NCBI GenBank assembly: GCA_034530875.2
Contig: JAVRCJ020000012.1
Span: 96,001-160,000, forward strand
Direction of reading: 5' to 3'
From: Nostoc sp. DedSLP01
GTDB lineage: Bacteria; Cyanobacteriota; Cyanobacteriia; Cyanobacteriales; Nostocaceae
DNA: 64,000 nucleotides
Position 1 is the stretch's first letter, and each line of letters begins with the position of its first letter. The notes beneath the pieces were generated by a model. That model saw nothing but the letters and a program-made list of their open reading frames with translations. It was not told the DNA's origin and searched no databases. Positions 1 to 64,000 of the stretch are shown one piece after another. Made by a program: the position numbers and the translations under genes.

Positions 1-26
1 TGTTTAATTTCTAATTCAGTTTTCAT
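1..26 (-). CDS. 5' end of the next gene of the biosynthetic operon (MKTELEIK...), truncated by the window edge
   Basis: ATG at 26-24 overlaps the TGA stop (25-23) of the diiron gene in an ATGA coupling; the frame stays open to position 1. Only 8 codons are visible. Confidence 0.55.
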
Positions 27-883
27 AACGCAGGTTCCTCTTCTAAAATGCCAGCATCTACAAAAAACCGAATACATTTAGCTGAGATTTCTTGTCGATG
101 TTTTTGGCATTGAGGATGTGAAAAAGCCTTTTCTCTGACTTCATAAGGTTTTTCTAGACCAGCATCTTTATACACATCTGGGTTATAATATTCTGCCCAA
201 GTTCCCACAAAATAATTTTGTAAATATTTGCGGATATTTTGCAGAGTTTCTGCTGACCATGAGGTGGAATAGCGGTCAAAAAGTTCTTTGACGATTTGAC
301 GACCAAATATCAGATGACGTACTTCTTCTTGATGATGAAAAAGATTGATTTGGCGTGCAAGAGGAACTAGACTTTCATCTTGTGACATCCTCCAGTTATA
401 CACATCCACGATTTCTTCAAAAATTACAACTTTAGTGAAAAATAGAAAGTCTTCTTCACCGACTTCATATTCTCGTGGAAATGCAATCTTTTTATTTCGA
501 TATATCTTTCCAGCATATTTCTTGCAGAAACCGCCAAAATGTAGCATGTGCTTGTTCTCTTCATCTAAAAAATGATGCAGATAAGCAGAATATGAGCTTT
601 TATCTGGTTCGTATAGCCGTTGGGACAGCCCTGATATCAGTGCCTTTTCACCATGAATATTGAGGCTGAAAAAATTGACTGCTTCGTAAAAACTAAGCCT
701 TTTCTGCTCAATCTCCGTCAAATTTTCATAGAATTCAGTGCCGTAAAGTGAGATTAATTGCGGACTCGTAAACCATTGTTCTAAGTCGAGAACTTCCGGC
801 CACTCCAAATATACGTAAGGATTGATATATTTTTTTCTGGAAGCATCACAAAGTTTTTCAACTACATTAGTTAATCTGTCCAT
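23..883 (-). CDS. AurF-like (ferritin-like) diiron oxygenase
   Basis: 286 aa with two ExxH-type metal motifs (DEENKH, EEVRH) plus IHGE and IFEE carboxylate helices, spaced as in the AurF/CmlI family. Confidence 0.8.
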   Translation of the reverse strand: MDRLTNVVEKLCDASRKKYINPYVYLEWPEVLDLEQWFTSPQLISLYGTEFYENLTEIEQKRLSFYEAVNFFSLNIHGEKALISGLSQRLYEPDKSSYSAYLHHFLDEENKHMLHFGGFCKKYAGKIYRNKKIAFPREYEVGEEDFLFFTKVVIFEEIVDVYNWRMSQDESLVPLARQINLFHHQEEVRHLIFGRQIVKELFDRYSTSWSAETLQNIRKYLQNYFVGTWAEYYNPDVYKDAGLEKPYEVREKAFSHPQCQKHRQEISAKCIRFFVDAGILEEEPAL

Positions 884-886
884 TGT

Positions 887-1837
887 TTAAATTTTCTCCA
901 AAATTACAGATTGCCAGTTCAAGCCATAACCTGCCATAACCAACATGATGCGATCGCCTGATTTAATTTTTCCTGAGTTCATTAACCATGTAAGATTAAT
1001 AATGTTATCGCCACTAATTACATGACCCGCTTCTGGTAGTGATTGAAAGTAAACTCGCTCTGGATCGAACTTGAGAATACGAGACAATATCTGCCAAGCA
1101 TTAATGTGAGTATTTTGACTAACAATCCAATCTATTTGTCCTATCTCCAGATTAGTTTTTCTCAATATTTCTTGAATGAGCCGATAGGTATAACTAAAAT
1201 AACTTCCTACTGTTTCATCATCTGAGGCCAGATACATTGCTCCGTTGGTAATTGCATGGTTAGCAATTAATCGAAAACCTGCTGGCTCATGAGAAACTAT
1301 ACAAGCAGCTGCTCCATCAGAAATAAGATTATATGCTTGTTCGTATAAAGCTTCTTGGGGAAATCTATCTGATGTTACACATAAAACGCGCTTCACATCT
1401 GGTTCGCATAACAAAAGCATTTTAGCTAAATGCAAAGAACCTAACATTCCCGTACAAGCCTGCTGATTTAATCCAATCACAGTTGCTCTTTCTATCCCGA
1501 AATCGCTCTGCAAATGACTTGCTGGGAAATCCATTAAATACTTAACATCTCTAGTTTCTTGAAACTTTTCATAGTAACCGATATTCCCATTCATCGGAAT
1601 ACAAGTAGAATAAACAATTGCTCCAATATCACCTAAATCATCTTGAATTTTCTCAATTGCCAACTTTGCTAAATCGTAAGCATTAGTCTTTGACGAACAA
1701 ACATAATGTTTGCGAAATCCAGCTTCTTGTAAAACCGAAGTAGTTGAAAGTGTTCTTCCCTGGGCTACTGCTTCCTCTACAGTATATGTTTCATCACCTA
1801 AAACATAAGAAAAATTATTGACAAATACTTCATTCAT
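887..1837 (-). CDS. 3-oxoacyl-ACP synthase III (FabH-like) family protein with a non-canonical active site
   Basis: QQACTG catalytic Cys and C-terminal GYGLNW strand. SQNTH replaces PHQAN, and GHVISGD replaces GNTSAAS. Confidence 0.85.
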   Translation of the reverse strand: MNEVFVNNFSYVLGDETYTVEEAVAQGRTLSTTSVLQEAGFRKHYVCSSKTNAYDLAKLAIEKIQDDLGDIGAIVYSTCIPMNGNIGYYEKFQETRDVKYLMDFPASHLQSDFGIERATVIGLNQQACTGMLGSLHLAKMLLLCEPDVKRVLCVTSDRFPQEALYEQAYNLISDGAAACIVSHEPAGFRLIANHAITNGAMYLASDDETVGSYFSYTYRLIQEILRKTNLEIGQIDWIVSQNTHINAWQILSRILKFDPERVYFQSLPEAGHVISGDNIINLTWLMNSGKIKSGDRIMLVMAGYGLNWQSVILEKI

Positions 1838-1839
1838 AG

Positions 1840-2412
1840 TTATTTAGTTTCCAATTTCGGAAAAAATCTACCTGTATGTTTGATATAAGCTTTATACTCG
1901 GCTCCAAATTCAGATGCTGACAAGCGTTTTTCTTCTCTAGCCGCAGTTATATTTAACGCTACTAATCCATAAATCAAGGTGAATATTGTTCCTGGATGGG
2001 GATATAAAATAAATCCTCCCAAAAGACTTAAGAGAAAAGATGTATAAAAGGGATGGCGGATTTTGCCATAAGCGCCATAAGTCACAATGTGTTTTGGCCG
2101 ATCGTTATTTTGATGCCACAAGGAAAGGGGAATTCGATGGGTACCAAGAGTAAAGAAAATTAAAGAAATAGAAGCAACGCTAAATGGCACAGATAACAAA
2201 TCATTGTGAAAATTCCATAACTGCCCGTACTTTAAGAGTGGCGTTACCAATTTGAAATAGGAATTTAAAAGCAACAATGGGCACAGAAGGAAAGGAGCAG
2301 CTGTACTCCACCACTTAAGATTTTTGCGGCCATCTTGTCTAAAGAATACATAAGGTAGGCTGCCAATCACTAGGAAATCGATCGCATAGAGCAGTAAAAC
2401 AGATTCATTCAT
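1840..2412 (-). CDS. Isoprenylcysteine carboxyl methyltransferase (ICMT/Ste14/PEMT) family membrane methyltransferase
   Basis: Several TM segments; IVTYGAYGKIRHPFY motif; REEKRL...FGAEYKAY...TGRFFP C-terminus. Confidence 0.85.
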   Translation of the reverse strand: MNESVLLLYAIDFLVIGSLPYVFFRQDGRKNLKWWSTAAPFLLCPLLLLNSYFKLVTPLLKYGQLWNFHNDLLSVPFSVASISLIFFTLGTHRIPLSLWHQNNDRPKHIVTYGAYGKIRHPFYTSFLLSLLGGFILYPHPGTIFTLIYGLVALNITAAREEKRLSASEFGAEYKAYIKHTGRFFPKLETK

Positions 2413-2416
2413 TTTT

Positions 2417-4105
2417 TTACTCCAAAGTATTTATCCATTCAAGAACTAGTGGACGCTTGATTTTACGAGTGGAGGTTTTTGGTAAAGCTTCTAAGTGCAT
2501 GAATATGCGTGATGGTCGTTTATAAGACGCTAGATTTGTAGCTAAGTTGGCAATCTCTCGTTCAATTTCTCTTAATAAAGCTTCGGGTTTTGTTTGTAGT
2601 TCTTGTTTGATGAAGTCAGAGGGAACAACTACAGCGCAAACTTCTTCGGTATCTTTCTTGATTCCATATTTCGCTAGTCTGCCTAGTACACAAATTTCTT
2701 GAATTGCAGGACTCTTAGACAAAATAGCTTCTACTTCTTCAGGATTAACTTTTTTACTACCTCCTAAAACAATCAGATTTTTAATCCGTCCTGTAATGTG
2801 GAGAAATCCATCAGCATCAATAACCCCCAAATCGCCTGTATGAAACCATCCATCCCGATCTAAAACTTGCCTGGTTAACTCTTCACTTTTGTAATACCCT
2901 TTCATCACATGAGGGCCGCGAGTCAAAACTTCACCTTGAGTTTGTTCTGGTTCTGGGGAATCAATTTTGATTTCTACACCAGGCAGAGGTTTACCAACAG
3001 AGCCAATACGATTGGCTTTTGGACTGTTAACGCAGATTACTGGCCCAGTCTCTGTTAGTCCGTAACCTTGAATGATTGGTAACCCAATTTGCTCAAAAAA
3101 GCCGGCCACATCCATATCAAGAGCAGCGCCGCCTGAGATAAAAAGGCGGAATTTACCACCAAATTTCTGATGTATTGGGAAGAAAATTATTCGTCGAGCC
3201 GTTTGCCAAGGTAACTTCTTAGCCAAGGTCATAGCACCTTGAAACCATAAGCGTTTTAGTGGCGTACCACGAACGACTTCTTTTTGAATACTGTTGTAGA
3301 GGGTTTTAAAAAATAATGGTACTCCCAGGATTGCTGTAATCTGACGCTCCTGCATCATCTGTAAAATGTCCTGTGGATAGAGGCTTTGAGCATAACAAAC
3401 TGTGCCTCCTGCATAAAGCACACTGAGCAAACCTCCACTCAACTCCAGAAGATGGTTGAGCGGCAAAATCGATAGAAAAGAGTCATTAGGCCCGATTCCT
3501 ACAAGCTTTCCGAGTGTTTCAGCCTCAAAAATCAAATTTCTAAATGCGATCGCCACACCCTTTGGTTTACCCGTGGTTCCAGAGGTGTAAATGATACTAG
3601 CTACTTCATCCAACTGGCGTTCTTGGAATTGCAGAATGTCTTGAGATTGTATTGATTCAGATGGTAAATCAATCGCTACTTTTTCTAATGTCAATACTTG
3701 TGCAATAGAAACAACACTACTTTTTAATTTGTCAGCAATATTTTGATGAGACAAAGATGTTAAGAGTATTTGAGGAACACAATCACTAAGTATTGAGTTC
3801 AGTTCAGTTTCACTTAACTTGATATCTAAAGGAACTACAATCGCACCTGCCAAAAATCCGGCAAATAATCCAATACTCCATTCGGGTCGAGATTCTGAGA
3901 GAATAGCGATGCGATCGCCAGGCTGGATACCAGACTCAATCAGATAATTAGCCAGATTACAGGCTCTTTGTCCAAGTTCTGCATAGCTCAAATTCTGCCA
4001 ATTGTCGCCGTTTTTTATACAAAGAGCTGTTTTCGATCCAAACTGCTCTAATTTACTTTTCAACAAGCTTAAAACACTATTTGTAATAGGATAATCATCT
4101 TTCAT
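2417..4105 (-). CDS. Long-chain fatty acid--CoA/ACP ligase (AMP-binding)
   Basis: YTSGTTGKPKG, QGYGLTE, WFHTGDLG, GRIKNLI and LPKTSTRKIKR motifs. Confidence 0.9.
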   Translation of the reverse strand: MKDDYPITNSVLSLLKSKLEQFGSKTALCIKNGDNWQNLSYAELGQRACNLANYLIESGIQPGDRIAILSESRPEWSIGLFAGFLAGAIVVPLDIKLSETELNSILSDCVPQILLTSLSHQNIADKLKSSVVSIAQVLTLEKVAIDLPSESIQSQDILQFQERQLDEVASIIYTSGTTGKPKGVAIAFRNLIFEAETLGKLVGIGPNDSFLSILPLNHLLELSGGLLSVLYAGGTVCYAQSLYPQDILQMMQERQITAILGVPLFFKTLYNSIQKEVVRGTPLKRLWFQGAMTLAKKLPWQTARRIIFFPIHQKFGGKFRLFISGGAALDMDVAGFFEQIGLPIIQGYGLTETGPVICVNSPKANRIGSVGKPLPGVEIKIDSPEPEQTQGEVLTRGPHVMKGYYKSEELTRQVLDRDGWFHTGDLGVIDADGFLHITGRIKNLIVLGGSKKVNPEEVEAILSKSPAIQEICVLGRLAKYGIKKDTEEVCAVVVPSDFIKQELQTKPEALLREIEREIANLATNLASYKRPSRIFMHLEALPKTSTRKIKRPLVLEWINTLE

Positions 4106-4135
4106 ATCCAGTACTTTTTCGATAGTTGTGATTAA

Positions 4136-5932
4136 TTAAGCAACTTCAGAAGCTTCAATTTCGGATTTGTCTGAACTAATTTGGTTCAGATTATAAATCC
4201 ACTTACCAACAACATTTAGGTTATCTGCAAGAAACTGCGATCGACAGATATGGCGTTGTAATTTACCACTAGAAGTCTTGAGAATACTCCCCATTTTCAC
4301 CAAAACTACAGCATATATCTGCAAACCATGCTCTTTTGCAACTGATTGACGAATAGCCGCAACCATCCGATCGAGATTCACATCCCGATAATGACGCTCA
4401 ATCTCCTGAACAACTACCAACTGCTCAAGGCCATTTACTGCAATGGTAAAAGCTACACCACAGCCCAAGCGCAGTTTAGGATTAGTCTTTTGCACCGTCA
4501 GTTCTATATCGTGAGGATAATAACTACAGCCATCTAAGACAATCAAATCTTGCAAGTATCCGATGACAAACAATTCACCATTACTAAAAAATCCCAAATC
4601 ACCGGTACGGAAAAAAGGCTCTGACGCTGCACTAGCATTGGTATCTGCTAAGTAAGCTTGGAAAGCACTCTTTGTTTGTTCTGGCTGGTTCCAATAACCT
4701 TGGGTAATATTAGACCCAGATAACCAAATCTCCCCTACTTGTTCGGGTAGACATGGGACTAACTTATTGGGATCGACAATTAATATTTTTTGGTCAGATA
4801 CTGTTTGTCCGCAACTGACGAATTTTTTCGTGTTTCGATCCTCTAGCGCTGTTGGCACTATCTGATTATGCTTGAGCGCTTCTTTTTGAAAAGACTGAAT
4901 CACAGGGGAAGTGGTTTTCGCTCCTCCGGAAACGAATAAAGTTGCTTCACCCAAACCATAACAAGGATAAAAAGCCTCTCTTTGGAAGCCACAGGGTTCA
5001 AAAGCTTCTGCAAATTGGTCTAATGTCTCAGCACGAATAGGCTCTGAGCCAATAAAAGCCAGATCCCAACTACTCAGGTCTAGGAGTTTCTTTTGTTCGG
5101 AACTGATACTGCGAACGCATAAATCATAACCAAAATTAGGCCCTCCGCTAGTATTAACTTTGTAACGAGAAATTGCCTCTAACCATTGAAATGGCTGCTG
5201 TACAAATGTCATTGGTGACATAAGTATGCAGGGAATACCTACATACAGAGGCTGTAATATATTTCCGATCAGACCCATATCATGGTAGGGAGGCAACCAG
5301 CCTGCAACAATAGACTGTTGTGTATGCTGGAAAGCTTCTTGAATCATGCTTTCGTTGTAGAGTATGTTCCCATGACTCACCATTATTCCTTTTGGTGTGG
5401 CTGTAGATCCTGATGTGTATTGCAGAAATGCCAACGTATCGCTGTTGATTATTGGTTCTTCCCAGTCTAAAACCTCATCATTGTTCGGGTTATCGGTTAT
5501 TAGCCAATGCAATGAAGCCAACTCCGGAGTTGCGGAAAATTGCTCTTTTAAGCTAGTCAATACAGATGTGGTAGTTAGTGCTACTGTAGCTTGAGCATCT
5601 TTGATAATTGCCATCAATCTGGAGACTTTTTGCCGACTGGGTGGATAAGCTGGAACTGCAACTACCTTGGCATACAAACATCCAAAGAAGGCAGCAATGT
5701 AGTCTAATCCTGGTGGATAGAGGAGTAGTGCGCGTTCGCCAGTAGCTTTCATCGATTGTAATTGTACTGCGATCGCTCTGGCCTGTGATTCTAACTCTCG
5801 ATAACTTAGACGAGCTAATTCTATGCCGTTGTTTTGCAGAAAAATATAAGCAATTTGGTCTGCTTGTTCTTGAGATCTGTAAGATAGAAGATCGGTTAAA
5901 GTAGAAAATTTATACATAACTGTTACCAACAA
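4136..5932 (-). CDS. Fatty acyl-AMP ligase (FAAL); real start may be the ATG at 5917
   Basis: LAFLQYTSGSTATPKG, WLPPYHDMGLIG, SGGPNFGYDLC, FYPCYGLGEATL, RTGDLGF and KTSSGKLQR motifs; FAAL-type insertion present. Confidence 0.9.
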   Translation of the reverse strand: MLVTVMYKFSTLTDLLSYRSQEQADQIAYIFLQNNGIELARLSYRELESQARAIAVQLQSMKATGERALLLYPPGLDYIAAFFGCLYAKVVAVPAYPPSRQKVSRLMAIIKDAQATVALTTTSVLTSLKEQFSATPELASLHWLITDNPNNDEVLDWEEPIINSDTLAFLQYTSGSTATPKGIMVSHGNILYNESMIQEAFQHTQQSIVAGWLPPYHDMGLIGNILQPLYVGIPCILMSPMTFVQQPFQWLEAISRYKVNTSGGPNFGYDLCVRSISSEQKKLLDLSSWDLAFIGSEPIRAETLDQFAEAFEPCGFQREAFYPCYGLGEATLFVSGGAKTTSPVIQSFQKEALKHNQIVPTALEDRNTKKFVSCGQTVSDQKILIVDPNKLVPCLPEQVGEIWLSGSNITQGYWNQPEQTKSAFQAYLADTNASAASEPFFRTGDLGFFSNGELFVIGYLQDLIVLDGCSYYPHDIELTVQKTNPKLRLGCGVAFTIAVNGLEQLVVVQEIERHYRDVNLDRMVAAIRQSVAKEHGLQIYAVVLVKMGSILKTSSGKLQRHICRSQFLADNLNVVGKWIYNLNQISSDKSEIEASEVA

Positions 5933-6160
5933 AGAATTGGCGTAAAACTTTTTAGTCTGATGATGTCGATCGACTTTGATTAGTTTGATGGTTTATACCA
6001 TTTCACTTGAAAAATAATAATTTAAATTGCTTTTAATACCTTCTAGACACTACTAGTTGTACTTTTTTATAAAAATATCGGTTGATTTGCTAACAAGTAA
6101 GTCCTTGTATCGCTTATTATTCTGTTTATTAATTATAATTTATAGGTTTTACATACTAAC

Positions 6161-6655
6161 CTAAACTCTTTGGTTAATATAATTAATAATTTGCTGCACA
6201 GTTGTAAGGGTTTGAGCAGTTTGAGCAGAAATTTCAATGTCAAAAGCTTCTTCTATAGCAACCATTAGTTCTAGCATATCTAAAGAATCTATCCTGAAAT
6301 CTGCTGTTAAATTTGCAATAGGAACAATTTTGTCTGGTTCAATTCCTAATTTATCTGTAATGATACTGGATATTTTTTGAAAAACCCCTAGTTTCTTTAG
6401 CTGGTTGTTATGAAACACAGTTTTAATTTCTTCTGATAGGATTACCACCTCTTTTAAAATTAGAATTATACGTAGGTAACGTTGAATGTTTTCATTATCT
6501 AAAGGATAATTATGATATTTCAACCAATTTCTGCAAATTTGATATGTATTACCGTATAAGTTAAAAGCATCTAAGGTTAAGCCCTCAGAGGATGAATCTT
6601 GAATATTCTTATTAATAAGAGGAATAGTATTTTTTTGGGGTGATTCATTTTGCAT
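6161..6655 (-). CDS. Acyl carrier protein with an approx. 85 aa N-terminal extension
   Basis: C-terminal IDSLDMLELMVAIEEAFDIEI phosphopantetheinylation motif, AcpP-like. Confidence 0.85.
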   Translation of the reverse strand: MQNESPQKNTIPLINKNIQDSSSEGLTLDAFNLYGNTYQICRNWLKYHNYPLDNENIQRYLRIILILKEVVILSEEIKTVFHNNQLKKLGVFQKISSIITDKLGIEPDKIVPIANLTADFRIDSLDMLELMVAIEEAFDIEISAQTAQTLTTVQQIINYINQRV

Positions 6656-6786
6656 ATAATTATTGAAAAATAGGATTGAACCCTGAAGAGCCGTTGATTT
6701 TAGTTAGGAATAGAATTTGCCACCATTCTATTAGACTCTGCGTTTCAAGTCAGGGGCGTTGTTGGTGGGTAAAGAGTCCAGCGCAA

Positions 6787-6815
6787 GCGTAGGTGCAGTT
6801 CATCGCAGACATCGC
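6787..6815. repeat. 21-nt small dispersed repeat inserted in a HIP1 site
   Basis: GCG + TAGGTGCAGTTCATCGCAGAC + ATCGC; same architecture as 11935-11963. Confidence 0.65.
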
Positions 6816-7144
6816 GATCGCCAGTCCCATAACTTCAGTTAAAATCTTTATTATTTCCTCAACTTCGATGACGATTAGCTGACAAGTTGATTTTTAAAGG
6901 TATGCAGCTCCTTTTTAGGACATAATATTAACATCTCTCTAAACAGCTAATATAATGTTGATATTTATCTATGGGTAGTACCCATAAGGGTAATATTTTA
7001 GGCTTTGGAGAAAAATAAGTTTTCGCGTATTGTATGACTCTGTTGGCGAATTCAAAAAGCTCCTGCAAGGTTACTTTTCATAAAATAACCGAGTAAACTA
7101 TATAAGTTTACTGCTGGGAAAACTCAATAACTTTTATTAAGTAG

Positions 7145-7274
7145 ATAAAACTCACATTTGATTGCGTGAAAAAAACAGTACATCCAGACAAGGCTTTTGT
7201 CCTACTCCCTACTCCCCATTCCCTACTCCCTGTCTAGACAAATAAATTCTCCAAATCAAACCGGACTCCCATAT
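7145..7274 (+). mobile_element. Approx. 130 bp MITE-like repeat, family A, copy 1
   Basis: Near-identical to 26739-26869, and to 22074-22206, 54098-54228 and 55731-55860 in reverse; imperfect TIRs; internal CCCTACT/CCCCATT heptamers. Confidence 0.8.
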
Positions 7275-7308
7275 ACATTATTTCTCTTATGTTTGAACTC
7301 AAGGTAGT

Positions 7309-7415
7309 TAAGTAGAAGGCAGGAGGCAGTTATTGCTGGAGGCAGAAGGTAAAACCCTCAATAGTAAAAGGTTTCGCTCCTTTAGATTTTACATTTAATT
7401 ATGTCCGCCTACTTA
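7309..7415 (+). mobile_element. MITE-like repeat with TAAGTAG...CTACTTA ends (family C)
   Basis: 7344-7415 matches the reverse complement of 43190-43261. Confidence 0.65.
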
Positions 7416-7744
7416 GACATGAATGTAGATTTTTAATTTGTACTTATTAGTTATTGTCAAGCTTTTATCTAGCCTTTATGCCGCATGTCAGTTTTTGTAA
7501 CAGTTTTTAATAACACCTCATCGATCGCAGTCGCTTTAACACACATGCAACAGAAGTTTGACCAGCGGTCGAAGCGATCGCGAGTTTGTTACGCTTACCG
7601 CCGATTGAATTAGGGTGCAAGATTTTGGCAAAGCACTGTCAGAAATCCTTAGCAGCGCAAAGTTGCCCAAAAGAGCTTATGAGTTTTTGCTAACCCAAAA
7701 GTGGATTTTTCAAGCACGATCGAGCCGCGTTGTAATTCTACACT

Positions 7745-7880
7745 CAATACGGTTCGGTTAACGTGTTTATTCCTCGAAGATCTCCCCAACCCCTCGATAA
7801 ATTCGGTGGCTCACAACCCTTTTTTACCCTCTTTTTAATGGGGTCGCCGTAGGCGGGGGGGTCTTAACGGAACCGTATTG
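7745..7880 (+). mobile_element. 136 bp MITE, family B, copy 1, with 10 bp target-site duplication
   Basis: TIRs CAATACGGTTCGGTTAA / TTAACGGAACCGTATTG; direct repeat ATTCTACACT at 7735-7744 and 7881-7890. Confidence 0.9.
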
Positions 7881-8523
7881 ATTCTACACTGGTATACGTA
7901 TCGTTGCTGTCTAGAACAATACCATAAAATTTTCAAGTCTGGGTGTCATCAATACCCTTCAGTTAAGCTTTTTTCTCCCCCCCTGCTTCCTCTGCCTCCT
8001 CTGCTTCCCTTAACAGATAAATTCCTTAACCTAAGTATATCGAGGTAGAATTAAGAGGTTTTTGTCTTCTTTGTCAAGGAGAATCTAAAAATGTTTCAAA
8101 TCGCAACAAAACATTTTTCAAACATTCTCTAAAGGTTTTACTATTTTTCTTTTTATAAAAAAAATTGAGAGGTTAAGACTTTACTATTTTTCTTTTTATA
8201 AAAGAAATTAATTGGTTTTTTTTTGATTGTTTCAATTTAGTTACTTTAAAATAATTTTAAATTTCAAGTGGCAATTTTAGTCGCTTCATTATATAGATTT
8301 AAAATAGGTATTGTATATATATAAATGACTCCTATTTGATTTTTGCAAAGCTAGGTGGACTTTTTTTCGCTGTTAAGAGTTCCCTATTTCCTGTCTCTAC
8401 TAGCGTTCTGGAGAATTTACTTGCTTAAGTAGGGAGGAGAAAATAGGGAAAATATAATGCAGAAGAAATACTTACTAAGTCTGATTCAAAAATTAAATTA
8501 CGAGTTTGATAAAAGTCAACTTA

Positions 8524-8613
8524 CTAGTACAGCACGGCCCAAAGAAACAGACGATTCAAAATGGGGCAAAAATTGAAAATATAATTCCTTTGACTTTTGT
8601 GCAACTGTACTAG
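8524..8613. repeat. Short element with CTAGTACAG...CTGTACTAG inverted ends
   Basis: Perfect 9 bp terminal inverted repeat, 41 bp upstream of the RTX gene. Confidence 0.5.
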
Positions 8614-8654
8614 CTCGATGTTGTCTAAAAAACAGTTAATCAGGAGAAATTCTC

Positions 8655-9305
8655 ATGGCGATCGCACTTGACAATATTAGTTCTGGCTTGAAGATCGATA
8701 TTGGCGGTATCAAAATTGGCGATATTAGTTCTAATTCCAGAAATGGTAGTGGTGGTAATGACATTATCTTCGGTCTCAATAGCAAGGACAATATCGATGG
8801 CAAACAGGGGAATGACATTCTCTACGGCAAGGATGGGAATGACACTCTCTTAGGCGGTAGTGGGAATGACATTCTCTTAGGCGGTGACGGAAATGATAAG
8901 CTCGTGGGGGGTACCGGAGCAGATAAGCTGACAGGCGGCAAGGGCAAGGACAGTTTCGGATATACAGAACTGACTGACTCTTTGTGGAATAATTACGATC
9001 GCATAACCGATTTCAGCATTGGCACCGACTCAATTGATGGCCCATATAGTGTCAATGCAGCAGGTGTCTTTGAGAAAGGCGGAGTCTTAACAGGAGCTTG
9101 GAATCCTGGAAAAATCAATGGTTGGATTGGTGCCGTACTGGCTCCGAAGAAGGCAGTGACTTTTCAGTATAAAGCTAATGGTTCTGCTCCCCTACAGACT
9201 TTCGTCGCTCTCAATGACAATATTGCAGGGTTCCAGTCTGGTCAAGATGCCATTATCGAAATCACTGGTTATAGCGGAAACTTGACCAATCTCACGATTG
9301 TCTAG
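8655..9305 (+). CDS. RTX (hemolysin-type Ca-binding) repeat protein with a C-terminal bluetail-like domain
   Basis: GGxGxDxL nonapeptides; C-terminal TFVALNDNIAGFQSGQDAIIEITG; SD AGGAG upstream. Confidence 0.85.
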   Translation: MAIALDNISSGLKIDIGGIKIGDISSNSRNGSGGNDIIFGLNSKDNIDGKQGNDILYGKDGNDTLLGGSGNDILLGGDGNDKLVGGTGADKLTGGKGKDSFGYTELTDSLWNNYDRITDFSIGTDSIDGPYSVNAAGVFEKGGVLTGAWNPGKINGWIGAVLAPKKAVTFQYKANGSAPLQTFVALNDNIAGFQSGQDAIIEITGYSGNLTNLTIV

Positions 9306-9367
9306 GTATTCCAAAGGTAAAACTACTGCAATATCAGTGTTAGCTAGAAACTAATTACCTCATCAAT

Positions 9368-9503
9368 CAATAGGGGTCGGTTAACGTGTTTATTCCTCGA
9401 AGATCCCCCCAACCCCCCGATAAATTGGGGGGCTTACAACCCTGTTTTACCCCCTTAAAAAGGGGGTCGCCGTAGGCGGGGAGATCTTAACCGATCCGTA
9501 TTA
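9368..9503 (+). mobile_element. MITE family B, copy 2
   Basis: Highly similar to 7745-7880; decayed TSD CCTCATCAAT / CCTGAGAAAT (7 of 10 match). Confidence 0.85.
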
Positions 9504-9606
9504 CCTGAGAAATTACAATTTGCGATCGCATGATATGCAAATAGAGCATTAATGCGATCGCAAAACTTTGCCCGTACAGTTTCACATTAGACTCTTACAG
9601 AAGTCG

Positions 9607-9667
9607 GGAAAAGGGCAAAGGGAAAAGGTTTTTTATCCCTTACCCTTTTTCCTTTAACCTTTACCCA
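9607..9667. terminator. Inverted heptamer arrays forming a hairpin between convergent genes
   Basis: GGGAAAAGGGCAAAGGGAAAAGG ... CCCTTACCCTTTTTCCTTTAACCTTTACCC. Confidence 0.45.
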
Positions 9668-9700
9668 ACTTCCATCTAACATTTTTGGGTTGGCAGACTA

Positions 9701-10081
9701 CTAGTAATTATTCCAACCGAGCATTTGGGCTATTTCCTCACAAATGAGTGTTGGTTTGAAAGGTTTTGTAATGATGCCGGCGATATCCATTTGAGTAAAG
9801 CGGCTGCGATCTTGTGGTAATACTTTGGCCGTTAGCAAAATTACTGGAATGGTTTTAGTTGTAGGGTTGGCTTTAAGTTCTTCGTAAAACTGGAAGCCAT
9901 CCATCTCTGGCATAGATACATCAAGGAGAATTGCATCAAACGCCTTTTCTTGGACTTTCAAGAGTCCTTCATCACCAGACTCAGCCGCGATCGCCTCCCA
10001 TCCTCCTAAATCCTCCAAACAGATGCAGGCAAGTTCTCGCAGCGATTCTTCATCATCAATCACAAGGATACATTTACTCAT
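9701..10081 (-). CDS. Single-domain CheY-like response regulator
   Basis: ILVIDDE, ILLDVSMPEMDG, LLTA and ITKPF motifs; 4 bp overlap with the upstream kinase. Confidence 0.95.
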   Translation of the reverse strand: MSKCILVIDDEESLRELACICLEDLGGWEAIAAESGDEGLLKVQEKAFDAILLDVSMPEMDGFQFYEELKANPTTKTIPVILLTAKVLPQDRSRFTQMDIAGIITKPFKPTLICEEIAQMLGWNNY

Positions 10082-13000
10082 GATTCTTTTGGCGGCATTG
10101 GCAAGGTGAAATAAAATGTGCTCCCTTCACCGAGGGTACTCTCTGCCCAAATATTACCATCGTGCTGGAGAATTATACTTTGACAAATCGCTAAACCAAG
10201 ACCAGTTCCTCCCTTGGCACGAGCATCAGAAACATCAACTTGTTGGAAGCGTTCAAAGATAGTTTCTAGTTTTTCGGCGGGAATGCCTCTGCCTTGGTCT
10301 TTGACTTGAAACAGAACACAGTCAGCTTGAGGTTGAGCAGACAAAGTAATAACTGAGTCGGGGGGAGAAAATTTGATGGCGTTGCTCAATAAATTTGTCA
10401 AAGTTTGGATAATCGAGTCTGGAGAAGCCCAGACGCGAGCAGTGGTAGAAATAATCGATAAAGTGACGCTGGCTGCCAGGGCAATTGATTGTACCTCTTC
10501 CACGGCTCTTTGCATTAAATCTTCTGCTTCACAGGCTTCCATAACAAGCTGCACCTGTCCCGCAGACAAACGTTCCAAGTCAAGGATGTCATTAACTAAA
10601 CGCACCAAGCGATCGCTATTGGTCAAAGCTTGCTGGAGCATCCTTTTGGCTTTTTCTGGTTTGTTGTCGTAAATACCAGTGTTGAGCAGCCCTAAAAATC
10701 CTTGAATGGCAGTTAATGGGGTGCGAAGTTCGTGGCTGACGATGGAAATGAATTCATTTTTCATCCGGTCAATAGCGTGCTGATCCGTGATGTCTTGGAT
10801 CTGAGCGACATAATATAATGGTTGGTTTTGACAATCTCGTACTAATGACAACCTCGTTAGTCCCCAAGCGATGCGTCCTCCATTACACAAATAGCGTAAC
10901 TCTACTTGAGCATTACGATTTTCATTGTTGAGAACTTGCTCGATGCAATGCTTGAGCTTAGTAACATCTTCTAAGTGAATTAACTCAAATACGCTCGTGT
11001 TTAGAGTCTCTAATTCCGAGTGACCAAGCATTTCAGCGAACATCGGATTGATTTGCAGCCAGCGCTCGTCCAATCCCAGCAGTGCCATGCCAATGGGAGC
11101 ATCATGAAAGGCATGGCGAAACCGGTCTTCACTCTCGCGCAGAGCTGACTCGGCTTGTTTGAGATTAGTAATATCTAGCAATACCCCATACCAAGCAATT
11201 TCGCCATTGCTGCGGCGTTCCGGGCGGGAGGTGGCACGTACCCACTTAATCTTCCCAGAAGGAGTGACAATTCGCCATTCGTGGGCAAAGGGTTGCAGGG
11301 TTCTAAGACTGCGAGTAGTTAGGCGATTGTAGAGAGGGCGGTCATCAGGATGCACTTGGTTATAAGTAAGTAAGGCATTCTTTAAGACTTGTTCTGGTGT
11401 CAATTCTTGAATTTCTCGGACTCCTGGACTGATATATTCATAGGCCATCTCATGTTTATCTGGGTAATAGGCAAGGATGTAAATTTGTGCTGGTGAAGCG
11501 GCGGCAATTTTTTGGAACCTAGCTTCGCTTTGCCGCAGAGCTTCTTCAATGCGTTTGCGCTCGGTAATATCGGTTACTCGCACTAAATGAATGACGCGAT
11601 CGGCAATGGAAACGCGCTTTGCAGCCAGGTTGCCCCAGAAAAGATTTCCTTTGCGGGTCACGTATTCAATTTCCTGACTCCAGACACCTTTTAGCTTTAT
11701 TTGGGCAGTGATTTCGGCCAGTTCCTCTAAGGTAAACTGATGGCGCTGAAGCGTATGACCTGTAATACCAATGAGTTCGGCTTTGCTGCTGGCTTCAAAC
11801 AATTCTACAGCTCGATAATTACAGTCAGCGATTAACAGAGTTTCGGAATCGACAATGAATAGAGCATCGGCAGATTCATTATAAATGCTCTCACGCAGGT
11901 CTTTTTGCTGCCGCAGTTCCAATTCTGCTGTTTTGCGTAAGCGAAGCTCGTCGTAGACATCGCTAATATCTTGAGTAACGACAATGATATGAGGCTGTCC
12001 CTGAAGCTCGATGGTATCGGCTGAAAACAGGACTGTGAGAATCCTGCCTGTTTTGTGACGAACGGCAAATTCCCTGTTACGAACTGGTTTACCTGCTTGC
12101 AAATCCTCCAAGTAGCGTTTTTGGTCTTCCAAATTCACCCAATATTTAATGTTTGCGATCGTGTGCCCAACAACTTCTTCCCTGGTATAACCATATAAAC
12201 TTGTAAAGGCATCATTCACGTCTACACATTTTCCATCTTGGCTAACGATCCTAATAGCATCAGGACAGGTACGAAATACTTTGGTGAAGCGTTCTTCCGA
12301 TTCTTGTAGAGCAATTTTAACGCGCTCAAATGAGTGTCTCAGTTGCTCGGCCATGCGATTAAAAGAGTAACTGAGGACTTGCAATTCTACAATTGGGCTA
12401 TCTTGTGCTATTGGCTGATTCCATTCTCCATCTGCCAAGGTCAAGCTGGCTTGACCCAATTGCTCTATGGGGCGGACAATGAATTGAGTCAGTAACAATC
12501 CTAAAGCGATCGCTGCACCCAAGGCAGTAATAATAAAAAGTATGGTGGCGCGTGTATTGGCAGCAATTTCTGCCATAAAGTCCGATTCTGGCACCACCGT
12601 CACAATCAACCATTGAAGACCCAATTTATCGCTGTAAGGGGTAACGAGTAAAAATTGTTTTTTACCTTCTATCTCAAAATTAAATTGCTGTGCGCTATTA
12701 ATCTTAGCCAAGTCACCAAAGCGAGAAACTAGATGCTGGCCTGCCAAACGCATCAGGGGGTGGTTGCTTTGTGTGACCTTCAGGCGTTTATTTTCTATCC
12801 AATTGCTACCTGTAACAAAGGGTTGTTCCGCGGTTGAAGAAGCAACCATCAATCCCGAATGCTCGATGATAAATACTTGTCCGTGAGTACCGACTCGCAA
12901 TTTTTTGAGAAACTCAGCAATGGTAACAAGTCTGAGATCGCTACTGAAAACTCCTTGGAGTTGTTTTTTTTGGTTATAAAGCGGGTAACTGGCTGCTATT

Positions 13001-13623
13001 CCCAGACCTCTGGAAGACGGTACGTATAAATAAATTGGCGTCCAAGTTGGTTTGCCTGCTGAGAATGCCTTTTGATAGAAGGGTCTTTGAGTGGCATCAT
13101 AGTTTTGCTGATTAACTAATAATTTTTGGCGCTGACCTTGACTATCGACGCTATATACATAAAGCGTCCCTTTGGTAAAATTCTTGGTGAAGGAAACGCT
13201 AAGACCCCGTTCATCGTTTCCGGCTCCCACGAGTCCGCCTTGGGGATTAACAAAATGAATTCTCGCAGAACTAAATTCTTGAATTTGAGCTAAAAAATAG
13301 CGTTCTAAACTTTTAGGATTGCTGATATCTACTTGTCCTAGCTTGCTGGCTCTAACATTAAGGCGATCTATCCAGTTTGGAGTCTGCAAGTAATTAGTAA
13401 GATACAGATGAATGCGATCGCTCACCTCGGTCATTAGCTGATATGCCAAGTTATTTACTGAATGCTGATAATTCCGCAAAGATATATAACTTGCTAATGC
13501 TGTGGTTCCAGCCGTCAGCAGTACAAAGGTAACGGTAAGAATGAGGCGTAGGGGAATTTTCAGCTTTTGTTTGTTGGCTTGTCTTTTCCCAAAAAGCTTA
13601 GATGTCACGTTGCTGCGCTCCAA
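10078..13623 (-). CDS. Membrane sensor histidine kinase (TM-dCache-TM-HAMP-4xPAS-HisKA-HATPase)
   Basis: YDATQRPFY Cache motif, HAMP, four PAS/PAC units, SHELRTPL H-box, NLLSNAIKF, DQGRGIP and GGTGLGL boxes. Confidence 0.95.
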   Translation of the reverse strand: MERSNVTSKLFGKRQANKQKLKIPLRLILTVTFVLLTAGTTALASYISLRNYQHSVNNLAYQLMTEVSDRIHLYLTNYLQTPNWIDRLNVRASKLGQVDISNPKSLERYFLAQIQEFSSARIHFVNPQGGLVGAGNDERGLSVSFTKNFTKGTLYVYSVDSQGQRQKLLVNQQNYDATQRPFYQKAFSAGKPTWTPIYLYVPSSRGLGIAASYPLYNQKKQLQGVFSSDLRLVTIAEFLKKLRVGTHGQVFIIEHSGLMVASSTAEQPFVTGSNWIENKRLKVTQSNHPLMRLAGQHLVSRFGDLAKINSAQQFNFEIEGKKQFLLVTPYSDKLGLQWLIVTVVPESDFMAEIAANTRATILFIITALGAAIALGLLLTQFIVRPIEQLGQASLTLADGEWNQPIAQDSPIVELQVLSYSFNRMAEQLRHSFERVKIALQESEERFTKVFRTCPDAIRIVSQDGKCVDVNDAFTSLYGYTREEVVGHTIANIKYWVNLEDQKRYLEDLQAGKPVRNREFAVRHKTGRILTVLFSADTIELQGQPHIIVVTQDISDVYDELRLRKTAELELRQQKDLRESIYNESADALFIVDSETLLIADCNYRAVELFEASSKAELIGITGHTLQRHQFTLEELAEITAQIKLKGVWSQEIEYVTRKGNLFWGNLAAKRVSIADRVIHLVRVTDITERKRIEEALRQSEARFQKIAAASPAQIYILAYYPDKHEMAYEYISPGVREIQELTPEQVLKNALLTYNQVHPDDRPLYNRLTTRSLRTLQPFAHEWRIVTPSGKIKWVRATSRPERRSNGEIAWYGVLLDITNLKQAESALRESEDRFRHAFHDAPIGMALLGLDERWLQINPMFAEMLGHSELETLNTSVFELIHLEDVTKLKHCIEQVLNNENRNAQVELRYLCNGGRIAWGLTRLSLVRDCQNQPLYYVAQIQDITDQHAIDRMKNEFISIVSHELRTPLTAIQGFLGLLNTGIYDNKPEKAKRMLQQALTNSDRLVRLVNDILDLERLSAGQVQLVMEACEAEDLMQRAVEEVQSIALAASVTLSIISTTARVWASPDSIIQTLTNLLSNAIKFSPPDSVITLSAQPQADCVLFQVKDQGRGIPAEKLETIFERFQQVDVSDARAKGGTGLGLAICQSIILQHDGNIWAESTLGEGSTFYFTLPMPPKES
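11935..11963. repeat. 21-nt small dispersed repeat inserted in a HIP1 site, in frame inside the kinase gene
   Basis: GCG + TAAGCGAAGCTCGTCGTAGAC + ATCGC; turns the usual PAC end DISDRK into DISDVYDELRLRK. Confidence 0.8.
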
Positions 13624-13702
13624 TTCGCAATTTTCACCCCATAAATTAATTTATACGAATTACGTTAGCGCAGCGGGGCGAAGCCCATTATGAATTATTC
13701 AA

Positions 13703-15697
13703 TTACGTTCCCATCCTTTGTTTGAGCGTTTTAAGTTCTTGCTGTAAACGGGAGCGATCGATGCGACTCAGCGCACGAGTTACTAACTCCGGCCCCACTA
13801 TGGGTTTGCCAATAAAATCATCTGCTCCCGCTGCAAACACCCGCTGAATCGATTCTGTATCTGTATGAGCAGTAACAACTAAAATCGGTAAATTGCCCCA
13901 AGTTGCATCTTGTCGTACTACCCGACACAAGTCAATGCCGCTGTATCTCGGCATTGTCACATCTATAATCAACATATCTGGTTTTGTAGTAGTTAATACA
14001 TCCCAAAATCGTTTCGGGTCTTGCAAGGTCTTCACCCTCAGCCCCCAAGGTTGCAGTAGATTTCTTAATAACTCCAGCGCCATTGGATCGTCGTCTAAAA
14101 TCATTACCTTGGCTTGCGCGGTTTGGGATTGGGGGAGAACTTGGGCGATCGCCTCAAATACCTCGGCAGTAGCGATGTTTTGATGCAAATATCGTTTTAC
14201 TCCCAAACGAGAAACAGCAACTCGTTGTGCGAGATCGTCTTGTTCGGCCATCACCAAAATTGGCGTGGTTGGCAGCTGTTGTTTGAGTTTTTGCAGGCAG
14301 GTTAAACACCTTTGGGTTGAGTCTTGTCCGTTGAGATTGAGTAAAATAGCCTGGGGGGATTGACAAATTTTATCTTGAGCGATCGCTAAGTTGGCAGCAA
14401 CCTCAATCCGCACTCCCCAAGTTGTAGCTTCGGCTTTTAAGCGATCGCTAAAAGGTCGATCGTCGATAACCAGCACCAAGGGAGTCTGCGTTGCTTCCAG
14501 TTGTTCGATAGTTAATAGCTGGGGAGGTTTATTCAATGTTGCTTTGAGTTCCCTCAGCAGTTTTGACAGATGAGAGGCTTGTTTTGCTCCTAAAGATTCG
14601 TCCCCAAGCAAAAGATGTTCGATCCCCCGCGCTAGCTTCGATCCCATCTCATAGCCAAAGGAGCCTAACGTCCCTGCCAGCTTGTGTGCTTCGTTACCCG
14701 CACGAGATTGAAGTTCGGGGTGCAATTTTCCTGTCAACAAGCATTGTTCTGCTTGCTCTAGTAAAATCAATCGTTGGGCAAAGGTCTTTTGATAACGTTC
14801 TATTACTTTGTTGACTGAAGCAAGTGTTTGAGCTTTTGTTTTTCCTGTACCTTGAAGTTTCTGTGTTTCCTGGGGTTGCTGAATCGAGGTATCATCGAAA
14901 CTTGATAAAATTTTTACCCCTGCCTCCTTGAATCGAGCAACACCTTTATTCTTGCTCTGTTCCCCAGACAAAATATCTTTTATTTCCTCAGTCTGAGGTG
15001 GAGCCTTGAGACGATAACCCAAACCGTAGACGGTTTCTAGCAGTTCGGCAGACATCCCCGCCGCTTTGAGCTTTTGCCGCAAGTCTTTAATGAGATTGGT
15101 GACAGTTGCTTCGGTGGGCGTGGCATCAATTGACCAGAGGCGATCGATAATATCGCTGCGGCTAAAAACACGCTGCGGATTACGTAGGAACAACCCCAAC
15201 AAGCTATATTCTTTGGGGGTTAGAGATAGATTTTGCTGTTTGTAAGTTACCTCTGCGGATACGGGATTCACGCAAAGATTTCCCCAAGTAAGTAGCGTCG
15301 GTGCTAGCTCGGTCTGCCCTCGACGCAGCAATGCCCGTATCCGTGCCAACAATTCTGAAATATCGTAGGGTTTGGTGACATAATCATCTGCACCTGCATC
15401 CAATCCCTTCACGACATCGGCACTGCAATCTTTGGAAGTGAGCAAGAGAATCGGTTTTTGTACTCCCAAAGCCCGGAGTTGGCGGCAAAGACTATTTCCA
15501 TCTAGTTTGGGAATCAACAAATCCAACAAAATTAAGTCAAAGTTAGATGATGTTGCTAATTCCAACCCTATTTGACCATCTGTTGCTAGCTCAACCATAT
15601 AGTACTGAGACGTCAGGATCTCATAGAGTAATGCTGCCGTTGGGCGATCGTCCTCTACCAGCAGAATTTTCACAACATTTATAAATTTAAATCTCAA
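13703..15697 (-). CDS. Multidomain response regulator (REC-OmpR wHTH-Hpt-pseudoREC-REC), RcaC-like architecture
   Basis: ILLVEDD/LILLDL receiver, ETVYGLGYRL wHTH, AHKLAGTLGSFG Hpt, a receiver lacking the phospho-Asp (AILLNL), and a final receiver (LIIDVTMP). Start may be the GTG near 15673. Confidence 0.9.
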   Translation of the reverse strand: MRFKFINVVKILLVEDDRPTAALLYEILTSQYYMVELATDGQIGLELATSSNFDLILLDLLIPKLDGNSLCRQLRALGVQKPILLLTSKDCSADVVKGLDAGADDYVTKPYDISELLARIRALLRRGQTELAPTLLTWGNLCVNPVSAEVTYKQQNLSLTPKEYSLLGLFLRNPQRVFSRSDIIDRLWSIDATPTEATVTNLIKDLRQKLKAAGMSAELLETVYGLGYRLKAPPQTEEIKDILSGEQSKNKGVARFKEAGVKILSSFDDTSIQQPQETQKLQGTGKTKAQTLASVNKVIERYQKTFAQRLILLEQAEQCLLTGKLHPELQSRAGNEAHKLAGTLGSFGYEMGSKLARGIEHLLLGDESLGAKQASHLSKLLRELKATLNKPPQLLTIEQLEATQTPLVLVIDDRPFSDRLKAEATTWGVRIEVAANLAIAQDKICQSPQAILLNLNGQDSTQRCLTCLQKLKQQLPTTPILVMAEQDDLAQRVAVSRLGVKRYLHQNIATAEVFEAIAQVLPQSQTAQAKVMILDDDPMALELLRNLLQPWGLRVKTLQDPKRFWDVLTTTKPDMLIIDVTMPRYSGIDLCRVVRQDATWGNLPILVVTAHTDTESIQRVFAAGADDFIGKPIVGPELVTRALSRIDRSRLQQELKTLKQRMGT

Positions 15698-15885
15698 GTT
15701 TCTAGATTGATATTACCAGTTTTAGTCAAAAAGGCTTAACCCAAGCGTATTACCCTACACCTTTTTTCAACTTAGGAGGCACAGACCTTAGACTGTGATA
15801 CCGTTTCACTTTAAGATTGACGTGAATTCGACCAACCTCTCCCTGTCTTGAACTAGTGTTCAAGTCTGTCCCTCTCCGATTCGGA

Positions 15886-17374
15886 GCTACGGTGTACACA
15901 CAAGTAGACCCAGAGCGAGTTTCCAGCCAAAAAAGGTAGACTCAAATTGCTCAAGACCGCGAACCAAAGTAGTAATACCGGGAGGTTTTTGAGACTTGTA
16001 GCCAGACCAACCGCCAAGTCGAGCAATAATCCAAGTAGCCCAAGCCAGAGAAAAAGGAGGATAGGGATTTTGTTGCAGTCGAGTTTTGCCTTCCAAAATA
16101 GGAGCAAGAATAGATAAGCATTGCTGTTGCTCATGGGAAAAAGCAATATTTGCAGGTAAATCAGGGTTATCCCGTCCTTGAATCAGTTGTAAAATTCGCA
16201 CGGCGACGGACAAAGCTAATACAGTCAGTCGTTGAATAGCAGCAATCGATTCGAGCTGAGTGGCTTCGAGATTTAAACCAGCAGTTTTGAGGGTGGCGAA
16301 AATTTGTTCAATTCGCCATCGCCATGTGTACCATCGAATCACCTGTAGTGCTTGTTCTAAACAAACAACTTGGTGGGTGGTGAGCAATCGCCAATGAATC
16401 GGTGCTTGACCTGGTGGAGGGTTGACTTCCACGGCTTCCACGGCATAAAGTGTCACACTAGCCGGATAATCTTGTCCATTCAATTTATCCGGACGTTGAA
16501 TTTTCACCATTGCACGACGAACAATTAATAATGCCTCTCTTGCGGTTCTACTAATGCGTGCATCTGCTGGGACATCTACTGTGTAAGTCCCCTCGCTCGG
16601 CTGTTGATTTAAGTATGTATAAAGTGATGAAGTCTTTCCCACTAAGCGACGGTCAATGCGCGCTCTAACCAATACATGATTGTCTTGATTTGCGACTGTC
16701 ACAAATTCCTCATACATATCGCTTTCTCGGTCGCCGATATGGGTAATCATTTTGGCTTCACCAACACTGATGCACCGTTGAGTTTCATCAGCCGAACGCA
16801 GCCATTTGTATGATTCTTTCTCCTCTATTGGCAATTGGCTATAGTTTCGTTCATGCTTATCTTGATGGTTGATATCTCTAGTCCACTGTTGTACTGTACT
16901 TATCCCCAAGGGAAATCCATTTGCTGCATCTAATACTAGTGTCGGATGAATATAAAATCCTATATCTGTGTTGTTTCCTACTACACCTAGACCTGTGGCT
17001 TTCAATCTTCCTACATGAGGCTGCAAGTTAATTTCGCTGGTATCACTGATGGCTAATATATGCTTTCCTTCTACCTGTAATACACACTGGTCTGATAGGC
17101 TTCGCACTAATTCCCCTACTGTCACATTCTTATTCTCCAAAAACCGATAGTATCCTACTTGTTCGGCTCTATTTTTACTTATTTGTCGAATGCTGACTGA
17201 TTGATGTTTTCCCATTGCTTCGTACAATGCTGCCCCCTTTTTATCAGTCTTGGGTCTCCAAATGCTTTTCCCTTAACTGCTTGCGCGTGTATTCTGATTG
17301 GATTTTTCACCACCTTTTACTCCCCACAACTCTTGCTCTTATTACTTTACTTGGACTTGTGTGTACACCGTAGC
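15886..17374 (-). mobile_element. IS4-family (IS50/Tn5-like) insertion sequence, approx. 1.49 kb
   Basis: Perfect 20 bp TIR GCTACGGTGTACACACAAGT (15886-15905) and its reverse complement (17355-17374) around a DDE transposase. Confidence 0.95.
15887..17310 (-). CDS. IS4-family DDE transposase, split by a -1 frameshift at A5G5 (17242-17233)
   Basis: DTS, GDRESD, YTWRWRIE (YREK) and IARLGGW motifs. The conserved N-terminal FGDPRLIKRG lies in a different frame starting at GTG 17310. Confidence 0.9.
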
Positions 17375-17417
17375 CTTGGCAAGGGGAGGGTTAGGGTGGG
17401 GTAAACAAATATTTGAT

Positions 17418-18095
17418 TTAGATAATTGAATTGCTAAAAAATGCGATCGCCATCGCAAACAAACAAAAGCCAGCAACACTAATTTTCCATGTTGAAACTC
17501 GGTTAATTTCCGCCATACCCATCGCCGCACCAATTTCTCTGACACTCAGAGTAACTGCAAGCTGAGTTAAAGCCATACCTAGTATATACGTAAATAAAGG
17601 TATTATTTGCGACTGAATAATAGATTGGCTAACAGCGTAACCCTGAAATAAACCAACACTAGCACCCATCAGAGCAAGTATCACAAAGTTTGCTTGAGTT
17701 GGCACTATCAACATTATGCTTAAGACGATAGTAGAAATCGCCAACGCTATTTCTGTGCCTGGAAAATTTACCTGGAATAAATGAATTACAATACCCAAAA
17801 CTGCTGCTAAGGCAAAAGATGCGATTACCAAAGCGCCACGAACAAATATAGCTGACAGTAAGCCAATCGCAACAATACCAACTAAACAATCTAAGCGAAT
17901 CACTGGATCTGCTACTCCCCAGAGAAAGCCTTCCCAAGAGTTAGAGATGGCGTGAATCGCTGGCGTTCCACTCAACGAACTTAGCAAGCTAATTAATATG
18001 AGAACTGCGATCGCTCCAATATGGCGATCGGCTAACTTCGAGGTATAAAATTCCTTTGAAGCACCCAATTCTGATAATTTAGTTTTGAACATCAC
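17418..18095 (-). CDS. HupE/UreJ-like membrane protein with degenerate metal-binding motifs
   Basis: Signal peptide ending PAIHA, GFLWGVADP, PGTEIALAIS and GLFQGYA segments, six TM helices. Confidence 0.7.
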   Translation of the reverse strand: MMFKTKLSELGASKEFYTSKLADRHIGAIAVLILISLLSSLSGTPAIHAISNSWEGFLWGVADPVIRLDCLVGIVAIGLLSAIFVRGALVIASFALAAVLGIVIHLFQVNFPGTEIALAISTIVLSIMLIVPTQANFVILALMGASVGLFQGYAVSQSIIQSQIIPLFTYILGMALTQLAVTLSVREIGAAMGMAEINRVSTWKISVAGFCLFAMAIAFFSNSII

Positions 18096-18326
18096 TAATA
18101 TGCCAAATTAGTTTTTTCGGTAATTTATACTACCCACCTCTCCTGAAAAACTAACGTGGTAATAACGATAAATCATCTTAACTTTATAAAGTTATGTAAA
18201 GTCTCAGTAGTGATGACAGTATGCTGTAACTGAGTGTATAGATAATTACTATAATTTGGGATTGAAGGGCGATCGCTAATTAATAACCGTTACAACGACT
18301 ACTGACAATACAACTCAACAATAAAA

Positions 18327-19100
18327 ATGAATCTAAAGTACCGTCAATTCCATATATTGGAGCGAGAACTAGAAGCTCTTCCACCGATGCATCGAGTGGC
18401 ATTTGCAGCAGGTTGTTGCGAGAGATTATATCCGAACTATGGCATTTTCTTGCGAGAAATAAAAGAACAAGGTTGGAATGAAAAAGATCCTATAAGAGAA
18501 GCACTTGACGAAATCTGGGAATTTTTGGCAGGTAAAAAAATCGATGCGGCTAGATTTCGTGAGTTATTGTCTAATTGTGAAGAATATCCCTACGAATATG
18601 AAAATGAAGAAACTCCTGAAGGACAGAGAGGCGCGTGGATTGTCTGTGAGACTATAGAACTTTGTCTCGAACAAATTCCGCAAGAAATTATTTTAGTAGC
18701 AAAAGAAATAGACGAAACTCTTTTTATGTATATAGATTATTTAAAATGCGAACCTGAAGACCAAAACTCGCAAGACATTCCACACGAACAACTATTACAA
18801 TTAGAATTTTGTTTAGATCCAAGCGTACAACAGACTATTTCAGTAGCAAAAGAAATACACGAAACTCTTTTCGAGTATATAGATTATTTATGCCAGTGTG
18901 AAGACGAATACTCAGAAGACATGTCCCACGAAGAACTAGTAGAAATAGTTTCCAACCATCCGTTTACAGTAAGAGAAATGGCAAAACAAAGCGAAGATTT
19001 GCAGCGCTTGCGAGAAACTCCCACCTTAACTGCTGAGTTTTTACAATGGCTGCGTACTTCTTCTGAAAATGGTGGTAAAAGTCTGCTAGATTTAAGTTGA
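18327..19100 (+). CDS. DUF416 (YjaG)-like protein with an internal 49 aa duplication
   Basis: RVAFAAGCCERLYPNY..F motif, ALDEIW, HPF..REMAKQSEDL C-terminus. Confidence 0.75.
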   Translation: MNLKYRQFHILERELEALPPMHRVAFAAGCCERLYPNYGIFLREIKEQGWNEKDPIREALDEIWEFLAGKKIDAARFRELLSNCEEYPYEYENEETPEGQRGAWIVCETIELCLEQIPQEIILVAKEIDETLFMYIDYLKCEPEDQNSQDIPHEQLLQLEFCLDPSVQQTISVAKEIHETLFEYIDYLCQCEDEYSEDMSHEELVEIVSNHPFTVREMAKQSEDLQRLRETPTLTAEFLQWLRTSSENGGKSLLDLS

Positions 19101-19187
19101 AAAAACTCGTTCCAAGGGCTGCTGACCTTTGACTTCTGCTGTAGGATTGAACTGTGAGATTTTAATACTTGAAGAGAGACCGCGCCG

Positions 19188-19460
19188 ATGTCCTATCCTA
19201 CTCTCGACGACGAAGAAATTGCTCGACGTGGCAAAGAGGTTTACGAGACCCAAATCCGCGCCCAAGTGGAAACAGCAGAAAACATTGGAAAAATCATTTC
19301 AATTGATATTGAATCAGGTGATTACGAGATTAATGACGATCTGCTTACAACCTGTCGTCGTTTGCAGATGCGGCACAATAATCCAATTCTGTGGACAGAA
19401 AGGATTGGATTTAACGCGGTTTATGCAGTCGGGGGAACGTTGACAAGGACTGCATCGTGA
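19188..19460 (+). CDS. Small hypothetical protein, partner of the downstream aspartic protease
   Basis: 90 aa, GKIISIDIESGDYEI and RIG motifs; GTGA overlap with the next gene. Confidence 0.75.
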   Translation: MSYPTLDDEEIARRGKEVYETQIRAQVETAENIGKIISIDIESGDYEINDDLLTTCRRLQMRHNNPILWTERIGFNAVYAVGGTLTRTAS

Positions 19461-19825
19461 TAAATGGGTATGTCGTTGGGCTTCAAGCTAGAGTTAATAT
19501 TATTCTCCGCCTTCCGGGGCGACCGGATGTAGAAATAGAGTGTGTCGTCGATACAGGGTTTGAAGGGACTTTAACCTTGCCCCTTGATATTGTTGATGCT
19601 CTCGATTTACCGTATATCACTCGCATCAGAGCTAATCTCGCTGATGACTCCAATGTAATGACGCGAATTCATCTTGCAACAATAATTTGGCATGGAATCG
19701 AGCGTGAGGTTGTGGTGCTGGCGATGGGTCGTCGTCCACTACTTGGAACTGCACTAATCGAAGATTATCACCTCAGTGTAGATTTCTATGAAGGTGGTTC
19801 AGTTGCGATCGATGAGATTTTGTAA
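19457..19825 (+). CDS. Clan AA (retropepsin-like) aspartic protease, AF_0612-like
   Basis: VVDTGFEG catalytic motif, LADDS flap, PLLGTALI. Confidence 0.85.
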   Translation: MINGYVVGLQARVNIILRLPGRPDVEIECVVDTGFEGTLTLPLDIVDALDLPYITRIRANLADDSNVMTRIHLATIIWHGIEREVVVLAMGRRPLLGTALIEDYHLSVDFYEGGSVAIDEIL

Positions 19826-19890
19826 ATTCAAGTACATCGATGGCGGCGTGGCATAACAACCTGGTTTACTAGATTTAATTTGAGAAAACA

Positions 19891-20604
19891 ATGGTGAAGG
19901 GTGCGGCTAAAGAACCTCAAGAAAACGCAGTATCAAATTTGGATGCTGTAAAAATTAAATGGTTTCGCCACCATCTCTCTATATGGGGAACGCAAAACTT
20001 ACGCGATTTTCCTTGGCGGCAGACTTGCGATTTTTACGCAATTCTTGTAGCAGAATATCTGCTGCAAAAAACAGATGCAGTTACGGTTGTTCCTATCTAT
20101 AATATATTTCTCTTGAAATATCCAACGCTTGAGCAACTAGTAAAAGCAAGCATTAATGAATTGAGCGAATTGCTTGAGCCTTTGGGTCTTTTCTTCCGCG
20201 CTGAAAGATTACAAAAGTCTGCTGGTATCATCTTAGAGCAGTATGGCGGAAAAATCCCCGATTCAGAAAAGCAGTTGCTTGAATTACCTGGAATTGGTAA
20301 ATATACAGCTCGTGCTATCTGTTCTCAAGCCTTCAATCAACCGCTAGCCGTACTCGATACTAATGTCGCTCGTATTCTCGAACGCTTCTTTGGCTTGCAA
20401 GGAGAAAGAGTGAAATCGCGCTGTAAAATTCTTTGGGGTGCGGCAGAAATAATTGCTCCCGATGAGGAAGTTGGTAGATGGAATCTAACGTTGCTAGACT
20501 TTGGAGCGATGGTTTGTAAGGCACAAAATCCTCTTTGTAATCATTGCCCTCTTTTAGAGAAGTGCCATTATGCCCAGACAAAAGCAAACGAAAATTACAA
20601 TTAA
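19891..20604 (+). CDS. Short HhH-GPD mismatch DNA glycosylase with a [4Fe-4S] motif (MutY/Mig family)
   Basis: RDFPWR, AEYLLQKT, LPGIGKYTA HhH, LDTNVARIL, C-x6-C-x2-C-x5-C; lacks the MutY C-terminal NUDIX-like domain. Confidence 0.85.
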   Translation: MVKGAAKEPQENAVSNLDAVKIKWFRHHLSIWGTQNLRDFPWRQTCDFYAILVAEYLLQKTDAVTVVPIYNIFLLKYPTLEQLVKASINELSELLEPLGLFFRAERLQKSAGIILEQYGGKIPDSEKQLLELPGIGKYTARAICSQAFNQPLAVLDTNVARILERFFGLQGERVKSRCKILWGAAEIIAPDEEVGRWNLTLLDFGAMVCKAQNPLCNHCPLLEKCHYAQTKANENYN

Positions 20605-20645
20605 CACATTATGTGGATTAGACGCTAAAACCCTTGATTTATCGT

Positions 20646-20676
20646 TGTAGAGACGTTGCAGTGCAACGTCTCTACA
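20646..20676. repeat. GTAG-type REP-like perfect palindrome
   Basis: TGTAGAGACGTTGCA-G-TGCAACGTCTCTACA (15 bp arms). Confidence 0.8.
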
Positions 20677-20834
20677 GGGCGCACTTGGGCAGGGAACAGC
20701 TTGTATGAAAAGTATTAAATTTTTGCTTACTAATTTTACACTAAAATAAGTTTTGTAAATTTTTAGATGATTTTGATTGTTTTCAAGTTGGCTCTGGGCA
20801 AATAACCATGTAAGCACATACATATTCAGGGAAT

Positions 20835-22073
20835 TTGCAGGCTGCAACCCAGAGTGAAATGAACAACAGAGCAAATCAAAGGCATGAAGAACATAATGCA
20901 ATAGAATATCTCTATACAAGATTCAATCAACTGTTGATTGCCCTTGCAGAGATGTTTCGATCGCACAGGTTTGATATTCGAGAGAAAATCTTGCGATTTT
21001 TGCAAACCCTTCAGCTGAACAGAGTTTTTTGCCTGACGTTCAAGCGCTCATCTGTGAAAACACAACCTGCTCCTCTACCTGAGAATGAAGCAGAAAGGCT
21101 CAAAGCATTGGCGGATTACAATATTCTGGACACCCTACCAGAACAAGGATTTGATGACCTGACTGCTCTAGCTGCCTACATTTGTAGGACTCCCATTGCT
21201 GCAATTAGTTTAATCGATCGCGATCGCCAATGGTTTAAATCCAAGGTGGGAGTAAAAGCTAGGGAGATACCTAGAGATTGGTCTATTTGCTCTCATACTA
21301 TTTTGCAACCACAGAAAATATTGGTAGTTAATAACGCCATTAAAGACGAGCGTTTTGCTAACAATCCCTTAGTTAAAAATAATCCTAAAATTCGTTTTTA
21401 TGCTGGTGCGTCGTTAGTTACGCCCGATGGTTTCGCCATAGGAACGTTGTGTGTAATTGATATTATTCCTCGTCATCTGAGTTACCAACAGTTAGATGCA
21501 CTGCACCGCCTCAGCCGTCAGGCTATTGCCCAAATAGAACTCATCCAGCAAATTCGCAACCGCAAACAAGCAGAATTTGAAGGAAGGCAATTATCACTAA
21601 TAGATGAATTAACAGGTTTGCATAATCGGCGTGGTTTTTTCTTACTGGCCGAACAACAATTGAGAATTGCTCGGCGGATGAAACTGTTGTGCTGGGTAGT
21701 GTTTATTGATTTAGACGGATTAAAACAAATTAATGACACTCTCGGTCACGATACGGGAGATGCCTTAATTATTGATGCTGGTCAATTGCTCAAACAAAGT
21801 TTTCGTAAATCAGATATTATTGCTCGTTTGGGCGGAGATGAATTCATTGTTTTCATCACTAGCTACTTCAAAAATGCAGATGCGATACAAGCACATTTGC
21901 AAGCAAATATTGCCAACTTCAATCAACAACAAAACCGTAGCTATCAACTTTCTATGAGTATAGGAATAGAGTGTTACTTGCCAGGAAGCAATATGTCGTT
22001 AGAGGAATTAGTTACCAGGTCTGACGAGTTGATGTACGCTCAAAAACGCCTCAAAAGGCAATCTATTCTGTGA
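20835..22073 (+). CDS. GAF-GGDEF diguanylate cyclase (start uncertain)
   Basis: NEAERLKAL...[39 protein letters not shown]-site, RLGGDEF. Confidence 0.9.
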
Positions 22074-22206
22074 TATGGGAATCGGGTTTGATTTGGAGAA
22101 TTTATTTGTGTAGGTAGGGAGTAGGGAATGGGGAGTAGGGAGTGGTAAAGAAGCCTTGTTTGGGTATACTGATGTTTTTTCACCAAATCAAATATCAGTC
22201 CCATAT
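22074..22206 (-). mobile_element. MITE family A, copy 2
   Basis: Reverse-complement match to 26739-26869; starts immediately after the GGDEF stop codon. Confidence 0.8.
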
Positions 22207-22245
22207 CATATCCGGCTAATTACTTGTGATTAAAATCTCTTTGCG

Positions 22246-23736
22246 TCACCGCGTCTCACCCTCCCCGCGTCTTCCCATCCCTCCCGCCATCAATAAACCA
22301 ATCTCCTCCACCGTTGCGGTTTGTGCATCTAAAACAGCGACAAACTCACCTCTGTAGATTACGGCAATACGATCGCTCATTGCCATTACTTCTTCTAACT
22401 CAGTAGAAATATACAAAATTGCTGCGCCGCGATCGCACTCTTGTAATAATCGAGAATGTACTGCTTGTGTTGCTCCCACATCTAAGCCGCGTGTTGGTTG
22501 CATGGCGATAATTAAATCTGGTTTCTCGGCAAGTTCCCGCGCCAAAACTATTTTTTGTTGGTTTCCTCCGGAGAGGCGAGTTACTTCCACATCCTCAGTT
22601 ATGGCGCGAATATCAAATTCTTGTATGGTAGATTTGGCATAATTGGCGATCGCTTTTTTTTGCAATAAAAAATAACGGCAAAATGGCAGCTGGCGAAAGC
22701 TTTTCAAAATTAAATTTTCAGCAATACTAAATTGCAATACTAAGCCTGTTTTGTGCCTATCTTCTGGTATGTATGCAATCTTCGCTTGTCGTGGAAAAAA
22801 CTCTATTTTTCCGCGTTTTTTGCTGCGTAATAGAGCAATTGCATCTGCTAATTCGCGCTGTCCGTTTCCATCTACACCAGCAATTCCTAAAATTTCTCCT
22901 GCTCTGAGTTGAAATGATATATCGCGTACAGTATTTAAACCTCGTTCATCTACAACGTGTAAATTCTGTACCGACAATATTATTTTACCTGGTGAAACTG
23001 GAGATTTATTAAGTTGTAAAGTTACTTCGCGCCCTACCATTAATTCTGCTAACTCTTCAGGCGTTGCTGCTTGAGTTGTTGTAGTTGCTACTACTTTTCC
23101 TTGACGCAATACTGTTACTGTATCGCAGAGATTCATCACCTCTTCTAACTTATGGCTAATAAAAATAATTGTCTTACCAGCAGATGCAAGTTGACGCAAG
23201 ATATTCATTAATGAAGCAACTTCCGGCGGCGTTAAAACTGCTGTTGGTTCGTCGAGAATCAATAATTTTGCTTGCCGATAAAGCACTTTGAGAATTTCTA
23301 CGCGCTGTTGCACTCCTACTGATAAATTTTCCACCTTTGCAGCAGGGTCAATTGCTAATCCGTAAGCTTCAGATAAGGTAGCAATTTCTTGTTGTTTTTG
23401 AAGTAGATTTAAACGCCAGTTGTTATTTGTCCCTAAGATAATATTTTCTGTAACAGTCAACTGTGGTATCAACATAAAGTGTTGATAAATCATGCCAATG
23501 CCCAGTTTAATAGCTTCATTAGGTGAAGTAATTTTTACTGGTTGTCCGTTAAGATAAATTTCACCACTATCCGGTTGATAAAGACCACTAATAATATTCA
23601 TCAAAGTAGTCTTACCTGCTCCATTTTCGCCTAAAATTGCATGGATTGTCCCGGCTTCAATGCTCAGAGTAATGTTATCGTTAGCAATAAATGAACCAAA
23701 TGATTTAGAGATTGTTTCTAAGCGTAAATATGACAT
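22246..23736 (-). CDS. Nucleoside/sugar (CUT2-type) ABC transporter ATP-binding protein with two NBDs
   Basis: GENGAGKT, LILDEPT, ISHKL, YIPEDR, LSGGNQQK and QPTRGLD motifs. Confidence 0.95.
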   Translation of the reverse strand: MSYLRLETISKSFGSFIANDNITLSIEAGTIHAILGENGAGKTTLMNIISGLYQPDSGEIYLNGQPVKITSPNEAIKLGIGMIYQHFMLIPQLTVTENIILGTNNNWRLNLLQKQQEIATLSEAYGLAIDPAAKVENLSVGVQQRVEILKVLYRQAKLLILDEPTAVLTPPEVASLMNILRQLASAGKTIIFISHKLEEVMNLCDTVTVLRQGKVVATTTTQAATPEELAELMVGREVTLQLNKSPVSPGKIILSVQNLHVVDERGLNTVRDISFQLRAGEILGIAGVDGNGQRELADAIALLRSKKRGKIEFFPRQAKIAYIPEDRHKTGLVLQFSIAENLILKSFRQLPFCRYFLLQKKAIANYAKSTIQEFDIRAITEDVEVTRLSGGNQQKIVLARELAEKPDLIIAMQPTRGLDVGATQAVHSRLLQECDRGAAILYISTELEEVMAMSDRIAVIYRGEFVAVLDAQTATVEEIGLLMAGGMGRRGEGETR

Positions 23737-23748
23737 GTAATTAGATAT

Positions 23749-24459
23749 TTAACGTAGCATTGCAACCATTTGCGATCGTGCAGAAACATTAAGCTTTAGG
23801 AACATCCGTTTTAGAGCTTGCTTGACACCGTTATTACTGATACCAAGTTTCAAAGCAATTTCGTTATTATTTAATCCTCTAGCAACTAAATCTGCAATTT
23901 GTAATTCACGTTTTGTTAGGCAAGTACGAACAGAAGCGCTAGTTTGAGAAGATTGCGATCGCAATGTTGCCAAACATACACAAAGGTGAGTATTTAAAGC
24001 AGTAATACTCCTTAAATCTTCTTCTGCAAAACCTGGCATTCCTTTTGTTCGTAAAAAGTGAATTTTGCCAATAATTTCACCTTGACCGAGCAAGGGAGCA
24101 ATCATACCATGCTCGAAATCATAGCGCGACCACAAATGTTGATAAACTTTGGTTTGCTTCCAACTAGCAACAGAATTAACTAATAGATTGTGTACGGGAA
24201 TATGCTGCTCAACCATACAAGACATCATGGGGTCAGCTTGCCAACCAATTTCGCTATATTGGTCGATGAATCGTTCTGGTAATCCTTTGAGATCCAGTGC
24301 AGTCAGTTGATGATTGTTATCGAAAAAAGCAATACCCCAAGAGTTTGCATGAAATAATCTGCCAGCTTCTTCCATGAAATGCGATCGCAACTCTGACTCG
24401 TTCTTCGCAAGTGACAGCAAATGAAAAAAGTTTGCAAAGGCTTGATGCTTGAGATTCAT
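23749..24459 (-). CDS. GAF-like sensor plus LuxR-type HTH transcriptional regulator
   Basis: C-terminal LTKRELQIADLVARGLNNNEIA..LGIS...VKQALKRMFLKL. Confidence 0.9.
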   Translation of the reverse strand: MNLKHQAFANFFHLLSLAKNESELRSHFMEEAGRLFHANSWGIAFFDNNHQLTALDLKGLPERFIDQYSEIGWQADPMMSCMVEQHIPVHNLLVNSVASWKQTKVYQHLWSRYDFEHGMIAPLLGQGEIIGKIHFLRTKGMPGFAEEDLRSITALNTHLCVCLATLRSQSSQTSASVRTCLTKRELQIADLVARGLNNNEIALKLGISNNGVKQALKRMFLKLNVSARSQMVAMLR

Positions 24460-24465
24460 AACCCT

Positions 24466-24481
24466 GTACTCAACTGGGTAC
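24466..24481. promoter_or_regulatory. Putative operator palindrome between the divergent LuxR and SnoaL genes
   Basis: GTACTCA-AC-TGGGTAC imperfect inverted repeat. Confidence 0.5.
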
Positions 24482-24552
24482 TAGTCATTTTAAAGCATTA
24501 TCCATAACATACATCTGTATCAGTCCATTGTGCGGATTTTACAAATAGTTTA

Positions 24553-25026
24553 ATGGGAGCTATCGACATGACTACCAGCCAGACCATTGAGAAATTTATA
24601 GAATTGCTGTGGAATCAACGTCAGCTAAATTTAGCAGATGAGTTATTCTCAGATGATTTCATTGCTCGTCCATTTGCACACCAGCCGATTTGGAATGGTA
24701 CTGGCCCAGAAAGCATGAAGCATCATATCCAAGAATGGTTGGAAGGAGTACCAGATTTACACATGAAAGCACTAAATATTTTAGTGCAAGGAAATCAAAG
24801 CTTTGTCAGGTGGGAGATGACAGGCACTCATAAAGGTGTTCTCTACGGGATTCCGTCTACTGGCAAAACAATTAAAGCGTTAGGAATTACTTTTTTTGAG
24901 GTTAAGGATGGCAAAATTCGAGAACTACAAACCCTATTTGATGCCTTAGGTTTAATGCAACAATTGGATATCGTTCCAAATGTGGGAATATTAATCCAAA
25001 ATTATCTCAAGCAACTTGAATCTTAA
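24553..25026 (+). CDS. SnoaL-like / ester cyclase (NTF2 fold) protein
   Basis: PDLH, VRWEMTGTHKG..YGIPSTGK, DGKIRE and DALGLMQQL motifs. Confidence 0.9.
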   Translation: MGAIDMTTSQTIEKFIELLWNQRQLNLADELFSDDFIARPFAHQPIWNGTGPESMKHHIQEWLEGVPDLHMKALNILVQGNQSFVRWEMTGTHKGVLYGIPSTGKTIKALGITFFEVKDGKIRELQTLFDALGLMQQLDIVPNVGILIQNYLKQLES

Positions 25027-26078
25027 GTATTTTCATTTTTCACACAACGCGTATCTTTACCACCCTCTTTGCAGTTTTCAAAGGTAATTTTTTTATCGAC
25101 AATTTGCTGTTTTGCATTCAAAGCCTTTTGTTTAACTGCTTCTGGAACTGCTGCTCCAAATTTTCCTAAATTTAATATATCTGGTCTTTCGAGACCAATT
25201 GTATATATTTGTCCTTTAATTTGTTTTTGTTTTGCCAATTCTGCTAGATACGCTATTGCTATATCTAGACGCTTGACGGCGCTAGTTAAAACTGCTTTTG
25301 GGGCAACATCTAACTGGTCTTTAGTATTACCAAAAGCATAGACTCCTTTATCGCTGGCAGTTTGTAATACTGCGGCTGAGGCGTTATCTAACCATTGATA
25401 GATGACATCTGCTCCGGTTGAAATTATAGCCAGGGTTGCTTCCTTTCCTTTAGCAACATCATTCCAGTCTCCCGTAAAAGTGGAAGAAATCTGAATATTT
25501 GGCTTGACAGATTTTGCTCCTAATTCAAATCCCCGTAATTCTTGTTGAGTGGCTTCAAATTCCTGTCCGGCAATATAAGCTAACTTGTTGGATTTAGTTA
25601 AAGAAGCGCCGATAATGCCACACAAATAACTACCTTGTAGGTGGTCTATTCGCAAAGCAGCAATGTTATTACCCTTGATAGAACCGTTAACAGCAACAAA
25701 GAATGTATTGGGAAACTGCGAAGCAACTTGTTCTACCGCTGCATCAAATTGTCCGCCGTGGGCAAATACTATACTGTAGCCTTTACGAGCAAAATCTGTT
25801 AGAGTTTCTGCCTGGTCTGCTTGTGCTACTTGTTCTGCATAAGCAACTTCTGCACCCAGCTTTTGTTTTGCCAAGTTTACACCTTCGTAACCAGATTGAT
25901 TCCAGGCTTTATCGGTGATGACTCCAGGCAGAGCGATCGCTATTTTAAATTTTTCTCCACCACCTGCATTACTTTGTGTAGTAGTTTGGTTATTGCTACT
26001 GCAAGCTTTTATCGTTAGGCTGCTAGCAAATATACCTGAAGCATAGATAAATTCACGCCGACCAAAGTTTACCGCCAT
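25023..26078 (-). CDS. BMP-family ABC substrate-binding lipoprotein (nucleoside/purine type)
   Basis: Twin-Arg signal with lipobox (RREF...IKAC), DKAWNQSGYEG, TGDWND, GADVIY. Confidence 0.9.
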   Translation of the reverse strand: MAVNFGRREFIYASGIFASSLTIKACSSNNQTTTQSNAGGGEKFKIAIALPGVITDKAWNQSGYEGVNLAKQKLGAEVAYAEQVAQADQAETLTDFARKGYSIVFAHGGQFDAAVEQVASQFPNTFFVAVNGSIKGNNIAALRIDHLQGSYLCGIIGASLTKSNKLAYIAGQEFEATQQELRGFELGAKSVKPNIQISSTFTGDWNDVAKGKEATLAIISTGADVIYQWLDNASAAVLQTASDKGVYAFGNTKDQLDVAPKAVLTSAVKRLDIAIAYLAELAKQKQIKGQIYTIGLERPDILNLGKFGAAVPEAVKQKALNAKQQIVDKKITFENCKEGGKDTRCVKNENT

Positions 26079-26198
26079 AAACTATTCCTCAAGTTAATAC
26101 TTTTTTAGTAACAACATATATACATTAAAACTTGCAGAACATTTAGTATTCTAAAATGATGAATATCTTTTTTGAGAAAAGTTTTGAGGGAATGCTTT

Positions 26199-26405
26199 AT
26201 GACTATTTGGGTAAATGAGCAAATCGATCCATCTGGCATGATTCATGCTTGTATTGCTTGTTGTAACGAATCTCAAGCCAAAGATTGTCATCATTCATTT
26301 GACAATAATTTGACCCAGAGGCAAAAAGCCGATGGTTGGGTAGCGCGATTACGCACAGTCAATTCTTGGGATGAAGTTCCAGTCAATTCTTTAAAACTCA
26401 ATTAA
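26199..26405 (+). CDS. Small conserved cyanobacterial hypothetical protein (68 aa)
   Basis: MTIWVNEQIDPSG...CIACC...W..VPVNSLKL; ATG at 26199 preceded by GAGGG. Confidence 0.7.
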   Translation: MTIWVNEQIDPSGMIHACIACCNESQAKDCHHSFDNNLTQRQKADGWVARLRTVNSWDEVPVNSLKLN

Positions 26406-26738
26406 GTAAGATTCACCAATTCAGGAGTCAGAATTCGTAAGTAAAACAGGCTTCATGTCTGGTTGACGAACCTAGCTTATCTACTTCACCCTTCTTGAAA
26501 GCTGCTGTAAGTAGCTGCCTTTAAAAGTAGCCAAACAGCTTAAGCATATCCTGGAAGGCTAGATTAATTTTATTTTTTCTGCCGACCTTTCGGCTCAACT
26601 TCAACGCGGTTTGCCTTACCAGATGCTTGTTGAAAAACTTCTAAATAAAAAACATCGAATCACTGCAAAACAAAGAGACAAGGAAGAATTTACTTCTTTG
26701 TCTCTTTTTAAAACTTACAGACTGAAGCCTGAAAGCTA

Positions 26739-26869
26739 TATAGGACTCACATTTGATTGCGTGAAAAAAAACAGTACATCCAGACAAGGCTGCTATCCTA
26801 CTCCCTACTCCCCATCCCCTACTCCCTGTCTACACAAATAAATTCTCCAAATTAAACCGGATTCCTATA
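26739..26869 (+). mobile_element. MITE family A, copy 3
   Basis: TATAGGACTCACATTTGATT ... AATTAAACCGGATTCCTATA; TA at both ends. Confidence 0.85.
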
Positions 26870-27123
26870 TCCCCCTTAAAAAGGCTATGGTGTACGCACA
26901 TCTTTTAATGAATTGTCTGTGGCATTTTTAGAACAAAGGTAGCAAATCCTATTTAAAGAGGTTAATAAAGGATAAAAATCAGATTAAAATAATCAAATTA
27001 TTCACAACTACTGACAACAAAACTAATTTATTATAGAAATCTGATGATTTTTTGGCTCTATTAAGAGCTATCATCTATACCGTAGATTAAATTAAAAAAC
27101 TTGCTTTCAACCGAATCAGTTTA

Positions 27124-27681
27124 GTGAACTATCCCAGAGTTTACATTTCGGAGCAAGGCTATCCCATTAATTTAGTTGGCGAAACGGGACAAGCGGTTCA
27201 AATCTCAATTCATCCCCCCAGTCAATATATCTGTGCCAACTGCGAACGGATATTACCAGATTGGAAACGGCAGCCATTTTTACGAGTAGCAATCGTTTTA
27301 CAACAATCGCGTTATCAATTAGTGGAAAAGACTGCCCAAATAGAGGCAGAGAAAGAACGCTTGCGGGAAAAGTTTATGAGATTTGGCTTTGATTTGGCAT
27401 TTAATCTGCGCGATCGCGGCTATCTCACAGACTTAATCGATCCTCGCACAGGCTATCCTTTATTATCCCATCCCGGTGCAATTCCCCACGACGACACAGC
27501 AGTTGTTCAAGCTTTACTTAACTATCCAGTAATTAAAAATCAATGCCGCCTGTTAATCCATCCCCAATGGGGTGCAGCAGTTTATCCTGGCATTTTGATA
27601 TCAGAAGCTCCGCCAATTGTAATTGAATGCGTTATTAAAGCGATAGCTGTCATGCATGGTTGGAAGGAAGTTGATTATTAG
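27124..27681 (+). CDS. MMADHC/CblD-like protein
   Basis: EKERLREKF, LRDRGYLTDLIDPRTGYP, CRLLIHPQWGAAVYPG motifs. Confidence 0.75.
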   Translation: MNYPRVYISEQGYPINLVGETGQAVQISIHPPSQYICANCERILPDWKRQPFLRVAIVLQQSRYQLVEKTAQIEAEKERLREKFMRFGFDLAFNLRDRGYLTDLIDPRTGYPLLSHPGAIPHDDTAVVQALLNYPVIKNQCRLLIHPQWGAAVYPGILISEAPPIVIECVIKAIAVMHGWKEVDY

Positions 27682-27733
27682 TCATTGGTCATTAGTCATT
27701 AGTCATTAGTCATTAGTTATTGGTCATTGGTCG
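27679..27733 (+). repeat. STRR2-type heptamer tandem array (T[A/G]GTCAT)n
   Basis: About 8 units directly after the stop codon. Confidence 0.9.
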
Positions 27734-27798
27734 GGCGATACTTCTTCATTCAGATATATTGGAAATGAGAAGAATAAAAAACAAGCATTATAGAATCT

Positions 27799-28821
27799 GT
27801 GTCTGTAGGCAACTTATTCCAAGAAGTTAGGACAGTAGAAGCTTCTCATAATGCGGCTTACTACTTTCCCGTGATGAGTGGACGCTATGAAGTGAAGCCA
27901 GGGATGATGCCTTTTGGCTGCTGTTTGGGTAACACTCAGGCTGATGGACAGGTATTTCAAATTGATGATAATTTTACCCACTACCGTCAAGCTAAAGTTT
28001 TAGCGCGTGGGGAAAGGTTGAGTAAGTACTACCAAACGTGCAATTATTCTCAGGCTGTGGCAAGTGCGATCGCTCGTTTAATAATTAATCGTCTCATTCA
28101 AGAACACCCAAATTATTTTGAGTGCGAAAAGTTAATAGATAACACCCTGAAATTTCATAGCCAACTTACTAAAGAAACACTCTATTTAGACGCACAGTTG
28201 CAGTTACAAAAAGTTGAGTGTAGTTCTGTTGTTCCTGCTTACGCCTCTACCCTTGATGCTTTAGCAGCGCAAGTACAAGAAGACCTGACAATTATTTGCC
28301 GTTGTGCTGATGGTAGGAATTGGTTGAGTGCAGTTCATCTTTGCTATCCCAACCACTGGTCTGCGGAAGAGAAAATTGGCAAAGACTTTGCGACGATACA
28401 CACGCCTGTAGCGGGTATGGAAAAAATAAATCGGCGTGCAGGTGCGATCGCTCATACAATGATTGCTCGCAAACCAATGGTACGCTTTGCTTGGGGTTTG
28501 AGTACCGATAGCCGCCTCAACCACCATCCCGAACCACCGCCTGGGGTGTCGCTTACCCAATGGCAAGGTAGAAACTTTGATTTACAAAATCCCAGGCTTT
28601 ATCTGCGAATTGAACGACAGGTAATTTGGGGAATACCAGAGTGTGAAGCCGCACTGTTTACTATTCGTACTTACTTTAGAGATTGTGCTGTAGTTAAAAA
28701 AGATTTAGCGTTAAATTCTAAACTTTATGCTGCAATTGAATCTATGTCGCCAGAAGCTCTAACATATAAGGGTTTAGTAGAAAGTAAAGCTACTATTTTA
28801 CAGTGGTTACGAGATATTTAA
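27799..28821 (+). CDS. DUF3445 / heme-dependent oxidative N-demethylase alpha-subunit-like protein
   Basis: QVQEDL, LCYPNHW...EKIGK.F..IH.PV, RFAWG, LRIERQ and LFTIRTY motifs. Confidence 0.8.
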   Translation: MSVGNLFQEVRTVEASHNAAYYFPVMSGRYEVKPGMMPFGCCLGNTQADGQVFQIDDNFTHYRQAKVLARGERLSKYYQTCNYSQAVASAIARLIINRLIQEHPNYFECEKLIDNTLKFHSQLTKETLYLDAQLQLQKVECSSVVPAYASTLDALAAQVQEDLTIICRCADGRNWLSAVHLCYPNHWSAEEKIGKDFATIHTPVAGMEKINRRAGAIAHTMIARKPMVRFAWGLSTDSRLNHHPEPPPGVSLTQWQGRNFDLQNPRLYLRIERQVIWGIPECEAALFTIRTYFRDCAVVKKDLALNSKLYAAIESMSPEALTYKGLVESKATILQWLRDI

Positions 28822-28939
28822 CGTACAAAACATTAGGATAAAAAAGGCGATCGCCAATCTCAGCTTTACCGCAAAATTTATACCAATATAAAAGTATTAT
28901 TTAAAATTGGTATAAAAAAGCAAATAATTAAAACTCAAA

Positions 28940-29956
28940 TTAGCTTTTTTTCGGTCGCCGCATTTGCTTATAATTAATCGGCCCGAGAATTTGGTTAAGG
29001 TTACGCAACTGCTCGGCTGTACCCATCCCAATTAGCCTGTCTCCTGGCATTAAAATTGTATCGCCAGTGGGGCCGCCGATTAAAGTTCCATCAAGGCGGC
29101 GAATTGCCAGAACTAATGCCCCACTTTGCGATCGCAATCTCGCCTTTTGCAAACTCTGACCCACGAAAGGACAAGAAGCCGGGTCGAGTAAAAATTCTTC
29201 CATATACAACTGACGGTCTGCACCTGTCAAAATCCCGTCTACAAAGTCTAAAACTTGCGGCCTCAAAGCCGCAGCCGCCATCCGCTTGCCACCAGTAATA
29301 TACGGTGAAATCACTTCATCTGCGCCACCACGTTGTAATTTTTGTAAAGCTTCTTCTGTACTTGCGCGAGCGATCGCCCGAATTCCTGGATTAAGTGTTT
29401 TTGCTGATAAAACCGTATATAAATTTTCGGCATCAGATGGTAGTGCTGCAACTATACAAATCGCCCTTTCAATTCCCACCTTTAAAAGGGTATCATCTAG
29501 CGTTGCATCACCTTGGTATACTGTGTAACCCTCAGCTTGCGCTCTTTGCACGGATTCTAACTCAGAATCAATGACTACAAAAGATACGCCTTCTGCTCTA
29601 AATTCCTTAGCAATTTGACGACCAGTCCGACTAAAGCCACAGATAATGTAGTGTTCTGATAGAGATTCCATTAACCGCCTCTGCTGTTGTAGTCGAATTC
29701 CTTGTTGGAAGTAGCCTTGAACGATCGCTTCTGTAAATCTGTTGACAATGTAACCGATATTGACTACGCCTAACAAAATTAGAGCAATTGTAAATAACCG
29801 TCCTCGACTACCGAGTGGGTGTGTTTCTCCATAGCCTACGGTAGCTAAGGTAATAACTGTCATATAAGCAGCATCTTCCCATGACCAGCCCTCTATTATT
29901 CGATACCATAAAGTGCCAATGAAGAAAACACCGCCAAGAGCGATCGCCCCGGCCAT
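28940..29956 (-). CDS. Potassium channel protein (2TM pore plus TrkA-N/TrkA-C RCK domains)
   Basis: TLATVGYGE selectivity filter, IICGFSRTG, GDAT and GADEVISP motifs. Confidence 0.95.
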   Translation of the reverse strand: MAGAIALGGVFFIGTLWYRIIEGWSWEDAAYMTVITLATVGYGETHPLGSRGRLFTIALILLGVVNIGYIVNRFTEAIVQGYFQQGIRLQQQRRLMESLSEHYIICGFSRTGRQIAKEFRAEGVSFVVIDSELESVQRAQAEGYTVYQGDATLDDTLLKVGIERAICIVAALPSDAENLYTVLSAKTLNPGIRAIARASTEEALQKLQRGGADEVISPYITGGKRMAAAALRPQVLDFVDGILTGADRQLYMEEFLLDPASCPFVGQSLQKARLRSQSGALVLAIRRLDGTLIGGPTGDTILMPGDRLIGMGTAEQLRNLNQILGPINYKQMRRPKKS

Positions 29957-30449
29957 TAACTCTTTTTGAATACGTTGATATTTTTGCTCAAGAGTTGAGA
30001 ATAAAGTAGAAATAGTACTTTTAGCCTATATTTTTGAGTTTTGTACTAACTTTATAGTATTTAGTCTGGTGAGCAAAGAGGACAAACAGACAAAGGGAAA
30101 ATCCTATAGATAAATCCAGGTTCAAGTACATCTTTTTTGTCTATAGTTTTTTCCAAACAGCAATATTGTAGCGATCGTATCTACTTTAGCGATCGTTGTA
30201 GGAAATCTTTAGCATTCTTGAGTTCGTTGATACTGCGGATATGTAGAAGTCTCAAATTATCTTCAACATTCTTTAGTCAACGACAGTAATTTTACTGAGG
30301 ATGGCTTGATAGTGTGATGTTAGATTTGCAGCGTATATCACTACTTCATCATTTACTTACAAATCATTTTTTATACTCAAATCCCTAGTAAATGAGTAAT
30401 TTAAGGCGTTAATTTTGCATTAACTGCGTACACTACCACATAGGAAGTT

Positions 30450-31421
30450 ATGTCAAATCATAAATCAGTGGTCGCATTAACTACATCTACCTTAAGAAAT
30501 ACCTCTGAAGATAGAGGGAAAAGGTTTTGGCAGCAATGGCAGCAATATCAAGACGCTCTTTATCGTTGTTGTCTCAAGTGGATGGGGGGAAACTCTACCG
30601 ATGCCGAAGATGCGCTGAGTCGGGCTATGTTCAAGGCTTGGGAGAAGATGCAAAAGTATGCAGAGGAAATTGTTAATTTTAAAGCATGGCTAACAAGACT
30701 AACTCATAATCTCTGCGTCGATATTCATCGAGAACGCGATCGCCATGCCAATAGAGTTGAGAATATAGAAGCGATTCCAGAGGAACAAGGTCTAGTTTCC
30801 TTTGATGATACGCCAGAAAGGGCAATGGAGACTGGCGAGAAAAGGATTGTGATTCGTCGTGCCATTGATAAGTTACCAACTAGGCTGCGCGAGACATTTA
30901 TCCTGCACTTTTATCAAGAACTCTCTTATCCAGAAATTGCCCAACAGCAAGAGATTTCCTACCAAAACGTCTGCAAGCGCATCTCCCAGGCACGGGCTAT
31001 TCTGCGAGAGGAGTTGAGAGGATATTTTATCGAAGAGGATGGGACTGATAGTAATTTAGCGGTTCCATCAGCTGCAATAGGCGAAATGTCTGAAGGGGAT
31101 GCGGGAATTGAAGTAATTGTGGGTGAGACGGTGACATTATCCGAAGAGGCAGAAGAAGTAAAGATTGTTGTGGGTGAGTCACCGCAGCAAGAAGCACTAT
31201 TGATACAGTACTCTGGGTTGTCACTTGGAAAGATTTTCACTTTGGCACAATTTGAGAAAGAAACTGTAAATTGTGGGAATTTCTGTTCAGCGTTGCAGAG
31301 GATGCAACAACAGCTAGAGGTTAGAAAAGGATGGAGAAAATCTCTGCTATTATCTCACCCTTCTCCTCATATCTCATTTTTGTTACATCAATCCTGCTCA
31401 ACTCTAACCAATGCTCCTTAG
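30450..31421 (+). CDS. ECF-type sigma-70 factor with an acidic C-terminal extension
   Basis: DAEDALSRA, FKAWLTRLTHNLCVDIHR (region 2); LPTRLRETFIL...LSYPEIA...VCKRISQAR (region 4). Confidence 0.9.
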   Translation: MSNHKSVVALTTSTLRNTSEDRGKRFWQQWQQYQDALYRCCLKWMGGNSTDAEDALSRAMFKAWEKMQKYAEEIVNFKAWLTRLTHNLCVDIHRERDRHANRVENIEAIPEEQGLVSFDDTPERAMETGEKRIVIRRAIDKLPTRLRETFILHFYQELSYPEIAQQQEISYQNVCKRISQARAILREELRGYFIEEDGTDSNLAVPSAAIGEMSEGDAGIEVIVGETVTLSEEAEEVKIVVGESPQQEALLIQYSGLSLGKIFTLAQFEKETVNCGNFCSALQRMQQQLEVRKGWRKSLLLSHPSPHISFLLHQSCSTLTNAP

Positions 31422-32143
31422 AGGTAGCTATTCAGTTGGTGTCGAGTTTGGTTATAACTAGCAATACTTTCGACATTTTTTTGATGTTGGGCTTTCTGCG
31501 TGAGAAGCCAACGTATTAGTTGGGTTATCCTACGGGAAGCAAGCCTCAGCATGTTTACATATTTTAAATAAAAATTGTTATTATTCTGGCTCTTTACCCT
31601 TTTTTTGAGGTAGCAAAGCTGGGCGTAATACCATTTTCAAAAATCTTTCCAGCAGATAAATCAGCTGTAGGAGAATAAGTTGTATGCCCCTACCCATATA
31701 TCTGTATCAAGCAGTTCATGAAATGGTATAACATTTCGTAGAAAAGGAGCATGAGTTGGTAAAACCAACGCTAGTTGTTCGTAGGGAAAAAGCCCAAGAC
31801 CTTGCTGGCTCTCTAACACAAAACTACTCCAACTTACGAATCGAGGCATTTTTCGATTTAGCGAAGATATTGAACTAGAAAAATTAATTCATAAGTTGGT
31901 TACTCAAAACGTCTTAAGAATGTAAGGCTTACGCAAAAACCTTCCCAAACTTTTATTTGTTACGTTCGAGACGCTTCTCTAAAAGAGGCTTTCCTTTGGG
32001 ATACTAGGCGAACATCAACGCGAATATGTTCTTTGTGCCCTTTGCGGTAGCCTGTGGCAAGCCACTTTGCGTCTACGTTTTTTCATTATTTGATGCGTAA
32101 GTTCTAACAATACAAAGTAAAAAATTTAACTAGCCAAAGCACT

Positions 32144-33052
32144 ATGCCGTCACCTGATTCCTCTGCTTCAAATGTAGCAACTACTGCTCTACAAGGTATT
32201 CCATTCTCGTCTTTGATTGGGGCACCGTTAAACGCAGCTATTGAAGCCCAAGCTAAGGCAGCTAAATCAACAGTAGATTTTATCAACGCTGTTGGTTTAA
32301 CCGGGCCGGAACATGACCGTCGTCCGATTCAAGTTGAGTTTCTGTACTATGCCAATGGCAGAGAAACCAAACTCGTAGTTCCTTTGCTGACGATTGTCCC
32401 AATTCCTTACCTAGCCATCGATGAATTAGATATCCGCTTTAAAGCAAACATTAAAGCTGAAGCATCAACATATCAAGAGGATAATTCTTCAACTGAAGAT
32501 AGCTCGAAAAAAGAAATTGGTGGAGGCGTAGGTTGGGGGCCTTGGAGGGCAAAAGCTAACTTTAACGCTAATTATTCTAGTAAAAAAGATTCTAAGGCAA
32601 CCCAGCAATCGAAGTACTCTGTTGAATACACTATGGATGTTCACGTTCATGCAGGGCAAGAAGATATGCCTGCTGGACTGGCGAAAGTTCTCGGTATTTT
32701 GGAACAGAGTATCGCACCAACACAGGCATATACGACTATTCACTTCACAAAAGATCAAATTAAAATCGATGTCAAGAACAATAAAAATTACAAATTGATA
32801 GGTACAGCTTATGATGACCAAGGCCGTGTACTAAAAGATACAGAGGTCAAGCTATTAAAGCCGCAATTACAAGCAGGGTATGGGGAAATTTCAGATCCGG
32901 CTCCCGTCAAAACTGATGAAAATGGTGAATTCGTATTGTCGTTTGACTATACAAAACCTTCAGCACTACCTACTCAACCTGCGGAACCAGTAAACTTAGA
33001 GGTTAGTGCTGGTCATGCTAAGAAAACTATCAAGGCCTTAATTTCTGAGTGA
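32144..33052 (+). CDS. DUF2589-family protein with a C-terminal Ig-like/beta-sandwich domain
   Basis: IPFSSLIGAPLNAAIEAQ...STVDFINAVG, VPLLTIVPIPYLAIDE, MPAGLAKVLGIL; the C-terminus has G.AYDDQGRVL...TDENGEF. Confidence 0.8.
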   Translation: MPSPDSSASNVATTALQGIPFSSLIGAPLNAAIEAQAKAAKSTVDFINAVGLTGPEHDRRPIQVEFLYYANGRETKLVVPLLTIVPIPYLAIDELDIRFKANIKAEASTYQEDNSSTEDSSKKEIGGGVGWGPWRAKANFNANYSSKKDSKATQQSKYSVEYTMDVHVHAGQEDMPAGLAKVLGILEQSIAPTQAYTTIHFTKDQIKIDVKNNKNYKLIGTAYDDQGRVLKDTEVKLLKPQLQAGYGEISDPAPVKTDENGEFVLSFDYTKPSALPTQPAEPVNLEVSAGHAKKTIKALISE

Positions 33053-33433
33053 GATTGAATAACTTGCAACTTAAGGCATTGCAGGGATGGGTGATGCTGG
33101 TAAATCCTAAACATTGCTCCTTTTCACCCTAGACTAAAAGGATATGGGGATGGAAAACCATAGTTATTTCATCCCCACGATGAGCAATCCCTACAAGCCA
33201 AATAACAAGATAAGTAGCAATATATTTAACTATTCAATCTCACTCGATAAGTAGAAAGCTGCTTATATATTTGGCTTTTTATCCAGCCATTGTTTTAGGC
33301 TTGTAATCGATTTCAACAAGTAAGTTTCAATCTTCAATACGTTTGTATATCAATACAAAAAATTACTAATTCTATCTATGATTAGTGAGACAAACAATAA
33401 TTACAGGTTTCAAAAAATTGGAGATGTTAATAA

Positions 33434-34369
33434 ATGCTACTAAATCAACTTGTTTCTGCAATTCTTAATGATTTAACTAGGGCGCAAGACTTGGCAAATG
33501 AATATTCTAGCCAACTGAGTCGAAAGTACAACAAGTACCAATCTGAGAAAGATAATTTATTAGATAATTATCAAGTTCCATCAGGAATATTGCATGAAAT
33601 TGAACTCGATTTAAAGTTTGCGATCGAAACATTAAGTCAAAATAAGCTAACATTTGATTTAGATAATATAGGAACATACGATAACTGTGAGAGATTAGCT
33701 AAAGAGATAATCACCGAAGCCAAAACAGAAATCAAAGAGCTTATTAATCATATCGGAGTACCTCAAAGCTCTTCAGAGACTACTGTATCTCTATCTAGCC
33801 TGCCTACATTAACATCTAGAGAGCAATCACAATCATCAGACCCTCAAGACGAACGGCAACAGGCGATTAAATTTTGGCACGGCTTAAAAACTCAACTTGA
33901 AGAAAAAGAATATATTCAATTTTATATTACAAAGCTAACAGAATTTATTTTCCATGAAGGAAAAAACGAATTTTCACGAAGTAAGAAGTGGATAAGTGAA
34001 ACGGATCTTAAAGATATTATCTATGAAGCTCTTTATGAATTAGTAATAGATAATGATGATTTTAGCTATCTTCTTAAAACAACAAAAGAAGCTTTTAACA
34101 AAACAGATGAAGAGATAGAACAATGGAATATTCATTTGGCAACTAAATTTCATGAAATAGCAAAAAAATATAGTACAAGTCCAGCTAGTAAATCATTATT
34201 AGTTCAATTATCCGGAATTCCAAATACAGAAATTATTGTTGCCCCTAGTGTTTTGAAAGATATTCCAATTGAGATGATTTCAACACTTAAAATTAAGGCC
34301 GGATTGCAGAGCTATCGATGGATAATAGGCGAAGGTGGGACACAAAATCTACAGAAAGTAAAAGATTAA
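33434..34369 (+). CDS. Hypothetical protein whose N-terminus is distantly DUF2589-like
   Basis: LNQLVSAILNDLTRAQ helix followed by YQVP...HEIELDLKFAI strand; SD GGAG upstream. Confidence 0.7.
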   Translation: MLLNQLVSAILNDLTRAQDLANEYSSQLSRKYNKYQSEKDNLLDNYQVPSGILHEIELDLKFAIETLSQNKLTFDLDNIGTYDNCERLAKEIITEAKTEIKELINHIGVPQSSSETTVSLSSLPTLTSREQSQSSDPQDERQQAIKFWHGLKTQLEEKEYIQFYITKLTEFIFHEGKNEFSRSKKWISETDLKDIIYEALYELVIDNDDFSYLLKTTKEAFNKTDEEIEQWNIHLATKFHEIAKKYSTSPASKSLLVQLSGIPNTEIIVAPSVLKDIPIEMISTLKIKAGLQSYRWIIGEGGTQNLQKVKD

Positions 34370-34491
34370 AAATAGGGAAAGCTATCTAAAGATACTTTCG
34401 TATATTTCTTTTAATGGAGTTTGCAAAAATCATTTAGAGAAATATACAGAAATAGTGAGAGTTTTATTTATTAGAAAAAAGACAGGAGATT

Positions 34492-35148
34492 ATGCCACTA
34501 GAAGAAGATAAAGTTATTAGTTTCCAAAAATTGCTTGCTGAACCTCTCATTGCGACTATGCACGCAGATTTTGAAGCTGGCATCCAGTTTGTAGAGTTTT
34601 TCCAAAAATATGGGCTAGAAGAGGTGGATGATAATACCGAAGAAGAAGACACACAAGGGAATACCCAAAAAAAACTAAGCTTTAAAATGGTGACATTTTG
34701 CTATCGCCAAGGAGACCAAAAATACAGTGTACAAGTACCGCTACTATCACTAATTCCACTACCACTACTACAGATTGATACTGCTGAGTTTGAGTTTAAC
34801 ATTCGGATATTTACTGAAGTTGCTAACCCAAATCAGCCATCTTACAACCCTGAAAAAAGTGGAACGAATGACAAAAGTAGTCAAAGTGAATATGGCAAAT
34901 ATGAAGGTATGAAGGCAAGGTTAGCCCCTACAACAGTTAAGGGGGAAGATGGCAAACCAATACAATCAGTCGATTCAAACATGAAGGTGACTGTGAAAAT
35001 GAAGCAAGCGGATTTACCAGTAGGGATGATCCGATTAATGAGGGTATTTGAAAATAGTACCAACATTATCCCGGACAATAAGCCAATAAAAAAACAAGGT
35101 CAGATAAAAGACAGCGAAAGAGAGGAAAAAGTGGAAACAGCCACATAA
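34492..35148 (+). CDS. Second DUF2589-family protein
   Basis: FQKLLAEPLIA...FVEFFQKYG, VPLLSLIPLPLLQIDTAEFEF, MKVTVKMKQADLPVGM; SD AGGAG. Confidence 0.8.
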   Translation: MPLEEDKVISFQKLLAEPLIATMHADFEAGIQFVEFFQKYGLEEVDDNTEEEDTQGNTQKKLSFKMVTFCYRQGDQKYSVQVPLLSLIPLPLLQIDTAEFEFNIRIFTEVANPNQPSYNPEKSGTNDKSSQSEYGKYEGMKARLAPTTVKGEDGKPIQSVDSNMKVTVKMKQADLPVGMIRLMRVFENSTNIIPDNKPIKKQGQIKDSEREEKVETAT

Positions 35149-35207
35149 AAAGATAAATACATCTCTGTCGAATTAGAACCCAATAAAAAATAAAGGAAAA
35201 AAAGAAA

Positions 35208-35456
35208 ATGAGAAATAGAGAAGTTAAGCAAGGAAATCAAGGACAACAACGCACCCCAGGAATGCCATGTCCAGAGTGCGGCTTTCAAATTGAAATGTCG
35301 ATATATAGTTTACTGACTCAGGCTGAGTTCAAGTGTCCGGGATGCTTGTTGACATTAAGTATGGATAGGGAAGTATCGAGACCAGCGTTAGAACTCCTGC
35401 AAAAGGTAAACACTCAGATGGAGACTATGGATAAGCACAAGAGGTTTGAGAGGTAG
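35208..35456 (+). CDS. Small zinc-ribbon protein
   Basis: CPEC-x17-CPGC followed by an amphipathic helix. Confidence 0.75.
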   Translation: MRNREVKQGNQGQQRTPGMPCPECGFQIEMSIYSLLTQAEFKCPGCLLTLSMDREVSRPALELLQKVNTQMETMDKHKRFER

Positions 35457-35590
35457 CGCCGAGCAAATCATCAGACTCAGGGTAAAAAAGAATTAGCCTC
35501 AAAGGAAGTGATGTGTAGGATTACTCAAACAAATGTATTAAATTTCCGGGTGACGAGAACAGGTAAAGAGAATAAAAGGAGAAAAAACGT

Positions 35591-36169
35591 ATGTATATCA
35601 AAACGACAAAGATGTCAGCAGCAGAAGAAAAATTTGAGAAATTCAGGTACGAACTTTTAATTCAGAAGGAAGACGAACCGTATAGTGAGTTAGGTTATAT
35701 ATTGCTCTATCGAGGCTGTAACAGTGATGCTCAATATGAGGGAATAATCAATGAAAGCACGGCGGGAGGTATGAAAAAATCGCAAGAAGTGAGTAACAAA
35801 AACGTTGAGGAACTGAAGTGTAAGTATGGAGATCAAAAATACAGCCGACCATCGACAGAACAAGCCAAAAGGTATGTGGCAGGTAACTTTGGTGCAGAAG
35901 CTGTGCCAGCTCAAATACCGGGAATGCTACATAAGGATGCGCTAAAATTTTGTGGAGATATAGTAGAGTACTCATGGGACAAAAAAACAGCGCAAAGTTT
36001 TGGACTCAGAGGTGGACTAGTTTGTGTGAAGGTTCACATAAGTCATTTAAAGTGGGGATCTGAGGCGGAATGTGGGATGGTGATGTATAGTGACGTAAAA
36101 GTGGAAGTACATCTGTCTGAGTGCCTCAAGCGTGAGAAACTCAGCAAAAGCCTAGGCATATCAAGCTGA
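35591..36169 (+). CDS. Hypothetical protein with ADP-ribosyltransferase-like (R-S-E) motif order
   Basis: LLYRG ... VEYSWDKKTAQSFG ... GSEAE; SD AAGGAG upstream. Confidence 0.6.
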   Translation: MYIKTTKMSAAEEKFEKFRYELLIQKEDEPYSELGYILLYRGCNSDAQYEGIINESTAGGMKKSQEVSNKNVEELKCKYGDQKYSRPSTEQAKRYVAGNFGAEAVPAQIPGMLHKDALKFCGDIVEYSWDKKTAQSFGLRGGLVCVKVHISHLKWGSEAECGMVMYSDVKVEVHLSECLKREKLSKSLGISS

Positions 36170-36300
36170 GAAATGGGCTCCACAAAAAGCTCGACTTTCT
36201 TTAGTAAAATCCCCAACTCCGACGCTAAAAACCAATACCCCAGAAAATTAAAGTCCTGTGATATACACACAATAAAGGTGTTATCCGGATGCTTTTCCAC
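36163..36300 (-). pseudogene. Remnant of a group II-like reverse transcriptase (domain 6/7 region)
   Basis: VEKHPDNTFIVCISQDFNFLGYWF resembles the (L/V)EKHPDKTFIG....GFDFLGY motif; no YxDD region upstream. Confidence 0.65.
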
Positions 36301-36731
36301 TACGAATATTACAACTTTGGCAACTCTAGCTGGCGTGAAGCAGAGTTATGCACTAGGGTATCGACAATACAAAGCGTACAAGTTGCCCAACGATCGCCCC
36401 ATAACCTAATCCACATCATCAAGGCGATCGCATCGCAGCTCCTCTTCTTTGATTACGGCAAGTGCGTTAGCATCAGCATAGTGTACATTCACTAGATTAT
36501 CGACTAAAAAACTGACCTCGTTACTCGATCGCAGACAAAGCTTGCGTAAATTGCTACGTACCCGTTAAATTACTTATGTGATGTAAAGCGATCGCTCCTG
36601 GTTAATTAAAATCAAAAAGTGTAGGGGATTCGCTAAGCGATCGGGCTTTGAGAAAATAAAAAGTAATTTTTAGTGATTTCTAGGAAACTAGTAAATAACT
36701 ATATGATGAATAACTTCCAGGAGGAGCGTTA

Positions 36732-38015
36732 GTGAGCTTACAAACTCTAGTTGAACAAACCGCCATCTCCCCAGATTCAGGGTCTCTAACATCTAGTCCT
36801 TTTGATACAGATAGCTTTAATCAAGCTGTGATGTCTACTTATGGGCGCTTTCCCTTAGCGCTAGAACGGGGTGCTGGGTGTCGCGTTTGGGATACACAGG
36901 GGCGCGAATATTTGGATTTTGTGGCAGGAATTGCCACTTGCACTTTAGGACATGCCCACCCAGCGATGGTGGAAGCGGTGACGCGGCAAATTCAAAAGCT
37001 GCACCATGTCTCTAATTTGTACTACATTCCCGAACAAGGTGAATTGGCAAAATGGATAATTGACCATTCCTGTGCCGATCGCGTATTTTTCTGCAACTCT
37101 GGAGCTGAAGCTAACGAAGCAGCAATTAAATTAGCCCGAAAATATGCCCACACAGTATTAGACATTGAAAAACCAATTATTTTAACCGCCAATGCCAGTT
37201 TCCACGGCCGGACTTTGGCGACGATTACCGCTACGGGACAACCGAAGTATCAAAAGCACTTCGATCCTTTGATGCCTGGGTTCCACTACGTAAATTACAA
37301 CGATATTAACTCCGTAGAAGTCGCCATTAGCGAGTTAGATGAAGGCGATTATCGCGTAGCAGCGATTTTGATTGAGCCTTTGCAAGGAGAAGGCGGCGTG
37401 CGTCCGGGAGACGTTGCTTATTTCAAAAAGCTACGGGAGATTTGCGACGAAACCGGGATTTTGCTGATTTTTGATGAAGTGCAAGTCGGTATGGGTCGCA
37501 GCGGTCACTTTTGGGGTTACGAACATCTCGGCGTAGAACCGGATATTTTCACCAGCGCTAAAGGCTTGGGTGGCGGTATCCCCATCGGTGCGATGATGAG
37601 CAAAAAATTCTGTGACGTTTTTCAACCAGGAGAACATGCGAGTACTTTTGGTGGCAATCCTTTTGCCTGTGGCGTAGCGCTGAGTGTTTGCCAAACATTA
37701 GAGCGAGAAAATATCTTGCAGAATGTCCAAGACAGAGGCGAACAGTTACGAAGTGGATTAAAAGCGATCGCTGCGAAATATCCCCATCACATCAGTGAAG
37801 TCCGGGGTTGGGGTTTAATTAACGGTTTGGAATTGCGGTCTGAAATTGCCCTCACCGCAGCTGATGTCGTTAATGCTGCTATAAATGAGGGTTTACTGCT
37901 GGTACCAGCCGGGCCAAAAGTTATCCGCTTTGTACCACCGTTGATTGTCACAGAAGCCGAAGTCAACACTGCTTTAGAGGTTCTGGACAAAGCACTTGCG
38001 ATCGCCACAAAATAG
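36732..38015 (+). CDS. argD: Acetylornithine/succinylornithine aminotransferase
   Basis: YLDFVAGIA, NSGAEANEAAIK, FHGRT, EPLQGEGG, FDEVQVGMGRSG, SAKGLGGG and HASTFGGN motifs. Confidence 0.95.
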   Translation: MSLQTLVEQTAISPDSGSLTSSPFDTDSFNQAVMSTYGRFPLALERGAGCRVWDTQGREYLDFVAGIATCTLGHAHPAMVEAVTRQIQKLHHVSNLYYIPEQGELAKWIIDHSCADRVFFCNSGAEANEAAIKLARKYAHTVLDIEKPIILTANASFHGRTLATITATGQPKYQKHFDPLMPGFHYVNYNDINSVEVAISELDEGDYRVAAILIEPLQGEGGVRPGDVAYFKKLREICDETGILLIFDEVQVGMGRSGHFWGYEHLGVEPDIFTSAKGLGGGIPIGAMMSKKFCDVFQPGEHASTFGGNPFACGVALSVCQTLERENILQNVQDRGEQLRSGLKAIAAKYPHHISEVRGWGLINGLELRSEIALTAADVVNAAINEGLLLVPAGPKVIRFVPPLIVTEAEVNTALEVLDKALAIATK

Positions 38016-38155
38016 GCGAGCTATATAATCTAATGCTTCTTACTTTGATACAACACATTAGCTGCTGTTGTGTTTGTCAACTACCTACACCTACTCCAAT
38101 AGGAGAGGTGTAGGCTTCTAGTTTTATCGCAGTCATGGCTAACAACTTGAAGAAA

Positions 38156-38315
38156 AATTCAGAAGTCAGAATTAATTAGTGGGGGATTCAGAGGAACCAC
38201 TAATTTTTGCACCTAATTTTTAATTTGCTAGGGGTGCAAAAACGCCGTTTATTCATCCACCAGTCGTACAAAATACCCAACTAACTGAATTCTGAATCCT
38301 GACTTCTGAATTCTG
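38156..38315. repeat. Repeat element with AATTCAGAAGTCAGAAT / ATCCTGACTTCTGAATT inverted ends
   Basis: Terminal inverted heptamer-derived arms and internal hairpins; a related end sits at about 26418. Confidence 0.55.
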
Positions 38316-38327
38316 TTTTGATAACAT

Positions 38328-38675
38328 TCACTGTTGTTGTCTCATTTGCTGTTGAAGTTTCAATATATCCATTTCCCGTCTTTGTTGTCTTACTTGGTCT
38401 ATTTGAAATTGTCCCAACGGTTGTTGTCTTAGTTTATTTTGTTGGCGGAATTGTTCAATCCGCTGTTGTTGTTGTAGATGAAATGTATCTTGCCGCCGCC
38501 GAAATTGTTCCCACAGTTTTTGAGAAGATGGTTTTTGTGACAACTGTTTATTTTGTTGTTCTTGGTTTTGAAGTATTGTCTCTTTAATGCTTGCTTGCAC
38601 GGGAGAATAGTTAGCTAAACCTATCGTTAGGATAGTGAGTATTAGCGCTGGTTTAACTATCAATGAATTCTTCAT
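38328..38675 (-). CDS. Small secreted Gln-rich hypothetical protein
   Basis: Signal peptide (MKNSLIVK...PVQA) followed by Gln-rich helical repeats. Confidence 0.7.
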   Translation of the reverse strand: MKNSLIVKPALILTILTIGLANYSPVQASIKETILQNQEQQNKQLSQKPSSQKLWEQFRRRQDTFHLQQQQRIEQFRQQNKLRQQPLGQFQIDQVRQQRREMDILKLQQQMRQQQ

Positions 38676-39130
38676 AGAGTTTTTCCAGGTGTTTGATAAC
38701 AATGTGCTGCTGAATTTAAATATTAATTAAAATTTTGTCGGTAAATAACTGCTCTCTATCTTCATTTTAGCAAATCAGGCAGAAGTGAAAATTTAAAATG
38801 CAAGATACAGAAAAATAGTCAAAAACTTCTTCATTATTGTTATGAGATAGATTATAATAACCTATCTATTTGTTTATTAAAAAACAACCATCATCAGGGT
38901 GATATTTCCTAAACTTAGTAGACTGAAAAGTTCTGCAATCGCTGTACGATGGATACATACTCATCTCGCTATTGTCTAAAAATCGTATTATTTGATACCT
39001 TATTTGAGGAATCTCGTCAAAAAATTCGGCGCTGTATAATTGCGGCCCTTGATTTGTGGATAAAATACCACAGTTAGGCGTTGATATCCTGCAATAGATA
39101 ACTTTTACCTCATGACTGGAGAGCAAAATC

Positions 39131-39769
39131 TTGGGAATAGAACTACGCAGCTTCGTGTTTCTCGACAGCTTGCAACCTCAACATGCAGCATATATGGGAA
39201 CAGTAGCCCAAGGTTTCCTACCGTTACCAGGAGATACATCGCTGTGGATTGAAATCTCACCTGGCATCGAAATTAATAAAATTACTGATGTCGCCTTGAA
39301 AGCAGCTTCTGTACGTCCGGGAGTACAAGTAGTCGAACGCTTGTATGGTCTATTAGAAGTGCATTCTGCTTCCCAAGGCGAAACCAGAGCTGCTGGTCAA
39401 GCGATTTTGGCAACACTAGGAGTCCGAAGAGAGGAATGTCTCAAACCGCGTGTTGTTTCTAGCCAAATTATCCGTAACATCGATGCTTACCAAACACAAC
39501 TGATTAATCGCACGCGCCGGGGACAGCTTTTATTAGCAGGGCAAACGCTATATGTATTAGAAGTAGAGCCTGCTGCTTACGCGGCTTTAGCTGCCAATGA
39601 AGCAGAAAAATCCGCAGCGATTAACATTCTGGAAGTACAAGCTGTAGGCAGTTTTGGACGGCTTTACTTAGGTGGCGAAGAACGAGATATTCTAGCAGGT
39701 GCGGCCGGAGCGTTAACGGCTATTGAAAGCGTACCTGGTCGAAATCCTCACACTGGACGTCAGGAATAA
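39131..39769 (+). CDS. ccmP: Carboxysome shell protein, tandem BMC domain (BMC-T)
   Basis: [37 protein letters not shown] and [10 protein letters not shown] motifs. Confidence 0.9.
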
Positions 39770-39779
39770 AGGAGAGAAA

Positions 39780-40586
39780 ATGGCAAATCGAGAGCATCTG
39801 GTTTTGCTCAAAACAGGTGCAGTTACATGGACTGAGTGGAGAAAGCAAAATCCCCAAATTCAACCAGACCTTAGCGCTGCAAATCTGGAAGGCGATAACC
39901 TCAGAGGTGCACAACTCCAGGGGACAAATTTGAGCAAGGTAGATTTAGCTAATGCTTTACTTGTGCGGGCAAACCTCAGCGGTGCCGAACTCAGTGGTGC
40001 AAACCTCCACAAAGCCTTGTTGATTGAAGCTAATCTCAGTGGTGCAAATCTCAGCATTGCTAACTTGAGTGATGCCATACTCTCACAAGCAGATTTGAGC
40101 GATGCTAATTTGATTGGTGCTGACTTGAGTCAGACAAATCTTAGAGATGCTACGATCGCTAATGCTAATCTCATTGGTACTGACTTAAAGAGCGCCAACT
40201 TGAGAGATGCAGATTTAAATGGAGCCAAACTGATCCGCGCTAACCTCTGTTTTGCTAACCTCATTGAAGCTAACTTGATTGGCGCTGATTTGAGCGAGAG
40301 CAGCTTATACGATGCGGAAATGTTGGGAGCATATCTTTACAAAACTGACTTTTATAAAGCTAATTTGACCAAGGCTCACTTGAGTGGTGCATATCTGTTA
40401 TATGCAAACTTGAATGAAGCTGATTTGAGCCAAGCTGATTTGAGTTGGACTAACCTAAGACGAGCGAATTTAGCAGGGGCTAATCTGAGAAAAGCCAACC
40501 TCAGAGGAGCTGACCTCAGAGGAGCCAATCTCAGCGGCGTCAATTTTCAAGAAGCAATTATGCCAGATTCTTCAAAGCACGATTAG
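39780..40586 (+). CDS. Pentapeptide repeat protein
   Basis: MANREHL..L..G...W..WR start and A(D/N)Lxx repeats; SD AAGGAG supports ATG 39780. Confidence 0.95.
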   Translation: MANREHLVLLKTGAVTWTEWRKQNPQIQPDLSAANLEGDNLRGAQLQGTNLSKVDLANALLVRANLSGAELSGANLHKALLIEANLSGANLSIANLSDAILSQADLSDANLIGADLSQTNLRDATIANANLIGTDLKSANLRDADLNGAKLIRANLCFANLIEANLIGADLSESSLYDAEMLGAYLYKTDFYKANLTKAHLSGAYLLYANLNEADLSQADLSWTNLRRANLAGANLRKANLRGADLRGANLSGVNFQEAIMPDSSKHD

Positions 40587-41288
40587 TCAATAAAATACAG
40601 CACAATTCAGTATTATTTAACTCCAACAGTCTTTATATTAAAGACTTTTATTTAATTGTCTAAAAAACTTGCTTTCAATTTAAAATCCCTGATATTTTAC
40701 TTTATGCAGACGCGAGTAATTGCGTCTCTAATAACGTAAATTTAAGTTGAAAAATAAAATCGGATTGCTATAACTGGCTTTAAAATTAGAGTTTGTATTT
40801 AATCGCTAGCCAAAAATGTAGTGTAAATTATACTCGAAACTTTTGGGTGCGATCGCCGATTTAGAGTCTAGAATTATTGATTTTTATATTATTGACAACT
40901 ATCTAAGGAGTGAAAAATCCTCATCAAATTACAACCATTAGTTAGTTGTATAATTTAGCTAATAGCTCGAGAATATTACTTGTATCGCCCGCATACATTT
41001 TCCTTTATTGAATATTAATAAATATGATGATGCATCAAGTTAGGTCGTATTAACTCTTTTCAGCAATTATAAAGGCACGGCTACTAAAAGCCAATTAATA
41101 TACTCGATAAACGCGATTATACGCACGAGCCGATCTTGATTTTCAACACCTGTCTTTACGATCGAAATATCTCTTTTAATTATTAGTGTTCTCTGCGAGT
41201 CTGGAACACTCGGATAAAAAGTAGAATTTTTGGTAAAATTTTTGCCTTTTGCCCCGTTCAGTAAATTTTTTTCCTGGAGGATATTGTC

Positions 41289-43031
41289 ATGTCTAGTTTT
41301 TTTCCTTGGTCGTCACTAAGAGTTGCTTTGCTAGTTCTGGGAATGACAACTGCCACAGTCACTCCCATCGCGATTTCTACACCAGCTTTATCTCAAAATA
41401 CCGTTCCAGGTAGCACTCCATCTGATACTCCATCTGTAACGCCATCTCCATCTGGAACACCATCCCCATCTGCAACACCATCAGCGCCAACTTCAACAGT
41501 TAATTTGTCAGACGTTACTTCAGATTACTGGGCGCGTCCATTTATTCAAGCACTAGCTGACAATAATGTAATTACTGGCTTTCCTGATGGCAGCTTTAGA
41601 CCAAATCAATCAGTAACACGTGCTGAATTTGCTGCCTTAATTCAAAAAGCTTTCGGTAACCAAAATCGAGTCCGCCAATTAAGCCCAGGTGGATTTAGTG
41701 ATGTTCCTGCTGGCTACTGGGCAGCTGCGGCAATTCAGAACGCCTACGAAATTGGGTTCTTGTCGGGTTATCCTGGAAATGTATTTAGACCAAATCAACA
41801 AATACCTAAAGTAGAAGCGATCGTTGCTATCAGCAATGGCTTGGGTTTATCTGGTGGCGATGCAAATACTCTTAACACTTCCTATAACGACGCCTCAGCT
41901 ATCCCGAATTATGCCGTCAACAGCGTGGCAGCAGCAACCCAAGCCAATCTTGTAGTTAACTACCCAGATGTCAAACAACTAAATCCCCAACAACCTCTAA
42001 CTCGCGCTGAAGCAGCAGCAATCTTATATCAAGCTTTAGTAAAGCAGGGACGACTGCAACCCGTTGCTAGCAACCTTCCAGCTGCTCAGTATATTGTTGG
42101 TGGAGTCGGTAGTACTCAAACAGGTAACGATATTGTTTCTCTGGCTGCATCCAGTAATTCTTTTACAACTTTAACTACTTTATTAAAAACAGCCGGTTTA
42201 GCCGAGACTCTTCAACAACCAGGTCCTTATACAGTTTTTGCTCCTACAGATGAAGCATTTGCTGCTTTACCCGCTTCTACTCTAGAACAGTTGCAGCAAC
42301 CCCAGAACAGAGAAGCATTAGTTAAGATTTTGAGTTATCACGTAGTTCCTGGCGCGGTAACTGCTAGTCAACTCACCTCTGGCGAACTGAAAACTTTTGA
42401 AGAAAGACCAGTAAATATTCAAGTCGATCGCGCTAACAATCAAGTCGCAGTCAATAATGCTAGAGTCATCCAAGCGGATGTTCCAGCCAGCAACGGTGTT
42501 ATCCATGCAATCAACCAAGTTCTAATTCCGCCAGATATCAACATCAGTCAGTTAAACCAGCAACCCCAAGAAGGTGGCAATGCTAATGGTGGAACTGGTG
42601 TAGATGTGGGTAGAGCTACTCGTGGTGGCAGAAGCTATATCGGTGTTGCTGGTAACATTGGTTTAAGCGGCAACGATACAGCTTTGAGCGAAGGTAACTT
42701 TACAGTCATCAGCAAACTTGGCTTGACAAACTACCTCTCAGTACGACCATCCGTGCTGTTTGGGGACGATACAATCTTTCTAGTTCCCCTAACTTACGAT
42801 TTCACTCCACGCGCAGCAGCTAGCGTAGGCGAACGCACATTAAGTATAGCCCCTTACATAGGTGCAGGCGTAGCCATTGAAGCTAATCTGGACACTGATT
42901 TTGGATTATTGCTAACTGGTGGTGTAGACGTTCCTCTAGGTTCTCGATTCACAGTTACAGGCGCTGTCAATGCTGCTTTTATGGATTCAACTGATGTCGG
43001 ATTGCTACTAGGTGTTGGCTACAACTTCTAA
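41289..43031 (+). CDS. Secreted SLH (x3) + fasciclin (FAS1) + C-terminal outer-membrane beta-barrel protein
   Basis: Signal peptide, Pro/Ser/Thr linker, GFPDGSFRPN..TRAE SLH repeats, YTVFAPTDEAF...NGVIHAI FAS1, alternating beta strands ending GVGYNF. Confidence 0.85.
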   Translation: MSSFFPWSSLRVALLVLGMTTATVTPIAISTPALSQNTVPGSTPSDTPSVTPSPSGTPSPSATPSAPTSTVNLSDVTSDYWARPFIQALADNNVITGFPDGSFRPNQSVTRAEFAALIQKAFGNQNRVRQLSPGGFSDVPAGYWAAAAIQNAYEIGFLSGYPGNVFRPNQQIPKVEAIVAISNGLGLSGGDANTLNTSYNDASAIPNYAVNSVAAATQANLVVNYPDVKQLNPQQPLTRAEAAAILYQALVKQGRLQPVASNLPAAQYIVGGVGSTQTGNDIVSLAASSNSFTTLTTLLKTAGLAETLQQPGPYTVFAPTDEAFAALPASTLEQLQQPQNREALVKILSYHVVPGAVTASQLTSGELKTFEERPVNIQVDRANNQVAVNNARVIQADVPASNGVIHAINQVLIPPDINISQLNQQPQEGGNANGGTGVDVGRATRGGRSYIGVAGNIGLSGNDTALSEGNFTVISKLGLTNYLSVRPSVLFGDDTIFLVPLTYDFTPRAAASVGERTLSIAPYIGAGVAIEANLDTDFGLLLTGGVDVPLGSRFTVTGAVNAAFMDSTDVGLLLGVGYNF

Positions 43032-43045
43032 GTATTACTGATATG

Positions 43046-43071
43046 GGCGCCCCTAAAAGGGCGCACTTTTT
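43046..43071 (+). terminator. Probable intrinsic terminator
   Basis: GCGCCC-CTAAAA-GGGCGC followed by a T run, just after the stop codon. Confidence 0.7.
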
Positions 43072-43189
43072 GATTGTGCAAAAATTAGACAAATACATTA
43101 GACCTGCCACAAAAATCCAATTATCGAGGCAGGTCTTTTGATATTACAAACAGACTACACATTACATCAACGAAACTAAACTCCGTTGG

Positions 43190-43410
43190 TAAGTAGACGG
43201 ACATAATTCAATGTAAAATCCAAAGCAGTAAAACATTTTACTGTTGAGGGTTTTACCTTCTGGAGGCAGCGCGTTGCGGTGAGGGAATCGCAGTTTTGGC
43301 GGTTTCCGGCGATTGCGTTAGCGAGTTTTCGAGCGTCACTCCCGAACCCGAAGGGGGGTTTCCTCCGTTGTAGCGACTGCCGTCCTTTTGCCTTTTGCCT
43401 CCTGCCTTCT
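43190..43410 (-). mobile_element. MITE family C copy carrying nested small repeats
   Basis: 43190-43261 matches 7344-7415 in reverse; 43262-43383 contains palindromic small repeats related to 54402-54445. Confidence 0.6.
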
Positions 43411-43430
43411 CTTTAGAAATTGTCAAAAAA

Positions 43431-43808
43431 TTATTTTGAACAAGATTTACTGTTAGTGGGTGAATATTCAGGACAATTCTTAGCTTCTTCAGTGAGAACG
43501 AGAGAAGGTTGGACTGCACATTTGAGATAGTTATTGTTTGAATAAAATTGACAGTTTTTACAAGGAACTTTGTGTGGAGTCCTGATGGGAAAAACCATCT
43601 TGTAATCTAAAAATGACCGGATTTTTTGTATAACTATCAAAAAACCTAGCCAACCGATAATAAACCCAAGGGGCGATAAAGATACAGCTATATCGGGAAT
43701 AGTCAATTGATTGCTTGGTGCTTGCTCCTTTTTAATTTCATTCTGAATGACTGGATGTAAATTTCTATTTACTGCTACAGTTTCTGGCAGGATTTTATTT
43801 TCATACAT
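43431..43808 (-). CDS. Hypothetical membrane protein with a C-terminal Cys cluster
   Basis: One TM helix, then PCKNCQFY...LKCAVQP...NCPEY. Confidence 0.75.
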   Translation of the reverse strand: MYENKILPETVAVNRNLHPVIQNEIKKEQAPSNQLTIPDIAVSLSPLGFIIGWLGFLIVIQKIRSFLDYKMVFPIRTPHKVPCKNCQFYSNNNYLKCAVQPSLVLTEEAKNCPEYSPTNSKSCSK

Positions 43809-45257
43809 ATTATTTACCTTTCATTATTGTTTTGAATGCCTTAATTTTTTTGAAATTGTGGCTTATTAACCTTTGATGGTAGAGAGAAACCCCCGGATTT
43901 AACCGTCAAATTAATCCTGAATCCCTCTTGAAAGCCTTGATACCCGTGTCTTGTCGCAAAGCGTTTGCACTGGAAACTAGTGCTTTGACTTTTTAGCGTG
44001 CCAACTCTCTCTAAACGAGACGTTGTGCGGAAGTTGACGGTACGGATAGTGCAGCTAAAGTGTCGGGAGCAAGCGCCAGAAACTCGGCTAAAGGCTATGC
44101 AGGTGTCTATATTTAGTCAGGAAACCCGCCCAAGCAGCTAGCTGAACTTTTGTCTCCGACATGCTACGCGTAGCTTGCTTCTCCATAGGAGTACGCAAAA
44201 TCAACATCCAAAATTGTTTGGGTTATAAATTATTACTTGCAAAATCCTCCACTTTCTGGGTCTTAAAGATTTAGATATAAAAAATTAGGTAAGTAACAGT
44301 GTTGATAGATTAGACCCGTTTCGGTGTATTTTAATTAACTTAAAAATAATACACAGCTTTAAGTACATCAGATTAAACTTAAAATGCAGGATTTACAAAG
44401 TATTAATTATAGGTTTACCAAAATAATATTTCAGCCATATCTGTCAAGAGTTTTGCTTATATCTTGTAAAGATATATCTAAGGGAATAAATTATATAAGT
44501 TAATAAAAATTTTATGTTTTATGTTATTTTTTATAAAAAAATATGTTTGAGTTTGTTGGCGATCGCACTTCAATCAAAAAAAATGTAATATTAATTACTA
44601 AGCAGTTGTATACCAAGTAGAATTATACATTTGTTTAAATAATTACTTGCACAAAGAATTATATTTAAAATTCATTTGATTTGGTTAATTACCACTATCA
44701 GTTTTTGATTATCGATAAATTACCTTTGACTAGAGAAATTTGTGGGTTTAACAAAGCAGCGATCGCTATTCCTATTTTCACAATATTAAATACAATTTTG
44801 CTAACAATATTAGTTTATTTACTTTTACTTAAATTCTCCTTACTCTTAAATTATTCTTCTTTATTTTGAATGCAATTATTTTTTAATTGGCATCTTATTT
44901 ACTGGAGAGCATTCACTGAAGCTGAGGTTTTTAGAGTGCGTCTAGTGGCTCAATTGCTTTGGTAATTATGAATTCTGTTCTATGGGATATCGTAGCTAAA
45001 ATTACCTAAAATTTTAGGTAATTTTGAATATTTTAATACAAAAAGTTAAGTTTTAAGACAATCAATCAGCTAGTACATGCTTGATTTACAAATGCTCTGG
45101 ATCGTAGTAATAGACGTCTTAATGATAAAGCGAAATTTTTTTGCTCAGTAATTACGCAGATATGATATAAGACATATTATCTCCATTGATTGGAGCGTAA
45201 AAAACACTCAATCATGAGATTACAAATTACTAAATATTAATTTTGAGGCAACAATTG

Positions 45258-46106
45258 ATGATAAGGTTTTGGCGAAAAACAAGAATCTTTGTTTTCACAA
45301 CAATTGTGCTGGCAATTCTGCTAATTTCTCACAATCTAGTACCCAAAGTTGAAGCACAACCTCCGATAACAGTAGCAGCAAATAACTTGCTTGAGCCACA
45401 AGCTGCAACACCACCAGTAGATGACTCGCGTGTTGCTGTAACTTATAGATCGCTACTGAATGTAGCTTCTCCTAATAGGTCGCTCAGTGCTTCTCCTGCG
45501 GTACTACCACCATTGCCTTATAGTTATGGTGGACTAACAAAAGCGATTGATATGGAGACAATGAAATTGCATCATGACGCACACCATGCTGCTTACGTCA
45601 ACAACTTAAATGATGCATTGAAGCAATATCCATATTTACAAAGAAGAAGTGTCGAGCAATTATTATTGAATTTGGACCTGGTACCTGAAAGTATTCGGAC
45701 AAAAGTACGTAATAATGCTGGCGGTCACCTCAACCATACAATTTTTTGGCAATTGATGAGTCCCCAAGGTGGCGGACAACCAACAGGAGGACTAGCTCAA
45801 GAAATTAACAAAACTTTTGGCAGTTTCAATGCCTTTAAAAAAGAGTTTGAAGCAGCTGGTGCAGCTCGCTTCGGTAGTGGATGGGTTTGGCTAGTACGTA
45901 ACCGCCAAAATCAACTCCAGATTGTCAGTACACCCAATCAGGATAGCCCGATTATGGACGGTTCCTACCCAATTATGGGTAATGATGTCTGGGAACACGC
46001 TTATTACTTGAAATATCGCAACCGTCGTGCAGAATATTTAAGTAATTGGTGGAATGTAGTCAACTGGCCGCAGATTCACAGACGATGGCAAGATTCATTA
46101 CAATAG
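45258..46106 (+). CDS. sodA: Mn superoxide dismutase with an N-terminal signal/anchor extension
   Basis: [27 protein letters not shown] (Mn-type GG), [13 protein letters not shown] and DVWEHAYY motifs. Confidence 0.9.
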
Positions 46107-46357
46107 TCAACATAATTTTGAGCGATCGCTACTAAGGCTTAATAAGGGTAAGGTATTGCTTATAGGTGTCAACTTGCAGCAAGGAACAGGCAATAGGATT
46201 GATTTCAAGCATCACTATGTTATTGATGAAAAAATAAAATATTTGGAACCAGATGGCACAAACCACAAAGTTTCAATACGTCGTTACATAGATCCCCTCA
46301 TTTGAATTTTGGGGATTTTTTCATTGCCTATTACCTGTTCCCTTTGAATGCCAATAA

Positions 46358-47626
46358 TTACCAACTACGAAGTTTTAAAGCTCGTTTTTTGTAACGGAGT
46401 AGGCACAGTACAATAATTAGCAATACAAAGGCTTTGGTCGTGGATGGTTCCACAACTTTCTTTACTTCTGTATGGGTTTGATGAGTAACACTACAGGGAA
46501 TTTCAATAATCTGCGTGCGATCTAAACCGTTACTGTTATTGGGAGTCAAATCGCATTCTCTATTGCTGTTGAGAGACAACGGTGTAGATGTTGAAGAAGC
46601 AATAGATGATTGACTAGCAGAACTATCACCATCCAATAGTAGAAGCAAAATTAAACCAAGACCCCCGGCTGCGATTATTGGCCAGAGTGGGAAGGAATCA
46701 GAACTATCTTGTACCAAGACATCTCCCTCAGAGCCAGCAAATGTATCCAGGCTTAGTGTTTCACCTGTCAATACTGCTGGACTCTCACCCAGCAGCATAT
46801 CACCTGCCATATCTTCTCCCAAGAGCTGATTCAATTCTTGTGCAATGGCGTTATTCGGACGTCCGAATTCCCCACCGTCTTCGGAGTATGGAAAGGATAA
46901 TACTTCAAAAATCCTATTTTGGAGTTGGTTATAATCTCCAGAATTTAAGGCATTCAACCCTGTAGATATCTTATTTAAATAAAAATTCGTCATCTCTGGC
47001 GACAGACCCAGAGACTCAATCTGCTGCTTAATATTGGGAATTTTTGAGACTTCTTCAAACAGCAGCCGTCCGTATGAAAATTTTAAGTTTAGTAATCCAT
47101 TACGCAGGCTCAGAGAGTTATTAACTCCTGAGTATGGTGCCCAGTAGAACTGCTTGGTTACAAGTCCGAGTCCTTGTACTGGGTTACGGCCAAAATCTTG
47201 TCCGAGAAGGTATTGAGAACCATCCATGATTGTGGAAGATGGATTTTTCCAGAATGAGGCAAACGGCACCGCAGAGAGATTGGGATTGTTACCGTAAAAC
47301 TTGGCAAAATTCTGAAAGTTTTTCTCCCCTCCAGCTGCTCGTATCAGGAGATTCTGAGAACTAGTTCCACCGTTTAGTTCGAGTAATCGCTGGATAACCG
47401 TTCCCGTTTTATTGCAAGTCAAGCCAAATCCGACATCACATCCAGGAATTACTCGCATCTGGCTGAGATTCTGGTTATGGATTTGGTATTGGAGATACTC
47501 ATATTCGAGTCCTGGTTGAATACCATAGCGGCCGATATTTAGCTGTGCAAAAGCAGACTGACAGATAGTGAGTACTACTGCAACAGATGAAAATGCGATC
47601 GTTGCGAAGCGAACTGCATTCAGCAT
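46358..47626 (-). CDS. Secreted protein with an internal TM helix and a PEP-CTERM-like sorting signal
   Basis: Signal peptide MLNAVRF...SAFA; C-terminal VVEPST + hydrophobic helix + RYKKR. The ORF track gives a longer start at 47755. Confidence 0.7.
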   Translation of the reverse strand: MLNAVRFATIAFSSVAVVLTICQSAFAQLNIGRYGIQPGLEYEYLQYQIHNQNLSQMRVIPGCDVGFGLTCNKTGTVIQRLLELNGGTSSQNLLIRAAGGEKNFQNFAKFYGNNPNLSAVPFASFWKNPSSTIMDGSQYLLGQDFGRNPVQGLGLVTKQFYWAPYSGVNNSLSLRNGLLNLKFSYGRLLFEEVSKIPNIKQQIESLGLSPEMTNFYLNKISTGLNALNSGDYNQLQNRIFEVLSFPYSEDGGEFGRPNNAIAQELNQLLGEDMAGDMLLGESPAVLTGETLSLDTFAGSEGDVLVQDSSDSFPLWPIIAAGGLGLILLLLLDGDSSASQSSIASSTSTPLSLNSNRECDLTPNNSNGLDRTQIIEIPCSVTHQTHTEVKKVVEPSTTKAFVLLIIVLCLLRYKKRALKLRSW

Positions 47627-47751
47627 TGCACTTCTTTGAATAGTTGATTTAGGCAAGATATACCTCCACTGGGGACTGGCTGGGGATTGAGGACTGGGGT
47701 GAGGAGTTAGGAAGTTTTTTGCTGCTGTTTTGCTTGTTCTGTGTCCCGACT

Positions 47752-48393
47752 TCAACTTTGAGGTAAATCAATATTGATTGTGATTCCGGTACCTTTGAGA
47801 TTTCCTGATGAGAGTGTGTGATACAAGATCAATGCTCGATTTGGTTGGTCAAAGAGAAAGCCACGACGCGTGGGTTTAATCTTCCCTTGTTGAACTAGGG
47901 AAACGAAGGTTTCTAAATATCTACGTATACTTTGACGGTTCTCTTGATTCGGATTTATATGGCGCTCAATCACCATCATGAAGAAGTCCAAACTACGATT
48001 TTCCTGACCTTGAATTAGACTACCTCCATCTAGAAAAGAACTTGCTATCAGCCTGTTATTAACTTGTTTAACTTTAAATAGAGTAAAATAACGCCCTTCT
48101 TGTTTAGGATCGTTGGCATAACAGACCCAGGAACCTTCTTGATTCTGTGTAAAACCCTGTTCGGCAAGGTAAGAAAGCAAAGAATTATTTACCTTGGTTT
48201 GTGGTGGAGGTAATAAGTCTTCAATGGGATCTAAAGAACAAATCCTTTGGGTTATTCTCTGCTGAGGCACAGCATAAGTCTGTTGGTTATATAGGCGTAT
48301 AGGCTTGTCATCAGACAATGCAATATTAGACATTGCAGCCAACGCAGATACTTGAAAAATAAATGCTCCAAACAAACGAAAAATAGTATTCAT
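47752..48393 (-). CDS. Secreted hypothetical protein
   Basis: 213 aa ORF with an N-terminal signal peptide. Confidence 0.7.
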   Translation of the reverse strand: MNTIFRLFGAFIFQVSALAAMSNIALSDDKPIRLYNQQTYAVPQQRITQRICSLDPIEDLLPPPQTKVNNSLLSYLAEQGFTQNQEGSWVCYANDPKQEGRYFTLFKVKQVNNRLIASSFLDGGSLIQGQENRSLDFFMMVIERHINPNQENRQSIRRYLETFVSLVQQGKIKPTRRGFLFDQPNRALILYHTLSSGNLKGTGITINIDLPQS

Positions 48394-48723
48394 CTTTTAC
48401 CTGTTACTTTTGGTTGCGTTATCAAGAATCAAGTCGTTTCTAAATCAGGATTGCTATAGTAGCTTTGAATTAGTTGCTAAATTTTAAGCATTTGCCTCAT
48501 CCAGCCAAGATTAGGCTAGATTTTCACCGTAGATTTCCAGTTCATAAAGTACATACACTATCTAAGTGCGATAGTTAGGCTGAGTGCCGCAAGACACAGC
48601 TGATTCTGATGCCTTAACGCAGCTTTGTTTGCTCTGCCCTTCAAATCTGCTGTATTAAACTTATCCAACGGTTACAAAAACAACTATCGCATTTGTTTTC
48701 TGGAATCGCCATAGCATTTTGAG

Positions 48724-48785
48724 GCATTAGTCATTGGTCATTATTCATTAGTACCAATGGCTAATGACTAATAACTAATGACTAA
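48724..48785. repeat. Head-to-head STRR2-type arrays forming a hairpin
   Basis: CATTAGTCATTGGTCATTATTCATTAG ... CCAATGGCTAATGACTAATAACTAATGACTAA. Confidence 0.7.
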
Positions 48786-49629
48786 AACAACATTTTTTTG
48801 ACAAGACCAAGTTTGCTTTTCGGTATTTTTTTACATGCGAAAAACAACTGACCCATTGCCAATTTTTTATATCTAAAATCTAAATTTCTGCCATTTTAAG
48901 AAGGCATTTTGATATACCTTCTTCTTCGTAATGTTTACTAAAAAATGGCTCGATTGAAGAATTAATAGCTTATATAACTATAATTATAAAAGCTACAAGC
49001 TTTGTACAGTAAGGGTTTTACTGAGATTTTGGTAAATTAAATAATGTTTTGTTTTTTTAGAGGTAGCACACCTAACTAGCTGTTTCAGCATGTTTGCAAT
49101 TGAATGTATAAAATCATATCTCTTGACAGTAAAATGATATTACCATGAGCTTGAGATGCGCAACACTTTTGTGGACAGTTGTCAAAGTTGTACATAGTAG
49201 ATCGTTACTACCAAATTTATTAAATTTTATGGCAAATACCTGAAATAAAAAATCAATTGACTCACACGCGCTTAGTATTTTAAAATCTGGTACTATTATT
49301 ATTTATTACAGTATATAAATGTGTTAAATATTACGTTAAGTTTAGTTACGTACGGTTAATTAATATATTGCGATCGCTCGATAAGGCTAGGTATGTAAAT
49401 TTTCAGTTGCAGGCGATCTCAACAAATTTCTTTTTACTTGTTCGCTGTTCTCTATTTCCTCTGTCTAGAAGTAATTTACATATTGTTATGGCAAAATGTA
49501 TGTCGTTAAATTTACTCTATAGATAGAGGAATGCCCAAAGCAAAGCTGATAATATTATATTAAGTAAGTGGGTAACTTTTTTGCCTAAAGTTATAAGATT
49601 AACTCAGTATTGTTACCAGCTTTGGCAAT

Positions 49630-50058
49630 ATGAATGCGGAATTTTTTTACAGGATTCCTTTAATACCTTTAACATTGCTCTGGCTAGCTTATGCTTTCCT
49701 GGGATGGTATCTTGCGGCTAATCATATTATTTGGTTAGTAGGAGCTTGTGTAGTTGCCATAGTTATAGCTGTAACTCGGAGAAGTATTGCTTGGTTAGAG
49801 CGTTTAGTTGAATTTGGTTCTAAAACCTTAGTCGTCATTTTATTTTTAAGCATATCAATTGCTTTAATAGCAACTTGGTCATTATTATTTAGTCTATTTC
49901 TGATACCATTAGCAACTACTCTTTTAGCTGATTTAGAAATGCGTTTTGCTGGTTTCAACAAACTAGATTCATTTTGGGTGTTAACATTGCTTGCAGTATT
50001 TGGTTTGCTCGTGGGTGAAATAATAGATATTCTATTTTTTCCGAGTATTAGATATTAA
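49630..50058 (+). CDS. Hypothetical integral membrane protein
   Basis: 142 aa with four to five hydrophobic helices; LAYAFLGWYLAA. Confidence 0.75.
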   Translation: MNAEFFYRIPLIPLTLLWLAYAFLGWYLAANHIIWLVGACVVAIVIAVTRRSIAWLERLVEFGSKTLVVILFLSISIALIATWSLLFSLFLIPLATTLLADLEMRFAGFNKLDSFWVLTLLAVFGLLVGEIIDILFFPSIRY

Positions 50059-50250
50059 AAGAGAACTCAGAATTCCGAATTCAGTAATGCCCAAATGCGT
50101 GATTTGAAGTGATTCACTAGTGGCGTAGCAAGGCTAACGCGCCTGTAATTACTGAAGTTATATCATGTCCGGCTAATTATTTAATGATTACCGCATCTTT
50201 AGCAACATCCCAAAAGCATCTTCTCCCCTGCCCCCTGCCCCCTACCTTCT

Positions 50251-50982
50251 TCAATGCTGCTTTTTGGGCTGATTTGGTCGTTGTTTGATAGAAGGATTTG
50301 GGGATGGAGAATTTTGGACTGCTGGTTGCTTGGTCGCGTTTAATTCTTCTTGTAACATTTTCTGATAAATCTTAGGTAAAGAGTTACTAATAGAATTAGT
50401 TTCTATGCCATATCCCAAACTTGTCCAAGTGGGAGAAAGTAAGCGTAAAACATCATTTAATTTTCCCTGACGCAAAAGTTGAGAAATATCTGTTCCCCAA
50501 ACTTTTGGATCTTTTAACCAACGATAAACTACTAAGTCTTGATACTCTGCTTCAAAACTATAGTTAGTCCAAAACATCAACCGCATTGGTTTGGGATGGT
50601 AGCGAGGCGCTATACGGTACCACGTAGTATTAATTATTTGATATCTTCCAGCAGCAGTAGAACAATTACCTGTGTTAGGGCCTGTAATAATTGTGACGCA
50701 TATCTCAGGATGTCGGCTGAGGTCGCTGACTTGTTGTCCGCCATACAACAGAGAATAGGGACGGTTGCCATTTGCCTCACTTGCGGAGATGGTTCGCATT
50801 AAAGCGCGGATATAAGGGTCGCCTTGTTTCATCACCAAAGGTGGCTGTTTAACTTCAAAGATCGGATCGGAAGGCGATCGCAATTCTCCTTGAATATACC
50901 ACTGGAACAAATACACAAAGCCGAGAAGCGCTGCTATTGGCCCAATAAGTTTTTCAACGCCTTTGAATTCAATGCCTTTCAG
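50251..50982 (-). CDS. Glycoside hydrolase family 104 (lambda-lysozyme-like) muramidase with an N-terminal anchor
   Basis: RALMRTISASE, STAAGRYQI, QD and WTSL motifs; in-frame CTG at 50982 with SD AAGGAG 7 nt upstream. Confidence 0.85.
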   Translation of the reverse strand: MKGIEFKGVEKLIGPIAALLGFVYLFQWYIQGELRSPSDPIFEVKQPPLVMKQGDPYIRALMRTISASEANGNRPYSLLYGGQQVSDLSRHPEICVTIITGPNTGNCSTAAGRYQIINTTWYRIAPRYHPKPMRLMFWTNYSFEAEYQDLVVYRWLKDPKVWGTDISQLLRQGKLNDVLRLLSPTWTSLGYGIETNSISNSLPKIYQKMLQEELNATKQPAVQNSPSPNPSIKQRPNQPKKQH

Positions 50983-51064
50983 AGTCCGACTCCTTCTTAT
51001 TCGCTTTCTTAGCTAACAAAAATTACCGACGAACTCATTGTGACAAAGTTCACGTTTGTTGTCA

Positions 51065-51105
51065 GTTAACTGTTGGCTGTTGACAATCAACAGCCAACAG
51101 TTAAC
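51065..51105. terminator. Perfect 19 bp inverted repeat (STRR3-derived) downstream of the RTX gene
   Basis: GTTAACTGTTGGCTGTTGA-CAA-TCAACAGCCAACAGTTAAC. Confidence 0.65.
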
Positions 51106-51132
51106 GATTATAGCGATGGGAGCTAATCGAGA

Positions 51133-53469
51133 TTAAACAACGACAAAATTATCTTTGTTTAATGTCACTTCACCAAAGAACTGTGCAAGTTGTACCTGAG
51201 TAAACCCACCGGCACTGCCATCACGGTCAAAGTATAACGCACCTGTACTAGCGTTATAGATAAATCTCTGAGCGCTCGTTGTTGCAGATGTTCCCAGGGT
51301 AAACTGATTAGCTGCAAGCGAACCTATTGATAACCCTCCACCAAAACCAGCAGCCGATACCTGAATCTTTTCGTTAGTCGGGTTAAAGTTATAAATGCGA
51401 TCGCTACCTTCATTGAAACTATTGAAAACAAAGGTATCAATACCAGTTCCTCCATAAAGGGTATCATCACCGTTGCCACCTATGAGGACGTTCTTACCAG
51501 AGGCGAAATCGGCATTGATGTAATCATTACCATTGCCACCATCGAGGGTGTTATTTCCTGAGGTAGTAGAGCCGGACATCTCGTAAACATACTCCTCAAC
51601 TGAGGCAGAGAGATAATCATTGCCGTCCCCTCCAGAGAGAAGGTTATCGCCTGTTGAGAAAATAACACTCAAGTGATCGTTGCCAGTACCACCGTTGAGG
51701 GTATTATTACCGGAGGTAGTATAGGTAGAGACAGAAGCTGGATAATCATAAGTAAAAGCGGTAAAAGCAAAAACAGAATCATCGCCATCGCCACCATTGA
51801 GTAGGTTATCGCCTGTTGACGAATTGGCATCCAAGGTATCGTTACCAGCACCACCATTGAGGGTATTATCGCCATCTGAAAAGATAACAAATAATTCATC
51901 GCTACCAATACCACCAACAAGAGAGTTATTGCCAGTAACATCAGTGAGCTGGTCATCCCCCACACCACCAATGAGAGTATCGCTTCCCGCACCGCCTCTC
52001 AAAAGGTCGTCGCCACTTAGCCCATCGATTTTGTCATTACCCCCTTGACCATTGATGACATCATCTGAAGCGTCAAAGCCGTTAACATTGTTGTTCAGGG
52101 CGTTAAGGAAGGTGACTGTGTTCTTGTTGGAGAGGGTGCTTTGGGTGGAGTTGGCATCAAAAACATCAAAGCTGTCCGTGATGCTGCTTTGCCCATAAAA
52201 CAGAATATTGCCGACCTGGGGTGAATTGTCTAGGTTTTCCAGGGCAAAGTTTTGCAGGATTACTTTATCCTTCTGGAAAGCCCCAAAGGTGATTTCTAAG
52301 TTGTTACCATTTTGAGTTAATTGCAGATTTCTTGCAGTTTGCTCAGATCCTCTAAATTGCAAGGTATCCAACGAGCCGAGGGTTGCAGCTGATGGGTTTG
52401 AGCCTTTACCAATACCACCGAAATCGGTAATAGTAGTAACAGTGCTTGTAAAACCAAAACCCAGAACAAATTTATCCTTGCCGCCGCCACCAGTTAATAT
52501 TTTATTTTTGTCACTCCAGAAAAAATTGTCCGATTCACTATAGAAAATATCGTTACCAGCGCCACCGTTGAGGGTGCTATTACCCGTAGCGCCAGAGGCA
52601 CTAAGAGTATCATTACCATCGCCTCCAAGCAGTAGGTTATCGCTTGATGAATAGTCAATATTTAAGTAATCATCACCAGCACCACTATTGAGGGTGTTAT
52701 TACCCTTAGCGGCAAAGGCACTGAGAGTATCATTACCATCGCCACCAACGAGACTATCGCTCCCGTCACCAGCAACGAGAGTATCATTCCCCGCACCACC
52801 AATGAGAGTGTCATTCCCTGCACCACCACGCAGCAGGTCGTTGCCACTTAACCCATCGATTTTGTCATTACCCCCTTGAGCATTGATGACATCATTTGAG
52901 TTGTCAAAGCCAATAATATTGTTATTCAGGTCGTTAAAGAAGGTGACTGTATTCTTACGGGACGGCTTTTGTTGGGTAGATTTGGCATCGAGAACATCAA
53001 ACCTGTCGGTAATGCTGGTTTGTCCGTTAAACAGGATATTGCCTACCGTTGACAGGTTATCTAGGTTTTCTAGAGTAAAGTTTTGCAGGATAATTTTGCC
53101 GGAATCTACCCCTTCAAAGCTAATTTCCAGATTTTTACCATTCTGGGCGAGTAGCAGATTTTGAGCAGTTAAGTTACTGCCTTGAAATATCAGGGTATCA
53201 ACTTCGGCAATGACTGCTGCCAAAGGATTTAAGGCTTTACCTACGCCACGAAAGTCTGTGATGATATTAGTCTGGCTGAAGTTGAAAAACGATGAGTTGT
53301 AAACAAATTTATCCTTACCACCGCCACCAGTTAGAGTATCCTGAGCTTGATAAGATTCGGTGTAGTTGTAAGGTGCGATCGTATCGTTCCCGGCCTTACC
53401 GTTAATTTTGTCGGCCTCGGAGGTGCCCACAAGGGTATCATTACCGTTGGTTCCAGTGATATTTGCCAT
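51133..53469 (-). CDS. Large RTX calcium-binding repeat protein with a duplicated internal domain
   Basis: Many GGxGxD repeats; two copies of an approx. 180 aa block; C-terminal QRFIYNASTGALYFDRDG. Confidence 0.9.
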   Translation of the reverse strand: MANITGTNGNDTLVGTSEADKINGKAGNDTIAPYNYTESYQAQDTLTGGGGKDKFVYNSSFFNFSQTNIITDFRGVGKALNPLAAVIAEVDTLIFQGSNLTAQNLLLAQNGKNLEISFEGVDSGKIILQNFTLENLDNLSTVGNILFNGQTSITDRFDVLDAKSTQQKPSRKNTVTFFNDLNNNIIGFDNSNDVINAQGGNDKIDGLSGNDLLRGGAGNDTLIGGAGNDTLVAGDGSDSLVGGDGNDTLSAFAAKGNNTLNSGAGDDYLNIDYSSSDNLLLGGDGNDTLSASGATGNSTLNGGAGNDIFYSESDNFFWSDKNKILTGGGGKDKFVLGFGFTSTVTTITDFGGIGKGSNPSAATLGSLDTLQFRGSEQTARNLQLTQNGNNLEITFGAFQKDKVILQNFALENLDNSPQVGNILFYGQSSITDSFDVFDANSTQSTLSNKNTVTFLNALNNNVNGFDASDDVINGQGGNDKIDGLSGDDLLRGGAGSDTLIGGVGDDQLTDVTGNNSLVGGIGSDELFVIFSDGDNTLNGGAGNDTLDANSSTGDNLLNGGDGDDSVFAFTAFTYDYPASVSTYTTSGNNTLNGGTGNDHLSVIFSTGDNLLSGGDGNDYLSASVEEYVYEMSGSTTSGNNTLDGGNGNDYINADFASGKNVLIGGNGDDTLYGGTGIDTFVFNSFNEGSDRIYNFNPTNEKIQVSAAGFGGGLSIGSLAANQFTLGTSATTSAQRFIYNASTGALYFDRDGSAGGFTQVQLAQFFGEVTLNKDNFVVV

Positions 53470-54097
53470 AACTTTTACTTACTTGAATTGGTATTTGGTT
53501 TAATTTTCAGTTCTCAGTTTCTAATTAGTGCTATTTGAGGGAATCAAGAATTCACCACAAGTTGAAGGTTGAGGAATATTTAAATCTCACCCTTGAGGAT
53601 TAGCAATTTTTTGGAGAATGACTTTTTGATTGCTTGAGAAATATTACTAATGCAAGTTTTTGGGAATATCTAAGTCTTAGGCACTGTACAAATTTACAAC
53701 GTTTGCATTGAGCAAATAAGTCGTTTTCGGCTTTTTTTCACCATCTTTTGATTAGTCAAAAATGGACAAAAGCATCGAATAATTAGCTCGAATGTTTTAA
53801 AGCCACACTAGAGCGTTTGGCTTTTGCCAGTGTCTAAGCCTTACTAACTTGAAAATAGGGAACACTTCACTGTTGATAAGAAAAGATATCCTGATATCCC
53901 ACAGTGGGAATATTATCTGTAAGTATATATATTGATAATGCAGAATATCTAAATAACCTAACAGTAATCATATACTACATATCAATTTGGATGTCTATGT
54001 TGCAACAGACATCTTTGCATATTCTTTATATTCTTTCCCAAGTAATGTATATATTAAATCTGAATTTGATTTGTTCTTTACAATTTTAGATTTTATA

Positions 54098-54228
54098 TAT
54101 AGAAATCCGGTTTGATTTGGAGAATTTATTTGTGTAAACAGGGAGTAGGGAATGGGGAGTAGGGAGTAGGACAGAAGCCTTGTCTGGATGTACTGATTTT
54201 TTTCACGCAATCAAATGTGAGTTCTATA
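54098..54228 (-). mobile_element. MITE family A, copy 4
   Basis: Reverse complement of the 7145-7274 / 26739-26869 sequence. Confidence 0.85.
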
Positions 54229-54493
54229 AGATTCATATTTGATTTGGTGAAATACACGTAGGGAGTCAGTCGTGTGGGCGGGTTTTCCGACTTGAACGTT
54301 AGCGAAGCGGTAGCGACGGAGGAGCGTCACTGGCATTGCGTTACGCCTGAGGGTACGGCATCAGTTAACGATTTAGGTGCGTTAGGCTATGCCATAACAC
54401 AACGCCAGTTGCTACAACGGAGGTAACCTCCGCAACGCACTGGCTCCCCTACAGATACTTAAATTTTTTCAGAAATCAAATCGGATTCCTATA
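54225..54493. mobile_element. Larger MITE with family-A-type ends and nested small repeats
   Basis: TATAAGATTCATATTTGATTT ... AAATCAAATCGGATTCCTATA; shares a TATA junction with copy 4. Confidence 0.7.
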
Positions 54494-54529
54494 TCGGGTA
54501 AGAAGGAATTGTTGGTCAAGTTGAAAAGT

Positions 54530-55114
54530 TTAATTGAGTTTCAGCAATATTTTTGTTAAGCCAGCGCCTAACTGTTCGATAGATTCTTGCTGTTTGGGAT
54601 CTTTTAATGTGCCATCAGGGTTGAAGGCTTCATAAGCTTTGGATATGGCTATTTGGTCGGGAAGCACCAAAACTTTAATATTTCCCAAAATAGAACGCAG
54701 GTGAACCAACCCCCGCAAACCACCAAGGCCGCCTGGGGAAGCGCTCATAATTGTAGCAACTTTACCTGCAAAAGCAGTCAAGGCCAAAGGAGCTTCATTT
54801 GGAGATGGGCGAGATGCCCAATCAATGGCGTTCTTTAAAACTGCTGTGAGCGAACTGTTATACTCAGGCGAAGCAATCAGAAATCCTTGATGAGAAATCA
54901 TTAAATCTTTTAATGTGCGGGCATTGGCGGGTAGTCCTTCTTGAGCTTCTAAATCTTCATCAAACAGAGGTAAGGGCAAATCGCGTAAGTCTAAATAAGT
55001 CACTTCGGCGCCTGCTGCTTTAGCACCAGCTGCCGCAATTTTTACTAATTTTTTGTTGTAAGAATCTATACGGGTGCTACCCGCAAAGGCTAGGATTTTA
55101 GGTGTAGATGCCAT
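54530..55114 (-). CDS. NADPH-dependent FMN reductase (ChrR/SsuE family)
   Basis: FAGSTRIDSYN, SPEYNSS...LKNAIDWASR and SASPGGLGG motifs. Confidence 0.95.
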   Translation of the reverse strand: MASTPKILAFAGSTRIDSYNKKLVKIAAAGAKAAGAEVTYLDLRDLPLPLFDEDLEAQEGLPANARTLKDLMISHQGFLIASPEYNSSLTAVLKNAIDWASRPSPNEAPLALTAFAGKVATIMSASPGGLGGLRGLVHLRSILGNIKVLVLPDQIAISKAYEAFNPDGTLKDPKQQESIEQLGAGLTKILLKLN

Positions 55115-55236
55115 AAGTATCAGTTATTAGTTATCGATTACTAGTGTTTACTGATGACTGTTCGCTAGTTTAGCTGCATTATCCTGTTTTCAGGCGATCG
55201 CTTTTTCATACCTTTAGGTTTTCTTTACACATTATT

Positions 55237-55725
55237 ATGGCGAATTGGTCAGATTCTTATCTCGGCAAGTTGCGGCAAGTTGTTGGCAACCGCCTACTGA
55301 TGTTATGTGGTACGCGGGTGATTGTGGAGGATGATTTGGGGCGCGTTCTGTTGCAAAAGCGAAGTGATTTCAAACTTTGGGGACTACCTGGTGGCTGTCC
55401 TGAAGAAGGCGAATCTATCGAACAATGTGGGGTAAGAGAAGTGTTTGAAGAAACAGGTTTAACAGTTAAGCGTTTGCAAGCTGTGGCATTTTCTTCTAAC
55501 CCAGAGTTTGAAACTGTAACTTATCCTAACGGCGATCGCGTGCAAAACTTCATTTTGATTTTGCGAGCTATTGAATGGGAAGGTAGCTTAGCTTGTCTAG
55601 ATGGAGAATCTTTGGCGTTAGAATTTTTTGATTTGGCGAATTTGCCTACATTAATGCCAAACGATCGCCCCGTTTTGCAAAACTTTCAGGAATACAAGAA
55701 AACTGGCGAATTTCTGTTATTTTAA
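55237..55725 (+). CDS. NUDIX hydrolase
   Basis: WGLPGG..EEGESIEQCGVREVFEETGL Nudix box; YPNGD. Confidence 0.95.
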   Translation: MANWSDSYLGKLRQVVGNRLLMLCGTRVIVEDDLGRVLLQKRSDFKLWGLPGGCPEEGESIEQCGVREVFEETGLTVKRLQAVAFSSNPEFETVTYPNGDRVQNFILILRAIEWEGSLACLDGESLALEFFDLANLPTLMPNDRPVLQNFQEYKKTGEFLLF

Positions 55726-55730
55726 AAATC

Positions 55731-55860
55731 TATATAAATTTGGTTTGATTACTGAAATTATTTGTGTAGGCAGGGAGTAGGGAATGGGGAGTAGGGAGTG
55801 GAAAAGAAGCCTTGTTTGGGCGTACTGATGCTTTTTCACCAAATCAAATATGAGTCCTAT
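55731..55860 (-). mobile_element. MITE family A, copy 5
   Basis: Most similar to 22074-22206. Confidence 0.8.
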
Positions 55861-55874
55861 GGTCGGCTTCCTCA

Positions 55875-56000
55875 CCCGCCTAGAATTAAAGTTCAAGGCT
55901 AATAGCTCAAGTCTACTTCAGTAGACTAAAAACTTTTAAAAAAATTGAGTCATCTTTAGATGACTTTTGCTATGAGCAAGGAACTTCAGTTCTTTGCGGG
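55875..56000. repeat. Structured palindromic element: long outer stem with two inner hairpins
   Basis: Approx. 32 nt imperfect terminal arms; AGTCTAC-TTCA-GTAGACT and AGTCATC-TTTA-GATGACT inside. Confidence 0.7.
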
Positions 56001-56069
56001 ACATCGGTTTTACGTTAAGTTGACACCAATGAAAGATGTACTACCTTACTATGATTTATTTTTCAAAAG

Positions 56070-57050
56070 TCAAATCTTTTGTTTGGTCTTTTCCAACAAC
56101 TTAACGCTGGCGTAGATGGCGTCAATATGAGGTGTGGGAATTTGAGTGAGTTTTCCCAATTCTTGAACTGCGCCGACAATTGCATCTATCTCCGTGGGGC
56201 GTCCGGCTTCAATATCTTGTAACATCGAGGTTTTATGAGCGCCGACGTTTTCTGCTCCATTAATTCGCTGTTCCAAAGTAATGCCAAATTTTATACCCAA
56301 TTTTTCAGCGATCGCCTGGGCTTCAGTCATCATTTGCCGCGCTAGTTCGCGGGTGAGAGGATAGCGACAAATATCTTCTAAAGTCGCACCAGTCAAGGCA
56401 CTAATGGGATTAAACGCTACATTTCCCCACAATTTAATCCAGATTTCAGTGCGAATTTGATTGCGGATTGGGGCTTTAAATCCAGCTTGTTTGAGAGTTT
56501 GGGCTAATAGTTGGATGCGATCGCTTTTACTTCCATCGATTTCACCAAGAGTAAAGCGATCGCCTTCAATATGCCTAATGACACCTGGTTCAACTATTTC
56601 AGTTGCCGGGTAAACAACGCAACCAATAGCGCGGTCAACACTGATACCAGCTTCCACGGTTCCCTCTGGGTCAACAGATTGAATGCGCGTTCCTTCATAG
56701 TCGCCGCCATGCCGCCGAAAGTACCACCAGGGAATACCATTTTGGGCTGTGACTACCATTGTCTCAGAGTTGTAGAGGGCAGCCAGAGAAGGTGCGATCG
56801 CTGGGACGCTATGAGCTTTCACAGTTAAAATTACTACATCCTGTTGTCCTGCTTCCTGGATATTACTACTTGCCAAAGCTGGAATAGCAATTTGGTTAGA
56901 ACCGTCTGCCCCGATCAGTTTCAGACCATTTTCTTTAATTGCTTCCAGATGAGAACCACGAGCAATCAGCGTCACTGTTTCACCAGCCAGTGCTAATTTT
57001 GCTCCTAGATATCCACCGATGGCGCCTGCACCAACAATACAAATTTTCAT
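56070..57050 (-). CDS. panE: 2-dehydropantoate 2-reductase (ApbA/PanE family)
   Basis: IVGAGAIGG, TVKAH, QNGIP, WIKLWGN..FNP and KTSMLQD...GRPTE motifs. Confidence 0.85.
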   Translation of the reverse strand: MKICIVGAGAIGGYLGAKLALAGETVTLIARGSHLEAIKENGLKLIGADGSNQIAIPALASSNIQEAGQQDVVILTVKAHSVPAIAPSLAALYNSETMVVTAQNGIPWWYFRRHGGDYEGTRIQSVDPEGTVEAGISVDRAIGCVVYPATEIVEPGVIRHIEGDRFTLGEIDGSKSDRIQLLAQTLKQAGFKAPIRNQIRTEIWIKLWGNVAFNPISALTGATLEDICRYPLTRELARQMMTEAQAIAEKLGIKFGITLEQRINGAENVGAHKTSMLQDIEAGRPTEIDAIVGAVQELGKLTQIPTPHIDAIYASVKLLEKTKQKI

Positions 57051-57388
57051 TTTCTCAAAAGAATATCGTTTATCGAAACAATCGGGTCTAAAACCGTACT
57101 TCGTCCAAAGTTTTTCGAATAGGGTATAAATCCTCGTTACAAAAACGGCCTCCTGCCTTCGTTAACACTATTACTAACAGGAGCATACTTACTTAATAAG
57201 TACTATTGCTAAAACTTGCCTCAGAACTTGATTTTACCGAAAATAGGAGGAATTTGGGTTGACACTAACAGGGGCTAGATGCATTAAATGCATTCGCCCA
57301 AAATCTCAATCAATCTGAGTTAGACCAAGCTTCTATTTGGGCAAACTAATTGAAATAAATCAGCTGATTTCACAAGAGTCGATCGAAC

Positions 57389-60300
57389 ATGAATACAGCA
57401 ATTGAGCCAATCGCCAAGCTTCTAAACTATGATATTACCGAGGAACTTTATACAAGCTTTAGAACGCTGGTTTACCGCGCAATTCGAGAAGACGATCGGC
57501 TGCCGGTGATTATTAAAGTGCTTCACCAGGAGTATCCCACCTTCAGCGAACTCCTCCAGTTCCGCAATCAGTATACTATTGCCAAAAATCTCGACCTCCC
57601 AAGTATTGTTCGCCCCTACAGTTTAGAACCCTACCGCAATAGCTATGCTTTGGTAATGGAGGATTTCGGCGGTATCTCCCTGAGAGAATGGATGAAGACA
57701 GCAATGGAGGGTAATCCAGATTACTTGGGATTTTTAGATATTGCGATCGCTTTGAGTGAAATTTTGGATGGACTTTATCGCCATCGGGTAATCCACAAAG
57801 ACATCAAGCCTGCGAACATTCTCATCAATCCACAGACTAAGGAAGTCAAATTAATAGATTTTAGTATTGCTTCGCTTTTGCCTAGAGAAAGCCAAGAAAT
57901 TCAAAATCCCAATGTCCTAGAAGGTACTTTGGTTTACCTTTCCCCCGAACAAACCGGACGGATGAATCGCTCAATTGATTACCGCAGCGATTACTATTCG
58001 CTAGGGATTACATTTTATGAATTGCTAACTGGACAGCTACCTTTTGAATCTAACGATCTGATGGAGTTGGTTCACTGTCACATTGCCAAGCAACCGCCTA
58101 TATTGGGCAGTGGACAGGGGGGAGAGATTCCTCAAGCTTTGTGCGATATTGTGATGAAACTGATGGCGAAAAATGCCGAACAGCGCTATCAGAGTGCATT
58201 AGGGCTGAAACACGATTTAGAAGTTTGTCGGCGTCAGCTGATAGAAACTGGGCAAATTGAAACATTTGAATTAGGTAAGCGGGATATTTGCGATCGCTTT
58301 ATTATTCCGGAAAAACTCTACGGTCGCCAAGCTGAAGTTGAAACTTTACTCGATGGGTTTGAGAGAGTCAGCCAAGGTAACACTGAAATTATGCTGGTGG
58401 CGGGCTTTTCTGGAATTGGCAAAACTGCTGTGGTTAATGAAGTCCACAAGCCAATTGTCCGCCAACGGGGTTATTTTATTAAAGGTAAATTTGACCAGTT
58501 CCAGCGCAACATCCCTTTCTCTGCTTTTGTGCAAGCCTTTCGAGACTTGATGACACAACTTTTGAGTGAAAGTGACGCCCAACTCGAACAGTGGAAATCC
58601 AAGGTTCTCAAAGCCTTGGGTGAAAACGGACAAGTGATGATTGAGGTAATTCCAGAACTGGAAAGTCTGATTGGCAAACAGCCTCCAGCGCCAGAACTCT
58701 CAGCAAGTGCAGCCCAAAATCGCTTCAATTTGCTGTTCTTAAAGTTCACCCAAGTGTTCGCTGCACCAGAACATCCGTTGGTAATTTTCATTGATGACCT
58801 GCAATGGGCGGATTCTGCTTCTTTAAAGTTAATGCAGTTGTTGATGAGCGAAGCTGAAATTGGCTATTTACTGTTAATTGGTGCGTATCGGGATAACGAA
58901 GTCAATCCCGCACATCCGCTGTTACTGACTTTAGATGAAATTCAAAAGATAGGCGCTACAGTCAATACAATTACTTTAGCTGCTCTCGAGCGACTGTCCG
59001 TCAATCATTTGGTTGCAGACACTTTGAGTTGTTCTTTAGAATTGGCAGCACCATTGGCAGACTTGGTATTAGCCAAAACTAAAGGTAATCCTTTCTTCTG
59101 CACGCAATTTCTCAAAGCGTTACATCAAGACCGATTAATTACCTTTAACCCCTCTCAGTCCCACGCCAGTTGCTACAACGGGGGAGACCCCCGCAAAGCA
59201 CTGGCTCCCCTTGGTAAGGGGGGAAGTCCAGGGGGGTGGGAATGCGATCTGGTTCAGGTGCGATCGCTTGCTCTCAGTGATGATGTCGTAGAGTTTATGG
59301 CAATTCAATTACAAAAGTTGCCAAAGCAAACTCAAGAAGTTTTGAAATTAGCCGCTTGTGTCGGCAACCAATTTGATTTGACGACATTGGCGATCGTTCA
59401 TGAAAAATCAGAGGTAGAAACAGCCGCAACTTTTTGGAAAGCCGTGCAAGATGGGTTAATTATTCCCATCAATGAGGTGTACAAATTCTACCAAGAAGAA
59501 TCTGAATTCAAAACTCAAAATTCAAAAACTCGCATTCACAATTATGCTAATTGTTCTTACAAATTTCTCCACGATCGCGTCCAGCAAGCGGCTTATTCGC
59601 TAATTCCTGAATCTCAAAAGCAAGCTACTCATTTAAAAATTGGTCAGTTGTTATTAAAAAGCACGCCAATTGAAGCAATTGAAGCCAATATTTTTGATAT
59701 TGTTAATCAGTTAAATCAGGGAATTGACATTATCGAAGAACAATCTCAAAGATACGAACTGGCTGAACTGAATTTAATTGCAGGCAAAAAAGCAAAAGCT
59801 TCTACTGCTTATAAGGCAGCGGTAAAATATTTCACTTTAGGTCGAGAATTGCTAACAGCAGACAGTTGGGATACTCATTATCAACTTACCTTCAAATTAT
59901 ATAGAGAAGCTGGAGAATGTGAATATTTAATTGGTAATTTTAACCAAACAGAAAAACTATTTGAAATTGCTTTAGAACGCAGTCAAGATAAATTCCACCA
60001 GGCAGAGATCTACGGTATTCAGATGTACCTGAAAATGACTCAGGGTGAAAATATCGAAGCTGGCTTCACCTGCGGTCTTAAAGGTTTGAGCATCATGGGG
60101 ATGGATCTACCTGTTACTGCCCAAGAACAGGAAGCTGCCATTGAAACTCAACTTAAAGAATTAAAAGCTAAACTCTTAGGGATTCGTCCGGCAGATTTAT
60201 TTGATTTGCCTGATATGACAGATCCAATAAAAAAGGTTTGCATGAGTCTTTTAGCTGACCTTTGGGCAGCTGCTTACATGGGAGGACATCAAAACCTGAG

Positions 60301-63300
60301 TTCTCTGATTCCTCTATTAATGATTAATCTATCCTTGAGTTATGGTAATGCCGAAAGCTCTGGTTTTGCCTACTGTTTGTATGGAATGAGTCTAGCAAAC
60401 CAAGGAGATTATCAAACTGCATATCAGTTTGGTAAGTTAGCAATGAAACTCGATCGCCACTTCAATAGCACTCAATTTATTCCCAAGACTAATAATATTT
60501 TTGCACACACAGTTAATCCATATAACCAACATCTAAAAACTAATTTACCGATATCTGGTCAATCATTCCAAGTAGCTCAAGAAACTGGTAATTTGGTGTT
60601 TGGTGTTTGGGCTGTTTCATTTTATATTTGGGCGATGTTAATTAAAGGCGATCGCCTATCAGATGTATATACCGAAACTGAGAAATATCTCAGTTACGTC
60701 CAACAAGTTAATGATGCCAATATGCTGTATGCATTTAGTTTACAGCGGCAGTTTTTACTGAGCTTACAAGGCATCTCTAAAAATACCGATTTCTTAGATA
60801 ATCACAATGACCGAGATATTCCTTATATAGAAGTTTGGAGACAAAAGCATAACTTTGAACATGGAATTAATTGGTACTGTTTTCTGAAAATCCAATTATC
60901 CTACCTTTATGGCCGCTATACCGATGCACTGGATGCGGCACAAGAAGCTCAAGAAACTCTCCCTGCTAATTCTGGTTTCTTCCCAATTATTCAATATCAT
61001 TTCTATTATCCACTCGCTTTAGCAGCAGTTTATCCCAATGCGACATCAAATGAGAAAAAGCAGTATTGGGAAATTATGCAACAACAACAACAAATTCAGA
61101 AAAATTGGGCGCATAATTGCCCAAAAAACTTTCTGCATAGATATCTTTTATTATCTGCGGAAATGGCCAGAATTTCTGGCAAGTATATGAACGCAATTGA
61201 ATTATACGATTGCGCCATTGCCAAAGCTAAGAAAAACGAATACATCAACGAAGAAGCACTTGCTAACGAACTGGCAGCTAAGTTTTATTTAGAGTGGGGT
61301 AAAGAACGTATTGCCCAAGAGTATTTGATTAACGCTTATTATTGCTACGCTCGTTGGGATGCTAAAGCTAAAATTGATGACTTAGAACAGCGCTATCCCC
61401 AATTGTTAGCTCCGATTTTACAACAAACGCGCTCGCCCTTCGTACCCAGTCAAACAATAACTCCGGCTGATAGCTTGGGCTTGACTACCTTGCATCCAAG
61501 CATGAGCCAATCAGCAACATCTAGCAGTAATGTCTCGCTCATGCTAGACATGACAAGCGTTCTCAAAGCTTCTCAGACTCTCTCAAGTGAAATTGAACTA
61601 GAAAAATTACTCAGTAAACTACTTAAAGTAGCAATAGAAAATGCCGGAGCAGATAAATGTGCGTTGTTACTGCTCAAAGAAGATAAGTTAGTTGTTGAGG
61701 CGACTGCTGAAGTCGGGCAGCAATCAACAGTTCTCCAATCCATTCCCCTTGAAGAAAGCACAGACGTACCTCGTAGCCTGATTTACGCCGTCAAACGCAA
61801 CCTCAAACCTACAGTCATTGTTGATATAGCTATGTATGCGACGCTAATTGCCGATCCTTATATTATGCGTCAGCAACCCAAAAGCTTACTCTGTATGCCA
61901 ATTTTGCACCAAACTAAACTATTGGGGATTTTGTATTTAGAGAACAATCTGGCTACCGGGGCGTTTACTAGCGATCGCGTGGAAATCTTGAATCTATTAT
62001 GTACTCAAGTTGCAATCTCCTTAGAAAATGCTCGACTGTATCAACAGGCACAAACTACTTTAAAAAACCTTGGGCAAACCGAAGAATTTTTACGGTTAAT
62101 TATTGATAATATTCCCCAGTGTGTTTTCTGGAAAGACCGCAATAGCCTTTATTTAGGCTGTAATCGCAACTTTGCCGAGGCTTCGGGTGTAAAAACCCCT
62201 GAAAATGTTGTCGGTAAAACTGACTACGAGCTTTCTTGGACTCGTGAAGAGTCGGATTGGTATGTAAAATGCGATCGCCGGGTAATGGAGTCCGGACAAG
62301 CTGAACTCAACATTATTGAAACATTACAGCAACCAGACGGAAAACAAATCTGGATAAATACAAGCAAAATTCCGCTACGAGATAAAGATGGAAATGTTTT
62401 TGGCATCCTGGGCACGAGTGAAGATATCACTGCACGCCAGGAAGCAGAACATTTACTACAACAGCAAAAACAACAATTAGAACAAGCATTCCAAGAACTC
62501 CAAAGGATACAATTGCAATTAGTACAAAGTGAAAAAATGTCTGCCTTGGGAAATTTGGTAGCAGGTGTAGCTCATGAAATTAACAATCCCATTGGCTTTA
62601 TAGCAGGTAACATTGAACCAGCTAAAGATTATGTCAAAGATTTGTTTGGGTTAATTAATCTTTACCAAGAAAAATTTCCTCGTCCCGGTTCAGAAATTGA
62701 AGACGAAATCCATGCGATGGATTTAAATTATTTACGCGAAGATTTGCCTAAATTGCTGGATTCGATGAAATTGGGTGTTAGCCGTATTCGCGGTATCAGC
62801 AACAGTCTGCGAACCTTCTCTAGAGCAGATCAAGATTACAAAGTGCCCTTTGATATTCATGAAGGTATTGATAGCACTATTTTGATTTTGAGGCATCGTT
62901 TAAAAGCTAACGAAAACCGTCCCGGGATTGAAATAATTAAAGATTACGGCCAATTACCTTTAGTGGAATGCTTTGCCGGACAGCTAAATCAAGTGTTTAT
63001 GAACTTGTTAGCAAATGCCATTGATGCGCTTGAAGAATACAATTCCGGGCGGAGTTTAGAAGAAATTCTCGCTAACCCCAATTACATTAAGATTCAAACT
63101 GATATCGACGAATCAGGTAATAATGTTTTCATTAAGATTGCTGATAATGGCGTGGGAATGTCACCGGAGGTTCAGCAAAAAGTATTCGACCATCTTTTTA
63201 CTACTAAACCAGTAGGCAAAGGTACTGGATTGGGATTAGCGATCGCTCGTCAAATTATAGTAGAAGGACATGGCGGTTCGCTCTCGTGTACTTCCGAATA

Positions 63301-63349
63301 CGGACGAGGTACAGAGTTTGTCATTAAAATTTCTACTCAACAAAGTTAG
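57389..63349 (+). CDS. Fused Ser/Thr kinase - AAA ATPase - GAF - PAS - histidine kinase (HstK-like)
   Basis: HKDIKPANI/DFS/SPEQTGR kinase, GFSGIGKT Walker A, IDDLQWAD Walker B, LYLENN GAF, VFWKD PAS, VAHEINNP H-box, GKGTGLGL. Confidence 0.95.
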   Translation: MNTAIEPIAKLLNYDITEELYTSFRTLVYRAIREDDRLPVIIKVLHQEYPTFSELLQFRNQYTIAKNLDLPSIVRPYSLEPYRNSYALVMEDFGGISLREWMKTAMEGNPDYLGFLDIAIALSEILDGLYRHRVIHKDIKPANILINPQTKEVKLIDFSIASLLPRESQEIQNPNVLEGTLVYLSPEQTGRMNRSIDYRSDYYSLGITFYELLTGQLPFESNDLMELVHCHIAKQPPILGSGQGGEIPQALCDIVMKLMAKNAEQRYQSALGLKHDLEVCRRQLIETGQIETFELGKRDICDRFIIPEKLYGRQAEVETLLDGFERVSQGNTEIMLVAGFSGIGKTAVVNEVHKPIVRQRGYFIKGKFDQFQRNIPFSAFVQAFRDLMTQLLSESDAQLEQWKSKVLKALGENGQVMIEVIPELESLIGKQPPAPELSASAAQNRFNLLFLKFTQVFAAPEHPLVIFIDDLQWADSASLKLMQLLMSEAEIGYLLLIGAYRDNEVNPAHPLLLTLDEIQKIGATVNTITLAALERLSVNHLVADTLSCSLELAAPLADLVLAKTKGNPFFCTQFLKALHQDRLITFNPSQSHASCYNGGDPRKALAPLGKGGSPGGWECDLVQVRSLALSDDVVEFMAIQLQKLPKQTQEVLKLAACVGNQFDLTTLAIVHEKSEVETAATFWKAVQDGLIIPINEVYKFYQEESEFKTQNSKTRIHNYANCSYKFLHDRVQQAAYSLIPESQKQATHLKIGQLLLKSTPIEAIEANIFDIVNQLNQGIDIIEEQSQRYELAELNLIAGKKAKASTAYKAAVKYFTLGRELLTADSWDTHYQLTFKLYREAGECEYLIGNFNQTEKLFEIALERSQDKFHQAEIYGIQMYLKMTQGENIEAGFTCGLKGLSIMGMDLPVTAQEQEAAIETQLKELKAKLLGIRPADLFDLPDMTDPIKKVCMSLLADLWAAAYMGGHQNLSSLIPLLMINLSLSYGNAESSGFAYCLYGMSLANQGDYQTAYQFGKLAMKLDRHFNSTQFIPKTNNIFAHTVNPYNQHLKTNLPISGQSFQVAQETGNLVFGVWAVSFYIWAMLIKGDRLSDVYTETEKYLSYVQQVNDANMLYAFSLQRQFLLSLQGISKNTDFLDNHNDRDIPYIEVWRQKHNFEHGINWYCFLKIQLSYLYGRYTDALDAAQEAQETLPANSGFFPIIQYHFYYPLALAAVYPNATSNEKKQYWEIMQQQQQIQKNWAHNCPKNFLHRYLLLSAEMARISGKYMNAIELYDCAIAKAKKNEYINEEALANELAAKFYLEWGKERIAQEYLINAYYCYARWDAKAKIDDLEQRYPQLLAPILQQTRSPFVPSQTITPADSLGLTTLHPSMSQSATSSSNVSLMLDMTSVLKASQTLSSEIELEKLLSKLLKVAIENAGADKCALLLLKEDKLVVEATAEVGQQSTVLQSIPLEESTDVPRSLIYAVKRNLKPTVIVDIAMYATLIADPYIMRQQPKSLLCMPILHQTKLLGILYLENNLATGAFTSDRVEILNLLCTQVAISLENARLYQQAQTTLKNLGQTEEFLRLIIDNIPQCVFWKDRNSLYLGCNRNFAEASGVKTPENVVGKTDYELSWTREESDWYVKCDRRVMESGQAELNIIETLQQPDGKQIWINTSKIPLRDKDGNVFGILGTSEDITARQEAEHLLQQQKQQLEQAFQELQRIQLQLVQSEKMSALGNLVAGVAHEINNPIGFIAGNIEPAKDYVKDLFGLINLYQEKFPRPGSEIEDEIHAMDLNYLREDLPKLLDSMKLGVSRIRGISNSLRTFSRADQDYKVPFDIHEGIDSTILILRHRLKANENRPGIEIIKDYGQLPLVECFAGQLNQVFMNLLANAIDALEEYNSGRSLEEILANPNYIKIQTDIDESGNNVFIKIADNGVGMSPEVQQKVFDHLFTTKPVGKGTGLGLAIARQIIVEGHGGSLSCTSEYGRGTEFVIKISTQQS

Positions 63350-63595
63350 AGCAGAATACACTGTTTATAAAACTCTATCCATCAAGCGAAAAGTTACAGT
63401 ACCGAAATTCCAAGATGGCTTTGCTATCGCTAGGTTACTAAACTTTTCAAGACACGGATAGAGTTTTAATTAGCAATAATATTCAAATTTATTTAGTCCA
63501 AAAAATTTAATTTTTAAAGTTACTATTAAATTGCATTTTTTAGTAATTATTTTAATTTATTAATTGTATTTTTTTAACTATAGTAAGGAGAGCCA

Positions 63596-64000
63596 ATGAG
63601 GATATTTAAATCATGGAAATATTGGTTGAAAAGAAACCAGAAAAAGTATGCAAAAACTGCTAAAGAATACTACTCGCGAAATCTATTATTAGTATCGCTT
63701 GTGTTAATACTCTCAATTAGTATTAGCGCTACCGCGATTACTAGTTACAAGTTTGTTAAAGGATTATTGCTCGACAGCCTCAAACAACAAGCACTGTTAA
63801 AAGCACAACAAGGTGAGGATGATATTGATAACTGGTTAGCCATTCGTAAGACAGAAATTAAGACTTTGGCTAATTCTGTTGTAGTGCGATCGCTAGATTG
63901 GTCATTGATGGAACCTTACTTGCAGTCGGAGTTGAAGCGCCTGCAAACTTTTTTGCTTATGGCGTTGGCTACACCAGATGCCACCTTAATGAATACTCAA
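63596..64000 (+). CDS. N-terminus of a membrane sensor (TM + Cache-like domain), truncated by the window edge
   Basis: SD AAGGAG; 135 open codons MRIFKSWKY...; one TM helix, then DIDNWLA.RK.EI.TLAN...RSLDW..MEPYL. Confidence 0.85.
   Translation, partial: MRIFKSWKYWLKRNQKKYAKTAKEYYSRNLLLVSLVLILSISISATAITSYKFVKGLLLDSLKQQALLKAQQGEDDIDNWLAIRKTEIKTLANSVVVRSLDWSLMEPYLQSELKRLQTFLLMALATPDATLMNTQ

Follow-up and report, generated by a model that had tools for sequence, protein, structure and literature searches.

Beta-pore-forming toxins of the aerolysin type and binary ART toxins of the C2/iota type are among the described systems whose features were compared with those of the locus considered here. 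No described function of the DUF2589 domain was found in the literature searched, where the term is mentioned in passing only, in agreement with the preliminary description, which had treated it as a domain of unknown function; the four-gene module discussed below was not found in that literature. According to the accessible part of the source, CNFY's ART-like domain does not bind NAD+, and no activity is known for the DUF4765 family (PMC7883292). The function of UG4 reverse transcriptases (RTs) has been an open question since 2008. In the sections available to us, these enzymes adjoin fimbrial genes, and their function is left open (PMC9226505, PMC8934634). Literature searches revealed no paper linking DUF4157 with a reverse transcriptase or UG4 with hypermutation, and no head-on eCIS effector, no sigma cargo, no DUF2589 slot and no silent-site gradient turned up in the accessible parts of the UG4 literature searched. 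DGR-linked and other conflict systems, as far as covered by the available portions of two further papers, are distinct from the present locus (PMC7159879, PMC8195603).

The window, a 64,000-nucleotide stretch of DNA from Nostoc sp. DedSLP01, contains six ORFs on the plus strand, in line with the co-orientation noted before (Table 1). The sigma gene precedes DUF2589-A (A) at a distance of 723 bp, and the remaining intergenic gaps are 381, 122, 59 and 134 bp. A purine-rich Shine-Dalgarno-like stretch precedes five of the six ORFs, none being obvious before A. None of the six proteins was matched as an anti-phage system by PADLOC models (2023 library), and neither PADLOC nor the literature search revealed a described system that the locus matches, as had been supposed. 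The six genes are real; they belong to three layers, a four-gene core, a variable slot filled by ORF6 and the ECF sigma factor, rather than to one fixed system. The explanation as a whole, including the UG4 footprint, falls, in our opinion, a little short of being probable. The reading that we consider best is a module of leaderless proteins that would act as a pore or in delivery and whose effector slot would be diversified by an RT.

Table 1. Features of the locus, with positions in the window.
Feature	Positions	Strand	Basis
ECF sigma factor, variable C-terminal tail	30450..31421	+	Pfam Sigma70 r2 + r4_2
DUF2589-A: core, 60-residue insert, C-terminal Ig-like domain	32144..33052	+	Pfam E 3.7e-27
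Gene C: conserved cassette member, large helical insert	33434..34369	+	Position between A and B in related loci
DUF2589-B: variable-length insert, T-poor silent sites	34492..35148	+	Pfam E 8.5e-15
Zn ribbon: CxxC..CxxC, C-terminal helix, fourth core gene	35208..35456	+	Cys conservation
ORF6: stand-alone DUF4765-type ART-like domain, variable slot	35591..36169	+	DUF4765 relatives, CNFY D4 profile match
UG4 reverse transcriptase remnant, decayed, head-on to ORF6	36163..36390	-	tblastn, family HMM
Cargo segment, sigma to argD; unrelated genes replace the segment in G463	31188..36423	.	DNA homology limits

The order A, C, B, Zn ribbon is kept in 71 of 80 related loci, 6 further loci being interrupted by contig ends, and the hosts include cyanobacteria, Bacteroidota (also from human and animal gut), Firmicutes and Akkermansia. 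Such a fixed order across several phyla bears out the expected co-occurrence of these genes and makes it virtually certain that A-C-B-Zn is a conserved four-gene module. The module is patchily spread; a regulator gene precedes it, and a variable gene follows. The regulator is an ECF sigma factor in the window and often LytTR elsewhere, the latter filling the upstream position in 27 of 57 cassette-upstream genes scanned. DUF2589 signatures noticed earlier in two genes were recovered by Pfam (PF11655; A 96 bits, B 55.9 bits, gathering cut-off 23), and the A and B profiles align with each other at 99.4%. A third DUF2589-related gene had also been claimed, and this part proved weaker: gene C gave no DUF2589 match in the Pfam scan, its hhalign alignment with the A profile reached 10% probability (E 0.003), or 24% (E 1.6e-4) after removal of inserts, and that with B only 0.2%. 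The DUF2589 row obtained for gene C in the Atlas (score 0.78, TM 0.31/0.56) is a lead only. From these comparisons, gene C is probably a remote DUF2589 paralogue at most.

The CxxC..CxxC cysteines of the Zn protein, pointed out before, are conserved in 62 rows. The A, B, C and Zn proteins of the window have no N-terminal hydrophobic stretch, so that the reported lack of signal peptides holds for these four at the level of a crude hydropathy test. DUF2589 copies bear Ig-like or DUF6734 tails; ten loci contain 5–8 DUF2589 paralogues with varied tails, and one copy of 1894 aa carries Ig-like repeats. Long fused forms of A were found in 1 of 7999 candidates.

The ECF sigma factor, in which the Pfam domain scan found regions 2 and 4.2 but no region 3, had been regarded as a dedicated regulator. 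This has to be given up, because, across the genus, many unrelated cargoes lie behind it. Its relatives (E<=1e-40) occur in 38 of 127 genus genomes. Of the 80 loci, 1 has the sigma near the cassette, and so has one genome of the same genus (G029), where sigma and the end of gene C are fused. All 20 other sigma regions fetched carry non-DUF2589 cargo, with the cassette in 0/20. The trkA-sigma-argD site of G463 also carries different cargo, and DNA homology to L121 is limited to 28942-31187 and 36424-38075. The sigma gene is the head of a variable cargo site and is not DUF2589-specific. Pilus-like cargo behind the same sigma family was noticed by eye. A promoter scan gave 15 sites against 19.3 expected, and an ECF promoter was not identified. 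The idea that sigma, cargo and RT generally form a fixed unit was dropped: 3 of 80 metagenome RT loci (26 of the 80 with at least 2 kb of flank) contain the sigma family, and the RT profile matched 0/20 sigma regions, one 31-aa tblastn match being found in L126.

The element overlooked in the preliminary description is the UG4 remnant facing ORF6. Of an intact relative of 345 aa (L008:4884-5918, 44% by tblastn), which itself matches RT_UG4 over its full length (E 3.9e-120), it retains residues 210-296. The remnant contains an internal stop, and its catalytic motif is not recognisable; the RT of the window appears to be dead, with the footprint alone remaining. Three loci with three different slot contents, those of the window, L008 and L012, have UG4 facing their slot. 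Among 41 scanned neighbours facing UG4, 6 possess eCIS_core; within the genus, UG4 faces eCIS_core in 4 of 8 loci above the cut-off and in one more below it, and 6 of the 8 lie in an eCIS neighbourhood. Conservation around the RT stops at the ORF, and no Rfam match to group II intron RNA was obtained in 14 RT loci or the window region.

Genes facing UG4 head-on are poor in T on the sense strand at silent sites along a gradient of about 2 kb, which includes ORF6, Zn and B. With increasing distance from UG4, four-fold T/(A+T) takes the values 0.30, 0.30, 0.37, 0.42, 0.54, 0.53 and 0.57 (0.52 in genes upstream at UG4 loci), and the near fraction is below the far one in 32 of 33 loci (0.30 vs 0.54). 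The corresponding values in the window are 0.34 for ORF6, 0.31 for Zn (resting on only 16 A/T sites), 0.33 for B, 0.41 for C, 0.55 for A and 0.54 for argD, the genome showing 0.54+-0.07. Since the gradient extends into Zn, B and C, the RT would have stood behind the cassette for a long time. Kinship links the window, L008 and L011, which may go back to one event; the loci in general are not independent.

That UG4 caused the footprint is the view towards which we lean slightly. In this mechanism, UG4 would make an error-bearing copy of RNA spanning the 3' end of the gene that faces it, and this copy would be written back, diversifying the slot. An origin of the gradient other than the RT, by an intrinsic effector-gene bias, horizontal origin or mutation tied to strong convergent transcription, is quite possible, though we would not call it probable. 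It agrees with the values of the five eCIS_core genes of the genome lacking a nearby UG4, which are also low (0.37-0.49), with mixed mismatch spectra spreading beyond one base, and with the fact that RT genes themselves are A-poor on their own strand; nevertheless, the depletion tracks distance also in non-eCIS genes and is absent both from ordinary head-on genes (0.542, n=1132) and from the B+Zn pair of 11 further cyanobacterial loci (0.49-0.65). In pairwise comparisons of window B and Zn, T-involving mismatches (0.35-0.48 vs 0.43-0.49 for A and sigma) show no excess. L012 has an RT remnant, yet its B+Zn value is normal (0.57), and L011 has a low value with no RT detected. In the L150/L209 pair, the RTs are 99.8% identical, and the facing gene has 64 substitutions (21/19/24 over codon positions), mostly transversions; this patch concerns one pair, and recombination with a paralogue is possible.

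A more far-reaching and only tentative proposal is that two undescribed systems meet at the locus, a DUF2589 device delivering polymorphic effectors and a UG4 diversity generator. A-C-B-Zn would then be a leaderless heteromeric beta-barrel, parallel to eCIS, and UG4, having no template repeat, would reverse-transcribe, with errors, RNA that covers the head-on gene's tail and rewrite about 2 kb, the loss of T from the sense strand also removing stop codons. In this manner UG4 might reshape toxin tips in eCIS, sigma-driven and DUF2589 loci. Diversification by UG4, if true, would account for the diversity of effector tails.

The slot protein of the window, ORF6, scores below the cut-off with Pfam DUF4765 (12.4 of 27 bits). 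Its four credible relatives are all DUF4765 (4/4 at or above the cut-off), one being fused behind eCIS_core; among six other profile matches, two were dropped as repeat-protein artefacts. A word-seeded search found ORF6 itself as the sole match, an Atlas match indicated DUF4765 (0.92, TM 0.50), and the profile matched domain D4 of CNFY (E 0.0085, weak alignment). Judging from these profiles, ORF6 is likely a remote DUF4765 member, and it is quite probably a toxin-type domain. R41 and E126 align, within that weak CNFY alignment, to R599 and E639 of CNFY; therefore, the middle site is Glu (Glu126), as in DUF4765, and the R-S-E motif order proposed earlier is abandoned, the canonical RSE ADP-ribosyltransferase sites (Arg, Ser-x-Ser, catalytic Glu) not being found in ORF6. 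The earlier idea of an ART-like variable effector is retained as to the ART-like domain and the variable slot with toxin-type relatives; effector activity is predicted only.

Delivery of ORF6 by the cassette module may occur, and we regard it as rather doubtful. ORF6 is absent from every other cassette locus (an ART-looking ORF behind the G314 cassette matched its profile at 0.2%), it has no eCIS_core (DUF4157) loading domain, and the 5 eCIS_core and 3 sheath genes of the genome are elsewhere, on other contigs. Because ORF6 is unique among cassettes and the genome contains eCIS genes, it may be an eCIS-type stray. With the core being real, ORF6 and the RT remnant would together be a stray toxin-tip fragment from an eCIS-type locus, and the sigma gene would be the resident promoter of an insertion hotspot, in line with the eCIS-type relatives of ORF6, the arbitrary cargo at sigma sites and the predominantly eCIS neighbourhoods of genus UG4 (6/8). 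We consider this unlikely, since UG4 faces the slot in three cassettes, the T-poor gradient continues into Zn, B and C, and the ORF6 frame and ribosome-binding site are intact.

In total, 99 ORFs belonging to many clusters were found in the slot behind the cassette, including 16 muramidases, of which 14 were confirmed by a scan, 3 trypsin-like proteins, 2 GH25 and one PG-binding protein; cyanobacterial slots contain orphans. Among the slot genes, those for cell-wall hydrolases are the most frequent, and this is compatible with lysis too. A lysis or release module acting on its own envelope, in which an A pore opens the inner membrane and a leaderless wall hydrolase exits in a holin-like manner, ORF6 being released cargo or a bystander, would fit the muramidases, GH25 and PG-binding protein and the core proteins without visible leaders. 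It is an improbable explanation, as the muramidase loci are mostly of related Bacteroidales, no wall hydrolase was seen in the cyanobacterial slot genes scanned (L024, not placed in cyanobacteria, aside), and the Ig-like tails of A suggest binding of an outside target.

As to the core itself, the insert of A contains an amphipathic beta-hairpin (residues 119-144) with a G-W-G-P turn, Ser/Thr-rich flanks and strict two-residue alternation at 119-129 and 134-144. Alternation and the 60-residue span recur in 57 of 62 A rows; the B insert varies in length (54-73). A conserved amphipathic hairpin of membrane-spanning length is thus present at the family level, the window copy being partly polar (residues 119, 121, 123). 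In the A monomer model, the insert has no resolved structure (pLDDT<50 at 105-156), and structure searches gave only Ig-like matches, the C-terminal domain (193-302) being Ig-like in the fold search (Z 9.3, rmsd 3.2, 98 aligned). The B model (pLDDT 68), used also to look for an aerolysin, MACPF or PA-type fold, found no match in PDB (best Z 3.0, rmsd 7.2, 75 aligned) and nothing at E<=0.001 by Foldseek, one viral model being matched at E 3.8e-7; these failed fold matches are no proof of a new fold. Profiles of A, C and Zn retrieved no convincing PDB sequence. Resemblance to gas vesicles, Asp23 or the T6SS sheath had no support in the domain scan or fold searches.

The core proteins probably form a heteromeric assembly, and for a membrane beta-barrel built from them the case is evenly balanced; complex prediction for A(1-195) with B(1-200) scored 0.13 and 0.11 against the mark of 0.32, which speaks neither for nor against an assembly. 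In the pore or delivery reading, which we prefer, leaderless A, B, C and Zn subunits would co-assemble, the long hairpins of A would form a beta-barrel in the membrane, the Ig-like tail of A would bind the target, and the other three subunits would cap or control the assembly. What the module would release or deliver is the protein of the slot, in the window an ART-like domain of toxin type. Still less probable than lysis is a heteropolymeric filament or surface structure without a pore, in which the hairpin would serve for strand exchange or tube formation and Ig-like or enzyme tails would be displayed. It is favoured by the loci rich in DUF2589 paralogues, the fimbrial neighbours reported for UG4 (PMC9226505 and PMC8934634, as far as accessible) and the pilus-like sigma cargo, and disfavoured by the fixed-length amphipathic hairpin of A with its aromatic turn, the varying B insert and the lack of a visible export signal. 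If the pore or delivery role is true, the module would represent a new type of machine for secretion or membrane attack.

Compared with known families, A and B are members of Pfam DUF2589 above the cut-off, and the RT belongs to UG4 (UG/Abi class 2), as follows from the full-length match of its intact relative and the lack of group II intron RNA. ORF6 resembles the ART-like domains of DUF4765, CNFY D4 and EspN in its AGG motif and in Arg and Glu at aligned sites, but it stands alone, below the cut-off, with a different third site. Like diversity-generating retroelements, the UG4 loci have a target gene whose 3' end is changed with a base bias and in linkage with an RT, adenine being the base depleted on the RT strand; in contrast, the RT here belongs to class UG4, the target lies next to it in antisense orientation, the bias extends over about 2 kb, and the substitutions are not confined to adenine, an A of the RT strand being absent from 30 of 70 mismatches in the best pair. 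With beta-pore-forming and binary ART toxins, the cassette shares a long Ser/Thr-flanked amphipathic hairpin, an Ig-like C-terminal domain and an ART-like partner gene; it differs in having no sequence match to any PDB chain and no visible signal peptide, and in combining three unequal paralogues, that of gene C being a probable one, with a Zn ribbon and a variable partner gene.

All six ORFs of the preliminary description were found as claimed, and their content and order are observed directly (see the table). The Pfam scan confirmed the ECF sigma factor, placed DUF2589 in genes A and B, which are clear paralogues by profile alignment, and gave weak matches for the Zn ribbon; C and ORF6 had no family above the cut-off. 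Gene C, formerly counted as a third DUF2589-related gene, may at best be a remote paralogue: it shares with A the opening helix, one strand and the closing strand-helix, and in place of the 60-residue insert of A it carries one of 169–226 residues, or of 40 in a single row.

Features of the DUF2589 locus and its surroundings
Feature	Position	Strand	Remark
ECF sigma	30450-31421	+	
DUF2589-A	32144-33052	+	
C	33434-34369	+	
DUF2589-B	34492-35148	+	
Zn ribbon	35208-35456	+	
ORF6	35591-36169	+	gene in the variable slot
UG4 RT remnant	36163-36390	-	matches residues 210-296 of the intact reverse transcriptase (RT) facing the slot in genome G029
ORF	39131-39769		between argD and a pentapeptide-repeat gene; we take it to resemble a bacterial microcompartment shell protein

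A scan that took a single genome from each species yielded 220 loci, the best 80 of which were analysed; these were picked by two motifs of A, so the sample represents one subfamily. Among these best 80 of 220, 61 open with A-C-B-Zn, nine are expanded with extra paralogues, one has a split B, six end at a contig edge and three are incomplete. Co-occurrence, expected for all six genes, was recovered for A-C-B-Zn in fixed order, but the sigma gene and ORF6 lie outside this core. Few cyanobacteria have DUF2589: 2 of 61 relatives and 3 of 401 genomes of the phylum, own genome counted. The nearest named relatives of A are Nostoc proteins, which points to a Nostocaceae-type cyanobacterium as host. 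A second C is present in seven marine cyanobacterial loci. Expanded cassettes with 5–8 DUF2589 paralogues (L040, L043, L053, L055, L056, L065, L069, L075, L076, L087) include some copies with an Ig-like or DUF6734 fusion, and locus L041 encodes a DUF2589 protein of 1894 aa with Ig-like repeats.

LytTR regulators make up 27 of the 57 upstream genes scanned (57 of 62 listed). Behind the cassettes there are 99 ORFs in many clusters; the 82 that were family-scanned include 14 muramidases, 3 trypsin-like, 2 GH25 and 2 DUF6734 proteins and many without a family. Since the GH25 pair carries, by eye, an N-terminal hydrophobic stretch, slot proteins are not all leaderless. Two orphan genes follow a cyanobacterial cassette at L010:6235-7650; the one with an LYRG motif does not match the ORF6 profile, and the C gene there has, by eye, a short crystallin-like insert.

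An exhaustive search with ORF6 gave six other matches, four of them credible; all four score high enough for DUF4765, and in one of them eCIS_core is present as well. The profile of ORF6 relatives matches CNFY's ART-like domain weakly, with R41 and E126 aligned on R599 and E639. According to PMC7883292, these CNFY residues are conserved across DUF4765, the family departs from RSE, and NAD+ binding was not detected. Because of the DUF4765 relatives and the CNFY match, ORF6 is assigned as a predicted toxin-type ART-like domain with putative chemistry; the ART-like part of the earlier proposal stands, but its R-S-E signature sits poorly with DUF4765. With five eCIS_core and three sheath genes on contigs C1, C20, C39, C46 and C52, the same genome has contractile injection loci.

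The sigma factor has relatives in 38 of the 127 genomes of the genus. The idea of a dedicated cassette regulator was not borne out: the cassette is absent from 20 of 20 fetched regions of these relatives, and the cargo there is diverse, comprising LodA/LodB, a Nakanori-like protein, patatin, an amino-acid oxidase with lectin, TPR partners and many orphans. One relative is fused to an Anthrax_toxA-like domain, and in genome G463 the same trkA-sigma-argD site has different cargo. In G029 (L008:7908-9131), a deletion removed A and left sigma joined in frame with the final ~100 residues of C; at locus L012, a sigma 43% identical lies with a TPR gene 3.3 kb upstream. We infer that sigma probably drives the cassette here as one cargo among many. 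In the genus (L121-L140), a single ECF sigma family stands ahead of hypervariable antagonism-type cargo, including pilus-like operons and PKS; sigma is sometimes fused to cargo, and many copies are broken.

The RT is of class UG4, and a search for intron RNA around such RTs found none. Fragments lie in the same place at L012 and, at L020, 3 kb off on the other strand. Few genomes have it: 3 of 201 in the family at E<=1e-30, and 14 of 127 in the genus at 1e-12, with >50% identity in 9 of those. The longest adjoining ORF is head-on in 45 of the 57 loci, among 83, that had at least 700 bp of 3' flank, ORF calling being crude and some ORFs spurious. Scanning of 41 RT neighbours found eCIS_core in six and BB_PF, P-47 and tail collar once each; six of eight genus loci lie amid eCIS genes, one of these judged by its ATPase alone, and a RIP-domain gene is what another locus faces. 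Within L247-L254 and L148-L227, UG4 is often head-on to an eCIS_core effector or other variable secreted-type genes, the silent sites of which are poor in T for roughly 2 kb. Loci L163 and L165 have the RT (96%) and the distal flank (90%) in common, and the effector-like genes between are not DNA-alignable, an apparent cassette replacement beside UG4. At L008, the DNA that separates Zn from the intact RT is rich in purines, without a clear gene.

The accessible parts of PMC9226505, PMC8934634 and PMC2602772 describe fimbrial genes next to UG4, see no enrichment for defence and state no function; those of PMC8632793 do not name it. One PMC9226505 supplement, in a possibly incomplete text whose naming may differ, contains no DUF4157, eCIS, DUF2589 or PEP-CTERM. 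Neither the link of UG4 with effector slots nor the silent-site gradient was found in the literature covered, which excludes most subscription journals.

A strong purine skew at 35001-36000 of the window prompted a composition survey. On the RT strand, A is 0.20 in the 3' flank versus 0.27 in the 5' flank; this skew wanes by ~3 kb, with 59 to 23 loci in each bin. In head-on ORFs, the sense-strand ratio T/(A+T) at four-fold silent sites climbs from 0.30 near the RT to 0.54 at distances above 2 kb; near values are below far ones in 32 of 33 loci with enough sites, with p-values that overstate because the loci are kin. The control mean is 0.542 over 1132 head-on gene tails of the own genome. The window falls on the multi-locus curve (ORF6 0.34, Zn 0.31, B 0.33, C 0.41, A 0.55, each from few sites), and B+Zn gives 0.32–0.34 in the window, L008 and L011 and 0.49–0.65 in 11 other cyanobacterial loci. 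The gradient is a plain observation.

Its making by the RT is disputed by several results. RT-free eCIS_core genes of the own genome are also low (0.37–0.49), and mismatch spectra include many transversions and are not base-exclusive; downstream, A takes part in 0.56 of the mismatches, a share not raised over that found upstream (0.54). Outgroup-polarised T loss in Zn is 0.25–0.31 in the window, L008 and L011 versus 0.14–0.17, and B had no greater T loss. L012 and L011 are a poor simple fit. At L011:11903-12517, the slot gene (0.26) and B+Zn (0.32) are T-poor, and no RT remnant was detected. In favour of the RT, one pair can be named: between L150 and L209, the RT (99.8% identical) differs at 1 of 535 bases and the facing gene by 64 substitutions, even across codon positions, with 55 mismatches within one 250-base bin. 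That gene, PEP-CTERM-like by eye (L150:3244-3852), has its substitution patch ending just before the conserved C-terminal anchor, and the L209 copy is frameshifted.

In our opinion, a sigma-driven pore module with slot cargo and former UG4 diversification is most likely; its assembly, pore, delivery and RT causation we infer. A stress or conflict sigma would turn on the leaderless module. In it, A would make a membrane beta-barrel, B, C and the Zn protein would be its partners, and the cargo would be the slot protein; UG4 RT would formerly have diversified the slot and later decayed. The model of A comprises a helical hairpin, a beta core and, at 193-302, an Ig-like domain; the insert at 105-156 is not resolved in it. 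Conservation of A's two search motifs is circular; the hairpin at 119-142 is outside the selection. Across 62 rows, the insert has constant length, strict hydrophobic alternation flanking a G-W-G-P turn on both sides and Ser/Thr-rich flanks; the first strand of the window's hairpin is more polar than in the family. Such alternation with Ser/Thr-rich flanks is shown by beta-pore stems.
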